This document shows positions 1 through 46,381 of a stretch of 46,381 nt of DNA, one piece after another. The position numbers were made by a program, and so were the translations under genes. The notes under the pieces are model-generated. The model made no database searches and had not been told where the DNA came from. It saw only the letters and a list, made by a program, of their open reading frames with translations. Origin of the DNA: Candidatus Poseidoniales archaeon (lineage in GTDB: Archaea > Thermoplasmatota > Poseidoniia > Poseidoniales > Poseidoniaceae); NCBI GenBank assembly GCA_028283345.1, contig JAPOGE010000003.1, forward strand, positions 1-46,381, given 5' to 3'. Within the stretch, counting starts at the first letter, position 1; each line of letters begins with the position of its first letter.

Positions 1-80
1 GCGGCCCACCGCCCAGCGGCCCACCCAGCGGCCCACCCAGCGGCCCACCACCCAGCGGCCCACCACCCAGCGGCCCACCC
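1..80 (+). repeat. Coding tandem repeat (CCCAGCGGCCCA with occasional extra Pro codon) encoding PSGP(P) units
   Basis: About six imperfect 12-15 nt units are directly visible, in frame with the CDS. Confidence 0.9.
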
Positions 81-1154
81 TCCTCTGCTGACGAAGATAG
101 CGAAGCCGAAGGTGACAGTGATGAAGAGTCTGAGGCTGGTGCCGGGGATGGCGGCGAGGACGGTGCTGCGGCTGAGGCCAAGGCCAAGGAAGAGTCTGGT
201 GACGAATCTGAAACCGGCCAAGAGTCCGACGATGATGACGAATTCGACGAGGAACTCATCGCCAGTCTCACCCATTCGATGGGAAACGATAAAGGGAAAA
301 TCGGAGTACCTGATTATGATGAAGCGATCGAATACACCGGTGATTCGGCAGGGGACGGAGAATATGATGCGGGCACTGATACGGAAGAATCCACCTCGGA
401 TGAACCCGAGGTGGAGATGAAAATCTCCGACTCGGAACGAGTCAAACAATTGGAATCAGAGGTGGCCCGCCTGCGCGATGGATTAGCCGGGGCGGCGGAG
501 GTGATACAAGAAATTGAAAATCCTCCGATGCCCCCCATCGTCGGGGAAGACTTCGTAATCCCCGACCACCTAGTCAGTGATTTCGTTCGTCTTGGTCGCC
601 AATTACATCGTGAGGGGATGGTGAAGGCAACCCAAGGGGCAATCGCGATTCTCGACCCCGACCAGCCGGGTTTGGTACATTCGACCAGCAAATCCTGCGC
701 CCTCTCCCAAGCCACGGAATTGGATATTGTCTCGGGTCGGCTCGGTCAAGCCGCACCCCCCGGTGCCCCGGATGAATGGCGAGTGATTGAGATTCTCATC
801 GCCGCAACTTCTCTACACAACGGTGGGCCGGCGGCGTGTATCCATGTCCAGCCACCATATGCCACTACTGTGGCGATGGAAAAAGACCGAATTGTGTTAC
901 AGCCCATCGACCACTACGGCAAGGAGAATCTCGGTAAGGCGGTAATCGTTGACCCTGACCTTGAGGATATGGATGAATATCTACGTCAAGTTGCCGAAGC
1001 CCTGCAACAAGGCAATATGAAGTGTGTCGTGATTCGTGGTCTGGGTATCTTCTCGGTCGGAAGAAATTTCAACGAAGCCTGGCACTGGGCGGCTACACTG
1101 GAACATAGTATGCAGGTGCTGTTATTGGCGCGTCAGGCAGGAATGAAGACTTGA
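3..1154 (+). CDS. Class II aldolase/adducin-head domain protein with long Pro/Ser/Gly-rich and acidic N-terminal region (5' end lies outside the window)
   Basis: Frame 3 is open from base 3 (GPPPSGPPSGPP...DEDSEAEGDSDEE...) into the listed ORF 279..1154. The C-terminal ~190 aa follow the class II aldolase pattern (G+V.AT.G.I, PDEW, CIHVQPPYAT, VVIRGLG, A.TLEHS). Confidence 0.75.
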   Translation, partial: GPPPSGPPSGPPSGPPPSGPPPSGPPSSADEDSEAEGDSDEESEAGAGDGGEDGAAAEAKAKEESGDESETGQESDDDDEFDEELIASLTHSMGNDKGKIGVPDYDEAIEYTGDSAGDGEYDAGTDTEESTSDEPEVEMKISDSERVKQLESEVARLRDGLAGAAEVIQEIENPPMPPIVGEDFVIPDHLVSDFVRLGRQLHREGMVKATQGAIAILDPDQPGLVHSTSKSCALSQATELDIVSGRLGQAAPPGAPDEWRVIEILIAATSLHNGGPAACIHVQPPYATTVAMEKDRIVLQPIDHYGKENLGKAVIVDPDLEDMDEYLRQVAEALQQGNMKCVVIRGLGIFSVGRNFNEAWHWAATLEHSMQVLLLARQAGMKT

Positions 1155-1175
1155 TAAACTCCAATAAATCACTGC

Positions 1176-1760
1176 TCACTGCTCACTGCAGAAAGTGACG
1201 AAGTTACTCATCATTTCTGCACCGAATTCCGAGTCGTTGACCTCGGGGTGGAATTGCAGGCCGAAACGGCGGCGTCCGACATCCTCCATGCCTTGGACCC
1301 GGCAAGAATCGGAACTTGCGGTGATGCTGAACCCAACCGGCACCTCAACTATTTCGTCGTTGTGGGATTCCCACACGGTTTGCTTTTCCGGGGTTCCGGA
1401 AAAAATAACCCCACCACCTTCGATCACCGAGATTTCCATCGCCCCGAATTCCGGGGTCGGCGCCTCGGCGCAGTCACCGCCGTAATGGCGGGCCATGAAT
1501 TGATGCCCGGCACAGATCCCCAGCACCGGTAGATCGAGTTCGAGGTAAGCCGCACAATTACCCAATTCACCGGTCAAGCCAACCCTTTCAGCTCCTCCAG
1601 AGAGCAATAACCCATCCAACTCTCGTAACTCATCCACCGTGGTGGTATTGTCGATAATCTGGGTATCAACTCCGAGATAGCGCAACATTCTCCACTCGCG
1701 GTGCGTCCATTGACCACCATTATCGACCACGTCAATCACCAACACCTTCTCACCGACCAA
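1176..1760 (-). CDS. guaAA: GMP synthase glutamine amidotransferase subunit A
   Basis: VVDNGGQWTHRE, LSGG, PVLGICAGHQ (catalytic Cys), SHND, GLQFHPEV. Start moved to the TTG at 1760, which follows a GGTGAGG RBS-like motif; the longer ORF would overlap rpoP. Confidence 0.9.
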   Translation of the reverse strand: MVGEKVLVIDVVDNGGQWTHREWRMLRYLGVDTQIIDNTTTVDELRELDGLLLSGGAERVGLTGELGNCAAYLELDLPVLGICAGHQFMARHYGGDCAEAPTPEFGAMEISVIEGGGVIFSGTPEKQTVWESHNDEIVEVPVGFSITASSDSCRVQGMEDVGRRRFGLQFHPEVNDSEFGAEMMSNFVTFCSEQ

Positions 1761-1877
1761 GACCTCACCCAAACCTCCTCCATTGCCGACAACCCATGAA
1801 TATGACCCTTGACCGATTTCTCCAATGATGAACAGGTTCAAAGAGGAGCGGTGGGTCGCGGGCGATTGGAGAGATAG

Positions 1878-2030
1878 ATGACTGGAGCACCAATTCCCTA
1901 CAAGTGTATCGTTTGCGGCGAGATTGAACACGTCTCATCAGACCGTCCCGGACTCTCTTGTCGTAGTTGTGGTGGCCGCATCTTCTCAAAGCCGAGAAAT
2001 AAGGGTCATAAGATTCTCGACGCTAACTGA
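1878..2030 (+). CDS. rpoP: DNA-directed RNA polymerase subunit Rpo12 (RpoP), 50 aa zinc ribbon
   Basis: Translated by hand: MTGAPIPYKCIVCGEIEHVSSDRPGLSCRSCGGRIFSKPRNKGHKILDAN. YKCxxCG...CxxCGxRIFxKPR signature; GGAG upstream; below the ORF-track length cutoff. Confidence 0.85.
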   Translation: MTGAPIPYKCIVCGEIEHVSSDRPGLSCRSCGGRIFSKPRNKGHKILDAN

Positions 2031-2079
2031 GAGCACCCCACCTTTGATGAACCGCTACGCCTGAAGCCCGGCGGAGAGC

Positions 2080-3225
2080 ATGGTAAGTTGGTTGGTTACT
2101 CACGCGCCACGGCGCTTTGACGCTTTGGCGGTACCACCGGAGATAATTGCCCAATTCACCGCTGTTGCATGCAATGCTAATCCTCCCCATCTACTGATTG
2201 CCGGCCCCTCCGGGGTCGGGAAAACCGCGGCGTGGAGGTTGATTGCCAGACAGGTTCTCGGTGTCGGTTGGCAGGCAACCACCCATGTGCTACAAGCGCG
2301 CGATCTGGCTCGCTCCAGTGGGGCGATGGGTAAGTTTGAGGATTTTCTGCGCCCGGCCGGAAGCGACAGCGGAGATACCTTGGCGAGCCGGACCAGTTTG
2401 GAGGCCTTCGACCGGGGTATGTTTCTCGGCACCGGAGGTGACGAGGCTCCGGCCGGAGCCGAGACCGAAGAGATATTGGCGGGCCGGAAGATGGCGCCGG
2501 TCAGTCGTTTGATAATCATCGAAGATGCAGACCATCTCGGCCCTAAACGGCAACCATATCTTCGCCGCATGATGGAGCGAGAATCCCACACCTCTCGCTT
2601 CATTTTCACCGCCCGAGCGCCGAGTCGCTTGATCGATGCCCTGCGTTCACGCACCCAATTCATCCGCTTACCGACGACCACTGCTGAGATGATTTCAGCC
2701 AGGTTGGAACAGATAGCAGATGCGGAAGCATTGCAACCGGCGCCAGGCTTGCTCGGAGACCTTACCCATATCGCCGCAGGAAATCTCCGTCGGGCGATAT
2801 TCCTGCTCGAAATTCTCACCCTCAAAAATCGCCTCGACGACCGCTCCCAGCTACAGGAATTGGTGGCGGCAACAACTTTCAGTACCACCCAACGAGTATT
2901 CGAGGCGGCATTGCGGGGACGAATCCACCAGTGGAAATGGCAACAGGTCGAGGGGCGCAACCGTCGCGTTCTGCACGGTGCGATGGGGCAATTCGACCGT
3001 CTTCTCAGCGACCACTCCTTACAACCGGAAGACGTCATCGAGCAATTGCATTCCTTACTGGTGAGCGGTAGATTACTGTTGTCGGCGGGAGCCATCATCG
3101 GATTGTTGGAAGCGTTATCGGCATGCGACATCCGCCTGCAGCGGAGTATGCATCCGCGTATCCAGTTCGAACAACTATTCCATGAAGTTGCAGAAATAGG
3201 GCGCAGATTCGGCTTGGCAGTATAG
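2080..3225 (+). CDS. Replication factor C small subunit-like AAA+ protein (divergent)
   Basis: PPHLLIAGPSGVGKT (Walker A), LIIIEDADHL, Q.YLRRMME, SRFIF, LIDALRSR, AGNLRRAI, and a C-terminal helical collar (DIRL..S.HPRIQFE). Confidence 0.8.
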   Translation: MVSWLVTHAPRRFDALAVPPEIIAQFTAVACNANPPHLLIAGPSGVGKTAAWRLIARQVLGVGWQATTHVLQARDLARSSGAMGKFEDFLRPAGSDSGDTLASRTSLEAFDRGMFLGTGGDEAPAGAETEEILAGRKMAPVSRLIIIEDADHLGPKRQPYLRRMMERESHTSRFIFTARAPSRLIDALRSRTQFIRLPTTTAEMISARLEQIADAEALQPAPGLLGDLTHIAAGNLRRAIFLLEILTLKNRLDDRSQLQELVAATTFSTTQRVFEAALRGRIHQWKWQQVEGRNRRVLHGAMGQFDRLLSDHSLQPEDVIEQLHSLLVSGRLLLSAGAIIGLLEALSACDIRLQRSMHPRIQFEQLFHEVAEIGRRFGLAV

Positions 3226-3264
3226 GTGCGAAGCCTCAAGGCAGGTAAGCACCGCCCGAGTCTA

Positions 3265-3342
3265 GGGCGTGTAGCAGAGCGTGGATAATGCACCGGCCTC
3301 CTAAGCCGGGGATCGCGGGTTCAAATCCTGCCGCGCCCGCCA
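3265..3342 (+). tRNA. tRNA-Arg (anticodon CCT), intronless, CCA encoded
   Basis: Acceptor stem GGGCGTG/CGCGCCC; anticodon arm CCGGC-CTCCTAA-GCCGG; T arm GCGGG-TTCAAAT-CCTGC; ends GCCA. Confidence 0.95.
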
Positions 3343-3377
3343 ACACCATATCGTCACGCCTCTTCGCCAAGGTGAAT

Positions 3378-4865
3378 ATGCCTACTGACGTAGATGATAC
3401 CGCACAACCCCTGCCGCGTCCGTATGGCGTCGGGTTTGAGGAAAATTTGGGGGCGATTGAGAAATTGGTCGAGATCTTGGCGACCCGCGAATCAACCCGC
3501 ATTTACTGGGGTCGGCTGTCGTGGTGGGGGCCGATGCGAATTCTCAGGCAGAGTTTCGGTCTGTTGATATTCTTAGCATCGTTCGCTGGTATAATCGCCC
3601 CGGTTCTAGCTCCGGATTCCCCATGGCAAGTACTGGTGGTATGGTTCCCACTCCTCTTTCTCGCGCTTGGCCCCAGCCTGATAGGTGCCGAGGCAGCCAT
3701 GTTTTCAGCCGAAGCCAGATTTAAACTGAGTGCCCGCCAAGGCAATGACCATCGAGCAACCCCCGGTTCGGACCGGATAATGGAATCATTGCGCGACAGC
3801 AGGAGAAATGGCTGGTTGCAAATAGTCCTCGGGTTATTTGCAATAGGTATGATGACATTCAGTATTTTCAATGAAAAAGGCTCGATTTCATGGAACATGG
3901 CATTATTGATAGCGATGGTGAGCGGCCTGGGAATGTCGATTCATACGCGAATGACGATGGATGATGTACTGAATCACGCCGACGCATTGCCCTTCCTCGC
4001 ACTCTATGCGCCTACCCACCATCCGACCGGCATCACCCCGGCCATGAGTTCGCTGATTCGCGCTCACCTCGACCCGGTGCTCGCCGGCGAGTGGGACATA
4101 TGGTCGAGGCGGGTATGTGAGGCAGCAAACCCAGAAATGAGCAAGGATGAGGTTTTGGAGCGACTGATACTCCTGCTTTATCTGCAGGAATCCGGCGCCT
4201 TACCCGAAGGAAAAATGCAGAGTGAACTCGGAGAATTCCTCGACCAGACCTGCTTGAATGACCTGCGAGAGCATCACTTATTCAACCGAGGTACTTTGTT
4301 GCGAATGATAGCCCACGCCAAGGCTTGGCAACCCGGGCTGTTTCGGGTATTGGCACGCCTTCAGGGTGATTTACTCGACCACGCTCAAGTCATAGCCGAT
4401 GAGGGTTGGAGACTCGATGTCGAGTTTGAAAACGTGTGCTTCGATGGCCAAGGACATCTATTCATCGCCTTGAATAATCAACGCCAACAGCCACAACGAG
4501 TCAGCATCGAAGTACATGTTCCCGGCGGCCAGCCGGAGACCCAGACCTTCCGTCTGGAGGCGCCACCCTGCGCCGCACCATCCAGCACCTTGGCGTTGTT
4601 TTCCTCGAGTGGGGATGACGTGGTAACCTGGCTCCCTCGTTACCTCTGTCTCGGGGTCTACCTGTGGCTCGGGGTGGCGTGGGAGCCGAATGAATCCGGA
4701 TTGAGAACGGTACAGGTGACACTGCGCTCTGAAGACGGCGATTTGATTACCTCACGGATAATCCATTCAAAGGTCCATCGCCGCCTTGGATCTGGTGACC
4801 GGAGAAGGCGGCGAAGACTGCGTCGGGCGCGTAAATTGGGCCTCGCCGATGGCAGCAATGGTTGA
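3378..4865 (+). CDS. Hypothetical membrane protein (about 4 TM segments plus C-terminal soluble domain, Arg-rich end)
   Basis: ATG at 3378 is preceded by AGGTGA; hydrophobic segments in the N-terminal half. The listed start at 3288 overlaps the tRNA. Confidence 0.75.
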   Translation: MPTDVDDTAQPLPRPYGVGFEENLGAIEKLVEILATRESTRIYWGRLSWWGPMRILRQSFGLLIFLASFAGIIAPVLAPDSPWQVLVVWFPLLFLALGPSLIGAEAAMFSAEARFKLSARQGNDHRATPGSDRIMESLRDSRRNGWLQIVLGLFAIGMMTFSIFNEKGSISWNMALLIAMVSGLGMSIHTRMTMDDVLNHADALPFLALYAPTHHPTGITPAMSSLIRAHLDPVLAGEWDIWSRRVCEAANPEMSKDEVLERLILLLYLQESGALPEGKMQSELGEFLDQTCLNDLREHHLFNRGTLLRMIAHAKAWQPGLFRVLARLQGDLLDHAQVIADEGWRLDVEFENVCFDGQGHLFIALNNQRQQPQRVSIEVHVPGGQPETQTFRLEAPPCAAPSSTLALFSSSGDDVVTWLPRYLCLGVYLWLGVAWEPNESGLRTVQVTLRSEDGDLITSRIIHSKVHRRLGSGDRRRRRRLRRARKLGLADGSNG

Positions 4866-4939
4866 CCTGTGAAACCATGCTCTGACGTCGGCGTGTTTAT
4901 CGTCATAATAATCATCGGCGATTTACACGAGGGTTGCAA

Positions 4940-6580
4940 ATGGAGGCATGGGAGGTCATCATCATCGGCGGTGGGCATGCTGCACTCCGTTCAGCCATCG
5001 CCGCAAAAGAGGATAATGCATCGGTCATCGTGGTTTCAGCAGATGGCACCGGGAATAGTGGCGACGGCGACTCCACCGGCATCTCTTCTTCGATTTCCGA
5101 AACATCTTCCCGGGGCCACCGCAATGATACGATTCGTTGTGGTGATTTCCTTTGCGACCAGGACATCGTCTCCTCCCGTACCGGCACAGCTAGTAATCAC
5201 TTGGCTGATTTAGAGCGATGGGGGGTTAACTTCAGGCGTAACTCAGAGGGGATACCCCGGACCGACATCCTCCCCGGACACCATATGCCCAGGGTGTCGG
5301 GGTGCGGCGATACCACCGACGTTGAGGTGCAGCAGGTTTTGGCTGAGCAGTGCATGAAAAGCGGCATCTCTCGACGAGGAGACACCTTGGTATTGAGAAT
5401 CATAAGCACCGCAAACAAGGTTCATGGAATCACAACATTAGATCTGACCAGCGGCAAAGTCACCGCTATGCAGTGCAAGGCACTGATTATCGCCGACGAT
5501 GGCTTTGAGGGGGCCTGGACCTCATCCTCTATCGGCGGCCGAGGAATGCACTTGGCGATGCAATCGGGGGTCTCTCTGCGCGACCTTGAATTCCAATCGT
5601 GGACCCCGTTTGGTATTCCCGACTCAGAGGTCATCCTACCACTTGGTCTGCTCAGCGAGGGTGCTGTTCTCGCCGGCCCTGGAGGAGAGATGGACGCCGA
5701 ATCAGCCTCACCCTCGGCGATGGCGGCAGAGATGGCTGCAGGCGGTGAGGGCTGGTCTCTGGATCTGCGCAATATTGATTCATCAGCGGCCGCATGGTAT
5801 TCCGCCACCTTCAACCACACCAATCTCCGTCTCGGCCTTGATTCTTCATCAGAACCACTTCCGGTAGAGCCCCGAGTCGTCGGCACCCTTGGAGGGATAC
5901 CCGTCGATATCGATGGCCGCGTCATGGTCGGGAATTGGCAACTGGTATTCACCGGTCTATATGCGGCCGGGGAGGCGGCATGTTCAGGTTTGCACGGTGC
6001 TGGGGTGGCGGCTGGAAACCGGATGCTGGATGCGCTCTCCGGCGGTACCGCGGCCGGCACCCATGCCGGCTCATATGCTGGTGTGAGCAAATACAGCGGT
6101 AGTGACAAACTCCTTCACCAACTCAGCGAAGACGAATCAACCCTCGACACCATCTTATCGGTAGTAGCCGGCGTTGATGCACCCCGCGTCGGGGAAATCC
6201 GCTCCACCCTCAGCAACATCATGACAGATCACATGGGCCTCAAACGCAGTGAGGCTGGCCTGAAGACAGCGGCTGAGCAGTTATCTGATCTAGCCGGTAG
6301 GGCCGCAGGGTTGAGATTGGATTATTGCAACAGTTTGCTGATGAATCAAAACCTGGTTAAAAATATTCACCTCCGTTCGATTATTAACATTGCTCAGGCC
6401 GCGGTGACCGCGGCCTTACTGCGGCAAGAGAGCCGCGGTACCCATTGCCGAGAAGATTTTACTGATCGTGATGATGAGAACTTCCTGAAACACAGTCTGG
6501 TCGGCGCCGATGGCGCCGGAGAATGGCTGCCGCTACGCAAAAGCACCCGTGGCTCATGGCTCTTGGCACCGGATGCTTAA
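4940..6580 (+). CDS. Succinate dehydrogenase/fumarate reductase flavoprotein-family protein, catalytic residues degenerate
   Basis: IIIGGGHAALRSAI, DTIRCGDFLCDQD, LERWGV.F, GLYAAGEAACSGLHGA, R.ESRG.H.R.DF..RDD.NFLKH. No Fe-S or anchor subunit genes adjacent. Confidence 0.85.
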   Translation: MEAWEVIIIGGGHAALRSAIAAKEDNASVIVVSADGTGNSGDGDSTGISSSISETSSRGHRNDTIRCGDFLCDQDIVSSRTGTASNHLADLERWGVNFRRNSEGIPRTDILPGHHMPRVSGCGDTTDVEVQQVLAEQCMKSGISRRGDTLVLRIISTANKVHGITTLDLTSGKVTAMQCKALIIADDGFEGAWTSSSIGGRGMHLAMQSGVSLRDLEFQSWTPFGIPDSEVILPLGLLSEGAVLAGPGGEMDAESASPSAMAAEMAAGGEGWSLDLRNIDSSAAAWYSATFNHTNLRLGLDSSSEPLPVEPRVVGTLGGIPVDIDGRVMVGNWQLVFTGLYAAGEAACSGLHGAGVAAGNRMLDALSGGTAAGTHAGSYAGVSKYSGSDKLLHQLSEDESTLDTILSVVAGVDAPRVGEIRSTLSNIMTDHMGLKRSEAGLKTAAEQLSDLAGRAAGLRLDYCNSLLMNQNLVKNIHLRSIINIAQAAVTAALLRQESRGTHCREDFTDRDDENFLKHSLVGADGAGEWLPLRKSTRGSWLLAPDA

Positions 6581-6618
6581 GCCCGAACCTTCATTTCAAT
6601 TTGCCAGCAGCCCTCAGC

Positions 6619-7077
6619 ATGGCAGGTGAGGTGACCCTCTTCACAAAGATAATCTCCGGAGACATTCCCTGTTGTGAAGTTGCCAAGGGCGAATCGTGGC
6701 TCGCCTTCCTCGATATCAACCCACGCCGGCCGGGACATACCCTGGTTGTCCCGCACGAAGCCAAGAAGCATCTGGCAGAATTATCCCTGCCTCAATTGTC
6801 CGCATTATGGCTAGGTGTGATGGAGGCTCAACGCCGGCTCAAAGCGCACTTTCAAACCGATGATTTCTCAATTGGCATTCATGATGGCCCAATTGCTGGA
6901 CAGGAGGTGCCACATGTCCATATCCACCTCCTCCCCCGGACTGAAGGTGATGGTGGGCTCTCTATGCTCGCCTGTTGGCCCGAGGCTCTGCCCCCCGGGT
7001 CTGTGGAACCGGACTTTACCGCACTGAATGAATTGGCTGAAGCCCTACGAGATATAGGTGAAGGCCATGGTGGATGA
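6619..7077 (+). CDS. HIT family hydrolase
   Basis: LFTKIISGDIP, AFLDINP..PGHTLVVP, GQEVPHVHIHLLPR (histidine triad). Confidence 0.92.
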   Translation: MAGEVTLFTKIISGDIPCCEVAKGESWLAFLDINPRRPGHTLVVPHEAKKHLAELSLPQLSALWLGVMEAQRRLKAHFQTDDFSIGIHDGPIAGQEVPHVHIHLLPRTEGDGGLSMLACWPEALPPGSVEPDFTALNELAEALRDIGEGHGG

Positions 7078-8662
7078 TGGCAAGCAGATGGTGTTCGGTG
7101 AAGATGGCGCCCTAGATGCCCATGGAAACCCATTACCGGTATTATCCAAATCAGCATCGAAGATGAAAATCGACCGGTTGATGAATACTCCTCTCCCGAC
7201 CTTTCACGGGTCAACCCCAGGTTCACGATTATGGACCTGGATTGCGACTAATATGCTCAGAGTAACATTATTTTTCCAGTTTCGCAGATATCAGGTCAGC
7301 GGTCGCGAAAACATTCCACAAGAAGGGGGAACCCTATGTTGTGGTTGGCATACCAACGGCTTGATCGACCCGGCGACGATAATGACTACACACCCCAAGA
7401 ATTTCGTCATCGGTGGTAGGCACGACCTGGTGACCCGCCCCCTCATCGGATTCTGGGCACGTAAGATGGCGGTACAACCGGTTGTCAGACAAGCAGAACT
7501 GATCCGAGGTGGTTGCTCGAAAGAGGTGGCTGCAACCCTGAATGGACGTAGTCTTCTCAACCTATCAACTGGAATATCATATGGATTCGGATGTTTTCTC
7601 TTCCCCGAGGGGACCAGCCATGATGAATCACACATGCTCCGCTTCAAGACCGGGCCGATGCGAACTGCGCTTTCAGCCGCGGCGATGGCGAAAGGTAGTG
7701 GAAAACCTGCTCCATCCATCATTCCCATCGGCTTACATTGGCGGGTACGTCATCATTGGCGTACCGATGCTTGGATTGAATATGGTAAACCCATAAAGAT
7801 CGATGCCGAATCTATCGGAGCGGAGGTTGCCGAAAAGTTGTTGCGTGGGGAATGGGTTGAGCCACCCGCTGAAACCGTCAATTCCCTACGCGATGAATTA
7901 CGCCTACGGCTCCAGCCGATGACCCCAGATGCCCCTGACTGGCCGACCCACCGAGCTTGGCATTTACTCGGTCATCTGGAAGGTGGGGCGATAGGGCGAC
8001 GGCCGAAGACTTGGCGTGACGAGGTATCCGCGGCTCGCGCGGTTAGAGATAGATTGTCCACCACCCCGGACCAAGCGCGGCTTGCAAAGGCCAGAGAAGT
8101 GGCCGAAACCCTGGAGGACAACCGGTTGGACGCCCGGGACATAACCGCTACCGGCGCGGTGAGAAGGGCGAGCATTATCAGGGCACCGATAAATACGCTC
8201 AAACTCCTTATCGGGTTACTGATGTTACCTTTTTTCCTCCCCTCATCCGGGATTCTCGTGATATCGGGAAAATACCTCGGTGATAAGAACATCGAAAACG
8301 AGGGATTGGATGCCCGCACCTCGTACCACTTGCTCGTGTCGATGTTCGGCTCATTCTTTTTGTGGCCACCGATTGCATTGATAATCTCATTGCTATCGGT
8401 TTTTGTTGCCGGTTCAACCGCGCCGATGAGCACTGCGGTGGGGGTGTTTGGAAACGAATGGATTACGGTGTTGTTGATGACGCCGACCCTGGTGATTCTG
8501 TTCTTCCTCTCAGCCATGGCCACGGTCAATGCGTGGGATAGTGTCGAAGACATCAAGCGTGCCAGGCGACGCTCGACCCTGCGGTGCAGCCGCACCGGAG
8601 CAGAATTACAGAAACTATGCCAAGAACTTCTTTCCAATTCCCCAAAGAGTGAAACCTGCTAA
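7067..8662 (+). CDS. Glycerophospholipid acyltransferase (PlsC/LPLAT superfamily) with C-terminal TM region
   Basis: HTNGLID (HxxxxD), PVVR, FPEGTS, IIPIGL. AGGTGA RBS precedes the ATG at 7067. Confidence 0.85.
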   Translation: MVDDGKQMVFGEDGALDAHGNPLPVLSKSASKMKIDRLMNTPLPTFHGSTPGSRLWTWIATNMLRVTLFFQFRRYQVSGRENIPQEGGTLCCGWHTNGLIDPATIMTTHPKNFVIGGRHDLVTRPLIGFWARKMAVQPVVRQAELIRGGCSKEVAATLNGRSLLNLSTGISYGFGCFLFPEGTSHDESHMLRFKTGPMRTALSAAAMAKGSGKPAPSIIPIGLHWRVRHHWRTDAWIEYGKPIKIDAESIGAEVAEKLLRGEWVEPPAETVNSLRDELRLRLQPMTPDAPDWPTHRAWHLLGHLEGGAIGRRPKTWRDEVSAARAVRDRLSTTPDQARLAKAREVAETLEDNRLDARDITATGAVRRASIIRAPINTLKLLIGLLMLPFFLPSSGILVISGKYLGDKNIENEGLDARTSYHLLVSMFGSFFLWPPIALIISLLSVFVAGSTAPMSTAVGVFGNEWITVLLMTPTLVILFFLSAMATVNAWDSVEDIKRARRRSTLRCSRTGAELQKLCQELLSNSPKSETC

Positions 8663-8700
8663 TCCAACGGATTGATGAAGGGTCATTCACTCGCCACCCC

Positions 8701-9321
8701 ATGGGAGATGACCTGCAGGGCGAAGTCAACTCCTGGCTCAAAGACGAGGGTCTGGCCCCGCGCCAACAGCTCGATAGCCGGGCCGAATTCCATTATATGG
8801 TCAGATATCCTGCTGGAAAGAATGGGCACGCATTCAATATCATCCACCCCAAAGGACGCGACCTTGTCGCCATCTCCAGTTTGACCAGAGTCGATGCAGG
8901 TCAACAGGAAGAGATGCAATCTCACGCCGATGCAGATTTGGAGGGTTGGCAAGATTGGATGCACACAATACGTACTTCGCTCATCATGACCGGGGTGGAT
9001 TGGGGTCTTCACGTCGGTGGTGACAAGGTATTGGGTAACGGGCCCTTACAAGCCTTCAATGTCAGCGAGCCGATTTGGCTTGATGGTCTGAGTAAGAATG
9101 CACTGATGCAAGGCTTGCGCAAACTGTGGTTGGCAAAACTAGGAATTATTCATGAGATAAAACATTACTACGGACAAGGTAGTGGTAAGCCGGGCCCAGT
9201 CGATGATTTCAAAGATAAAAAAGGCCCCAGGCCACCTTCCGGAAGTGACGAACCAAAACAGGTGGAGACCGATGACAGCGGCACTTTCGGCTCTGGTTTC
9301 GATCCCTCGGAATGGATCTAG
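8701..9321 (+). CDS. Archaeal hypothetical protein, DUF2299-like
   Basis: N-terminal WL.DEG....D..AEFHY.V.YP and later DGLSKN.LM resemble the DUF2299 pattern as I recall it; not verified by search. Confidence 0.55.
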   Translation: MGDDLQGEVNSWLKDEGLAPRQQLDSRAEFHYMVRYPAGKNGHAFNIIHPKGRDLVAISSLTRVDAGQQEEMQSHADADLEGWQDWMHTIRTSLIMTGVDWGLHVGGDKVLGNGPLQAFNVSEPIWLDGLSKNALMQGLRKLWLAKLGIIHEIKHYYGQGSGKPGPVDDFKDKKGPRPPSGSDEPKQVETDDSGTFGSGFDPSEWI

Positions 9322-9459
9322 AGCAGAGGAAAACCGCGGCCGGGACGGGTGATGACTTTTCATCGACAACAAAGAAGAATCATGACCCCAGAGGGGCGCG
9401 GTTAAGTAGGTTGAAAGGAACCCCCAAATCACTTAGTATGGCGACCTTGAGGTGCTGAA

Positions 9460-12400
9460 ATGAATAACAGAATGAAATCCATCTTTTTAACAATGATAAT
9501 GATAATCTCGGCTGGAGCAGGAATGGTGGCGGTGCCACTGGCCGGTGCCACCCAAGTAGTAATCACCGAAGCGGTCCAAGTGGTCGATGACGGTGCCAAT
9601 TCCCGTCAGTCCGCAATCGTTGCGGACTCGGAAGGCAATGTCCATCTGGTCTGGGCGAAGAATAACCGAGAACTCCTTTACACCATGATGGACCCGCGCG
9701 GCAACACACTGATTGCGCCGACCCAACTTAATGATAATGGTGCGGCGCGAACCTGGCACCCGGACATAGCTATCGACAGCCTCGACCGAGTACACATCAC
9801 TTGGGCTGATAAGAGCGGCCAGCACGCCATCATGTACACCGCCATCAATCCATTCAAGGATGACCGTGATGGCAGCGCTGCCACCGATGGCTCGATTACC
9901 GTGGTTCAGGACACCATTGTCGAGAAGCGCTCAAACAACCGCGACTGGCCCGCCATCGCCATCGATTCACGCGACAATGTACACATAACCTGGGAAGACA
10001 ATTATGACCTGTTGGACAAGTTCTTCCAACAGCCGCAGATATACTATGCAATGTTTGAGCCACAGGTGAATATTAACCCGGAGCTCACCCATGCCGTGGT
10101 GATATTTGATTCAACCCTGCTGACTCCAATCATCGGCCACAAAGGCCATCCTGATATCGCCATCGACGCTGACGACAAGGTGCAGGTGGTTTGGGATGAT
10201 ACCCGGGGTGGCAAGGTTGAACTCACCTTCATCATCGACACCTCCGGTTCGATGTATTCCGAGTGGGCCGATGTCTGCACCGTCGTCTACGGTGGAACCT
10301 TTTCCAGTGGTGGCTCGTTCCAAGGCATCAAACCGATGCTCAAGAACGCTAACATGACTGTCTATGAAACCCTTTACGGGCTCGGTAATTACATGCCCGG
10401 CGCCGCCAGCAGCGGCGACTGTAGCGGCGTCAGTCCTAATGGCGCCAACGCCCAAGGGCCCCGTAACACCCCGCTCGGACTATACCCTGGTGATGACAGT
10501 GGTGGAATCCGTAAGTTACCTGGTACAGTATACAACGGCCAGACCTACTCGGGTTATTCCGGCGAGGACTGGGGCCCTGGAAGCAACTGGGCCTGTTTGT
10601 CCTGGCGCGATGCTCAAGGCAGCATCCCTGGAAATCCTCCTACCAGTTCCGACCATCACTGGAATCCCAACGCCACTAAGATTGTGATTCCAATCTCCGA
10701 TGAGGGTCCCAAGGACGGCGACCCAGCCGGCCAATCCGATGACCACCAAGCAATCCTAGAGGCGCACAACTCATGCGTACGCGCCGACATCATCCCCCTC
10801 GGTCTATACGGACAGAGTTATGGAGGTGCGACCACGGTACAATCCCATTTCAAGGACTTATCACAGTGTACGGATGGCCAGCAGGGTACCCATACCCGAA
10901 GTTGTCCCGGCACCACCATCGCCAATACCGACGCAGGTGGCCAAGTATACGAATTCCCCTCCTCATCATCGAGCACGACCCAGATGCAACTACTGGTAGA
11001 GGCACTGGTCTACATCTCGACCAATAACTCGCGGGAAATATACACCACGATACTCGACCCATATGGGAAGATTGAGAACACCCCTGGTTTCGTCCGTGGA
11101 GAGCCCGGCCACATCACCTCTGGAAACTCATACACGGAAGACCTCGGGAGGGGCAGCGAAGGCCATCTCGTAGTGGTAAATGATACCCGTATCACCATTG
11201 ACGATGCATATTCCTTCCATCCTTCAATTGCCATTGACCTTGAGGGAAATACCCACATTGTTTGGATGGATGGGCGCGACTATGGATTTGAGAAGGACGT
11301 CAACTACGAAGTCTACTATACCAAACTGAAGATGCAGGGTGCTGGAGAATGGGATGGTGTTTCCGGTGGGCTGTCGACCTATGCGATAAAGAAGATCGAT
11401 GATACGGCAATCTCCAATGTCGAAGGACCGGGTGGACTGGCCCAAGGTCTGCCCTTCAGTGGAATGAGTGCATATCCCGTCATCCTGACCGATGACCAAG
11501 ACCATATCCACATCGCCTGGCACGATTTCGGCAATATCTCTGCGCAAGAGGAAATCGTTTATGTGCGCCTTAATTCGACCACCCTGACCGGACCTGGAGA
11601 AACCGCTCTCGACCCATGGGAGCCGGTCATCGTGACCCATTGGGAGAGTTACAAACTTGGCCCCAATTCGTTCAGCCGCCCCGACTTGGGAACACCACCA
11701 GCCTTTGCCAACGATCTGGGCAGCGGTGCCCATCTGGCATGGTCTGATACCAATAAGTGTAGTGATGAGGGAAATAACTTCCAATGGACCTTGTGTTATA
11801 CCCATGTCCTGACCGGGCAGGTCGATGTTGAATACGATGAGGGCGAGACTTACTATCACGTCATCGAACCTGGTGAACAGACGATGTACAACCTCACTAT
11901 GAACAATACCACACCCGGGCCTACCGAATTGGTTTCCGACACCTACTCGATGAACCTGTCTGGGGTTCCGAGTAATTGGTCAGCAACCCTGTATTTCACC
12001 AGCAATGACACGGCGATCTTCCCCGAGACACCGATATTCCTCAAAGGAGGCGAGATGATACCATTCTACCTGCGTGTACGCGCCCCGTCAATCTATCAAG
12101 CCACCGGAGACCAGCGGGCAACCATCACCATCTCGGCAATCAGTCACAAGGACCCGGCAATCCGCTCTGATCTGGCGACCGTCACCGACATGGACGTGGT
12201 GCACGGCATCAACCTCGATACGAGCCATCGTATGGCCGATGTCGAACAGGGTCAGGTGGCTATTTTCTCAATTACCATCACCAATACCGGTAATGTATAC
12301 GACTCGTTCTCCTTCTATGACTCGAACAGTCTGGAAGGTCAGGCCGAATGGTTTCTACCGTTTGGCTGGCAGGTGAGCTTCCCGCTTGAGGTAAGCCTTG

Positions 12401-14466
12401 ACCCAGGGCAATCAGTGACCAAGAACCTCGAGGTCACCATCCCGATGTCCGAAGACCCAGGCACCTTTGTCATTTATCTCAAGGGCTGGTCGCAGGGTGA
12501 GCCATTCCTCGATATCAACCGTGGGACCTACGACGTGCTTGAGTTGTGGATCAACGTCAGCATCCGCTCTACGGGAAACATTGTCTTCACCATCTTCGAT
12601 ACCACTGAGTACATTCTCCCGGGAGACTGTGCAGAGTACGATATCGAAGTTTGGAAGAACTTCGCTCCCGGCTTCTTGGTATTCTCAACCCCCGGTGCTC
12701 CAGAGGCAATGCCTGATGATACCACCATCGATGATTGGCGTCAGGAACACTGGACCGTCGAGTTGGACTTCTCCAATGCTCCACCAGACCCGGATGGCGA
12801 CGGTAAGCGCCGCTGGGAGGTCGGTGTTGCATATACTGTGACCGCGATTGTTTGCGCCCCTTACAACGCCAGCGCCGGGCTGGGCCCTGCGGTAGCAGTC
12901 AAAGCCAATCTCTATGGCCACAGCCGAGTCTCTGATTCGGTCATTCTTTCGACCAACGTAATCCACAAGTACGAACTTGAATTGGTGCCGCTGGTCAACA
13001 CCACTATCATGATCAATCCCGGTGAACGCTGGATTGTACCACTTCAGACCTTCAATACCGGCAATGGCCCCGACCGCTACGACCTGCGCCTGGCGAGTAT
13101 TTCTGATTCCGAGGGTAGTTCCGTACAATGGCAGGTCGACGTACCGCGCGAGGAATTGGTAGAATTAGGCCGCAATGACTGGCAAGAGATTGAAGTGGAT
13201 ATCCAGATTCCAAATCAAGTCGATGCCGGAACCTACACCATCCGCATCGATGCATTATCGGAGGAAGTATATCCCCAGACTGGCCCGACATCGACCAAAC
13301 TCCGCGATTTCATCGAGTTGACGGTGATTGTCAACGAATTCCACGACATGCAGATTTACTTGGATGATACGGTTGAGAACGAGGTCAAGACCACCGCCCC
13401 GGGCAAGATAGTTCGCTACACCTTGAACATCACCAATAACGGTAATATCGCCGACACCCCGAGCCTTCACAACCACACCGGAAGCCGCGATGGTGATACT
13501 TGGATAATGTCTGAGATACCAGGTATGAGTATCCTTTCGGAGTGGCAGGTGACCTGGGCCATCGTCCGTAATTTCGACAATTCCCAGACCGAGGTCGAAG
13601 AGGAGTGTGTCGAAGTCCTGTCCGGAGAGACCATACCCGAGGGTCAGTGTGTTTACATCGCCGATATAGGCGAGTTTGTTCTGCCGCAGATGGAGCCTTA
13701 CACTACTTTGACCATGCGGGCGATAATCAAGATCGGTGCCAATGCGAAGTTGGAGACCCGACCACTTGGACTCAAAGTAACATCGATGTATGGTGACATG
13801 GCGGAGGAAAACGGTGATTATGATGACAGCCCATCGTGGTCTGGTGATCTGCTCGATAGCAATGAGCTCATCGTCACACTGCGGCTACGAGCACCGAATC
13901 TGGAAATTGTTGAGGCCAGCATTTCTGAAAACGATGCAAGCGCTGATGTGGGTGAGACCATCCCGATACGTGTAGTGGTGCAGAACACCGGCAACGTCCA
14001 CGCGGTTAAGGTCGAGATAATTCTCTGTGTGGACCAGACTGTCGAGGAAATTGACGAGCGTGGTTGCGACGATGAGAATATCGTCTATCGCCAGATCATC
14101 GGCGCCCTTCTACCACCTGATGATACCGGTATTCCCAATCAAGTCGAGACCTACCTATTGTATCCGGTCACCGCCGGAAGTCACCGTGTGGTCGTGGTGC
14201 TAGACCCGAATGATAACGTGGTCGAACAGCGAGAATCCGATAACACCCTTGAGGTCAGCAACGAACTCAGCAGTAGTAATCCCCTGCTCGATATCGCCGG
14301 ACAGGTCGTCGGCAAGTGGGCGCTGCCGACTGGGGTGCTACTCCTGACGCTATCCCTGCTCAGCGTCGTCTACATGGTCGGCCGAGGCCGAACCCAGGAA
14401 GCGGCGCAGAGAGTAGCCGAGCAGAGCAGTCTCATCAACGTCATGAAGAATGAAGACGAACTCTGA
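9460..14466 (+). CDS. Large membrane-anchored surface protein: signal peptide, 7 beta-propeller-type repeats with inserted vWA domain, Ig-like (NEW3/COG1470-type) repeats, CARDB-like domain, C-terminal TM
   Basis: Repeats P.IA.D....H+.W.D; FIIDTSGSM and ISDE (MIDAS); repeated (I/V).NTGN..D.(F/Y); VVVLDPNDNVVEQRESDN; hydrophobic helix near the C-terminus; GAGGTG RBS. Confidence 0.88.
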   Translation: MNNRMKSIFLTMIMIISAGAGMVAVPLAGATQVVITEAVQVVDDGANSRQSAIVADSEGNVHLVWAKNNRELLYTMMDPRGNTLIAPTQLNDNGAARTWHPDIAIDSLDRVHITWADKSGQHAIMYTAINPFKDDRDGSAATDGSITVVQDTIVEKRSNNRDWPAIAIDSRDNVHITWEDNYDLLDKFFQQPQIYYAMFEPQVNINPELTHAVVIFDSTLLTPIIGHKGHPDIAIDADDKVQVVWDDTRGGKVELTFIIDTSGSMYSEWADVCTVVYGGTFSSGGSFQGIKPMLKNANMTVYETLYGLGNYMPGAASSGDCSGVSPNGANAQGPRNTPLGLYPGDDSGGIRKLPGTVYNGQTYSGYSGEDWGPGSNWACLSWRDAQGSIPGNPPTSSDHHWNPNATKIVIPISDEGPKDGDPAGQSDDHQAILEAHNSCVRADIIPLGLYGQSYGGATTVQSHFKDLSQCTDGQQGTHTRSCPGTTIANTDAGGQVYEFPSSSSSTTQMQLLVEALVYISTNNSREIYTTILDPYGKIENTPGFVRGEPGHITSGNSYTEDLGRGSEGHLVVVNDTRITIDDAYSFHPSIAIDLEGNTHIVWMDGRDYGFEKDVNYEVYYTKLKMQGAGEWDGVSGGLSTYAIKKIDDTAISNVEGPGGLAQGLPFSGMSAYPVILTDDQDHIHIAWHDFGNISAQEEIVYVRLNSTTLTGPGETALDPWEPVIVTHWESYKLGPNSFSRPDLGTPPAFANDLGSGAHLAWSDTNKCSDEGNNFQWTLCYTHVLTGQVDVEYDEGETYYHVIEPGEQTMYNLTMNNTTPGPTELVSDTYSMNLSGVPSNWSATLYFTSNDTAIFPETPIFLKGGEMIPFYLRVRAPSIYQATGDQRATITISAISHKDPAIRSDLATVTDMDVVHGINLDTSHRMADVEQGQVAIFSITITNTGNVYDSFSFYDSNSLEGQAEWFLPFGWQVSFPLEVSLDPGQSVTKNLEVTIPMSEDPGTFVIYLKGWSQGEPFLDINRGTYDVLELWINVSIRSTGNIVFTIFDTTEYILPGDCAEYDIEVWKNFAPGFLVFSTPGAPEAMPDDTTIDDWRQEHWTVELDFSNAPPDPDGDGKRRWEVGVAYTVTAIVCAPYNASAGLGPAVAVKANLYGHSRVSDSVILSTNVIHKYELELVPLVNTTIMINPGERWIVPLQTFNTGNGPDRYDLRLASISDSEGSSVQWQVDVPREELVELGRNDWQEIEVDIQIPNQVDAGTYTIRIDALSEEVYPQTGPTSTKLRDFIELTVIVNEFHDMQIYLDDTVENEVKTTAPGKIVRYTLNITNNGNIADTPSLHNHTGSRDGDTWIMSEIPGMSILSEWQVTWAIVRNFDNSQTEVEEECVEVLSGETIPEGQCVYIADIGEFVLPQMEPYTTLTMRAIIKIGANAKLETRPLGLKVTSMYGDMAEENGDYDDSPSWSGDLLDSNELIVTLRLRAPNLEIVEASISENDASADVGETIPIRVVVQNTGNVHAVKVEIILCVDQTVEEIDERGCDDENIVYRQIIGALLPPDDTGIPNQVETYLLYPVTAGSHRVVVVLDPNDNVVEQRESDNTLEVSNELSSSNPLLDIAGQVVGKWALPTGVLLLTLSLLSVVYMVGRGRTQEAAQRVAEQSSLINVMKNEDEL

Positions 14467-14639
14467 ATCAGGGTAGGTACGCGCCACCACCTCTTCGGCT
14501 CTGGCGGTCTCTCCGTGTCGTTTGACCCTGAAGACTGACCCGACACGGCCCTAGCAGGGGAATCCACAGAGTATAGGCAATTGCTGGCGGTTTGGCGGCG
14601 GTGTTCAAGGCTATCAGGCGGGATGGATGAATACATCAC

Positions 14640-14969
14640 CTAAGGTCGTCCCTGTGGGGGGTCGTTTGAACCGTTCGTCTCACTGCGGTCAGCATCATAT
14701 CCCTTCCACACCTCGGGCTCGTGGTAACAATCGGGGTCATCTCGGTCAGCTTTGCCGCCTCCATCATTATCCTCGCCATCACCACAATTCCCCCCGATTC
14801 CCCCTGCGCCATCATCGCCGAACAATCCCCCATCACCGCCACCGAACAGGGATAGCGCAATTCCGACTCCGACCACTATCACCACCGCGGCGACCAGCAT
14901 GGTCTTGGTCGAATCATTATTGACTTCGACATTGACGGTGATTTCGGTTTTCTCTTCATCATCGGACAT
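14640..14969 (-). CDS. Small single-pass membrane protein with Cys-bracketed Asp-rich motif
   Basis: One TM helix, a Gly-rich linker, then CGDGEDNDGGGKADRDDPDC. Confidence 0.75.
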   Translation of the reverse strand: MSDDEEKTEITVNVEVNNDSTKTMLVAAVVIVVGVGIALSLFGGGDGGLFGDDGAGGIGGNCGDGEDNDGGGKADRDDPDCYHEPEVWKGYDADRSETNGSNDPPQGRP

Positions 14970-15017
14970 CGGCTTCGCGAGTGCGAGGACACCTTTGGTG
15001 ATGAAAGTTCACATCGG

Positions 15018-15770
15018 TTATTTCTGCTCTTTTGGCAGGATTGCCCACCAAGGTAACTTGGTACCGCTAGGGGCTGATATGATATGCCCTGAGGAATGGG
15101 ATAGAACCCGCATCATACGCTTCTGGAAACTGGATAATAGCGCTTCATAGTGTGTCTCATCGGAGGCCATCTTGCGGATTATTGCGGTGAGGTCTATCTC
15201 TCTGCGAGGATTTTCGAGCATGCGATGGACGAGATGCCTCTCCTCATAGGTCTCAAAGTCGACATCGACAACCTTCGAGGCACGGTGTTTGATGTGTTGG
15301 TGCAGTGATATCAGCGCATCACGCTGGCAGTCCAAAACCTCGAGTGCATCATCCAATTCCCCGAGAAGATATACTGCCTCTGTGAAAGGAATCTTCTTCC
15401 TTCCCGAAACCTGTTCAGCGATATCTCCCATTCCCGGTGGTAATTTGCTGGCGAGTCGCATCGGGCCGCCTTTGGGAAGAATACGCTGCTCGATATTGAA
15501 TAGGTCGGGGCCAAGGTCAATCCGCATTGAAAACGATTGCAGCACCAGATATATTCGCTTCGGTGGCCCACCCTTTTCAGAGGGTACCATCTCACTATCG
15601 ACGAAGCCGGATTTTTCCAGCACTTTGAGGTGCTTCATCACCGCTTGTTGACTCACACCGATCAATTCGGCTAGTTGTAAAGGGTAATGCGGCTCTCTTA
15701 CCAGATGTTGTAGGATGTCGCGCCGAACCTTGTTTTCAAGCAACATCAACGCTTGGTCGGCATCTGCCAT
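15018..15770 (-). CDS. ArsR-like winged-HTH transcriptional regulator (COG1777-like)
   Basis: LENKVRRDIL..L..EPHY..QLAE.IGVSQQAVMKHL..LE..G.V, GPPKRIY. Confidence 0.85.
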   Translation of the reverse strand: MADADQALMLLENKVRRDILQHLVREPHYPLQLAELIGVSQQAVMKHLKVLEKSGFVDSEMVPSEKGGPPKRIYLVLQSFSMRIDLGPDLFNIEQRILPKGGPMRLASKLPPGMGDIAEQVSGRKKIPFTEAVYLLGELDDALEVLDCQRDALISLHQHIKHRASKVVDVDFETYEERHLVHRMLENPRREIDLTAIIRKMASDETHYEALLSSFQKRMMRVLSHSSGHIISAPSGTKLPWWAILPKEQK

Positions 15771-15829
15771 GACTGGTCAACCCGAGGTTACCTAGTAAGG
15801 AGTGTCCTAAAAATGCACGGTTATGAATT

Positions 15830-16960
15830 TCAACCCTCATCCCAGTCTTTCCACGAAACATTTCGGCCCAACGGGTCATTCCCCTCATCTCCACCCGAGG
15901 TCGAGACAGTCGCAGCCCCACTCTCACCCTCAATCACCCCAGTTGCGGCTTTACCTGGAGCCGAGGACTTGGCCGAAGGGATGGTGAATGGCGAGGAGGT
16001 GAAGCCGGTACCGCGGTATTGGGAATCGACAAAGGGGTCTGGTACACCCGAATCGACCTGCAGTGTTTCGGTATGTTGTTGGAAGGAACTTTCCACCACC
16101 TTCACCTTATCCTGCTCACTTCCGTGCATCAGCAAATAGATCTGGTCGGTGGTCATCAATCCCTCTGTGTCGACCGGCTCGCCAGCCATCCCCCCATCCA
16201 ACCCTCCACCGGGAATTTTTTTCGTTCCTTCAGCCACTCCGTCCGAAATCCCATCCGCCGCCTCCCCGGTGGTTGAGTCGGGGTAATTGCCTGTGGGGGT
16301 TTGTGGCCGTGTTGACCGACCTTCACCATCGACGATATAGGGTTGTAATTTCCCGGTTTGTTGGTTGATGACCATCATGGTTCGGCGGTTTTTCAGTTGA
16401 CCCCGACTAGCCATTTTATGAAGAATCCCTCCCACAGGTAGAAGCACGATACCCATCATACAAACTAGACAGGACAACCAGAATTCATAATCATTGAAGA
16501 TTTCACCCAATGCATCATCATAGTCTAGCAACATCACTTCTCCTTCACTGCATGAGCCATCAATCTCAGAGTCACAGATGGCATGAATATCGTAGGTTCC
16601 TTCAGCCAGTCTCCACGAACCTATTCGATTGAATTCGGTTCCTTTTTCATCCATCGCCTCAAGCTCATATCCACATCCGCTCTGATTCACCACCTCACCG
16701 TGGGAATCATAGACAATGAATTCTATATCGTCACTCATATTTTCGGACCATGCAACATAGCACGATTTGGTGAGATCAACGCTTTCCTGTTCGCCAATTC
16801 CAACATTTGCCACATTATTCTTGTTCGGGTCGGCTATTTCTATGAAGTCAGGATATTGTGAGATTAAGAAAATCCCCCCCAGTAGAAAACAGACCACCCC
16901 GGCGATGAGCAGACGGCGACCCCAAGAGGACTGCTTTTGATACTCATCGCTGGGCTGCAC
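15830..16960 (-). CDS. Hypothetical membrane protein (2 TM flanking an exposed domain, disordered C-terminal tail)
   Basis: Long ORF with two hydrophobic segments. Start taken as the GTG at 16960 to avoid overlapping top6A. Confidence 0.7.
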   Translation of the reverse strand: MQPSDEYQKQSSWGRRLLIAGVVCFLLGGIFLISQYPDFIEIADPNKNNVANVGIGEQESVDLTKSCYVAWSENMSDDIEFIVYDSHGEVVNQSGCGYELEAMDEKGTEFNRIGSWRLAEGTYDIHAICDSEIDGSCSEGEVMLLDYDDALGEIFNDYEFWLSCLVCMMGIVLLPVGGILHKMASRGQLKNRRTMMVINQQTGKLQPYIVDGEGRSTRPQTPTGNYPDSTTGEAADGISDGVAEGTKKIPGGGLDGGMAGEPVDTEGLMTTDQIYLLMHGSEQDKVKVVESSFQQHTETLQVDSGVPDPFVDSQYRGTGFTSSPFTIPSAKSSAPGKAATGVIEGESGAATVSTSGGDEGNDPLGRNVSWKDWDEG

Positions 16961-16997
16961 GGTAACTGCCAAACTGTTCTTGTCCTTCAATCCGGCG

Positions 16998-18092
16998 CTA
17001 ATGACCCATCTCAGCCAGTTTCTCCGGAAGGTAGGTATCGGTGACGAAATCAAGTCCATACTTCGCCAGTGATTGCTGTTCGGCCTTCTTCCCGAGGTCG
17101 AGCATCATATTGATTTGTTCCTGCCACCAACTATCGGCGAACCGGGGGTCGGTCAACTCGGCTTTGAGAGCCTCGACATCTTTTCTCGATAAGTCATCGC
17201 TGGGCAGGTCATAAGCGACGATATCATCGGCGGTGATGCCGAGATATGAGGCACTGGGGGTCGCTAGATATTCTGATATGTGGGCGGTTTTTATCGCCCC
17301 GTATGCGATGGAAGCGTAGATTCGAAACGACCACGGGTCACCGTCGAGGAAAACCACGACAGGAAGATTCCACTCCTCATTCATCCGCTTGAGGATTCTC
17401 CGGGTCGAGCGTGCTGGCTGACCCTTGAGGTGTAGTAGGGCGCAGCGATGCTCCTCATCGAAACCATTCTCGACCAGCCGGTCAAACATCCCACCGGTCT
17501 CGATGGCCATGATGAAGTCGACATCGTGTTCGAGCAGCTGGATTTTTTCGGCTTCGACATTGTAAGGGACACCATAACCCGAATCACCGACATCGTCACG
17601 GGCATTGATGCGCATCCACTCCCCGCGGCGGTTTCTTTCATTGAGGGTGATATCACCGATCATCCGAGCGCCATCTTCCTCGGGCCGTAACTTGAAGTCT
17701 TCACGCAGGCATTTGGTGACGATCTCCAGATCCTCTGCGAGATTATTGCTTTCGTTCTGTGAACTGAAATGTCCATGCCCCCAACCTTCGGAGATGTAGT
17801 ACATTTCACGCAAGGTGCTCGATTTACCGGCATCAATCATCTCTTCGATGAACTCGATGACGTGCAGAGCTCGTAGCAATTGTTTGGCACTCCCTAGGCT
17901 CTTAGCATCCCGAATCGAACGTTTCTTACCGTATTTGTATACTCCGAGTTTGCTATCAAAACCGATATTCTTCTTGGTTCGCACCGGTAGGGTCATCGTC
18001 GGCGCCTCGCCCTTCATCATCCGATCATACATCTCGAGGACGACTTCGTGCATCGCCGCTTTGGTTTCCTCAGGGGTATGTGTCCTCGTCAT
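16998..18092 (-). CDS. top6A: DNA topoisomerase VI subunit A
   Basis: STLREMYY (catalytic Tyr), AIETGGMF, LKGQP.RSTR, DGDPW (TOPRIM), KKAEQQSL. Confidence 0.97.
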   Translation of the reverse strand: MTRTHTPEETKAAMHEVVLEMYDRMMKGEAPTMTLPVRTKKNIGFDSKLGVYKYGKKRSIRDAKSLGSAKQLLRALHVIEFIEEMIDAGKSSTLREMYYISEGWGHGHFSSQNESNNLAEDLEIVTKCLREDFKLRPEEDGARMIGDITLNERNRRGEWMRINARDDVGDSGYGVPYNVEAEKIQLLEHDVDFIMAIETGGMFDRLVENGFDEEHRCALLHLKGQPARSTRRILKRMNEEWNLPVVVFLDGDPWSFRIYASIAYGAIKTAHISEYLATPSASYLGITADDIVAYDLPSDDLSRKDVEALKAELTDPRFADSWWQEQINMMLDLGKKAEQQSLAKYGLDFVTDTYLPEKLAEMGH

Positions 18093-20365
18093 TGAGCATC
18101 CCCTCCATCGAATAGTTTCTGTTGCTTGAACAGGTCGGTGGTCTTGTTCATCACCGCTTGGCCGAGATCATCAGCCCCGGTGACGGCAGGGGCGCTTAGG
18201 CTGGGGCTGGCGTTGGTGCTGGCGTCCCCGGGAGGGCTCGACTCCGCCAGCACATCGGCTTCCAGATCGGAATCTATCGGCTCCGGCGGTACATTATCGG
18301 ATTCTGAAATATTCTCTGCATCCACTTCCAAGGGAGCGGATGTGGATGAACCATTCCCAATTGGATTTTCATTTAATTCAATTGGAACATCTTGATCCTC
18401 GGTAGGGGTGATATCAAGACCTCCCCTCTCTTGTTTACGAATCTCCGCGAGAATCTTCTCGTCCAATACACTGGCGCCGATGACATCTCCGGCGCCGCGA
18501 TAGAAGACCTCGGTCTCATTCCAATCCCCCTTATCCAGACCGGTAAGTGAATAGGTGACTTCAGCCCGCATTCCGGGCTCTATGGTCTCTAATTTCCATG
18601 CCCACAAACCCAATGCCTCTTTGCGCCCACCCCGCTCATTGGCAACCATTTCCGCCAACCTCTCGGGCCAACTCACCAGAATGGTGTACGAGCGTGGTCG
18701 CGCGGTGTAATTGTACAGTATTATCGATATGTCGGTCTGCTTGGTCGCCTTATTCCATTCGGTGGTTTCCTGACATATCACGGCATTCATGATTCTGGTA
18801 ATAGCTCCACTTAGGGCTGGGACTGGCTTATTGAGTAGAGCAGCTGATTTCTCGGCTATCGCCGGCAGAATATCGTTTATCAGTTCGAATTTCTCCTTGG
18901 TTTTCGCCATCTTCCTGCGCTTCTCCAGATGACGGCGCAAACCCCTCCCCATCTCCAGGGCCGCCCTGCGGACTTCGCCGAAGACCTCTTCATTGTCGGC
19001 GAGCGCTTCCTTGGCCTCGCTGGTGAATTGAACATAGGTACTGGCGAGATGGATCAGAATGGCCGCCGGGCCTTTTGGAACGCCTTTGCCGCCAGCCTGC
19101 TCAAGGCCATATTGACGCCAATCAACACTCTCAATCGCCTTGGTCAGCAGACAACCACCCTGTTGGTACATCAGCGGAACGCGGTTGGCGAAACGGAGAA
19201 TCTCTACCGGTTTGTCGGCGGGCATCCCACCACCGAAAATCAGTCCGACCTCAACTTGGTAAGGATTTCCCTGGCTGACGACCGGGGGGCGGGTCAAGGT
19301 GGCGATGAAGCGTGAATCAATGGTTTTTGATAGACCCTTTTTAATCAGCATCTCTTCGATAGGCGACAGGCAATTGGTCGGCGGAGGCAGGAGTTTGACC
19401 GGTTTACCCTTGCTGCCGTTGCGCTTCCCATTCATCGCCTCCAACAGTGCTTGTGCATCATCTGGCTTGATTAATTTCGGTTTATTGAACTCTTCCAATT
19501 CGGCCGCGGCAACCAATTCCTTGGCGGCGCGTTTGCTGACCCCACTGAAATTATGGCGCAGGAATGAGGTTAGTTTTCTCTCATCACTAGATTTCAGCAT
19601 CCGCTGTAATTGACCGAGGTGTAACCCACTGGGATGCGGCTTGATGGCATCGACGATGCGTGGCAATTTTTCCGTCACCCGGGGGAAATGGGTGGTTTCA
19701 CCATCCGGGTCGGTGAAGAATATCTCGGCGTGAGGATTGACGATTGAAGTCATCCGCAGGTACTGGTATACAGATTGACGGCCGCGTTGGTACTTGGCTT
19801 TCATTTTGGTGCTTATCCGCACCCCCTGTTCTATCAATTCACCATCCTCATCGGTCCAGGTAATGCGCTCCTGCTTTGTCTTCAGCGCCTTGTTCTTCTG
19901 GGTATCAATGCCGATGTTCACCTGTACAGCGGTCTCCTCAGTGGCGATTTTAGAGATTATCCGGCTCGGTTTTCCGGTCGTTAATTGACCATACATCACC
20001 ACTCCGGTGATGCCGATTCCCTGCTGGCCGCGCGATTGGCGGATTACATGAAAACGACTACCGTACAGTAATTTTCCGAAGACATTCTCCAGTGACTTCA
20101 TCGGGATTCCCGGGCCATTGTCCTGCACTTCGAGAAGAATGATGTCGCGCTTGGCATCGTGTTTTGAAATTTTAATGTTGATGGTCGGCAGGATGCGCGC
20201 CTCTTCACAAGCATCGAGAGCATTGTCGACAGCTTCCTTCACCGCGGTGATGAGCGCCCTGGTGTCGGTGTCGAAGCCGAGAAAGTGTTTATTTTTCTCA
20301 AAGAATTCAGAAATGGCAATCTGCTTATGTGCCGAAGCCATTCTTTCTGCAATGCCCATGTGCAT
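18089..20365 (-). CDS. top6B: DNA topoisomerase VI subunit B with C-terminal extension
   Basis: SEFFEKN, KEAVDNALDA, DNGPGI, QSRGQQGIGI (GHKL), RFANRVPL, FTSEAKE; 4-bp overlap with top6A. Confidence 0.97.
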   Translation of the reverse strand: MHMGIAERMASAHKQIAISEFFEKNKHFLGFDTDTRALITAVKEAVDNALDACEEARILPTINIKISKHDAKRDIILLEVQDNGPGIPMKSLENVFGKLLYGSRFHVIRQSRGQQGIGITGVVMYGQLTTGKPSRIISKIATEETAVQVNIGIDTQKNKALKTKQERITWTDEDGELIEQGVRISTKMKAKYQRGRQSVYQYLRMTSIVNPHAEIFFTDPDGETTHFPRVTEKLPRIVDAIKPHPSGLHLGQLQRMLKSSDERKLTSFLRHNFSGVSKRAAKELVAAAELEEFNKPKLIKPDDAQALLEAMNGKRNGSKGKPVKLLPPPTNCLSPIEEMLIKKGLSKTIDSRFIATLTRPPVVSQGNPYQVEVGLIFGGGMPADKPVEILRFANRVPLMYQQGGCLLTKAIESVDWRQYGLEQAGGKGVPKGPAAILIHLASTYVQFTSEAKEALADNEEVFGEVRRAALEMGRGLRRHLEKRRKMAKTKEKFELINDILPAIAEKSAALLNKPVPALSGAITRIMNAVICQETTEWNKATKQTDISIILYNYTARPRSYTILVSWPERLAEMVANERGGRKEALGLWAWKLETIEPGMRAEVTYSLTGLDKGDWNETEVFYRGAGDVIGASVLDEKILAEIRKQERGGLDITPTEDQDVPIELNENPIGNGSSTSAPLEVDAENISESDNVPPEPIDSDLEADVLAESSPPGDASTNASPSLSAPAVTGADDLGQAVMNKTTDLFKQQKLFDGGDAQ

Positions 20366-20501
20366 TCACTCTCCCGCCTCCGGTCCTCCTGAGTCCTGAT
20401 GACACAGGGCCAGTAAGCGACAAAGGGAGGCGCAGGTCGACGGTTCTAAAGCAATACCCCTTCTATGCAGATAAATCCAAGGTATTGAGTGGTGATGGTT
20501 T

Positions 20502-21212
20502 TCATTCGGCCTCGGTAATCAGACTTTCGAGGTAGGTACGTGAGATTCTATCCATCCAGATGATTCCACCGACCGTGATGACGATGCTGGTTATCATCGT
20601 CGACCACCACAGCGCATCCCGAGGGGGGCCGGTGCCATCACCGATGGCGATGATATCTCCCAAGCGTGAGCCCCACCAGGCATAGAGGATGGTCGGGAAA
20701 ACCGTGGCGACATTGCCGAGGGCATAATCACGAGTTTTCATCTTTGAAGGTCCGAGTGCCCAATTCACCATATTGTATGGTATGACCAAGGATAGGCGAA
20801 TCATGATCGTCACCACCAACCCATGCTCCTCGACAACCTTGTCCAAGGAGACCATCTTCGGGTGTTCAGCCACCCATGATTGCACTTTTTCACTCAGCAG
20901 ATGTCGCCCGATCAGAAATGCGAGCAGAGCCCCTCCCATCGCCCCCAGCCAACCTGCAAACAACCCACCAGTAAAACCGAATAGTGCCCCTGCAACCAAT
21001 TTCATGAACGAGGATGGCACCATCAACGTCGCTAGGATTGTGAACATCAGGGCAAATGACATCGGGCCGGCGAGATAACCCCATTCCCCCATCGGTTGCG
21101 ACCACTTGGCCAGTAATGCGACGACGGGAATCGATATTGCGGTGTAGATGGCGAATAGGATGAGGATTGCCAAGAGCGCAAAACCACGGCCATGCCGTCC
21201 TTGTATCACCAT
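20502..21212 (-). CDS. TVP38/TMEM64 (VTT/DedA-like) membrane protein
   Basis: AGALFG, GA..GALLAFLIGR, IRLSLVIPYNMVNW..G; multiple TM segments. Confidence 0.85.
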   Translation of the reverse strand: MVIQGRHGRGFALLAILILFAIYTAISIPVVALLAKWSQPMGEWGYLAGPMSFALMFTILATLMVPSSFMKLVAGALFGFTGGLFAGWLGAMGGALLAFLIGRHLLSEKVQSWVAEHPKMVSLDKVVEEHGLVVTIMIRLSLVIPYNMVNWALGPSKMKTRDYALGNVATVFPTILYAWWGSRLGDIIAIGDGTGPPRDALWWSTMITSIVITVGGIIWMDRISRTYLESLITEAE

Positions 21213-21217
21213 ACCTC

Positions 21218-23206
21218 TCACTCTTCGAAGATGGTAGGTGCCCATGCGGTGATGCGACCGGTGAAAGCCGAAGCAGCTACGGTGAGCGGGCTGGCGAGAT
21301 ACAACTTCCCAGGTCCTGAGCGGCCTTGGAAATTACGGTTTATCGCCGATACTGTAACTTGGTCAGGCGAGGTCGAGACCCCCGGGCCCGCGCCGATACA
21401 GGCACCGCACCCCGGGTCGATGACGTTTACACCAACCCGGCGAAAGAGAGCATCCCATCCCTGTTCCAGCGCATATTCCTTGACCAGACCACTACCGTAT
21501 TGGATATAGAAATCGACCGCTTCAGCCACGGTCATTCCCGCCGCTTCGGCGGCTGCACATACTTCGGCATAGTAGGCGATGTCGTCGATTTTTCCGGCGG
21601 TGCAGGAGCCACCATAGGCGATATCGATATCGACCGTGCCAATCTCTGATACCAGCGCCCCATTGGTCGGATCACTGGGAATCCCTTCGTCCGGATCACC
21701 CGGGTGGGCTACCATCGGAACGATAGCTGATAGGTCGATGTGGTGGGTTCCGCCATCGTATATTGCCCCTTCATCCGGAGCGACAATCTTCTCCCAGACC
21801 TGACTGGCGGATAATTCCGGGCGCATCATGAGCATCCATTCCACCGTCATCTCATCACCTTCGCAGATGCCGTTACGGGCGCTGCATTCGGTCGCCATAT
21901 TGCAAAGTGTCGCCCGCTCATCCATCGACAGGTAGGCCAATCCCGGCCCACCGTATTCCATCGAGCGGTTCAAGGTCATTTCCTTGCGAGCGTGGTCGGA
22001 GAGAATGTGTAGCATGACGTCTTTGGCAGTACAACCGGGGTGTAATTTCCCAACTAACTCAAAACGGATACTCTCGGGAACTTTGACGAAAGTGAAACCG
22101 GAATAAATCAGACTGGCATATTCTGTCGCCCCGACCCCGTAGGTGAGAGCATTGGATACCCCTCCCATGCAGGTGTGGGAATCAGTGGCTTGGATGAAAT
22201 CTCCGACATCGATGAATTCTTCGCGCGCGACCTGATGGCAGATACCGGGAGATACCCCATTGACCGCTGAATAGTCACGCACTCCGGTATGGCGTTGGAA
22301 TGTGACCTGCAGGTCGCGCAGAGTCTGTACCTTGTCCATATAGGGGAGGAATTTGGGATTATGATGGGCGTACAGCAGATGGTCTTCAAACACCGCGAAT
22401 TTACTCGGCTGGGGAAGGGTGTAATCATCACCATATTCAGCGACTAGGAAATTATGCACCTGAGCGGTGGTGAATTCATGTGAATATCCACCCTGTACCT
22501 TGGCGATGACCGGGTCGTGCGGTCGTACGCAAGAACCCTCTGCCTGGCCGACCAAGTTGTTGGCAATAATCTTCTCAGTCATCGTCATCGGGCGCCACGT
22601 AGCAGATAATTTCGGTACCACGATTTCACCGGCCTGCATCTTCTTGGCGAATGAAAAGAGCCCTCCCGATTCAATTATCAATCTAGTCACCGGGTCGTAG
22701 CGGTCGGTGAATTCATCACGGTTGATGGCCTCACCTGCCTGCAGTCGCAGTAACAGTTCGTGGTCACCCATCAACTGCCCGAGGTTGATGTTATTTCGCT
22801 CGTGGATAGGGGCGAAAGATGCGGCGATGACCAAGCGGATACCCGACCACCGTTCGCACTGTGCCGCGGTCTCACGACTCGAACCGGTGCCCTTGCGGTA
22901 GCCCGAGACAATGCACTCGAAGTCACCCTCTTTGAGCATGTTCTCGCCGATCACCCGCATGCCATGATGCATTAATCCAGCATATGCGTTCTTGGCGATC
23001 TCAGCCGGGTCATGGTCGAAGCAGACCCATGCCGGAGTCATCACGTCGGTGTTGATATCGTCGAGTAAATCGTCGACCGACAAATCTTCCATTCGCAGGT
23101 TCAGGCCATCGTAAACCTGTTTTCTGATCAGTTCAAGGTCCTTGGTCAGGAACAGCACTCTCTTTTCAGGGTGCAGCGCGATTTCCTGTGGTGGCCATCC
23201 AGTCAT
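21218..23206 (-). CDS. Single-chain aconitase/isopropylmalate dehydratase-family hydro-lyase (swivel domain N-terminal)
   Basis: N-terminal DINTD and GTGSSRETA (LeuD-like swivel); then MTMTEKI, DH, GICHQ, TDSHT, GGSCT, PGCGACIG, NRNFQGRSG, LASP (LeuC-like). Confidence 0.9.
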   Translation of the reverse strand: MTGWPPQEIALHPEKRVLFLTKDLELIRKQVYDGLNLRMEDLSVDDLLDDINTDVMTPAWVCFDHDPAEIAKNAYAGLMHHGMRVIGENMLKEGDFECIVSGYRKGTGSSRETAAQCERWSGIRLVIAASFAPIHERNNINLGQLMGDHELLLRLQAGEAINRDEFTDRYDPVTRLIIESGGLFSFAKKMQAGEIVVPKLSATWRPMTMTEKIIANNLVGQAEGSCVRPHDPVIAKVQGGYSHEFTTAQVHNFLVAEYGDDYTLPQPSKFAVFEDHLLYAHHNPKFLPYMDKVQTLRDLQVTFQRHTGVRDYSAVNGVSPGICHQVAREEFIDVGDFIQATDSHTCMGGVSNALTYGVGATEYASLIYSGFTFVKVPESIRFELVGKLHPGCTAKDVMLHILSDHARKEMTLNRSMEYGGPGLAYLSMDERATLCNMATECSARNGICEGDEMTVEWMLMMRPELSASQVWEKIVAPDEGAIYDGGTHHIDLSAIVPMVAHPGDPDEGIPSDPTNGALVSEIGTVDIDIAYGGSCTAGKIDDIAYYAEVCAAAEAAGMTVAEAVDFYIQYGSGLVKEYALEQGWDALFRRVGVNVIDPGCGACIGAGPGVSTSPDQVTVSAINRNFQGRSGPGKLYLASPLTVAASAFTGRITAWAPTIFEE

Positions 23207-23387
23207 GTTTACCCCAAACCGCTCACGTGGTCGAGCATATATGACGGCATCGATAAGGACCGAACAGGGAAAACTTCGTTCCAGAGAAATAAATACCATT
23301 GACAATAACCTCTCAGTGGTGCGATAAACTGAACTGAAGAGGACTGATGTAGGGCGAGAATTATTCCGAATGGTTTAATAATGGTAT

Positions 23388-23430
23388 CTAAACCGCTTAT
23401 AATAACTGGGATGGGTTTTCTCCGGTTTAG
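23388..23430 (+). promoter_or_regulatory. Putative tfb promoter: TATA-like CTTATAAT enclosed by an 8-bp inverted repeat
   Basis: CTAAACCG (23388-23395) and CGGTTTAG (23423-23430) flank CTTATAAT (23396-23403) in an AT-rich divergent intergenic region. Confidence 0.35.
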
Positions 23431-23443
23431 GCGGGTATATATT

Positions 23444-24373
23444 ATGGTAGAAGAACAACAGGTTGAAGATATTGTAAAATGCATAGAGTGCGGCAGTAGA
23501 AACCTGAATCGCGACGAGACCCGCGGCGAAGTGGTCTGTGATGATTGCGGTTTGGTGCTGGAGGACAATGTAATCGACCAAGGCGCCGAGTGGCGAGTAT
23601 TCAGTCCAGAACAGGGCGACCAGAGGGCGCGCACCGGTGCGCCGATGACGGTGATGCTGCACGATAAGGGACTATCCACCGACATCGATTGGCAGAACAA
23701 GGATTATTCTGGAAAGACCATCAACAGCCGTTATCGCAGTCAATTCTACCGCATGCGAAAGTGGCAGAAGCGTAGCCGTGTAAGCAATGCCACCGAAAGG
23801 AATCTGGCGATGGCTCTGGCGGAACTTGATCGGATGGCGAGTCGGCTTGAACTACCGAAATCGGTACGCGAAGCCGCGGCTGTGAATTACAAGAAAGCGG
23901 TGGAGAAGCGCTTGATTCGTGGCCGCTCGATCGAAGGGGTGGCCGCCGCCAGCCTATACGCGGCCTGCCGACAATGCGGGGTGCCAAGAACTCTCGATGA
24001 AATCGGCCAAGCCAGCCGTACCGGACGTAAAGAAATCGGTCGCACCTACCGTTTCATGGTGCGCGAGTTGAAGATGAAGATAATGCCGACAGGACCTGAG
24101 GATTACATCTCGAGATTCTGTTCCGGTCTGGGCTTGGATGCCGAGGTCGAAGCCAAGGCTCACGAGTTGATCAAGGCCGCCCAAGAGCGGGAACTGACCA
24201 GTGGCCGTGGTCCGACTGGAATCGCCGCCTCGATTATTTACATCGCCAGTGTGCTGTGTGGTAAGCGCCGCACCCAGCGAGAGGTTGCGGAAGTGGCAGG
24301 AGTGACCGAGGTCACGATTCGTAATCGTTACAAGGAATTGATTCAAAACTTGAATATCGAACTCGATATTTGA
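23444..24373 (+). CDS. tfb: Transcription initiation factor IIB (TFB)
   Basis: CIECG..CDDCG zinc ribbon, [15 protein letters not shown], two cyclin repeats, [13 protein letters not shown]. Confidence 0.98.
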
Positions 24374-24714
24374 GTGATATCGAGGCCAATATAATGGCTG
24401 ATGTAGCTGAGTTGAAAGCGGCACTCATCGCCGCCCTATCCCCTTTGGAGGGAATCACTTGGAAACGAATGTTCGGTTGTGATGCTGTGTTTCACAACGA
24501 CGTGATATTCGCCTTGGTCTGGAAGGAAGGCCGTCTCGGGTTGAAATACACCGAACCAGAGGATTTTGCCGCGCGAATGGTACATTCTGGTAGCGACAGG
24601 TGGAGCCCGGGAGGGAGGACGACCAAACATTGGGTATTGATTCCAAATTTGGTCGCTGAATCAGCATCACAATTGAGCGAATGGTCGAACATCTCCCATT
24701 CTACGGTATTATGA
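24370..24714 (+). CDS. TfoX/Sxy N-terminal-domain family protein
   Basis: KRMFGC.AVF....IFALV...L.LK and W..IP pattern; overlaps the tfb stop (alternative ATG at 24394). Confidence 0.65.
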
Positions 24715-24754
24715 GGCCATGCGCTGAGAGAAACGGTAAAAGAAAACGAGGGAT

Positions 24755-26233
24755 TTGATGAAGGCCAAGAAACGAGTTGTAGAAGCGGTGCTGCAACGCA
24801 CCACTGCAGCCCTAGTTACAGCCATGGAGAGCAGTATTTCTTACTGGCCACTACCGCTACCACCGCGTCAAGACGCCGATTTTCCGACCTTGGTGCCAAG
24901 CCGACCCGAGCAACTGGTAAAGCAGGCTCTCGGCTTATTCCAAGCCGACCGCGGCGGGTTTGAGCGCCATCTCATCTCGACGGTCGAACTGGTCGTCCCG
25001 TATCGGATGGGACTTTCTGAAAATGTATTCGAGGAGCATGAGAAATGGTTGATGCGCAGACTCGATGATGTCAGCGAGCGCATTCTCTTCGCCACCTGTA
25101 CCGCCTGGCTTGCAGAAGCCCTCGACCCGAACACTCCGGATACCGATAAATGGTGGCTTTCGATTTCCCTTCTCTGTGGGTTGGCGAATAAACCGGCCGG
25201 CCAACCGGTGCACCAAGGCTATCATCTGCTCGAGAGTATCGCCCTGGCCGAGCGACCTGGGACCTGGCACACCCAACCGGAAGACGGGCCTCATAACGTT
25301 GGCTGGGATCCACATGCCATCGTTCCCAGAAGTGCCTTGACAGCCCACCATGAAGGGGCTCAGGCGGCGTGCTGGATGCTCGAGAAACTCGAGCAAGGAG
25401 ATACCTTGAGGCGCTTATTATTGATTGAATGGATAATGCTGCTGCTCGAACGACGTGAATTGGTCGAGCCTTTGGCACTCCCTGAAATAATCTTACGAAG
25501 AGCCGCTGACCCGGATGATTCGGTGGCTGCTCGCCTGGTAGCAACCCTGCCACGGCTGTTGGAATCCGACAAAGAATCGGGATTGGCGGCAATCAAGATA
25601 CTCAGTGCTAGAGAAGATGTCTCGGTACAGCGCGCGCTGGCAGATGTTCTGACCCGATTATTCCGGCGAATAGAGTGGGATGCAGTACCTCTTTTGGAAA
25701 AGATGCTTGCCAGTGATGATGAGAACATTCTCGCCGCAGCATCATCTACAGTCGGCGACCTGCGGTTTCTCGATGATACGAGATATGCCGATGAGGTCTC
25801 GAATCTGGCCGATCATCCGGTTCCCATCGTGCGGCGAAATCTGGTTTCAACCCTGCGTTATTACATCACTAATTTTCCCGAGGATGAGCGCCGGGTGATT
25901 TTGAGATTGTGGTTGGATGGTGACGAGGTCGTCGCCGCCCGCCTGCGAGAATTATTCATTCGCATGGAAGAGGTCGACCCCGACAGTTTCGGCCAACAGA
26001 TTTCTCGTATCGATGCCGAGGACAAGTCGGCCCTTGAGTATCTGTGGAAAATATTGGAAATTCGCAATGCCGGGCGCCCACAGGCGTGGATGAAATGGCT
26101 GTCAGGGGAGGGCGAAGTACCGGCCACAACCCCACCGAAGCCGGTGGAACGGGGGCCTCAGACCAATATCGAGGTCGACCTTCCACAATTATCGGACGCT
26201 CTGGATACCCTTGATGGTGGAAATCCCGATTAG
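24755..26233 (+). CDS. Hypothetical protein with HEAT/ARM-like helical repeats
   Basis: Repeated helical units (LRRAADPDDSVAARLV, LSAREDVSVQRALA, MLASDDENILAAA, LADHPVPIVRRNLV). Confidence 0.7.
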   Translation: MMKAKKRVVEAVLQRTTAALVTAMESSISYWPLPLPPRQDADFPTLVPSRPEQLVKQALGLFQADRGGFERHLISTVELVVPYRMGLSENVFEEHEKWLMRRLDDVSERILFATCTAWLAEALDPNTPDTDKWWLSISLLCGLANKPAGQPVHQGYHLLESIALAERPGTWHTQPEDGPHNVGWDPHAIVPRSALTAHHEGAQAACWMLEKLEQGDTLRRLLLIEWIMLLLERRELVEPLALPEIILRRAADPDDSVAARLVATLPRLLESDKESGLAAIKILSAREDVSVQRALADVLTRLFRRIEWDAVPLLEKMLASDDENILAAASSTVGDLRFLDDTRYADEVSNLADHPVPIVRRNLVSTLRYYITNFPEDERRVILRLWLDGDEVVAARLRELFIRMEEVDPDSFGQQISRIDAEDKSALEYLWKILEIRNAGRPQAWMKWLSGEGEVPATTPPKPVERGPQTNIEVDLPQLSDALDTLDGGNPD

Positions 26234-26289
26234 CCCCCCCCTCATGTCAATGTCCGAAAGGTGATAATGGCGCGAGGAATCTGCGCGCC

Positions 26290-28695
26290 ATGCGCCGCTA
26301 CACTGGAGTTGCGACCACACAGGTAATCATCGTCCTGCTCATCCTGCCGAGTTTGGCCTTCACGGTCCTTGCCGATGAGGAGGCGGATACCACATTGGAA
26401 GCGCGTGACATCTCCGCATCATTTTCCGCTGACGAGATGGTTACCCTCACTTGGCGTAACATCAACACCACCGATACAGTCCTGCTCGATGCCCTGCACG
26501 CTGCCACCTACGAGGTTGAGCGATTCGCCATGAACGATACCACCATCGAGCAACTGACGACCATCTCCAGCGGAATTGCCGCGTGCGATGGTGGTGACAA
26601 TAACGCCGCTTGTTCAGCCAAGAACCACAGTCTGTCCTGGGCACCACCCGAAGGTACAGATGGGGATTTCTTCTACCGCATCACAACCCATCAATCCAGT
26701 GGCTCAACCACAACATTCACACCCGGGTTGTCGCAGACTGAAAATCCGCAGTCGGAGTTCACCAGCCCTCATTGGGGACCGGTAAATGTCAGTGCCACCT
26801 ATAACTCCCAGAGCCAGAGCACGACCATCGTCTGGGATAATCTGCCCGGCACCGGCGTCGACCATCAGATCTGGATCTGGCGACACTCTGAACCGGCGAA
26901 TAGAGATAATTGGGATTCTATCAGTAAATCTATAACAAAGATATTACCCACCCCAACCAGTTCCAGTTTTATCAAGAATATCGAGGCTGGAGTGGAGCGC
27001 TCGGTTTACTATTCGGTCACCTATGACAATGGCACCTTCAGCGATGCCAGATTCCTGCGTGATAACACCATGACGGCCCCGGTGTACGAAGATACCATAG
27101 TTCCGGAATTAATCGCCCATCTGACCGCTGACCATGATGTAGGGTCGGGAATCACCTCCTTGAGTTGGGATTCGGGAGCGGCCGAGAGCGGGTTATCGAC
27201 AAATATCTGGCGTGCACCTCGACCGATAACCGATATCGGCGAAAATACAGTAGTTAATGTTGCCACCATCGAAGGGCAATTGACCAGTTATGACCACATC
27301 GTCGGGGAAGGAGAATTGGGTAATTTCTGGTACGCACTCACACTAGAGGATTCGGTGGGCAACCAGATCTCCACCATTTCACCACAACACCCGAACATCG
27401 GGCCGATTTTCGAGAGTACGGTGGGGCTGGTCAGCGCAACCATCCCAGCCAACGTCAGTGCCGTGCAGTCGCTAGGGATGATGACCACGGTCGCATGGGA
27501 AGATGTCGCAATAGTCACCAATGCCATCTACCATATCTGGGCTGCATACGATGGGGCGGTCACCCAAGCAATTCTCGATGAGGGCAATGCGACCTATCTG
27601 GGAAATGTCAGTGCCGGTATCATGTCGTTCAACTCACCGATACCCGGAGGCATCGAGCGCGGGGCCTGGTACGCGGTCACTGTCGAAGGGGCGTGGGGAG
27701 GGGCTGCGGCCACCTACGATAATCACCTGATAATACTCGGGCAGAATTCAATGATCACCCCTCTGGCCGAGGACAATCTGGTGCCGCCTCAAGTCACTGA
27801 CTTCACCGCCACCTTCGATGGCCCCAGTACGACTATTTCGCTGCTCTGGGAAGACGTACCGGCAGCGCAGACATACCAGTTATGGATGCGCACAGGAATC
27901 GGCCTACTCGGCCCCTGGTGGAACATCAGTGAAGATAGCGGCTGGGTGCTTATCGAGACCTATGATGCCACAGGTGGAGAGATTTCAACGAGTATGGTTC
28001 ACGCTGCAGATCAAGGTCAATACGCGTACTTGGCGCTGGTCACCGCCGATGCCGCGGGCAATATCGATTATCACCTCTACGGCGGGGGGCCGGTCGAGGC
28101 TGTCTTCCTGGATTCGAGCCCACCACAAGGGGTCTTTGAGGTATCCGTAAATCAGATATTGTTGCACCGATGGGTCAGCAGTAATGGCTCGATAATCAAC
28201 TTGGGTGAATTTCCTGATGGTGATGATGTTAGTGTTCGCATATCGTCAAATGAGTCCATCTCAGAATCATCTTCTCGTGTCGCGGGAACGACGACTTGGC
28301 AGACTCACAATATCTCAGTCCTGGGAGCCTCACTCTCTCTACCAGGCTCGAATGGTGGACAATCTCTTCATCATTCGCTTGAGATAATGCTGGTCGACGA
28401 CAATAACAATCCTTCGACCTTCACCCTCAATTATTCTTGGGTAATTGCTCAGACCGAGGAAGAATGTCCGCCTCCGGAGGACTATTGTGACAAAGTCTGC
28501 AATGCGCAAACCTTGGACACTGCCCCGGCTGGCTGCTCACCGCCACCCTGCGATTGTGAAGTCATCTCAATGGGTGGCGCGAGTGATTACATCTTCCCGG
28601 GATTCGCCACCGCCATATTGGTATTTGTGATAATATCGACCATGGTTGCCGGGAGAACCACCGAGAACGAGGAAAAAGTGTACGAAGAGGAGTGA
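26290..28695 (+). CDS. Secreted/surface protein with fibronectin-III-like repeats, Cys-rich stalk and PGF-TM anchor
   Basis: Signal peptide; about 5 repeats with W...(Y/I)WR...(Y/W)YA(V/L)T; CPPPEDYC..C...C....CDC; IFPGF followed by a hydrophobic helix. Confidence 0.8.
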   Translation: MRRYTGVATTQVIIVLLILPSLAFTVLADEEADTTLEARDISASFSADEMVTLTWRNINTTDTVLLDALHAATYEVERFAMNDTTIEQLTTISSGIAACDGGDNNAACSAKNHSLSWAPPEGTDGDFFYRITTHQSSGSTTTFTPGLSQTENPQSEFTSPHWGPVNVSATYNSQSQSTTIVWDNLPGTGVDHQIWIWRHSEPANRDNWDSISKSITKILPTPTSSSFIKNIEAGVERSVYYSVTYDNGTFSDARFLRDNTMTAPVYEDTIVPELIAHLTADHDVGSGITSLSWDSGAAESGLSTNIWRAPRPITDIGENTVVNVATIEGQLTSYDHIVGEGELGNFWYALTLEDSVGNQISTISPQHPNIGPIFESTVGLVSATIPANVSAVQSLGMMTTVAWEDVAIVTNAIYHIWAAYDGAVTQAILDEGNATYLGNVSAGIMSFNSPIPGGIERGAWYAVTVEGAWGGAAATYDNHLIILGQNSMITPLAEDNLVPPQVTDFTATFDGPSTTISLLWEDVPAAQTYQLWMRTGIGLLGPWWNISEDSGWVLIETYDATGGEISTSMVHAADQGQYAYLALVTADAAGNIDYHLYGGGPVEAVFLDSSPPQGVFEVSVNQILLHRWVSSNGSIINLGEFPDGDDVSVRISSNESISESSSRVAGTTTWQTHNISVLGASLSLPGSNGGQSLHHSLEIMLVDDNNNPSTFTLNYSWVIAQTEEECPPPEDYCDKVCNAQTLDTAPAGCSPPPCDCEVISMGGASDYIFPGFATAILVFVIISTMVAGRTTENEEKVYEEE

Positions 28696-28904
28696 TGGTG
28701 ACCGTACGAAAACGAAGGCCACCAGGATTAGCCTTCAGGCACGGCTTACGTAATTTGGGTTAATCTCCGAACAACCTATCCCCCGAAGGCCGAGTGTCGT
28801 AACAACATCTGGTGGCCGGTGATGATGAGAGCATCACGAACTTCTCCGGCCATGGTGGGCCATCGACCACAGGGTTTCAAGTCCGCGCCCCCCACGAGGT
28901 GGCA

Positions 28905-29390
28905 ATGGGCGATTCACAATCCGTCACCGAGGCACCGGAGTGGCGACATTTTCTCGGATTGGGAATCATTCTGGTGGCGCAATCATGGTATGATTTCACC
29001 CCATCTGGCCCATGGGATAGCCGGCCGTTCTCAAGAGGGGTCATTGGCCTGATTGGACTCGGATTGATTTATCTGTCCTGGTTCAGATACACCTTTGCTC
29101 TGAAGGGCCGAGTTATACCTACTATCGACCTGTGGAAAAATCCCGATTCCAGTCTCCCACTGCTCGCCATCACCGGTGCGGCTTTCGTCGCTGCGGCATG
29201 GTTGGCAGGTAATGTATTGGGTGACTACCTGCCCGAACCGACCGGGCTGTTGCTAAATTTATTTGGTCTGATGATGCTACTACAGGCGCTCTATGTGTGG
29301 ATGGTTCTTTTCGGCCCTCTGGCCGAGGATGACCCTGAGCCCAAACCATATTCAAAAGCCGACTTGGGAAACGATTCCGAGTCTGAATGA
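28905..29390 (+). CDS. Hypothetical membrane protein (about 4 TM)
   Basis: ATG at 28905 follows GAGGTGG; hydrophobic segments. Confidence 0.7.
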   Translation: MGDSQSVTEAPEWRHFLGLGIILVAQSWYDFTPSGPWDSRPFSRGVIGLIGLGLIYLSWFRYTFALKGRVIPTIDLWKNPDSSLPLLAITGAAFVAAAWLAGNVLGDYLPEPTGLLLNLFGLMMLLQALYVWMVLFGPLAEDDPEPKPYSKADLGNDSESE

Positions 29391-29391
29391 T

Positions 29392-29931
29392 TCAGCGCAT
29401 CCCCGGTTTCCAGAAAGTGAAGGGTACCGGCGCCTCATCAGCCGCAGCCCTGGCGGCCAAATGATCAGCCCGCTCATTCCAGCGATGCCCGCGATGCGCT
29501 CGCACATGCTTCCACTCCACCCCACCAACCGATTGCACTTCATCCCACAAGGCCCTTGCCCGGGTGACCAGAGCGAGATTCGCCTTGGCCCTCCAAGTTC
29601 CATCGGTGATGTTTCCAGCATAGTTTGAATCGGTGCGAATAATGTATTCACCAGTACCATCTCGCGAGAGAATCCACCTCAACGCGTGGGCGAATGCCGA
29701 CAATTCACCGGTATTATTGGAGCCGATTTCAGCGCCGATGAAGTCCTCATCCCTGGTATCGGTGATGACCTTACCAGACTTTTCCTCGAACAATTCACCG
29801 CTGCCTTTGCCCAGCCCGGTATCACCTGTCACGATTACCACTCCCCAGCCGGCCGGGGTTTGTGAATCAACATTCTGGTTACCCAGGCATGAGCCGTCGA
29901 CGTAGAGATGAATCACCCCAGCCGCAGCCAA
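29392..29931 (-). CDS. rnhA: Ribonuclease HI
   Basis: YVDGSC..N, SNNTGEL, TDS.Y, W.HVRAH.G..WNERAD (D-E-D-D active site). Confidence 0.9.
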   Translation of the reverse strand: MAAAGVIHLYVDGSCLGNQNVDSQTPAGWGVVIVTGDTGLGKGSGELFEEKSGKVITDTRDEDFIGAEIGSNNTGELSAFAHALRWILSRDGTGEYIIRTDSNYAGNITDGTWRAKANLALVTRARALWDEVQSVGGVEWKHVRAHRGHRWNERADHLAARAAADEAPVPFTFWKPGMR

Positions 29932-29940
29932 AACAATCCC

Positions 29941-30321
29941 TCAAGCAATTATCACCCGATAGTCATCAGCCGCCATCAAACCCTCGGTGGCGTTACTATT
30001 GGACCGCTTGAAGCGGATAATCCATCCCGCTCCATATGGGTCTTGATTAATCAGTTCTGGAGCATCTTCCAAGGCCTGGTTCACCGCTAGTATTTCTCCG
30101 CCCATCGGGGCGAAGATCGGCGAAGCAGATTTCACCGATTCGACCAGGGCGAACTCATCCATTTCGCCAAACTCCTCGCCGACCTCGGGCAGTTCGATGT
30201 AGACGATATCGGTGAGCGCCTCCTGTGCATGGTCGGTGATGCCGACGACGACCTCATCTCCTTCGATGCGCAACCACTCGTGTTCCTTGGTGTAGAATAA
30301 ATTTTCTGGCACCTCACTCAT
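29941..30321 (-). CDS. gcvH: Glycine cleavage system H protein
   Basis: YTKEHEW, VGITDHAQ, VESVK (lipoyl Lys), INQDPYGAGW. Confidence 0.96.
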   Translation of the reverse strand: MSEVPENLFYTKEHEWLRIEGDEVVVGITDHAQEALTDIVYIELPEVGEEFGEMDEFALVESVKSASPIFAPMGGEILAVNQALEDAPELINQDPYGAGWIIRFKRSNSNATEGLMAADDYRVIIA

Positions 30322-30387
30322 CTCTATCCCTATTCCTTGCGCAGAGTGGGGAGAGGGTCAATGTTTCCCCTTCGGGATAGCGCCAAT

Positions 30388-30732
30388 CTATTCATCCTCG
30401 CCGACTTCGGTCGATAGGAGGTCAACTTCCAGTTGTGCCCATGCACCACCGATTTCCGCCTCCTTTTCCTCTGATTCGACCTGCTCTTGCACTCGTTCCA
30501 CCAATTCATCTCGGCCTTCATCAGGAAATAATCCAGACAGCAATCCAGACTTCCCCTCGCCCATGGTAAGGCCGATTCCGATGCACACTAGGGCGGCGAG
30601 AGGAATCAACCAGCCGAGACTGAATTCATCACCGCTCAGCATCCCTCGCTGAAGCGACAGACCACTGACCAGCAACAACCCCAGACCTGAACCGAGCAAT
30701 AGCCGCTGAGCGGCGGCGGAGGGGTTATCCAT
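30388..30732 (-). CDS. Small hypothetical membrane protein (2 TM plus acidic tail)
   Basis: ORF co-oriented with neighbours; two hydrophobic segments. Confidence 0.7.
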   Translation of the reverse strand: MDNPSAAAQRLLLGSGLGLLLVSGLSLQRGMLSGDEFSLGWLIPLAALVCIGIGLTMGEGKSGLLSGLFPDEGRDELVERVQEQVESEEKEAEIGGAWAQLEVDLLSTEVGEDE

Positions 30733-30779
30733 GACTCAGTGCCGGTACTGACCTGCAAATGAAACCAACGCCGCGGGAA

Positions 30780-31364
30780 TCAGTATGTCTCGTGCATCAA
30801 TTTATGAATCTTGTATGGTAATAAGGCCCGATTCACCGGCGTCACCTCAAGAATTCGGGCATCGTCGCGCCGACGAATATCTTGCAAAAGTGGGTGGCGA
30901 CTCTTTTTGTGCAGCGCCAGAATTGTCGGTTTGTCGACTTCAAGTGCCAAGCGTACCGCATCGACGAAGGCTTCAGATTCAACCGCGAATTTACCGATTT
31001 CATCGATAACAATCATCTCACATTCCTCATGGGCGAATTCGATTGCGGGAACGGCCACCCGTTCCAATTCTTCCAGATTGAGTCCATAACCGAGAACCCG
31101 TAAACGGGTGTCGATGTCTTTGTGGGCGATTATCCCCTCTTCTCCGGTGTTGATGTCGATACACTTGTAACCGACCCGCTCACCATTCTCGACCAAAGGT
31201 TCGGTACGCATTCCGCCGATGATATTGAATTCACTCAAATCACCTCCGCGTTGGAGAATCTCCGATTTACGCTCGGACATGAGCATATCCACCACCTTTT
31301 CCATTACCGCGCTTTTTCCACTTCGCGGCAGGCCGGTAATGCCTATTTTCGGATGAATTCCCAT
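30780..31364 (-). CDS. Nucleoside-triphosphatase (THEP1/COG1618 NTPase)
   Basis: IGITGLPRSGKS, GGMRT, VIDEIGKF, EVTPVNR. Confidence 0.9.
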   Translation of the reverse strand: MGIHPKIGITGLPRSGKSAVMEKVVDMLMSERKSEILQRGGDLSEFNIIGGMRTEPLVENGERVGYKCIDINTGEEGIIAHKDIDTRLRVLGYGLNLEELERVAVPAIEFAHEECEMIVIDEIGKFAVESEAFVDAVRLALEVDKPTILALHKKSRHPLLQDIRRRDDARILEVTPVNRALLPYKIHKLMHETY

Positions 31365-31484
31365 TTCCCAAACCCCCACTTATCTTCGACTTCGAATACT
31401 AATCCTGTAAGAAGTATATGATAAAGGATACGGTATGTGGAAACAGCAACACTTGTTCCGGAAAAACCCTACAAAAAGAGCAAT

Positions 31485-33482
31485 TCAATTGCTTATTTCA
31501 GCCTTTACCTCCGGGAAATCCAGTGGTAACATCTCGAGCTCGTAGTTATTCACATTGTTATTGGCAGCCCACGCGCGCGCCCATTCATCCAACTTATCGT
31601 CGTTGAGACGAGCACATAGCCAAGTAAGACCATCGGTGAGGGAACCGTGCTCATCGGCAAGGCGTTCCCGTACGGTCTGAGGAATTTCGATGTGGTTGAC
31701 ACTATTACCCAGAACACACCCGCTGGGCATGACTACCCAGCGCAGGCGGCGTTGCTGATGGGCATTGACTATCGCTTGACAAGCCAGCCTGGGCTCGGCC
31801 GGAGATTTCATTTCCCCGGTCCAACGCGCCTGTTGCCGCTCATTCGCCCGTGAAGGGATTCCCTTCTCGAATGCAGGGTGGCGCAGACTGATTGCCCCTT
31901 CACCATCATCGGTGAAGTGCACCCCGCGAATGAAGGGAGTCCCCTTACCACCACCATTCCACGGCTTGATGTAAGAAGCATGGCTGGTCTGGTCGATTTC
32001 ACCGACCCTCACCTTGACGCTCTCGCCGTCAACGGTGAGTAATCCAAAAGGTTCCGTCAATCTAGGTTTGTATGACAGGTCGTCGACCGTGGTGAGTAGA
32101 TTTTGTCGTAGAAGTGGTGAGCGGGGAAGGCGGGGGACCCCCCATTCACCGCGGGTCCAGCGTTCCCAGCGATCGATATCCAGGGTCAGGGTGGGAACCT
32201 TGCTGGCGAAGCCCTTGCCATCAGAGCGAAGGTCGGTGCGGTCCATCGGGCCGATCATACACAATCCAGAAGTCGTTCCTTGGGCGATTACCGAGATGAC
32301 CACAACCCCTTGACTGATCCCGGAGAACAGGCAGTTGCCCTCGTCGAAGAACCAGATATTCTCCCACTCGTGTTTGCTTACCAGCAGTTGCCGCAGAGGC
32401 GAGCTACTCTGTTCACGTAGCAGGCTGTCGGGAACGATGATTCTCAAGCGCCCCTCCGGCATCAGAATCTGTAACCCACGCTCGATGAACAGGCGGTACA
32501 GGTTGACGTTGCCACGCATCGTCGAGAAGCGCTTTACCTCCCCGTCGCGCAGAGAGCGCAGTGCTTCACCCAATTCCTTGCGCAGACTACTGCCTTCCGG
32601 ATGACCGCGGAAGCGGTCCTTGATTCGCAACCAAGGCGGATTGGCAAAGAGAAGGCGAGGTCGGGCCGCGAACGGCCATTCACCTTGCAAGGTGTCAGCC
32701 ACCCGGACAACCCCATCAATTAATTTCACCGCTTCTTTACGGCCGAGTCTTCCTTCATCCCCATCATCGTCCAAGGTCGCAAGATTATAGCGTACCAGTT
32801 CCAGGAATATCCGTTGCTTGGTTATGTCGACAACCAGTGGCGATACATCACACAACTGCAGATTACGTAGAAGTAGACGGGTATCATCGAGGCGAATCTC
32901 GCCACTCCATTTCTTACTGATGGCTGAATGTTGCTTTAGAATTCGTGCCGCGAAAAGTCCACCACCCGTAGCCGGGTCAGCCATCGGTAGCAGGACTCCA
33001 CTTCTGGTACGAACACCATTCTCGACATCTTCCAGAGCCGCAGCGTCAGATTCAGGAGCAACATCATTTTTCAGGTGGGCGAGATTGAGCAAGGCGATTT
33101 GTTGGCGGAAGCCAGGGGGGAGGGCATCTAGTGGTAGAACGGGAGTGTCTTCCTCCTCCTCGATCTCCTCTTGCACCGCCTCGATCAGTTCAGAGATGAT
33201 GATTGAGTCCGCCAACTTCGGCGGGGTCGGATGGGCGCCTCTAGGGCTACGGCCATCGAGCTCGGCGTCGTGTCGAGCCAGCAGGTGGTCAAGCACATTC
33301 CCGGGGTCGGTAAGAAGGGTTGCTGGTAGTGTCGGCCAGTCTTCGGGGAGGTGGGCTGCGACAGGTATTTTCTTGCGTAGGGATTGTTCCCAAGCAGACA
33401 ACCAAATTTGTATCTGTTCAGGCCGGTCATCAATCACGCGGTCGAGTCTGGCATACCATCCACTTACCCCATCATGTCTCAT
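31485..33482 (-). CDS. N6-adenine DNA methyltransferase (Eco57I/TaqI-like gamma class), apparently orphan
   Basis: G..PTP (motif X), DPATGGGLF (motif I), ANPPW (motif IV), NLYRLFIERGL, IVPDSLL, C-terminal TRD-like region. Confidence 0.85.
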   Translation of the reverse strand: MRHDGVSGWYARLDRVIDDRPEQIQIWLSAWEQSLRKKIPVAAHLPEDWPTLPATLLTDPGNVLDHLLARHDAELDGRSPRGAHPTPPKLADSIIISELIEAVQEEIEEEEDTPVLPLDALPPGFRQQIALLNLAHLKNDVAPESDAAALEDVENGVRTRSGVLLPMADPATGGGLFAARILKQHSAISKKWSGEIRLDDTRLLLRNLQLCDVSPLVVDITKQRIFLELVRYNLATLDDDGDEGRLGRKEAVKLIDGVVRVADTLQGEWPFAARPRLLFANPPWLRIKDRFRGHPEGSSLRKELGEALRSLRDGEVKRFSTMRGNVNLYRLFIERGLQILMPEGRLRIIVPDSLLREQSSSPLRQLLVSKHEWENIWFFDEGNCLFSGISQGVVVISVIAQGTTSGLCMIGPMDRTDLRSDGKGFASKVPTLTLDIDRWERWTRGEWGVPRLPRSPLLRQNLLTTVDDLSYKPRLTEPFGLLTVDGESVKVRVGEIDQTSHASYIKPWNGGGKGTPFIRGVHFTDDGEGAISLRHPAFEKGIPSRANERQQARWTGEMKSPAEPRLACQAIVNAHQQRRLRWVVMPSGCVLGNSVNHIEIPQTVRERLADEHGSLTDGLTWLCARLNDDKLDEWARAWAANNNVNNYELEMLPLDFPEVKAEISN

Positions 33483-33580
33483 TGCCGTCCCCGTTCAAGA
33501 TGGAGAGGCCATTGCATATGAATACCTACGGCGCGTATGCGCAGCCCCGAAAAACATGCACCACCGAGGAGGAAAAAACC

Positions 33581-34036
33581 TCAGTTATCCAGAACCGATT
33601 CATCGCCCAGAATCGGCGATGAAACCAATTCTCTACCATGCGCAGATTGCCGCCATTGGGTAGACACCCATTCGATAAGTTGGTCGATTACGATTTCATC
33701 CAATCCAGATTTTTTGTGCACCTCTGCCAAGATTGATAATTCCCTTGCATCATAGTCGCCATCACACGCGGCAATTAAGAAACCATCGCGCAAAGTCAGA
33801 CGCGCGGTAGCCTCATCCAAGCGACCGAGGAGGTCATCTCGGTTTGGCGGATTTGCCAGTAATTGGCGCATCTGACTACGTGATTCCGGGTGCACCAAGG
33901 CCCGCCCCATCGCCTGCTCCAACGCCGACACCTCTTCACGAACCAATTCACCATCGGCCGAACATATCAATGCCAATATAGAAATGTAGAGGCGCTTCTG
34001 CTCCTCGCCGAGGTTATCGACCGCGTCGGGCAGCAT
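33581..34036 (-). CDS. TerB family protein
   Basis: Two ADG/CDG-x4-E motifs (SADGELVREE, ACDGDYDARE) in a helical domain. Confidence 0.8.
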   Translation of the reverse strand: MLPDAVDNLGEEQKRLYISILALICSADGELVREEVSALEQAMGRALVHPESRSQMRQLLANPPNRDDLLGRLDEATARLTLRDGFLIAACDGDYDARELSILAEVHKKSGLDEIVIDQLIEWVSTQWRQSAHGRELVSSPILGDESVLDN

Positions 34037-34044
34037 GACAATCC

Positions 34045-34470
34045 TCAGAGTTCGTTCAGTAACTCAAAACCGGCTTGCATCCAGTTATACCCATCGCGTA
34101 CCCAAGCGAGCATCCGATTGATAGCTCCATCTTCAAGGTCGAGAAGGCTGGCCAATTCTCTGAGGGCTTCCATCTCGGAATCATCAACGGTTCCATCGGC
34201 GGCACTCATCAGCACCGCATCTCGGAATGCCAACCTACCACCCTCGGGACTCAGTTTAGATAGCGATTCGGCAAGAGGCGGTGGAGATTTCAGTGAAACC
34301 CGCACTTCCTTACGCTGACTGGGAGAAAGAAGCGCGGTTCCCAGACGCTGTTCAAACATTGCCATTTCCTCAATCGTCACTTCATTGTCTACTCGGCTCA
34401 TGTATGCCAGAACCTTGGCATAGGCGAAGCGCTCGACTTGGGGTAACTTGTGCAGGGTATCGGGTAGCAT
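34045..34470 (-). CDS. TerB family protein (paralog)
   Basis: RVDNEVTIEE and AADGTVDDSE motifs; alignable by eye with the downstream paralog. Confidence 0.8.
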   Translation of the reverse strand: MLPDTLHKLPQVERFAYAKVLAYMSRVDNEVTIEEMAMFEQRLGTALLSPSQRKEVRVSLKSPPPLAESLSKLSPEGGRLAFRDAVLMSAADGTVDDSEMEALRELASLLDLEDGAINRMLAWVRDGYNWMQAGFELLNEL

Positions 34471-34562
34471 GTCTCACCACATACAGCCGCGCCTCAAGAG
34501 ACTATCGCTATTCACCAATCGAAAGTAAATTCATCCCCAGGTGACCTTGCGAGTGAACTAAT

Positions 34563-35387
34563 TCAGTCGTCGGCGGTTTCGACATCACTGGGCTTACCGG
34601 TAAGAATTGTACGCAGTCTAGCATTATCGCGCTGAATGGCCGCCATCCAATCGTACTTCACACCCAACTCCTCTGCCAATACCCCCAAGGCCACCGAGTC
34701 TTTGGGCAAGCACTTACCTCCAAATCCTCGATTCAGGCCGAAGATGGGGTCGAGGTGTGATTTGCCTATCGGCTGTGCCTGTTGGGCGGTGATGATATCA
34801 CTTATCGCATACCAATCCTCGCCCAGCGCTTCGCAGATATCGTATAATTGGTTGGCGAATATCACCTTCATGGCATAGAAGGTATTTTTCGTATACTTCA
34901 CCAATTCGGCTTGGGTGGGAGTGACGTGGAAACACTGGTCCCGCCGCAGGACTCCCGCTTCCCGGTGTTGTTGAAATACTCTCTCAGCCAAGTCGGGGTG
35001 ATGCGTGCCACAAACCAGAATGTCCTGATTTCCAAAGTCCTCCAGATGTCTGCGCTCGACTAGAAATTCTGGTGAATAAGCTATTTTCAATGCTGGATAT
35101 CCAAGGTGATATGATTGGGTGGTGCCGGGAATGACAGTGCTCTTTATCACCGCAGAAAATCCATCGGGTAATTCATCGAGCACGCTCTCGACAATTCTGG
35201 TATCACAGGCTCCGGTCTCGGGATGGGGTGGGGTCGGCACCGCGATGTAGGCCATATCGACATTATCGGTAACGTCACAGAGGGTGGTGCCGCGCACCGG
35301 GTCGTGGATGAACAATTCATGGTGGTCACTAAAGTGGTGTTCAATCGCTCCTCCGACGATTCCAGCACCGATTATTCCAACTTTCAC
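34563..35387 (-). CDS. UDP-glucose/GDP-mannose dehydrogenase family protein (short form)
   Basis: [46 protein letters not shown]. Confidence 0.88.
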
Positions 35388-35421
35388 CGAAATTCCCCCT
35401 TACCCTACATCCCATCGTTTC

Positions 35422-36198
35422 TCAAGAATCCAAGTCCGCATCGCCTTCCCGAAAGTTGCACGGTTCAGGATTCAGCAGACCATCCTTTGCCATTTTTGCC
35501 GCCGCTAACAGCGCGTCGGGAGTGCCACAATCGAGCCAGGTTTCATCCTCGAGAATTCGTAATTCCGCCGACCCATCTTCGACATATAGACGATTGACAT
35601 CGGTGATTGAGATCTCGCCCTCTTTCTCGTCCACCACCCGGTCCAAAAAATGCCAAAAGCGCTCATCGTAAAGGTATATTCCGCCGATGGCGATATTTGA
35701 GGGGGGGTCGACAGGCTTTTCGACGATATCTGACAAGACGCCATCCTCATTCAATATCGCTACCCCGAAGCATTGTGGATTTTTGACTTCCCGGGCCAGT
35801 AATACACAGCCGGGGGGCTTTTCTGAATTGCGAAACCTCTCGGCATCGGCGAAGATTTCTGCGGTGGTGATATTATCGGAGAAGTAGATCAGCAGGCGAC
35901 AATCCTGCGTGTGTGGTCGAGCCAGATTCAGAGCATGTTGAACCCCTTTCGGCTGTTCTTCGATGACATAGTGAATGTTCTCACCTTCAAGCCCGCTCCC
36001 GACGTGCTGGGCGATCTGGCCGATGAAACGGTTGCCGATGATGGTGATGTCGGTGATTCCGGCCCGGCGAATCGTGCCCAGGGCATAATCGATCACTGGT
36101 CGACGATGTAATGGTAGCAATGTTTTATGGGTATAACGGGTGAATGGATACAACCTCGAGCCATGGCCGCCGGCCACTATTATCGCCTTTATCCGCAT
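35422..36198 (-). CDS. Sugar-1-phosphate nucleotidyltransferase (glucose-1-phosphate thymidylyltransferase-like)
   Basis: AGGHGSRLYPFT...K.LLP, IVEKP, E..ITDVN, WLDCGT. Confidence 0.88.
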   Translation of the reverse strand: MRIKAIIVAGGHGSRLYPFTRYTHKTLLPLHRRPVIDYALGTIRRAGITDITIIGNRFIGQIAQHVGSGLEGENIHYVIEEQPKGVQHALNLARPHTQDCRLLIYFSDNITTAEIFADAERFRNSEKPPGCVLLAREVKNPQCFGVAILNEDGVLSDIVEKPVDPPSNIAIGGIYLYDERFWHFLDRVVDEKEGEISITDVNRLYVEDGSAELRILEDETWLDCGTPDALLAAAKMAKDGLLNPEPCNFREGDADLDS

Positions 36199-36262
36199 CT
36201 TATCCGAAGCGTGGCGCAAGGTACTACTTCTTGAGATTCACCCTAGATCAGAAAAGTCCCGA

Positions 36263-37003
36263 TTACTCTTCCTCAGAGATACCTCCGGTCAATCTTAGCA
36301 TCGCTCCTTCATCCGCAGTCCGCTCGAAATGACCTTCTCTCACCAAGTCACCCAGGCGCTCAACCCCCGCTTCAATCATCTCAGGGTCGTTTAACTCAGC
36401 CGCTTCCCATCTCCGTTGCGCCTGCACCGCGGCGAGATCATCTGCAGTAGCGACCATTATCTCGCCCTTGGTCAATTCTCCTTCCATCCCCTCATATTTT
36501 TTACCATGGCGAATCGCATCTCGACGCAGCATCCGCTTCGACATCTCCGAATCACTTCGTCCCCAATCGGGTCCCTTCAGGTCGTCGCCTCTGGTGACAT
36601 ACATTGCCGCTCCAGTGGTTTCATCGAAATCTTTGGCGAGTTTTCCGGCACGGTTATTTTCAACCAATTCAATAATCCATTCCAGGTCCATCGCTTCTTC
36701 TTCATCCCACGCGATATCGATGCTATCGAGTAGTGAGATGACCTTCCGACGGTGATAGGACTGAATTGAAATGATAAGAAAGACACAGACGATGATTCCG
36801 ATTGCACTGGAGATATGGAAGGAGATTAATTCGTCACCCTTGAAAACGTTGAGAAAAATCGCGGTGATTGGGAATAGGGCGGTTACCCCGCCACATACCG
36901 CCAGCACCGAGGTCATATTATTGGTTAAATTATACGACCTTTCAATCTGCATCGCCACGTTCGGGGAGGCATCGTTTGGTGAAGCCTCAGCCAATTCCCC
37001 CAT
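36263..37003 (-). CDS. Hypothetical membrane protein (2 TM plus cytoplasmic domain)
   Basis: Long ORF with GGAGG RBS and two hydrophobic segments. Confidence 0.7.
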   Translation of the reverse strand: MGELAEASPNDASPNVAMQIERSYNLTNNMTSVLAVCGGVTALFPITAIFLNVFKGDELISFHISSAIGIIVCVFLIISIQSYHRRKVISLLDSIDIAWDEEEAMDLEWIIELVENNRAGKLAKDFDETTGAAMYVTRGDDLKGPDWGRSDSEMSKRMLRRDAIRHGKKYEGMEGELTKGEIMVATADDLAAVQAQRRWEAAELNDPEMIEAGVERLGDLVREGHFERTADEGAMLRLTGGISEEE

Positions 37004-37084
37004 ACCCCCTCCAATATCATCTATGATGAGAAGGTTGCTAGGGTAATCCCCTCACCCCGACATCCTACATTTGATGTAAATCGG

Positions 37085-37135
37085 TCGGACAAACACACCG
37101 TTCCATGGCCGAATCATGCTTTACCCGCTCATCAT
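37085..37135 (-). ncRNA. Candidate box C/D guide sRNA
   Basis: Minus strand reads ATGATGA (C) - GCGGGTAAAGC - ATGA (D') - TTCGGCC - ATGGA (C'-like) - ACGGTGTGTTTGT - CCGA (D variant); 51 nt; the C box overlaps the upstream stop codon. Confidence 0.35.
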
Positions 37136-37371
37136 TCATCCGGGCGCGGTTTGACAATGGCCAGCAATGCTACTCCAGCCCAGATTATCGATAGGACGAC
37201 GAACGGCCATTCTCCGGTGTCGTAGGCCCGGGCACCGAGCAGAATTTGGCCGACCGCCATGCTGGTGAGATAAACCACGGAGCGACTTGAGACGTGGCCG
37301 CGGGTTTCCAAAGAGAAAGCGATGACCACCATGCCCATACCGAAATAGGCACCGAGCATCGTCCAATCCAT
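37132..37371 (-). CDS. Small 3-TM membrane protein (CBU_0592-like)
   Basis: 79 aa, almost entirely hydrophobic, G...+.AF.L / S..Y / WPF...IW pattern; AGGTGG RBS. Confidence 0.7.
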   Translation of the reverse strand: MDWTMLGAYFGMGMVVIAFSLETRGHVSSRSVVYLTSMAVGQILLGARAYDTGEWPFVVLSIIWAGVALLAIVKPRPDE

Positions 37372-37489
37372 ATTCCCACCTGACGGATGATGGGCCGGTC
37401 CTGATGTCTATTTGAAGAATTGCCAGCAATTCACCCATAACTATTGTTGCCACAGCCAATCATTCCCAACCAGGCAACCCCCTTAGAGA

Positions 37490-38131
37490 CTATTTCTCAG
37501 CGATGAAGCAGTTGTCATCGACCTCGTGAATCTCACCTTGCATCAGCAGATGGTCGAGCGCCTCTTCGATTTCTTCCTCGCTTATCTTGCGCGCAAGGAG
37601 GGTCTCTGCGATCATCTCCAGAGGGGCCGAATCCCTACCTTTGCCGATGATTCGGTGGATTTCAAATAGGATTGATTGGGCGGTTATCGCCAGAAACGGG
37701 TCATCGCTGGGCTCGCCCGGCAACAGGGCGGTCAGATAACTGGCGGGGTGCGGCTCAAGTTCGTCCTCATCGGTTTGGTGAAGATGATTTTGCTTCTGGT
37801 TGTTGGCCCGGCTGCGCTCAACGATATCAAAGCAATCAAACAGATTCCGCTGCTCCCTTCCATCCCCACCAACCTCATCGGCTACCTCGAGTCGCTGTGC
37901 CAGCGACTCGATTCTGAATAAGCGTTGTTCGGCCTGTAATCGGGCGCGCTGCAAATCAATGTCGAGAATCTCTAAATCACCCTCGGCTTTTTCCTGCAAC
38001 CAATCATCAATACACCAATTCGCATCGATTCCAATCATCACATCAGCTAATCGTCGTACCGCCTCTGGGAGGTCGGTGAAGCGGGCTTCCGCTTCGTTTC
38101 CTTCCGAACTATTGTCGTCTCTCACGAACAA
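37490..38131 (-). CDS. Hypothetical protein with coiled coil, PIP-box-like motif and C-terminal winged-helix-like segment
   Basis: Heptad stretch DLQRARLQAEQRL..IESLAQRL; QRNLFDCF; C-terminal EEIEEALDHLLMQGEIHEV. Confidence 0.65.
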   Translation of the reverse strand: MFVRDDNSSEGNEAEARFTDLPEAVRRLADVMIGIDANWCIDDWLQEKAEGDLEILDIDLQRARLQAEQRLFRIESLAQRLEVADEVGGDGREQRNLFDCFDIVERSRANNQKQNHLHQTDEDELEPHPASYLTALLPGEPSDDPFLAITAQSILFEIHRIIGKGRDSAPLEMIAETLLARKISEEEIEEALDHLLMQGEIHEVDDNCFIAEK

Positions 38132-38270
38132 CCTACCTACTGGTGACGGTGTAAGAACCCTACCCCACTAGGGCAACCTTTACTTCCATTGCAACTATAC
38201 TTTCAGTAGGCCGGAAGTACGGCTTTTCAGGTTCCATTGGAAGCAGACCCCAACAGTCCTCCGCCGATAG

Positions 38271-38446
38271 AGGTGAGCACCGGACTGAGGAGCTAATGAC
38301 GAGGGAAGTGCGAAGTGTAGTTACAGGCAGTTCTCCCAGAAGGTGAGCACCGGACAGCCAGATTGAAGGAAGTGCGAAGTATAGTAAGAAGCAGTAATCC
38401 TGAGACGAGAGCACCACAACCCGAGGATTAATTCATAGGTGTGTGC
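38271..38446 (+). repeat. Two tandem copies (70-bp period) of a palindromic repeat plus a trailing GAGCAC/GTGCT hairpin
   Basis: AGGTGAGCACCGGAC at 38271 and 38341; GGAAGTGCGAAGT in both copies. A third copy lies on the minus strand at ~45728-45779. Confidence 0.9.
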
Positions 38447-38505
38447 TGTGAATGAAGTATCTGCATGACGGTCGCGTTCATGTAGGGGGTTTCGGTCGAG
38501 GCAGC

Positions 38506-39684
38506 ATGGTCGACTACCGCATCACCGTACTTCCCGGCGACGGAACCGGCAGAGAGGTCATGGCCGAGGCGGTGCGAATACTCGATGCGATTTCGCAAAG
38601 CACAAATCTCGGATTTGATAAAACCGTCATTCAATGTGGCGGACAACATTTTCTTCAGACCGGCGAGGTCTGGGCTGAAGGCTCCTATGCGGTATGTCGC
38701 GATGACTCCGATGCCATTCTACTCGGTGCAATTGGCTGGCCCGGGGCGCAACTTGAGAATGGTGATATGGCTGGGGGTGAAGTGATTCTGGGTCTGCGCT
38801 CTGGTCTAGACCTCTTTGCGAACATCCGGCCGATAAAACTCTACGAGGGAGTGAAACACAAGATTCATGGCAATTTTTCTCAACAGTGGGATCCTGACAA
38901 GGTCGATCTAGTCGTGCTGAGGGAGAATACCGAGGGGTTGTACCACAGCCTCCTCTGCCGTTCAGCCGCCGCCGCTCAGGGCTTGGAGGAATATGAACCT
39001 CCGGAGCTTGAATTTCCCGGGCTTCATGGCGAGGTGGCGTGGGACCCCCGGCCGATTTCCAAATTCGGCAGTCGTCGTCTGATCGATGCCGGATTCCGCT
39101 TGGCCGGGCGCCGCAATGGCAATCCCGCCGGTGAGACGGTGGTGCATTGTGTCGACAAGAGCAACGTGACCAGAGGTTGCCAATTATTCCGCAAGACCTT
39201 CCATGAGGTTGCTTCAACCTACCCTGAAATCAATGCTGAGCACGCTTATATCGATGCCTTCACCATGTGGTTGGTGCGTAATCCCGAGTGGTTCGACGTA
39301 GTGGTCACGACGAATATGTTCGGCGACATCGTCACCGATCTCGGCAGTGTTCTACAGGGGGGTATGGGTATGGCAGCCAGCGCCAATGTCGGCGACGAGC
39401 ATGGTATGTTTGAGCCGGTGCACGGCTCAGCACCCAAGTACGCCGGACAGAACAAGGTCAACCCGATTGCATCAATTCTCTCGGTGCAGCAGATGCTCGG
39501 CTGGCTCGGCCGGAGAAAGAATGACGAAGCCCTGAACAATGCTTCAAGGGTTGTTGACCAAGCTGTGGCCGAACACCTGATCGAGGGTAAGCAGGTCACC
39601 TACGACCTGGGTGGTAGTTCGACCACCGAGGCGGTCGGGGTTGCTATCGCAGAGCGGGTCAGGTCTATCCTTTCAGAGCAATAG
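38506..39684 (+). CDS. Isocitrate/isopropylmalate dehydrogenase family (beta-decarboxylating dehydrogenase)
   Basis: [50 protein letters not shown]. Confidence 0.92.
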
Positions 39685-39718
39685 TCCGATAACTCACTAA
39701 ACCTTCTCGATTTGTTCG

Positions 39719-40474
39719 ATGCCGATGGCAATCAGGGTCGAGGGTCTGGTTCGCGGCTACGGGCGGGGCAAGAAGCGGATTGAAGTTCTGCAGGATTACT
39801 CGATGCGGGTTGAGCGCGGCGAGATTTACGGTTTACTCGGCCCCTCCGGTTGCGGTAAGACAACGATGCTCAAGGTGATTCTAGGAAGACTTCGACCCGA
39901 GGCCGGCAGCGTCGCGGTGCTCGGAGCAGAAGTTGGCACCACCGAATGTACGGTCCCGGGCTCTGCGGTTGGCTATTCACCACAGGAAATCGCACTCTAT
40001 GAAGACCTCACCATCGCTGAGACCCTGCTTTTTCACGGTCGCCTACAGCAGATGTTACCACAGCAGATTGCCGAACGCCAAGAGTGGTTGATAGAATTTC
40101 TCGACCTACCCCCGGCAGGTCGCCAAGTCGGTAAATTATCGGGAGGACAGAAGCGCCGGACCTCGCTTGCAGTTGCGCTTCTGCATCAACCTGAACTGCT
40201 ACTTCTGGATGAACCGACGGTCGGCGTCGACCCTGAACTGAGATATCGAATCTGGCAGCATCTGCGCGAGATTGCCGATGCCGGCACAACCGTCATCATC
40301 ACCACCCATTACATCGATGAGGCCAGCCAGGCCGATTGTGTCGGCCTGATGCGAGATGGCGTATTACTCGCCGAAGGACGGCCACAGGAATTGATGGTGC
40401 AATATGGTCATACTTCACTGGAGGAGACCTTCCTCCACCTATGTCGCCGTAGTAATGTGAAGGAGGTGGAATAA
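39719..40474 (+). CDS. ABC transporter ATP-binding protein (ABC-2 exporter type)
   Basis: GPSGCGKT, LSGGQ, LLLDEPT, TTH. Confidence 0.95.
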   Translation: MPMAIRVEGLVRGYGRGKKRIEVLQDYSMRVERGEIYGLLGPSGCGKTTMLKVILGRLRPEAGSVAVLGAEVGTTECTVPGSAVGYSPQEIALYEDLTIAETLLFHGRLQQMLPQQIAERQEWLIEFLDLPPAGRQVGKLSGGQKRRTSLAVALLHQPELLLLDEPTVGVDPELRYRIWQHLREIADAGTTVIITTHYIDEASQADCVGLMRDGVLLAEGRPQELMVQYGHTSLEETFLHLCRRSNVKEVE

Positions 40475-41544
40475 TGAATCTTGGACGGGTTAGGGCGATA
40501 GCGGCGAGAAAGTTTGCTTCGCTGAAGCGTGACCACCGGACTTTCGCCTTCATCATCATCATGCCGGCGATACAGATTCTGTTGTTCGGTATCGCCATCG
40601 GCCAACCCCCGGTGGGTTTGGGGGTCGCCTTGATCGGTAACGAGGCCACCGATATCGACGATGACCTGATGATTAAACTCGGTGCCTCAGAGAGTCTCAT
40701 CATTCACGACGAGTACACCTCGGCCGAAGAGGCGCGCAGCGCGATCGGCGAGGGAGAACTTTGGGCGGCGATAGTGGTTTCGGACAATGGGGTTATCGAA
40801 GTTCATCTCGATAACTCTAATCAACAAGTGTCTTCGACGATAATGGTGGAAGTACGAAATGCCTTGACCGAAATAATGGAGGAAAAGGGGATCACTCCCC
40901 CCGTGGAAATCGCCGACCCGGTCTATGGCGACAAAGAGCCGGCCTTCATCAATTTCCTCGCCCCCGGAATCATCACCCTCGTCTGTTTCATGTTCAGCCT
41001 GATTCTGACCACGATGTCCTTTGTCGGTGAACGTTACGATGGTACACTCGACCGGGTATTCGCCGCCGGAACCCAACCCTCTGAGGTGCTGATTGGGCAT
41101 ATGATCGCATTCACATCGATATTGATCGGGCAGGTCTCGACGGTGATTCTCATCGCCGTCTATGGCTTTGACATTCCGCTGAACGGTAACCCGTTGATGG
41201 TATTCGTGTTGGCAATGTTACTCGGCTGGTCGGCGATGTGCATCGGCATGTTCATCTCAACCAAGGCGACCTCGGAATTCCAGGCCATCCAACTGAATAT
41301 GCCGTTCATGTTCCTGGTGTTGTTGATTTCAGGAATATTGTGGCCGGTCGAAGCCCTTCCCGGATGGTTACAACCGATATCGTGGAGCTTGCCGACCACC
41401 TGGACCGCCGAGGCCTTCCGTAGTATCATGATTCGCGGCTGGGGCTTTGAACAGACTGTCGTAGCCGGCGCTTTCGTCTACAATATCGTCTTTGCCGCCA
41501 TCATGTTGATGGTGGCGGCAAAATCACTCAAGACTCAGGACTAG
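40474..41544 (+). CDS. ABC-2 type transporter permease
   Basis: N-terminal TM, extracellular loop, five further TMs; ER..GTLDR and SGILWP.E.LP motifs; TAATG coupling to the ATPase. Confidence 0.92.
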   Translation: MNLGRVRAIAARKFASLKRDHRTFAFIIIMPAIQILLFGIAIGQPPVGLGVALIGNEATDIDDDLMIKLGASESLIIHDEYTSAEEARSAIGEGELWAAIVVSDNGVIEVHLDNSNQQVSSTIMVEVRNALTEIMEEKGITPPVEIADPVYGDKEPAFINFLAPGIITLVCFMFSLILTTMSFVGERYDGTLDRVFAAGTQPSEVLIGHMIAFTSILIGQVSTVILIAVYGFDIPLNGNPLMVFVLAMLLGWSAMCIGMFISTKATSEFQAIQLNMPFMFLVLLISGILWPVEALPGWLQPISWSLPTTWTAEAFRSIMIRGWGFEQTVVAGAFVYNIVFAAIMLMVAAKSLKTQD

Positions 41545-42349
41545 AATCCGCACGGCTGATATTCCGGCATATTTCATCAAGCGAGGATTGCAGGTTGGCC
41601 AGATTATCCCACTCCCGGTTCACAGCCGGCGCACCGGTTATCAGAGTGGCGAGCAGGTTGGCACAGAATCTGGTTAATTCATCGACGATTGTCACATTTC
41701 CCATCTTTGCACTGCGTGAGAGGGGATTGAGGTCGACCACAAGGACATCTTTACCCATTGCGACCAAGGCCTCGCACCTATCTCCGTCTTCAAGTGGAAC
41801 CAGGATGACATCCGAATCCAGAATCCCCTCGCGGTGGCATTTCGCCCGAGGTCCTTCCAGGCCCGGGATGGAGGCGTCGGGCTCGGCCCCAAGAATACGA
41901 ACCCCTCTCACCGTCTCGGCCCAGGTCTGCTCATCATCATCCCGCCACCCGTGGGGGGGAGGGGTTTCGGCGACCACGGCTTGACGTTCAGACATGTGCT
42001 CCAGAAGCGCGCTCATTCTTTCTGGAGTACGATAGAATATGTTGATTTCAAGCGGACAATCCAGTAGTGCTGAACAGCGAATCAAATCGTCAGCCGCTAG
42101 CGCCGCGACATTGCCATTGATGCTGATCACCACCCGGCCCCCGGCACTCAATCTGGCGGCAGCCTCTGTGGTCGCCTCCAGTGCGGTGGCGGTGGTCATC
42201 TCACCCAGCAGGTAGTCGAAGGCTTCGCCACGACCGTGGGCGATCAACGCCGATGCAGCGAGCATTCCCTTGGCCGCGGCATCTTCGAGCATCGCTCGCT
42301 TGAGTAGAGATGCATAACGAGGGTGGCTCGGGTCTGCTGCGTGGCTCAC
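41528..42349 (-). CDS. Archaeal phosphopantothenate synthetase (4-phosphopantoate--beta-alanine ligase)
   Basis: HPRY.SL..R, AHGRGEAFDYLLGE, ISINGN.AAL, VPLEDGDR, DLNPLSR. Confidence 0.93.
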   Translation of the reverse strand: MSHAADPSHPRYASLLKRAMLEDAAAKGMLAASALIAHGRGEAFDYLLGEMTTATALEATTEAAARLSAGGRVVISINGNVAALAADDLIRCSALLDCPLEINIFYRTPERMSALLEHMSERQAVVAETPPPHGWRDDDEQTWAETVRGVRILGAEPDASIPGLEGPRAKCHREGILDSDVILVPLEDGDRCEALVAMGKDVLVVDLNPLSRSAKMGNVTIVDELTRFCANLLATLITGAPAVNREWDNLANLQSSLDEICRNISRADSSPES

Positions 42350-42358
42350 AATATCACC

Positions 42359-43315
42359 TCATGCACCTTCTATCAGCAATGAAAAATCATGTGGCTGGGT
42401 GCCGCGATTAATGGCACTGGTCGAAATCACATCGATGCCACAATTCTCCCACTCAGCTAGAGTTGCGAATGTTATCCCACCACTGGCCTCAAGAATCACC
42501 TCATTGCGTAGACCAGCCTCTCGCAGGGCGACGTCGGCCTCCCTGGCGCCATCCGCGCCCAGGTTATCCAGCATGATGACACAGGGCTTGTGGATGGTCT
42601 TCTGCTGCCATGCTGACGCGGCACTCACCGCTTCTTCGACCGAGCGGACTTCGATGGTGAGGAATGCTCCGACATCAGCCTCATCCAAGTTGATGATTCG
42701 CTGATGAATAACCCCTTTTTCTCCGACCTCGTTTTCATCTTTCCGGGAATCACCGGCCGGCGCGACCAGGTCATTCTCCTTCAGCATACACGCATCCCGC
42801 TTGCTCAGCCGATGGGTGAGTCCACCACCGAGGTGAACCGCCCACTTGTCGAGCAGTCCCCATGCGGTCTTGCGGGTGCAGGCCACCGGAATTGGGCTGG
42901 CGCTGGACCACTTGGCCGAATTGGTGGCGATTCCCGAGAGTTGGCCGATGAGGTTCAGAATACTTCTTTCCAACATCAGGATTGTATTGCGCCCACCACT
43001 GAGCACAGCCACCACATCGTCTTGGCCGATGGCATCACCATCACCGAGGTACCATAGGGAATCGATGTCGGTGGTTCTGGTTGCGATGATGTAGTCAGCG
43101 GCCCAGGCGCCGGCGAGGATTCCGGCCTGACGAGAGATGATGGTGAAACTGGCGATATCGTCATCAGCCGCGAGTTGACCGATGACCTCGTCATCGGAAA
43201 GCATTGCAAAGGCCCAGCGCTCGATACTCTCCTCCAGCCAACGTGTGCCTTCTTCTGCTCGCCAAAGCATGAAGCCGCGGTCGTGCGGCAATCGCCAACC
43301 ATCCTTGTTCGTCAC
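42359..43315 (-). CDS. nadC: Nicotinate-nucleotide pyrophosphorylase (quinolinate phosphoribosyltransferase); start uncertain
   Basis: ER..LN....SGIAT, TRKT, GG...HR, EV, MLDN, EASGGI, DVIS. Confidence 0.85.
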   Translation of the reverse strand: MTNKDGWRLPHDRGFMLWRAEEGTRWLEESIERWAFAMLSDDEVIGQLAADDDIASFTIISRQAGILAGAWAADYIIATRTTDIDSLWYLGDGDAIGQDDVVAVLSGGRNTILMLERSILNLIGQLSGIATNSAKWSSASPIPVACTRKTAWGLLDKWAVHLGGGLTHRLSKRDACMLKENDLVAPAGDSRKDENEVGEKGVIHQRIINLDEADVGAFLTIEVRSVEEAVSAASAWQQKTIHKPCVIMLDNLGADGAREADVALREAGLRNEVILEASGGITFATLAEWENCGIDVISTSAINRGTQPHDFSLLIEGA

Positions 43316-43398
43316 GATTATCCCAAGCCGCTCGCATCTAAGGATTGTCGCCTTGCCCACCCCGACGCTTTCTTCATATCGTCGAGACTGGCGAGGTC

Positions 43399-44634
43399 GT
43401 GGCCGAGGTTGTAGTGGTCGGGGGAGGCTTGGCGGGACTTGCCGCGGCCTTTGAGGCGGCGAGGAGAGGACACTTCGTCACCGTCCTGGAGGCGAGCGGC
43501 ACAATCGGCGGGCGCGGCACCAGTGTCGTGGAAAAGGGCAATCCCCTCTCCGCTGGCCCCCACCTGCTCAATTATCGTGGCCCGTTGCATGTACTGTTGA
43601 CAAAGGCGAGCAAGGTTGCAGTGCGCGGCAGGAGGCTGCGCAGTGACCAATTCCATCATCGCAGTGGCGGACGCTGGATACCCCTTGCGCTATCATCGAA
43701 GGCGATTAGTCAAAGTGAGATGCCGGCGGCGCAGAAACTCGAACTCCTGCGTCTTCGCCGTACCCTGAAGAAGGCTGCAATTGCCGAACCCGGGCGCCGA
43801 TTTGACGATTGGATTGCTACCCAGTCGGAAGAATTACAAGATGAATTGGCGGTGTGGGCGAAGATGAGCACCTGGCTGTCTCCGGCTTGCGGCTGCACAT
43901 TGGCATTCCATGCTAATCGTGCTCTTCACGGGCTGTGGAAGCGCGGCTTCCTGAGGGCTGACCACGGCTGGGCCGATATGGTGGGCAGGCTACTCTCGGG
44001 CCTCGATAAGTTGGGTGTAGATGTACGTTCAGGGGCGAGAATCTCGGCGCTGAAGTGCGATGGGAATGGGAAGGTGAAGAAGGTACAAGTCGAAGGTGGG
44101 CGGCGAATTCCCGCCGAAATCGTGATTCTGGCACTACCACGAAAAGCCACTGCCAAGATACTTCAGGCCTCGGCAATCGATTCACCGGGGGATGAGAACA
44201 CTCCACTTGAGGCGAGCCTGCTCGATCTGGTGCTCAAGGGTCGCTTCCTGTGTGAGGGGATGATGTATGACCAGAACAACGACGTCATTCTGCTCAATCA
44301 TTATCGTGATGATGCCAACAGCTTCCGCTCAGTCATCTCGGCGATGGCGACCGACGAGGTTGCAGGCGACGGTGCCGCAAGGATTGCCAGAATAGAGACC
44401 ACCCTCGACCAGACCGCCAGCGGCTGGCGCCAGCAGATTGAACTCCGCCGCCAAACCAACTCTATTTCCATCGCTGGAGCACTCCCAAGTCAGAATCGTC
44501 CGCAGGTCGACCACTTTGCTGAACGCGGCATTCTGCTGGCCGGGGATTGGCTTGAATCAGAACATTGGCTCGCCGATGCTGCGGTCGATACCGGCCTGCG
44601 GGCCGGGGCGATGATTCAAGGACGGTCGCCGTAG
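43399..44634 (+). CDS. FAD-dependent oxidoreductase (phytoene desaturase/amine oxidase superfamily)
   Basis: VVVGGGLAGLAAA, LEA...IGGR, GP H, C-terminal LAGDW...LADAA...G..A. Confidence 0.85.
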   Translation: MAEVVVVGGGLAGLAAAFEAARRGHFVTVLEASGTIGGRGTSVVEKGNPLSAGPHLLNYRGPLHVLLTKASKVAVRGRRLRSDQFHHRSGGRWIPLALSSKAISQSEMPAAQKLELLRLRRTLKKAAIAEPGRRFDDWIATQSEELQDELAVWAKMSTWLSPACGCTLAFHANRALHGLWKRGFLRADHGWADMVGRLLSGLDKLGVDVRSGARISALKCDGNGKVKKVQVEGGRRIPAEIVILALPRKATAKILQASAIDSPGDENTPLEASLLDLVLKGRFLCEGMMYDQNNDVILLNHYRDDANSFRSVISAMATDEVAGDGAARIARIETTLDQTASGWRQQIELRRQTNSISIAGALPSQNRPQVDHFAERGILLAGDWLESEHWLADAAVDTGLRAGAMIQGRSP

Positions 44635-44644
44635 CCGGGTAAGC

Positions 44645-45433
44645 ATGCGTATCGTCACGTGGAACGTCAACGGCATCCGGGCGGCGATTCGCAAAGGTCT
44701 GGATGAATTCGTCGAGCGAATCGCCCCCGACATCCTCCTGCTGCAGGAGGTGCGGGCGTTTGAGGAGCAACTCCCCAATGGTTGGAAGCCAGAAATGGAC
44801 GAAACAGTTTGGAATCCGGCTGAGAAAAAGGGCTACTCGGGAACAGCGACTTGGGCGAATCGAGAATTCGTCGAAATCGGCCGAGGGATGGAATCGTCAT
44901 TGGACCGAGACGATTCGGAAGGTCGAATCATTCACACCAAACATCCGTTCGCCAACACTTCTCTACATTGTATCAACGTCTACCTCCCCAGCGGCTCGAG
45001 CAAGGAGGAGCGGCAGTTGTACAAGGAGGGCTGGATGGAGGATCTGCTGAACTGGGCACAGCGTTTCACCGACCACGATGAGCCGGTGCTATTGTGCGGC
45101 GACCTGAATATCGCCCATACCGAGAACGATATCTGGAACCCTTCCGGAAACCGTTTCACCTCGGGCTTTCTCCCGCAAGAGAGAGAGTGGTTCAGCAGAT
45201 TACTGGCCAGCGGCTGGCACGACCTGTTCAGGATTAAGGTCGGTGACCAAAAGGGACCCTATTCATGGTGGTCCAATCGTGGCCAGGCCCGTGCTAAGGA
45301 CCGCGGCTGGCGCATCGACTATGTCCTGGCCAATGCCGTGGCGCGGCCAATGCTTGCAGGTGCTGAGATAATGCGAGAAGGTGGATTGGTGGTCAGCGAC
45401 CACGCTCCGGTGATAATTGACTTGGCCGAATAG
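44645..45433 (+). CDS. xth: Exodeoxyribonuclease III / AP endonuclease
   Basis: TWNVNGIRA, LQE, GYSG, EGR, YLPSG, GDLN, GWRIDY, SDHAP. Confidence 0.96.
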   Translation: MRIVTWNVNGIRAAIRKGLDEFVERIAPDILLLQEVRAFEEQLPNGWKPEMDETVWNPAEKKGYSGTATWANREFVEIGRGMESSLDRDDSEGRIIHTKHPFANTSLHCINVYLPSGSSKEERQLYKEGWMEDLLNWAQRFTDHDEPVLLCGDLNIAHTENDIWNPSGNRFTSGFLPQEREWFSRLLASGWHDLFRIKVGDQKGPYSWWSNRGQARAKDRGWRIDYVLANAVARPMLAGAEIMREGGLVVSDHAPVIIDLAE

Positions 45434-45482
45434 TCACCACCGTGTCCGAAAACATTATCCATTGAAAATCAAACCCACGGAT

Positions 45483-45599
45483 ATGGAGAGCGACGGTATA
45501 CCTGGGTTTGAATTTTGGATAGGGGTGGCTTCTATATTGTTGGCCGTTTTTTACACTTATAGAAATCAAGTAATTAATCACCAGACTGAATTTGAATAG
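45483..45599 (+). pseudogene. Isolated PGF-CTERM-like sorting-signal fragment or micro-ORF (38 aa)
   Basis: MESDGIPGFEFWIGVASILLAVFYTYRNQ...; AT-rich; no upstream extracellular domain. Confidence 0.45.
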
Positions 45600-45635
45600 C
45601 CAATAAAAATGGCGTATCCCAACATAGGTCACCCT

Positions 45636-45803
45636 ATGTTCCTGGGAAAAACGTGTTAAAATCTCGGCGCGAGCACTCTACATTGAGAAGCATAAAGCGT
45701 GCTCGTGCCTCAGGAATATTGAATTCTACTGTACTTCGCACTTCCTTCGCCACTGCGTGGCTCAGTCCAGTGCTCACCTCCCGAGTTTAGACGCACAAGC
45801 GTC
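45636..45803. repeat. Composite palindromic repeat: module A + hairpin + reverse copy of the 38.3-kb repeat + module B
   Basis: A = ATGTTCCTGGGAAAAACGTGTTAAAATCTCGG (45636-45667); hairpin GGCGCGAGCAC/GTGCTCGTGCC; ACTTCGCACTTCC...GTCCAGTGCTCACCT; B = GTTTAGACGCACAAGCGTC. Confidence 0.9.
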
Positions 45804-45832
45804 GAATATCACCAGAAATACGGAAAGGTCAG

Positions 45833-46243
45833 TTAGTTATCGTCCATCTTCTTGGGAAATGGCCAACTATCTGGACTCATCCTGGAGTAACGCTTATACC
45901 ACCAAAATACCATGATAATGGCATAAACAGGCATTTGCATTACAAATAATACATGACCGCTGTTATTCCAGTCGAAATATTCTCCTTTCTTCCACATCCA
46001 TGTATAAATCTCCACCGCCCAAAAGAGCCACACGACTGCCCCGGTTAGTAACATCAAACCTTCAAAATAGTAAGCCCCTTTAATCCACGCTTTCGCATTT
46101 ACCATACATTCTGCACAAAACCTTGGTTTCGTATCAACAGTAACTTCCACACCACAGGATCTGCAGTGCAGATGGCCGTCTTGTAGTGAAATTCTGTCAC
46201 GGACTATAGGAGGTAGCATCGCTGACTGTTCGTCTTCGGCCAT
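45833..46243 (-). CDS. Hypothetical zinc-ribbon plus 2-TM membrane protein (AT-rich cargo)
   Basis: CRSCG...FCAEC then two aromatic-rich TM helices. Start taken as the ATG at 46243, downstream of an AT-rich TATA-like tract; the longer ORF reads through repeat DNA. Confidence 0.7.
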   Translation of the reverse strand: MAEDEQSAMLPPIVRDRISLQDGHLHCRSCGVEVTVDTKPRFCAECMVNAKAWIKGAYYFEGLMLLTGAVVWLFWAVEIYTWMWKKGEYFDWNNSGHVLFVMQMPVYAIIMVFWWYKRYSRMSPDSWPFPKKMDDN

Positions 46244-46307
46244 ACCAATCAAAATGTCGGGTAAGGTTGCTACAAATAGTATTTTCATCATTTCAGGGAT
46301 TTGAGGT

Positions 46308-46381
46308 GACGCACAAGCGTCCAGAACCAATGTTCCCGGGAAAAACGTGTTAAAATCCCGGGTTTAGACGCACAAGCGTCC
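46308..46381. repeat. Modules B-A-B of the composite repeat (59-bp period), running off the window end
   Basis: GACGCACAAGCGTCC at 46308 and 46367; the module A copy at 46330-46361 is 30/32 identical to 45636-45667. Confidence 0.9.

What the first reader, a model, noticed from the sequence alone, without database searches (positions are those of the whole stretch)
45636..46381. AT-rich gene bracketed by directly repeated hairpin modules: a cassette-like unit with no visible recombinase
Seen: base composition turns AT-rich right after xth. The zinc-ribbon/TM gene with its own TATA-like tract lies between direct copies of the palindrome GACGC-ACAA-GCGTC (45790, 46308, 46367) and of a 32-bp module A (45636, 46330; 30/32 identical). 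Both differences in A fall in its stem and become G-T wobbles on the + strand, as expected if single-strand folding is selected. The window ends inside the repeat. Inference: these may be recombination sites of a gene-capture system (analogous to attC sites or REP/HUH substrates) acted on in trans, or the ends of a non-autonomous element. They lack the canonical attC RYYYAAC/GTTRRRY ends.
Basis: partly seen in the sequence, partly recalled or inferred. Interest (0 to 1): 0.78.

Follow-up and report, generated by a model that had tools for sequence, protein, structure and literature searches.

The report
Archaeal mini-cassettes bounded by tRNA-like sites
The end of this marine archaeal contig is the start of a strain-variable row of tiny gene units separated by repeated hairpin sites that look like the end of a glutamate tRNA gene, which suggests an integron-like way of swapping genes in very abundant ocean archaea.

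Summary
Module A (32 nt) and palindrome B lie at the stated coordinates and are far above chance.

They are not local. A occurs 7 times and B 13 times in this archaeal MAG. A occurs in 64 distinct copies once the congener and metagenome contigs are added. All copies on a contig point the same way, and on eight metagenome contigs they lie 0.3-1.4 kb apart.

The 117 nt between A1 and B1 is a separate, gene-free, hairpin-forming repeat, here called X. It has 22 matches in this genome. At real tRNA genes it is closed by a copy of the tRNA's 3' end.

With a CACGAGCA right junction, A matches the 3' end of tRNA-Glu at 21 of 23 bases. One metagenome contig has that junction followed by a Xer-like tyrosine integrase. 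Homologues of that integrase sit beside tRNA-Glu in three related genomes.

Segments between the sites have different neighbours in different strains. One empty and filled pair and one 192-nt skip joint were found.

Best reading (0.5): att-type sites of non-autonomous mini-cassettes moved in trans by a tRNA-Glu-type integrase. They are not attC, not HUH or REP substrates, and not an assembly artefact.

B's role is open. The integrase is missing from this MAG. Chimeric metagenome assembly remains a caveat.

The parts
44645..45433 (+). xth (exodeoxyribonuclease III family). It is the last core gene before the variable region.
   Evidence: Pfam Exo_endo_phos at 93 bits. It is 92-95% identical in L076, L082 and L087 and 93% in G001:C7. 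In each of these a different array follows.
45438..45629 (+). 192-nt unit carrying a small one-TM ORF (listed ORF 45417-45599). It is present or absent between strains and recurs at other loci.
   Evidence: A contig of run X3 joins 45437 directly to 45630 (skips 192, 74 letters on the shorter side, 4-letter ambiguity). In L082, L087 and G001:C7 the xth stop is followed directly by A. The same unit plus A recurs in L050 (at the C146 site), L064 (after an AKR cassette) and L076.
45636..45667 (+). Module A, copy 1. It is a hairpin with a CCyGGGA/TCyCGG stem, and its 3' half GTGTTAAAATCyCGG resembles a tRNA-Glu T-arm.
   Evidence: In this copy A is followed by CGCGAGCA, the acceptor 3' strand plus discriminator of tRNA-Glu(ctc) on C141.
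45668..45784 (+). Element X. It is a 117-nt gene-free structured mini-cassette inserted between A's CCCGG and GTTTAGAC.
   Evidence: It is 91-93% identical to the stretch just behind tRNA-Glu(ttc) on C182. At one locus C149 lacks X and L056 has it, with junctions TCCCGG|CGCGAGCA...CTCCCGG|GTTCAGAC. Its hairpins show compensatory changes.
45785..45803 (+). GTTTA plus palindrome B, copy 1, 30 nt beyond the stop of the minus-strand gene.
45833..46291 (-). Cassette gene: a 152-aa zinc-ribbon membrane protein, low GC, orphan family.
   Evidence: No Pfam hit. Only 12 relatives were found, all from metagenomes on contigs of at most 7.5 kb. In L090 the same gene follows an SDR gene instead of X.
46308..46321 (+). 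Palindrome B, copy 2, 16 nt upstream of the gene's ATG as read on the minus strand.
46322..46361 (+). Spacer CAGAACCA plus module A, copy 2.
   Evidence: A copy of B lies upstream of A in 17 of the 60 copies with enough left flank. The B-CAGAACCA-A form is the common one among them.
46362..46380 (+). GTTTA plus palindrome B, copy 3. The contig breaks here.
   Evidence: Several different continuations follow this B in the same public runs, shown as loose ends at 46376-46380.

Best explanation
The window ends at the start of a strain-variable row of mini-cassettes in a Marine Group II-like archaeon. Modules A and X, and probably B, are att-type recombination-site modules.

A mimics the T-arm of tRNA-Glu and ends in the core AAATCCCGG. 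Cassettes of 0.3-1.5 kb (usually one low-GC gene, or none in the case of X) end in a core of the form yCCGG. They sit behind another such core, which can be a real tRNA T-arm, a pseudo-T-arm or another A.

They are non-autonomous. The likely enzyme is a Xer-like tyrosine integrase of a family that targets tRNA-Glu. It is encoded on a separate element in some cells of the population, not in this MAG.

Shown: the repeats, their polarity, their tRNA likeness, variable neighbours, one empty and filled pair, X as a discrete insert, and the integrase next to one A site.

Inferred: that this integrase, or any site-specific enzyme, moves the cassettes; that the crossover lies in yCCGG; and what B does.
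For: 1. Spread.
- A has 7 copies on 5 contigs of G000.
- Its junction with B occurs twice in congener G001 and in none of 59 other relatives.
- Among species genomes, A was found only in that same congener lineage.
- It occurs in 48 metagenome stretches.
- That makes 64 distinct real copies among 66 hits.

2. Polarity.
- All 8 contigs with two exact A matches have them on one strand, 333-1432 nt apart.
- No locus has A in both orientations.

3. tRNA likeness.
- 7 of 64 A copies are followed by CrCGAGCA.
- GTGTTAAAATCCCGGCACGAGCA differs from the 3' end of tRNA-Glu(ttc) at 2 of 23 bases.

4. Integrase.
- Of 127 ORFs in the metagenome loci, one is a tyrosine recombinase (PF00589 66 bits; XerA model 101 bits).
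- It lies directly after B-A|CACGAGCA and a 168-aa ORF in L080.
- Homologues at 36-42% identity occur in 4 of 151 family genomes.
- In 3 of the 3 fetched, the homologue lies just downstream of tRNA-Glu.
- In G102 the core ATCCCGGTACGAGCA is repeated three times. It bounds a 6.1-kb integrase element and then a 1.1-kb one-gene cassette.

5. Insertions.
- The C146 site in G000 is empty (GGGTTCAACTCCCGGT|AAAATCC).
- L054 and L060 carry a 1.5-kb insert there that ends in A. Only TCCCGGT is shared at the junctions.
- L050 carries a different cassette at the same right junction.
- X is present in L056 and absent in C149 at one locus.
- X is flanked by direct copies of the tRNA 3' end: 17/17 at tRNA-Lys (C199) and 13/14 at tRNA-Glu(ctc) (C141).

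6. Shuffling.
- By my reading, 16 of 19 recurrent segment families have different neighbours across a site.
- xth is followed by three different cassettes.
- The C163 core flank is preceded by three different cassettes.
Against: - No such integrase is in G000 (91% complete), G001 or G002.
- Only 1 of 46 metagenome loci shows the integrase within 2 kb of A. L080 shares no unique sequence with G000.
- Most A copies (54 of 64) are followed by GTTTAGAC-B, not by a tRNA end.
- The xth locus has no tRNA gene. ARAGORN found only tRNA-Arg at 3265 in the window.
- Break points are not all at one base. The 192-nt unit is bounded by TCACC repeats and B alone marks many junctions.
- X copies behind different tRNAs each carry that tRNA's own end. 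A single attP does not easily explain this.
- Gene orientation relative to the sites is mixed: 27 minus, 16 plus and 1 none among 44 internal segments, some redundant.
- The metagenome loci were chosen by an exact 24-nt A pattern. Contigs could be chimeric at 50-80-nt repeats.
- No circular junction was shown.
Confidence: 0.5

Rival explanations
1. A, B and X are REP/BIME-like extragenic structural repeats, working as RNA or DNA hairpins for transcript ends, stability or protein binding. Each gene carries them at its borders. Strain differences arise by ordinary homologous or illegitimate recombination between these short repeats, with no dedicated recombinase.
For: - Every copy inspected lies between ORFs, also next to housekeeping genes such as Amt, malic enzyme/PTA, a Cys/Met PLP enzyme, AKR and SDR.
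- The composite folds as three independent local hairpins.
- B lies 12-70 nt after stop codons or 16-195 nt before starts.
- On the minus strand A holds a TATA-like ATTTTAAC about 60 nt before the ATG of the cassette gene (my reading).
- B-like motifs are also enriched in G002: 6 matches against 0 for the control.
- No recombinase lies nearby in G000.
Against: - No RAYT/HUH gene was found.
- Copies are strictly direct, not inverted pairs.
- The C146 insertion shares only 7 nt with its target, too little for homologous exchange.
- A matches the tRNA-Glu end at 21/23, and an integrase lies next to an A site.
- Mixed gene orientation argues against a promoter or terminator role tied to one strand.
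- B's variable positions 4 and 11 show no compensatory change.
Confidence: 0.22
2. B is the real crossover site. It would be a dyad site for the host's own XerA (as in Xer-dependent pdif modules or IMEX elements) or for the serine recombinase on C179. A and X would be accessory or passenger sequences.
For: - Full-length B reads GTACGGACG-CACAAG-CGTCCGTAC, with 9-10-bp inverted arms and an asymmetric 6-bp centre. Xer sites are described as 11-bp arms with a 6-bp spacer (passages of PMC2958812).
- B alone marks junctions where neighbours differ: f11[B]f80 against f11[B]f12, and f83[B]f19 against f17[B]f19.
- G000 has one XerA-like gene (195 bits) and one resolvase-domain gene (122-124 bits).
Against: - B does not resemble the printed P. 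abyssi dif, which has ATATAA/TTATAT inner arms.
- A single dif-like site of that type exists elsewhere in G000, at C49:288.
- The serine recombinase catalytic part was not found in G001 or G002, where only its C-terminal piece matches. Its distribution is sporadic, and the ORF's C-terminus matches a fragment of a host protein.
- B does not explain the A|tRNA-end junctions.
Confidence: 0.1
3. The region is a true integron cassette array, a CALIN with divergent attC sites.
For: - The spacing, the single-gene units and the direct orientation are integron-like.
- Integrons and CALINs have been reported in archaeal MAGs (PMC9668308, passages read).
Against: - No RYYYAAC...GTTRRRY pair is present.
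- There is no long bipartite hairpin.
- The best IntI-model score is 58.5 bits in the genome scan, and 99.8 bits for the same ORF scanned as a protein, against a cut-off of 265.
- ORFs are not co-oriented.
Confidence: 0.03
4. The apparent cassette behaviour is an artefact of fragmented or chimeric metagenome assembly at a multi-copy promoter or terminator module.
For: - The MAG has 201 contigs, and many A/B copies lie at contig ends.
- The summed contig depth over A-B is roughly 10-30 times that of the flanks. The tool warns that this is not a copy number.
Against: - The same arrangements recur in independent assemblies: L054 and L060, L069 and L074, and C135, L090 and Logan contigs of 3 studies.
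- The 192-nt skip joint has only 4 ambiguous letters.
- The repeats are shorter than Illumina reads.
Confidence: 0.1

Closest known systems
Tycheposons and their remnants in Prochlorococcus genomic islands (Hackl et al., bioRxiv 10.1101/2020.12.28.424599; passages read)
   Same: Tyrosine-recombinase elements integrate at tRNA genes. Elements sit side by side, separated only by partial tRNA copies. Degraded, integrase-less remnants and scattered partial tRNAs build strain-variable islands in an abundant ocean microbe. Integrase-bearing copies are rare.
   Different: Here the host is an archaeon. Units are far smaller, 0.1-1.5 kb and usually one gene. The repeat is a 32-nt T-arm mimic with an enlarged loop, joined to a second hairpin (B), rather than a plain partial tRNA. 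Arrays also lie at loci without any tRNA gene. The integrase belongs to a different Xer-like group.
Integron gene cassettes with attC sites, including CALINs in archaeal MAGs (PMC9668308; passages read)
   Same: Rows of small, mostly single-gene, promoter-poor units are separated by directly oriented, hairpin-forming sites. The recombinase is often absent from the array.
   Different: There are no R''/R' core sites, no single bipartite hairpin and no IntI. Gene orientation is mixed. The sites are related to a tRNA end.
Xer-dependent modules (pdif modules of Acinetobacter plasmids; IMEX elements). PMC11705084 was seen as a search listing only. The module concept is recalled.
   Same: Gene modules are bounded by short dyad sites and have no recombinase of their own. 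B has inverted arms around a 6-bp centre, and the host has XerA.
   Different: B is unlike known dif sequences. The sites are direct, not alternating. Nothing was tested biochemically.
REP/BIME elements and RAYT transposases of bacteria (recalled)
   Same: Mosaic combinations of short extragenic palindromes occur in many copies at gene ends.
   Different: No RAYT gene was found. Copies are strictly direct rather than in inverted REPIN pairs. They resemble a tRNA end and bound variable genes.
Gene-free structured mini-cassettes behind tRNA-Trp in a DPANN archaeon
   Same: Short hairpin-forming, gene-free units lie behind a tRNA gene. Each is closed by a copy of the tRNA's last bases, and they recur at other tRNAs. 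This matches X at tRNA-Lys, tRNA-Glu and tRNA-Gly here.
   Different: The lineage and sequence are different. Here X also inserts into the A|B junction and is mixed with gene-carrying cassettes.

Membership tests
Integron attC / CALIN | Inverted core sites R'' (RYYYAAC) and R' (GTTRRRY) 40-130 nt apart | tested here: not met
   A regex over both strands of 45400-46381 gave no pair. The nearest forms, GTTTAGAC and GTTAAAAT, each carry one extra base.
Integron attC / CALIN | The whole site folds as one imperfect hairpin pairing its 5' and 3' halves | tested here: not met
   The minimum-energy fold of 46300-46381 on either strand is three separate local hairpins.
Integron attC / CALIN | Integron integrase IntI (TIGR02249) | tested here: not met
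   The best genome-scan score in G000 is 58.5 bits. The same ORF scanned as a protein scores 99.8 bits, and the L080 integrase 31 bits. The cut-off is 265.
Integron attC / CALIN | Rows of directly oriented sites separated by single small ORFs | tested here: met
   8 of 8 contigs with two exact A matches have them on one strand, 333-1432 nt apart.
tRNA-targeting tyrosine-integrase elements (tycheposon-like; archaeal integrated elements) | Flanking direct repeats that are partial copies of a tRNA 3' end | tested here: met
   X is flanked by 17/17 at tRNA-Lys and 13/14 at tRNA-Glu(ctc). A|CACGAGCA matches tRNA-Glu(ttc) at 21/23, but only 7 of 64 A copies have that junction.
tRNA-targeting tyrosine-integrase elements (tycheposon-like; archaeal integrated elements) | A tyrosine recombinase gene in or beside the element | tested here: inconclusive
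   It is absent from the window and from G000 apart from XerA. It is present next to an A site in 1 of 46 metagenome loci, L080. Homologues lie beside tRNA-Glu in 3 of 3 fetched relatives.
tRNA-targeting tyrosine-integrase elements (tycheposon-like; archaeal integrated elements) | Insertion at a tRNA gene | tested here: not met
   There is no tRNA gene at the xth locus. ARAGORN found only tRNA-Arg at 3265 in the window. The C146 target is a T-arm-like stretch that neither ARAGORN nor Rfam calls a tRNA.
tRNA-targeting tyrosine-integrase elements (tycheposon-like; archaeal integrated elements) | Empty and filled alleles with junctions inside a short shared core | tested here: met
   C146 is empty while L054 and L060 are filled, with the shared core TCCCGGT. 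C149 lacks X while L056 has it, with the shared core TCCCGG.
tRNA-targeting tyrosine-integrase elements (tycheposon-like; archaeal integrated elements) | Excised circular form | tested here: inconclusive
   Two 'goes back' joints (46319>45630 and 46376>46312) appear in Logan contigs. They lie in repeats, and what lies between the two sides is not known.
REP/BIME with RAYT | HUH Y1 transposase (RAYT) gene in the genome | tested here: not met
   PF01797 gave 0 matches in G000, while the control search found it in 6 of 14 known genomes.
REP/BIME with RAYT | Palindromic units arranged as inverted pairs (REPINs) | tested here: not met
   All A and B copies on a contig share one orientation.
IS200/IS605-derived palindrome elements | TnpA (Y1) or TnpB in the genome | tested here: not met
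   PF01797 gave 0 matches and PF07282 gave 0 matches.
Xer/dif-type modules | Site with 11-bp inverted arms and a 6-bp spacer that resembles dif | tested here: inconclusive
   The architecture is roughly met, with 9-10-bp arms around CACAAG. The sequence is unlike P. abyssi dif. A separate dif-like site lies at C49:288.
Casposons | Cas1-type casposase | tested here: not met
   PF01867 gave 0 matches in G000.

The most novel reading that the evidence does not exclude
Marine Group II archaea of this lineage run an integron-like gene-capture system of independent origin. Dozens of single-gene and gene-free mini-cassettes each end in a tRNA-T-arm mimic (A, or X's own end). They are inserted and excised in trans by a tRNA-Glu-type Xer-like integrase at yCCGG cores. 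The system has spread from tRNA-Glu to pseudo-T-arm sites around the chromosome, where it builds the flexible genome.
Probability: 0.35. Interest if true: 0.85.

Novelty: new variant of a known kind. Interest (0 to 1): 0.64.

Why it matters
Marine Group II archaea are among the most abundant planktonic archaea (recalled). They are uncultured. My two literature searches turned up no described integrative element for them, and no paper on repeats or cassette arrays in Poseidoniales.

If this reading holds, it would do three things:
- It would explain how their strain-level gene content turns over.
- It would add a second, independently evolved cassette system beside integrons.
- It would supply defined sites and an integrase that could be tried as a genetic tool.

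Even under the more modest reading, these repeats explain why MAGs of this lineage break into many small low-GC contigs.

Tried and rejected
- Rfam found nothing significant on 45300-46381 (best E 1.3) and nothing at the C146 site.
- Integron integrase, HUH Y1, TnpB and Cas1 were not found in G000.
- Viral contigs hold no A match and no relative of the L080 integrase.
- Searching larger metagenome records for integrases was not possible because the records are not held.
- No RNA holder was listed for the stretch. All laid runs were contigs, so no transcript starts or ends could be read.
- The skip joint 45803>46330 and the two 'goes back' joints lie in repeats, with what lies between the two sides not known. 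I do not count them as evidence.
- RNAalifold on 21 X copies recovered only one helix. The other hairpins were judged by eye.
- XerA/dif reading of B: the sequence is unlike the printed P. abyssi dif, and one separate dif-like site exists.
- Serine recombinase on C179: it has no link to A or B, and its catalytic part was not found in G001 or G002.
- The left boundary of the 192-nt unit does not fall at a yCCGG core in 2 of 4 contexts.
- A C/D-box or tRNA-intron reading of A and X was considered by eye and dropped, because no box spacing fits.
- Supplements of PMC9668308 (data S3, the list of archaeal integrons) were not opened. They might list a Thermoplasmatota or MGII CALIN.
Full report
**What is there.** The window is contig C135 of a 2.14-Mb, 201-contig archaeal MAG that is 91% complete. 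The archaeal SSU model scores 1460 bits. Earlier notes of this scan call the genome Marine Group II/Poseidoniales. I confirmed only that it is archaeal.

After the stop of xth (44645-45433; Exo_endo_phos), GC falls from 0.55-0.60 to 0.42-0.45. The order of parts is then:
- a 192-nt unit with a small one-TM ORF
- module A (45636-45667)
- a 117-nt stretch (45668-45784)
- GTTTA plus palindrome B (45785-45803)
- a 152-aa zinc-ribbon membrane gene on the minus strand (45833-46291)
- B (46308-46321), CAGAACCA, A (46330-46361), GTTTA and B (46367-46380)
- the contig end

A has no chance expectation in 100 shuffles. Within the window B is only mildly above chance. In the genome B has 13 matches with up to 1 mismatch, against 0 for the reversed control.

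**Not an artefact, and not local.** Logan contigs from four runs of three studies cover 44956-45673 and 45767-46352. An independent contig (L090) reproduces 45832-46380.

A occurs 7 times on 5 contigs of the MAG. The A-B junction occurs in the congener G001 and in none of 59 other relatives. Among species genomes it was found only in that congener lineage.

A 24-nt exact A pattern found 48 metagenome stretches. Together with G000 and G001 this gives 64 distinct real copies among 66 hits. These loci were chosen by that pattern, so identity inside it is by construction.

The consensus unit is:
- on the left, either B-CAGAACCA or nnACCCA
- then ATGTTCCCGGGAAAAACGTGTTAAAATCCCGG
- then GTTTA-GACrCACAAGsGTC
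- often followed by a further module, CGTACTTAAACCCGTTCAAATCCCC

B in full is an imperfect palindrome of about 24 bp. Its variable positions show no compensatory change.

**The interval between A1 and B1 is its own element.**
- Self-BLAST showed that 45652-45785 belongs to a dispersed family, X. It has 22 matches in G000, 2 in G001 and 0 in 39 other relatives. One further copy lies in this window at 38270-38414.
- At one locus C149 has A|GTATAGAC, while L056 has A|CGCGAGCA...X...CTCCCGG|GTTCAGAC. X is therefore a discrete insert between A's CCCGG and GTTTAGAC.
- In five places X directly follows a real tRNA gene: Glu-ttc, Glu-ctc, Gly-ccc, Ala-ggc and Lys-ctt.
- It is closed by a second copy of that tRNA's 3' end: 17/17 at tRNA-Lys, 13/14 at tRNA-Glu(ctc), and weaker at the others.
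- Its 5' hairpin, made of the acceptor 3' strand and a downstream complement, changes in step with the tRNA. Its inner hairpin also changes in a compensatory way.
That note is unchecked.

**A looks like a tRNA-Glu end.**
- After AAAATCCCGG, 54 of 64 copies continue with a GTTTAGAC-type sequence, 7 with CrCGAGCA and 2 with TTAAATCC. One is cut off.
- GTGTTAAAATCCCGGCACGAGCA differs at 2 of 23 bases from the T-loop, T-stem and acceptor end of the MAG's own tRNA-Glu(ttc).
- Of 127 ORFs in the metagenome loci, one is a tyrosine recombinase. It lies in L080 directly after B-A|CACGAGCA and a 168-aa ORF. It is Xer-like (101 bits on the XerA model) and only 21% identical to the MAG's own XerA-like gene.
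- Homologues at 36-42% identity occur in 4 of 151 genomes of the family, and not in G000, G001 or G002.
- In all 3 fetched, the homologue lies just downstream of tRNA-Glu.
- In G102 the core ATCCCGGTACGAGCA occurs three times. It bounds a 6.1-kb element (integrase, PLD/SNF2-type helicase genes) and then a 1.1-kb one-gene unit.

**Evidence that units come and go.**
- The C146 site is empty in G000. In L054 and L060 it holds a 1.5-kb insert that ends in A, sharing only TCCCGGT with the target. In L050 a different unit sits at the same right junction.
- A contig of run X3 joins 45437 to 45630, skipping the 192-nt unit, with 4 ambiguous letters. In L082, L087 and G001 the xth stop is followed directly by A.
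- I cut all loci at A and B sites and clustered the segments. By my reading, 16 of 19 recurrent families have different neighbours across a site. Two heterogeneous clusters were left out, and overlapping loci of one contig were counted once.
- xth is followed by X and the zinc-ribbon gene in G000, by f5 in L076 and by f10 in L082. The C163 core flank is preceded by three different units. The zinc-ribbon gene follows X here but follows an SDR gene in L090.
- Units are mostly low-GC (0.36-0.49). They are usually one ORF without a Pfam hit. Some carry DUF4190, SAP, TM2, pentapeptide, GmrSD, HNH or methyltransferase domains.
- All A copies on a contig point the same way. The genes do not: 27 minus, 16 plus and 1 none among 44 internal segments, some of them redundant.

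**Reading.** The simplest account is that A and X's own end are att-type sites related to tRNA 3' ends. Units end in a yCCGG core and sit behind another such core. A tRNA-Glu-type integrase carried by a few cells moves them in trans. This works like a cross between tycheposon islands and integrons.

It is not an attC system. The core sites, the bipartite hairpin and IntI were all tested and not met. It is not a REP/RAYT or IS200 system either.

**Weak points.**
- The integrase is seen next to A only once, in a contig that shares no unique sequence with G000.
- Most A copies are not next to a tRNA end.
- Break points are not all at one base.
- X copies carry the end of whichever tRNA they follow, which one attP does not explain.
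- No circle was shown.
- Chimeric assembly at 50-80-nt repeats cannot be excluded for every contig.

**B remains unexplained.** It could be a second binding site, a Xer-like or serine-recombinase site, or an RNA hairpin at gene borders. It is unlike P. abyssi dif. A separate dif-like site exists at C49:288. The C179 serine recombinase shows no link to the sites.

**The wobble argument.** In 12 variant copies, 9 of 15 stem changes are wobble-compatible and 6 are disruptive.

**Verdict.** The cassette-like reading is partly right. The closest kinds are tRNA-targeting integrase islands and integrons. I rate this a new variant of a known kind, with moderate to high interest.

Noticed in passing
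window 38270-38414 (-): A further copy of repeat X lies in the intergenic gap between ORFs 37490-38131 (-) and 38452-39684 (+), far from any tRNA gene.
   Followed up: partly
G000 C7:2140-2228, C194:3730-3829 and about 20 other contigs: A second dispersed repeat family of 80-170 nt, unrelated in sequence to X. Copies lie beside tRNA-Ser(gct) on C7 and tRNA-Ser(tga) on C11, and there are three tandem copies on C165.
   Followed up: no
G000 C124, C16, C118, C148, C55, C44, C168:38082: Many X copies are preceded not by a tRNA but by a conserved module, GAGGGCGACCGGACA...ATGTCTnCCGG, followed by CACGAGC. This looks like another A-like pseudo-T-arm end.
   Followed up: no
L090:1434-1497 compared with G000 C32:2035-1981: Downstream of the same SDR gene, module A is replaced by a different hairpin module (GGGGTGCCCTTTACTTCAGGG) ahead of GTTCAGAC-B. 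A similar module lies at C182:991 and L061.
   Followed up: partly
window 46209-46322; L069; L074: The first 114 nt of the zinc-ribbon gene region (leader, B and N-terminal residues) are 96% identical to the start of a different 132-aa cassette gene. Protein P0011 shares 100% identity over 18% of the query. N-terminal modules appear to be shared between cassette genes.
   Followed up: partly
G000 C179:5017-5958 (-): A serine recombinase ORF (Resolvase domain, 122-124 bits). Its residues 211-263 match a piece of a conserved host protein of about 475 aa found in most family genomes. This may be an insertion scar or a fusion. The catalytic part is sporadic among relatives.
   Followed up: partly
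G000 C49:288-315: The only site in the genome with 9/11 inverted arms of the form ...ATAA-N6-TTAT.... It is a candidate chromosomal dif for the XerA-like gene at C115:612-1697.
   Followed up: no
L097 (G102:C4) 11576-18868: tRNA-Glu(ctc) is followed by a 6.1-kb integrase element with PLD-nuclease/SNF2-helicase-like cargo, then a 1.1-kb one-gene unit. A 36-nt pseudo-tRNA-end repeat closes each.
   Followed up: partly
G001:C7 (L024) 329-405: A run of 77 N begins right after module A downstream of xth in the congener. The sequence resumes inside the C module.
   Followed up: no
G038:C18:50, C18:1023, C41:72; G002:C34:43: B-like palindromes (GACCCACAAGCGTC and the exact B) lie near contig ends in other genomes of the order. 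B may be older and wider than A.
   Followed up: no
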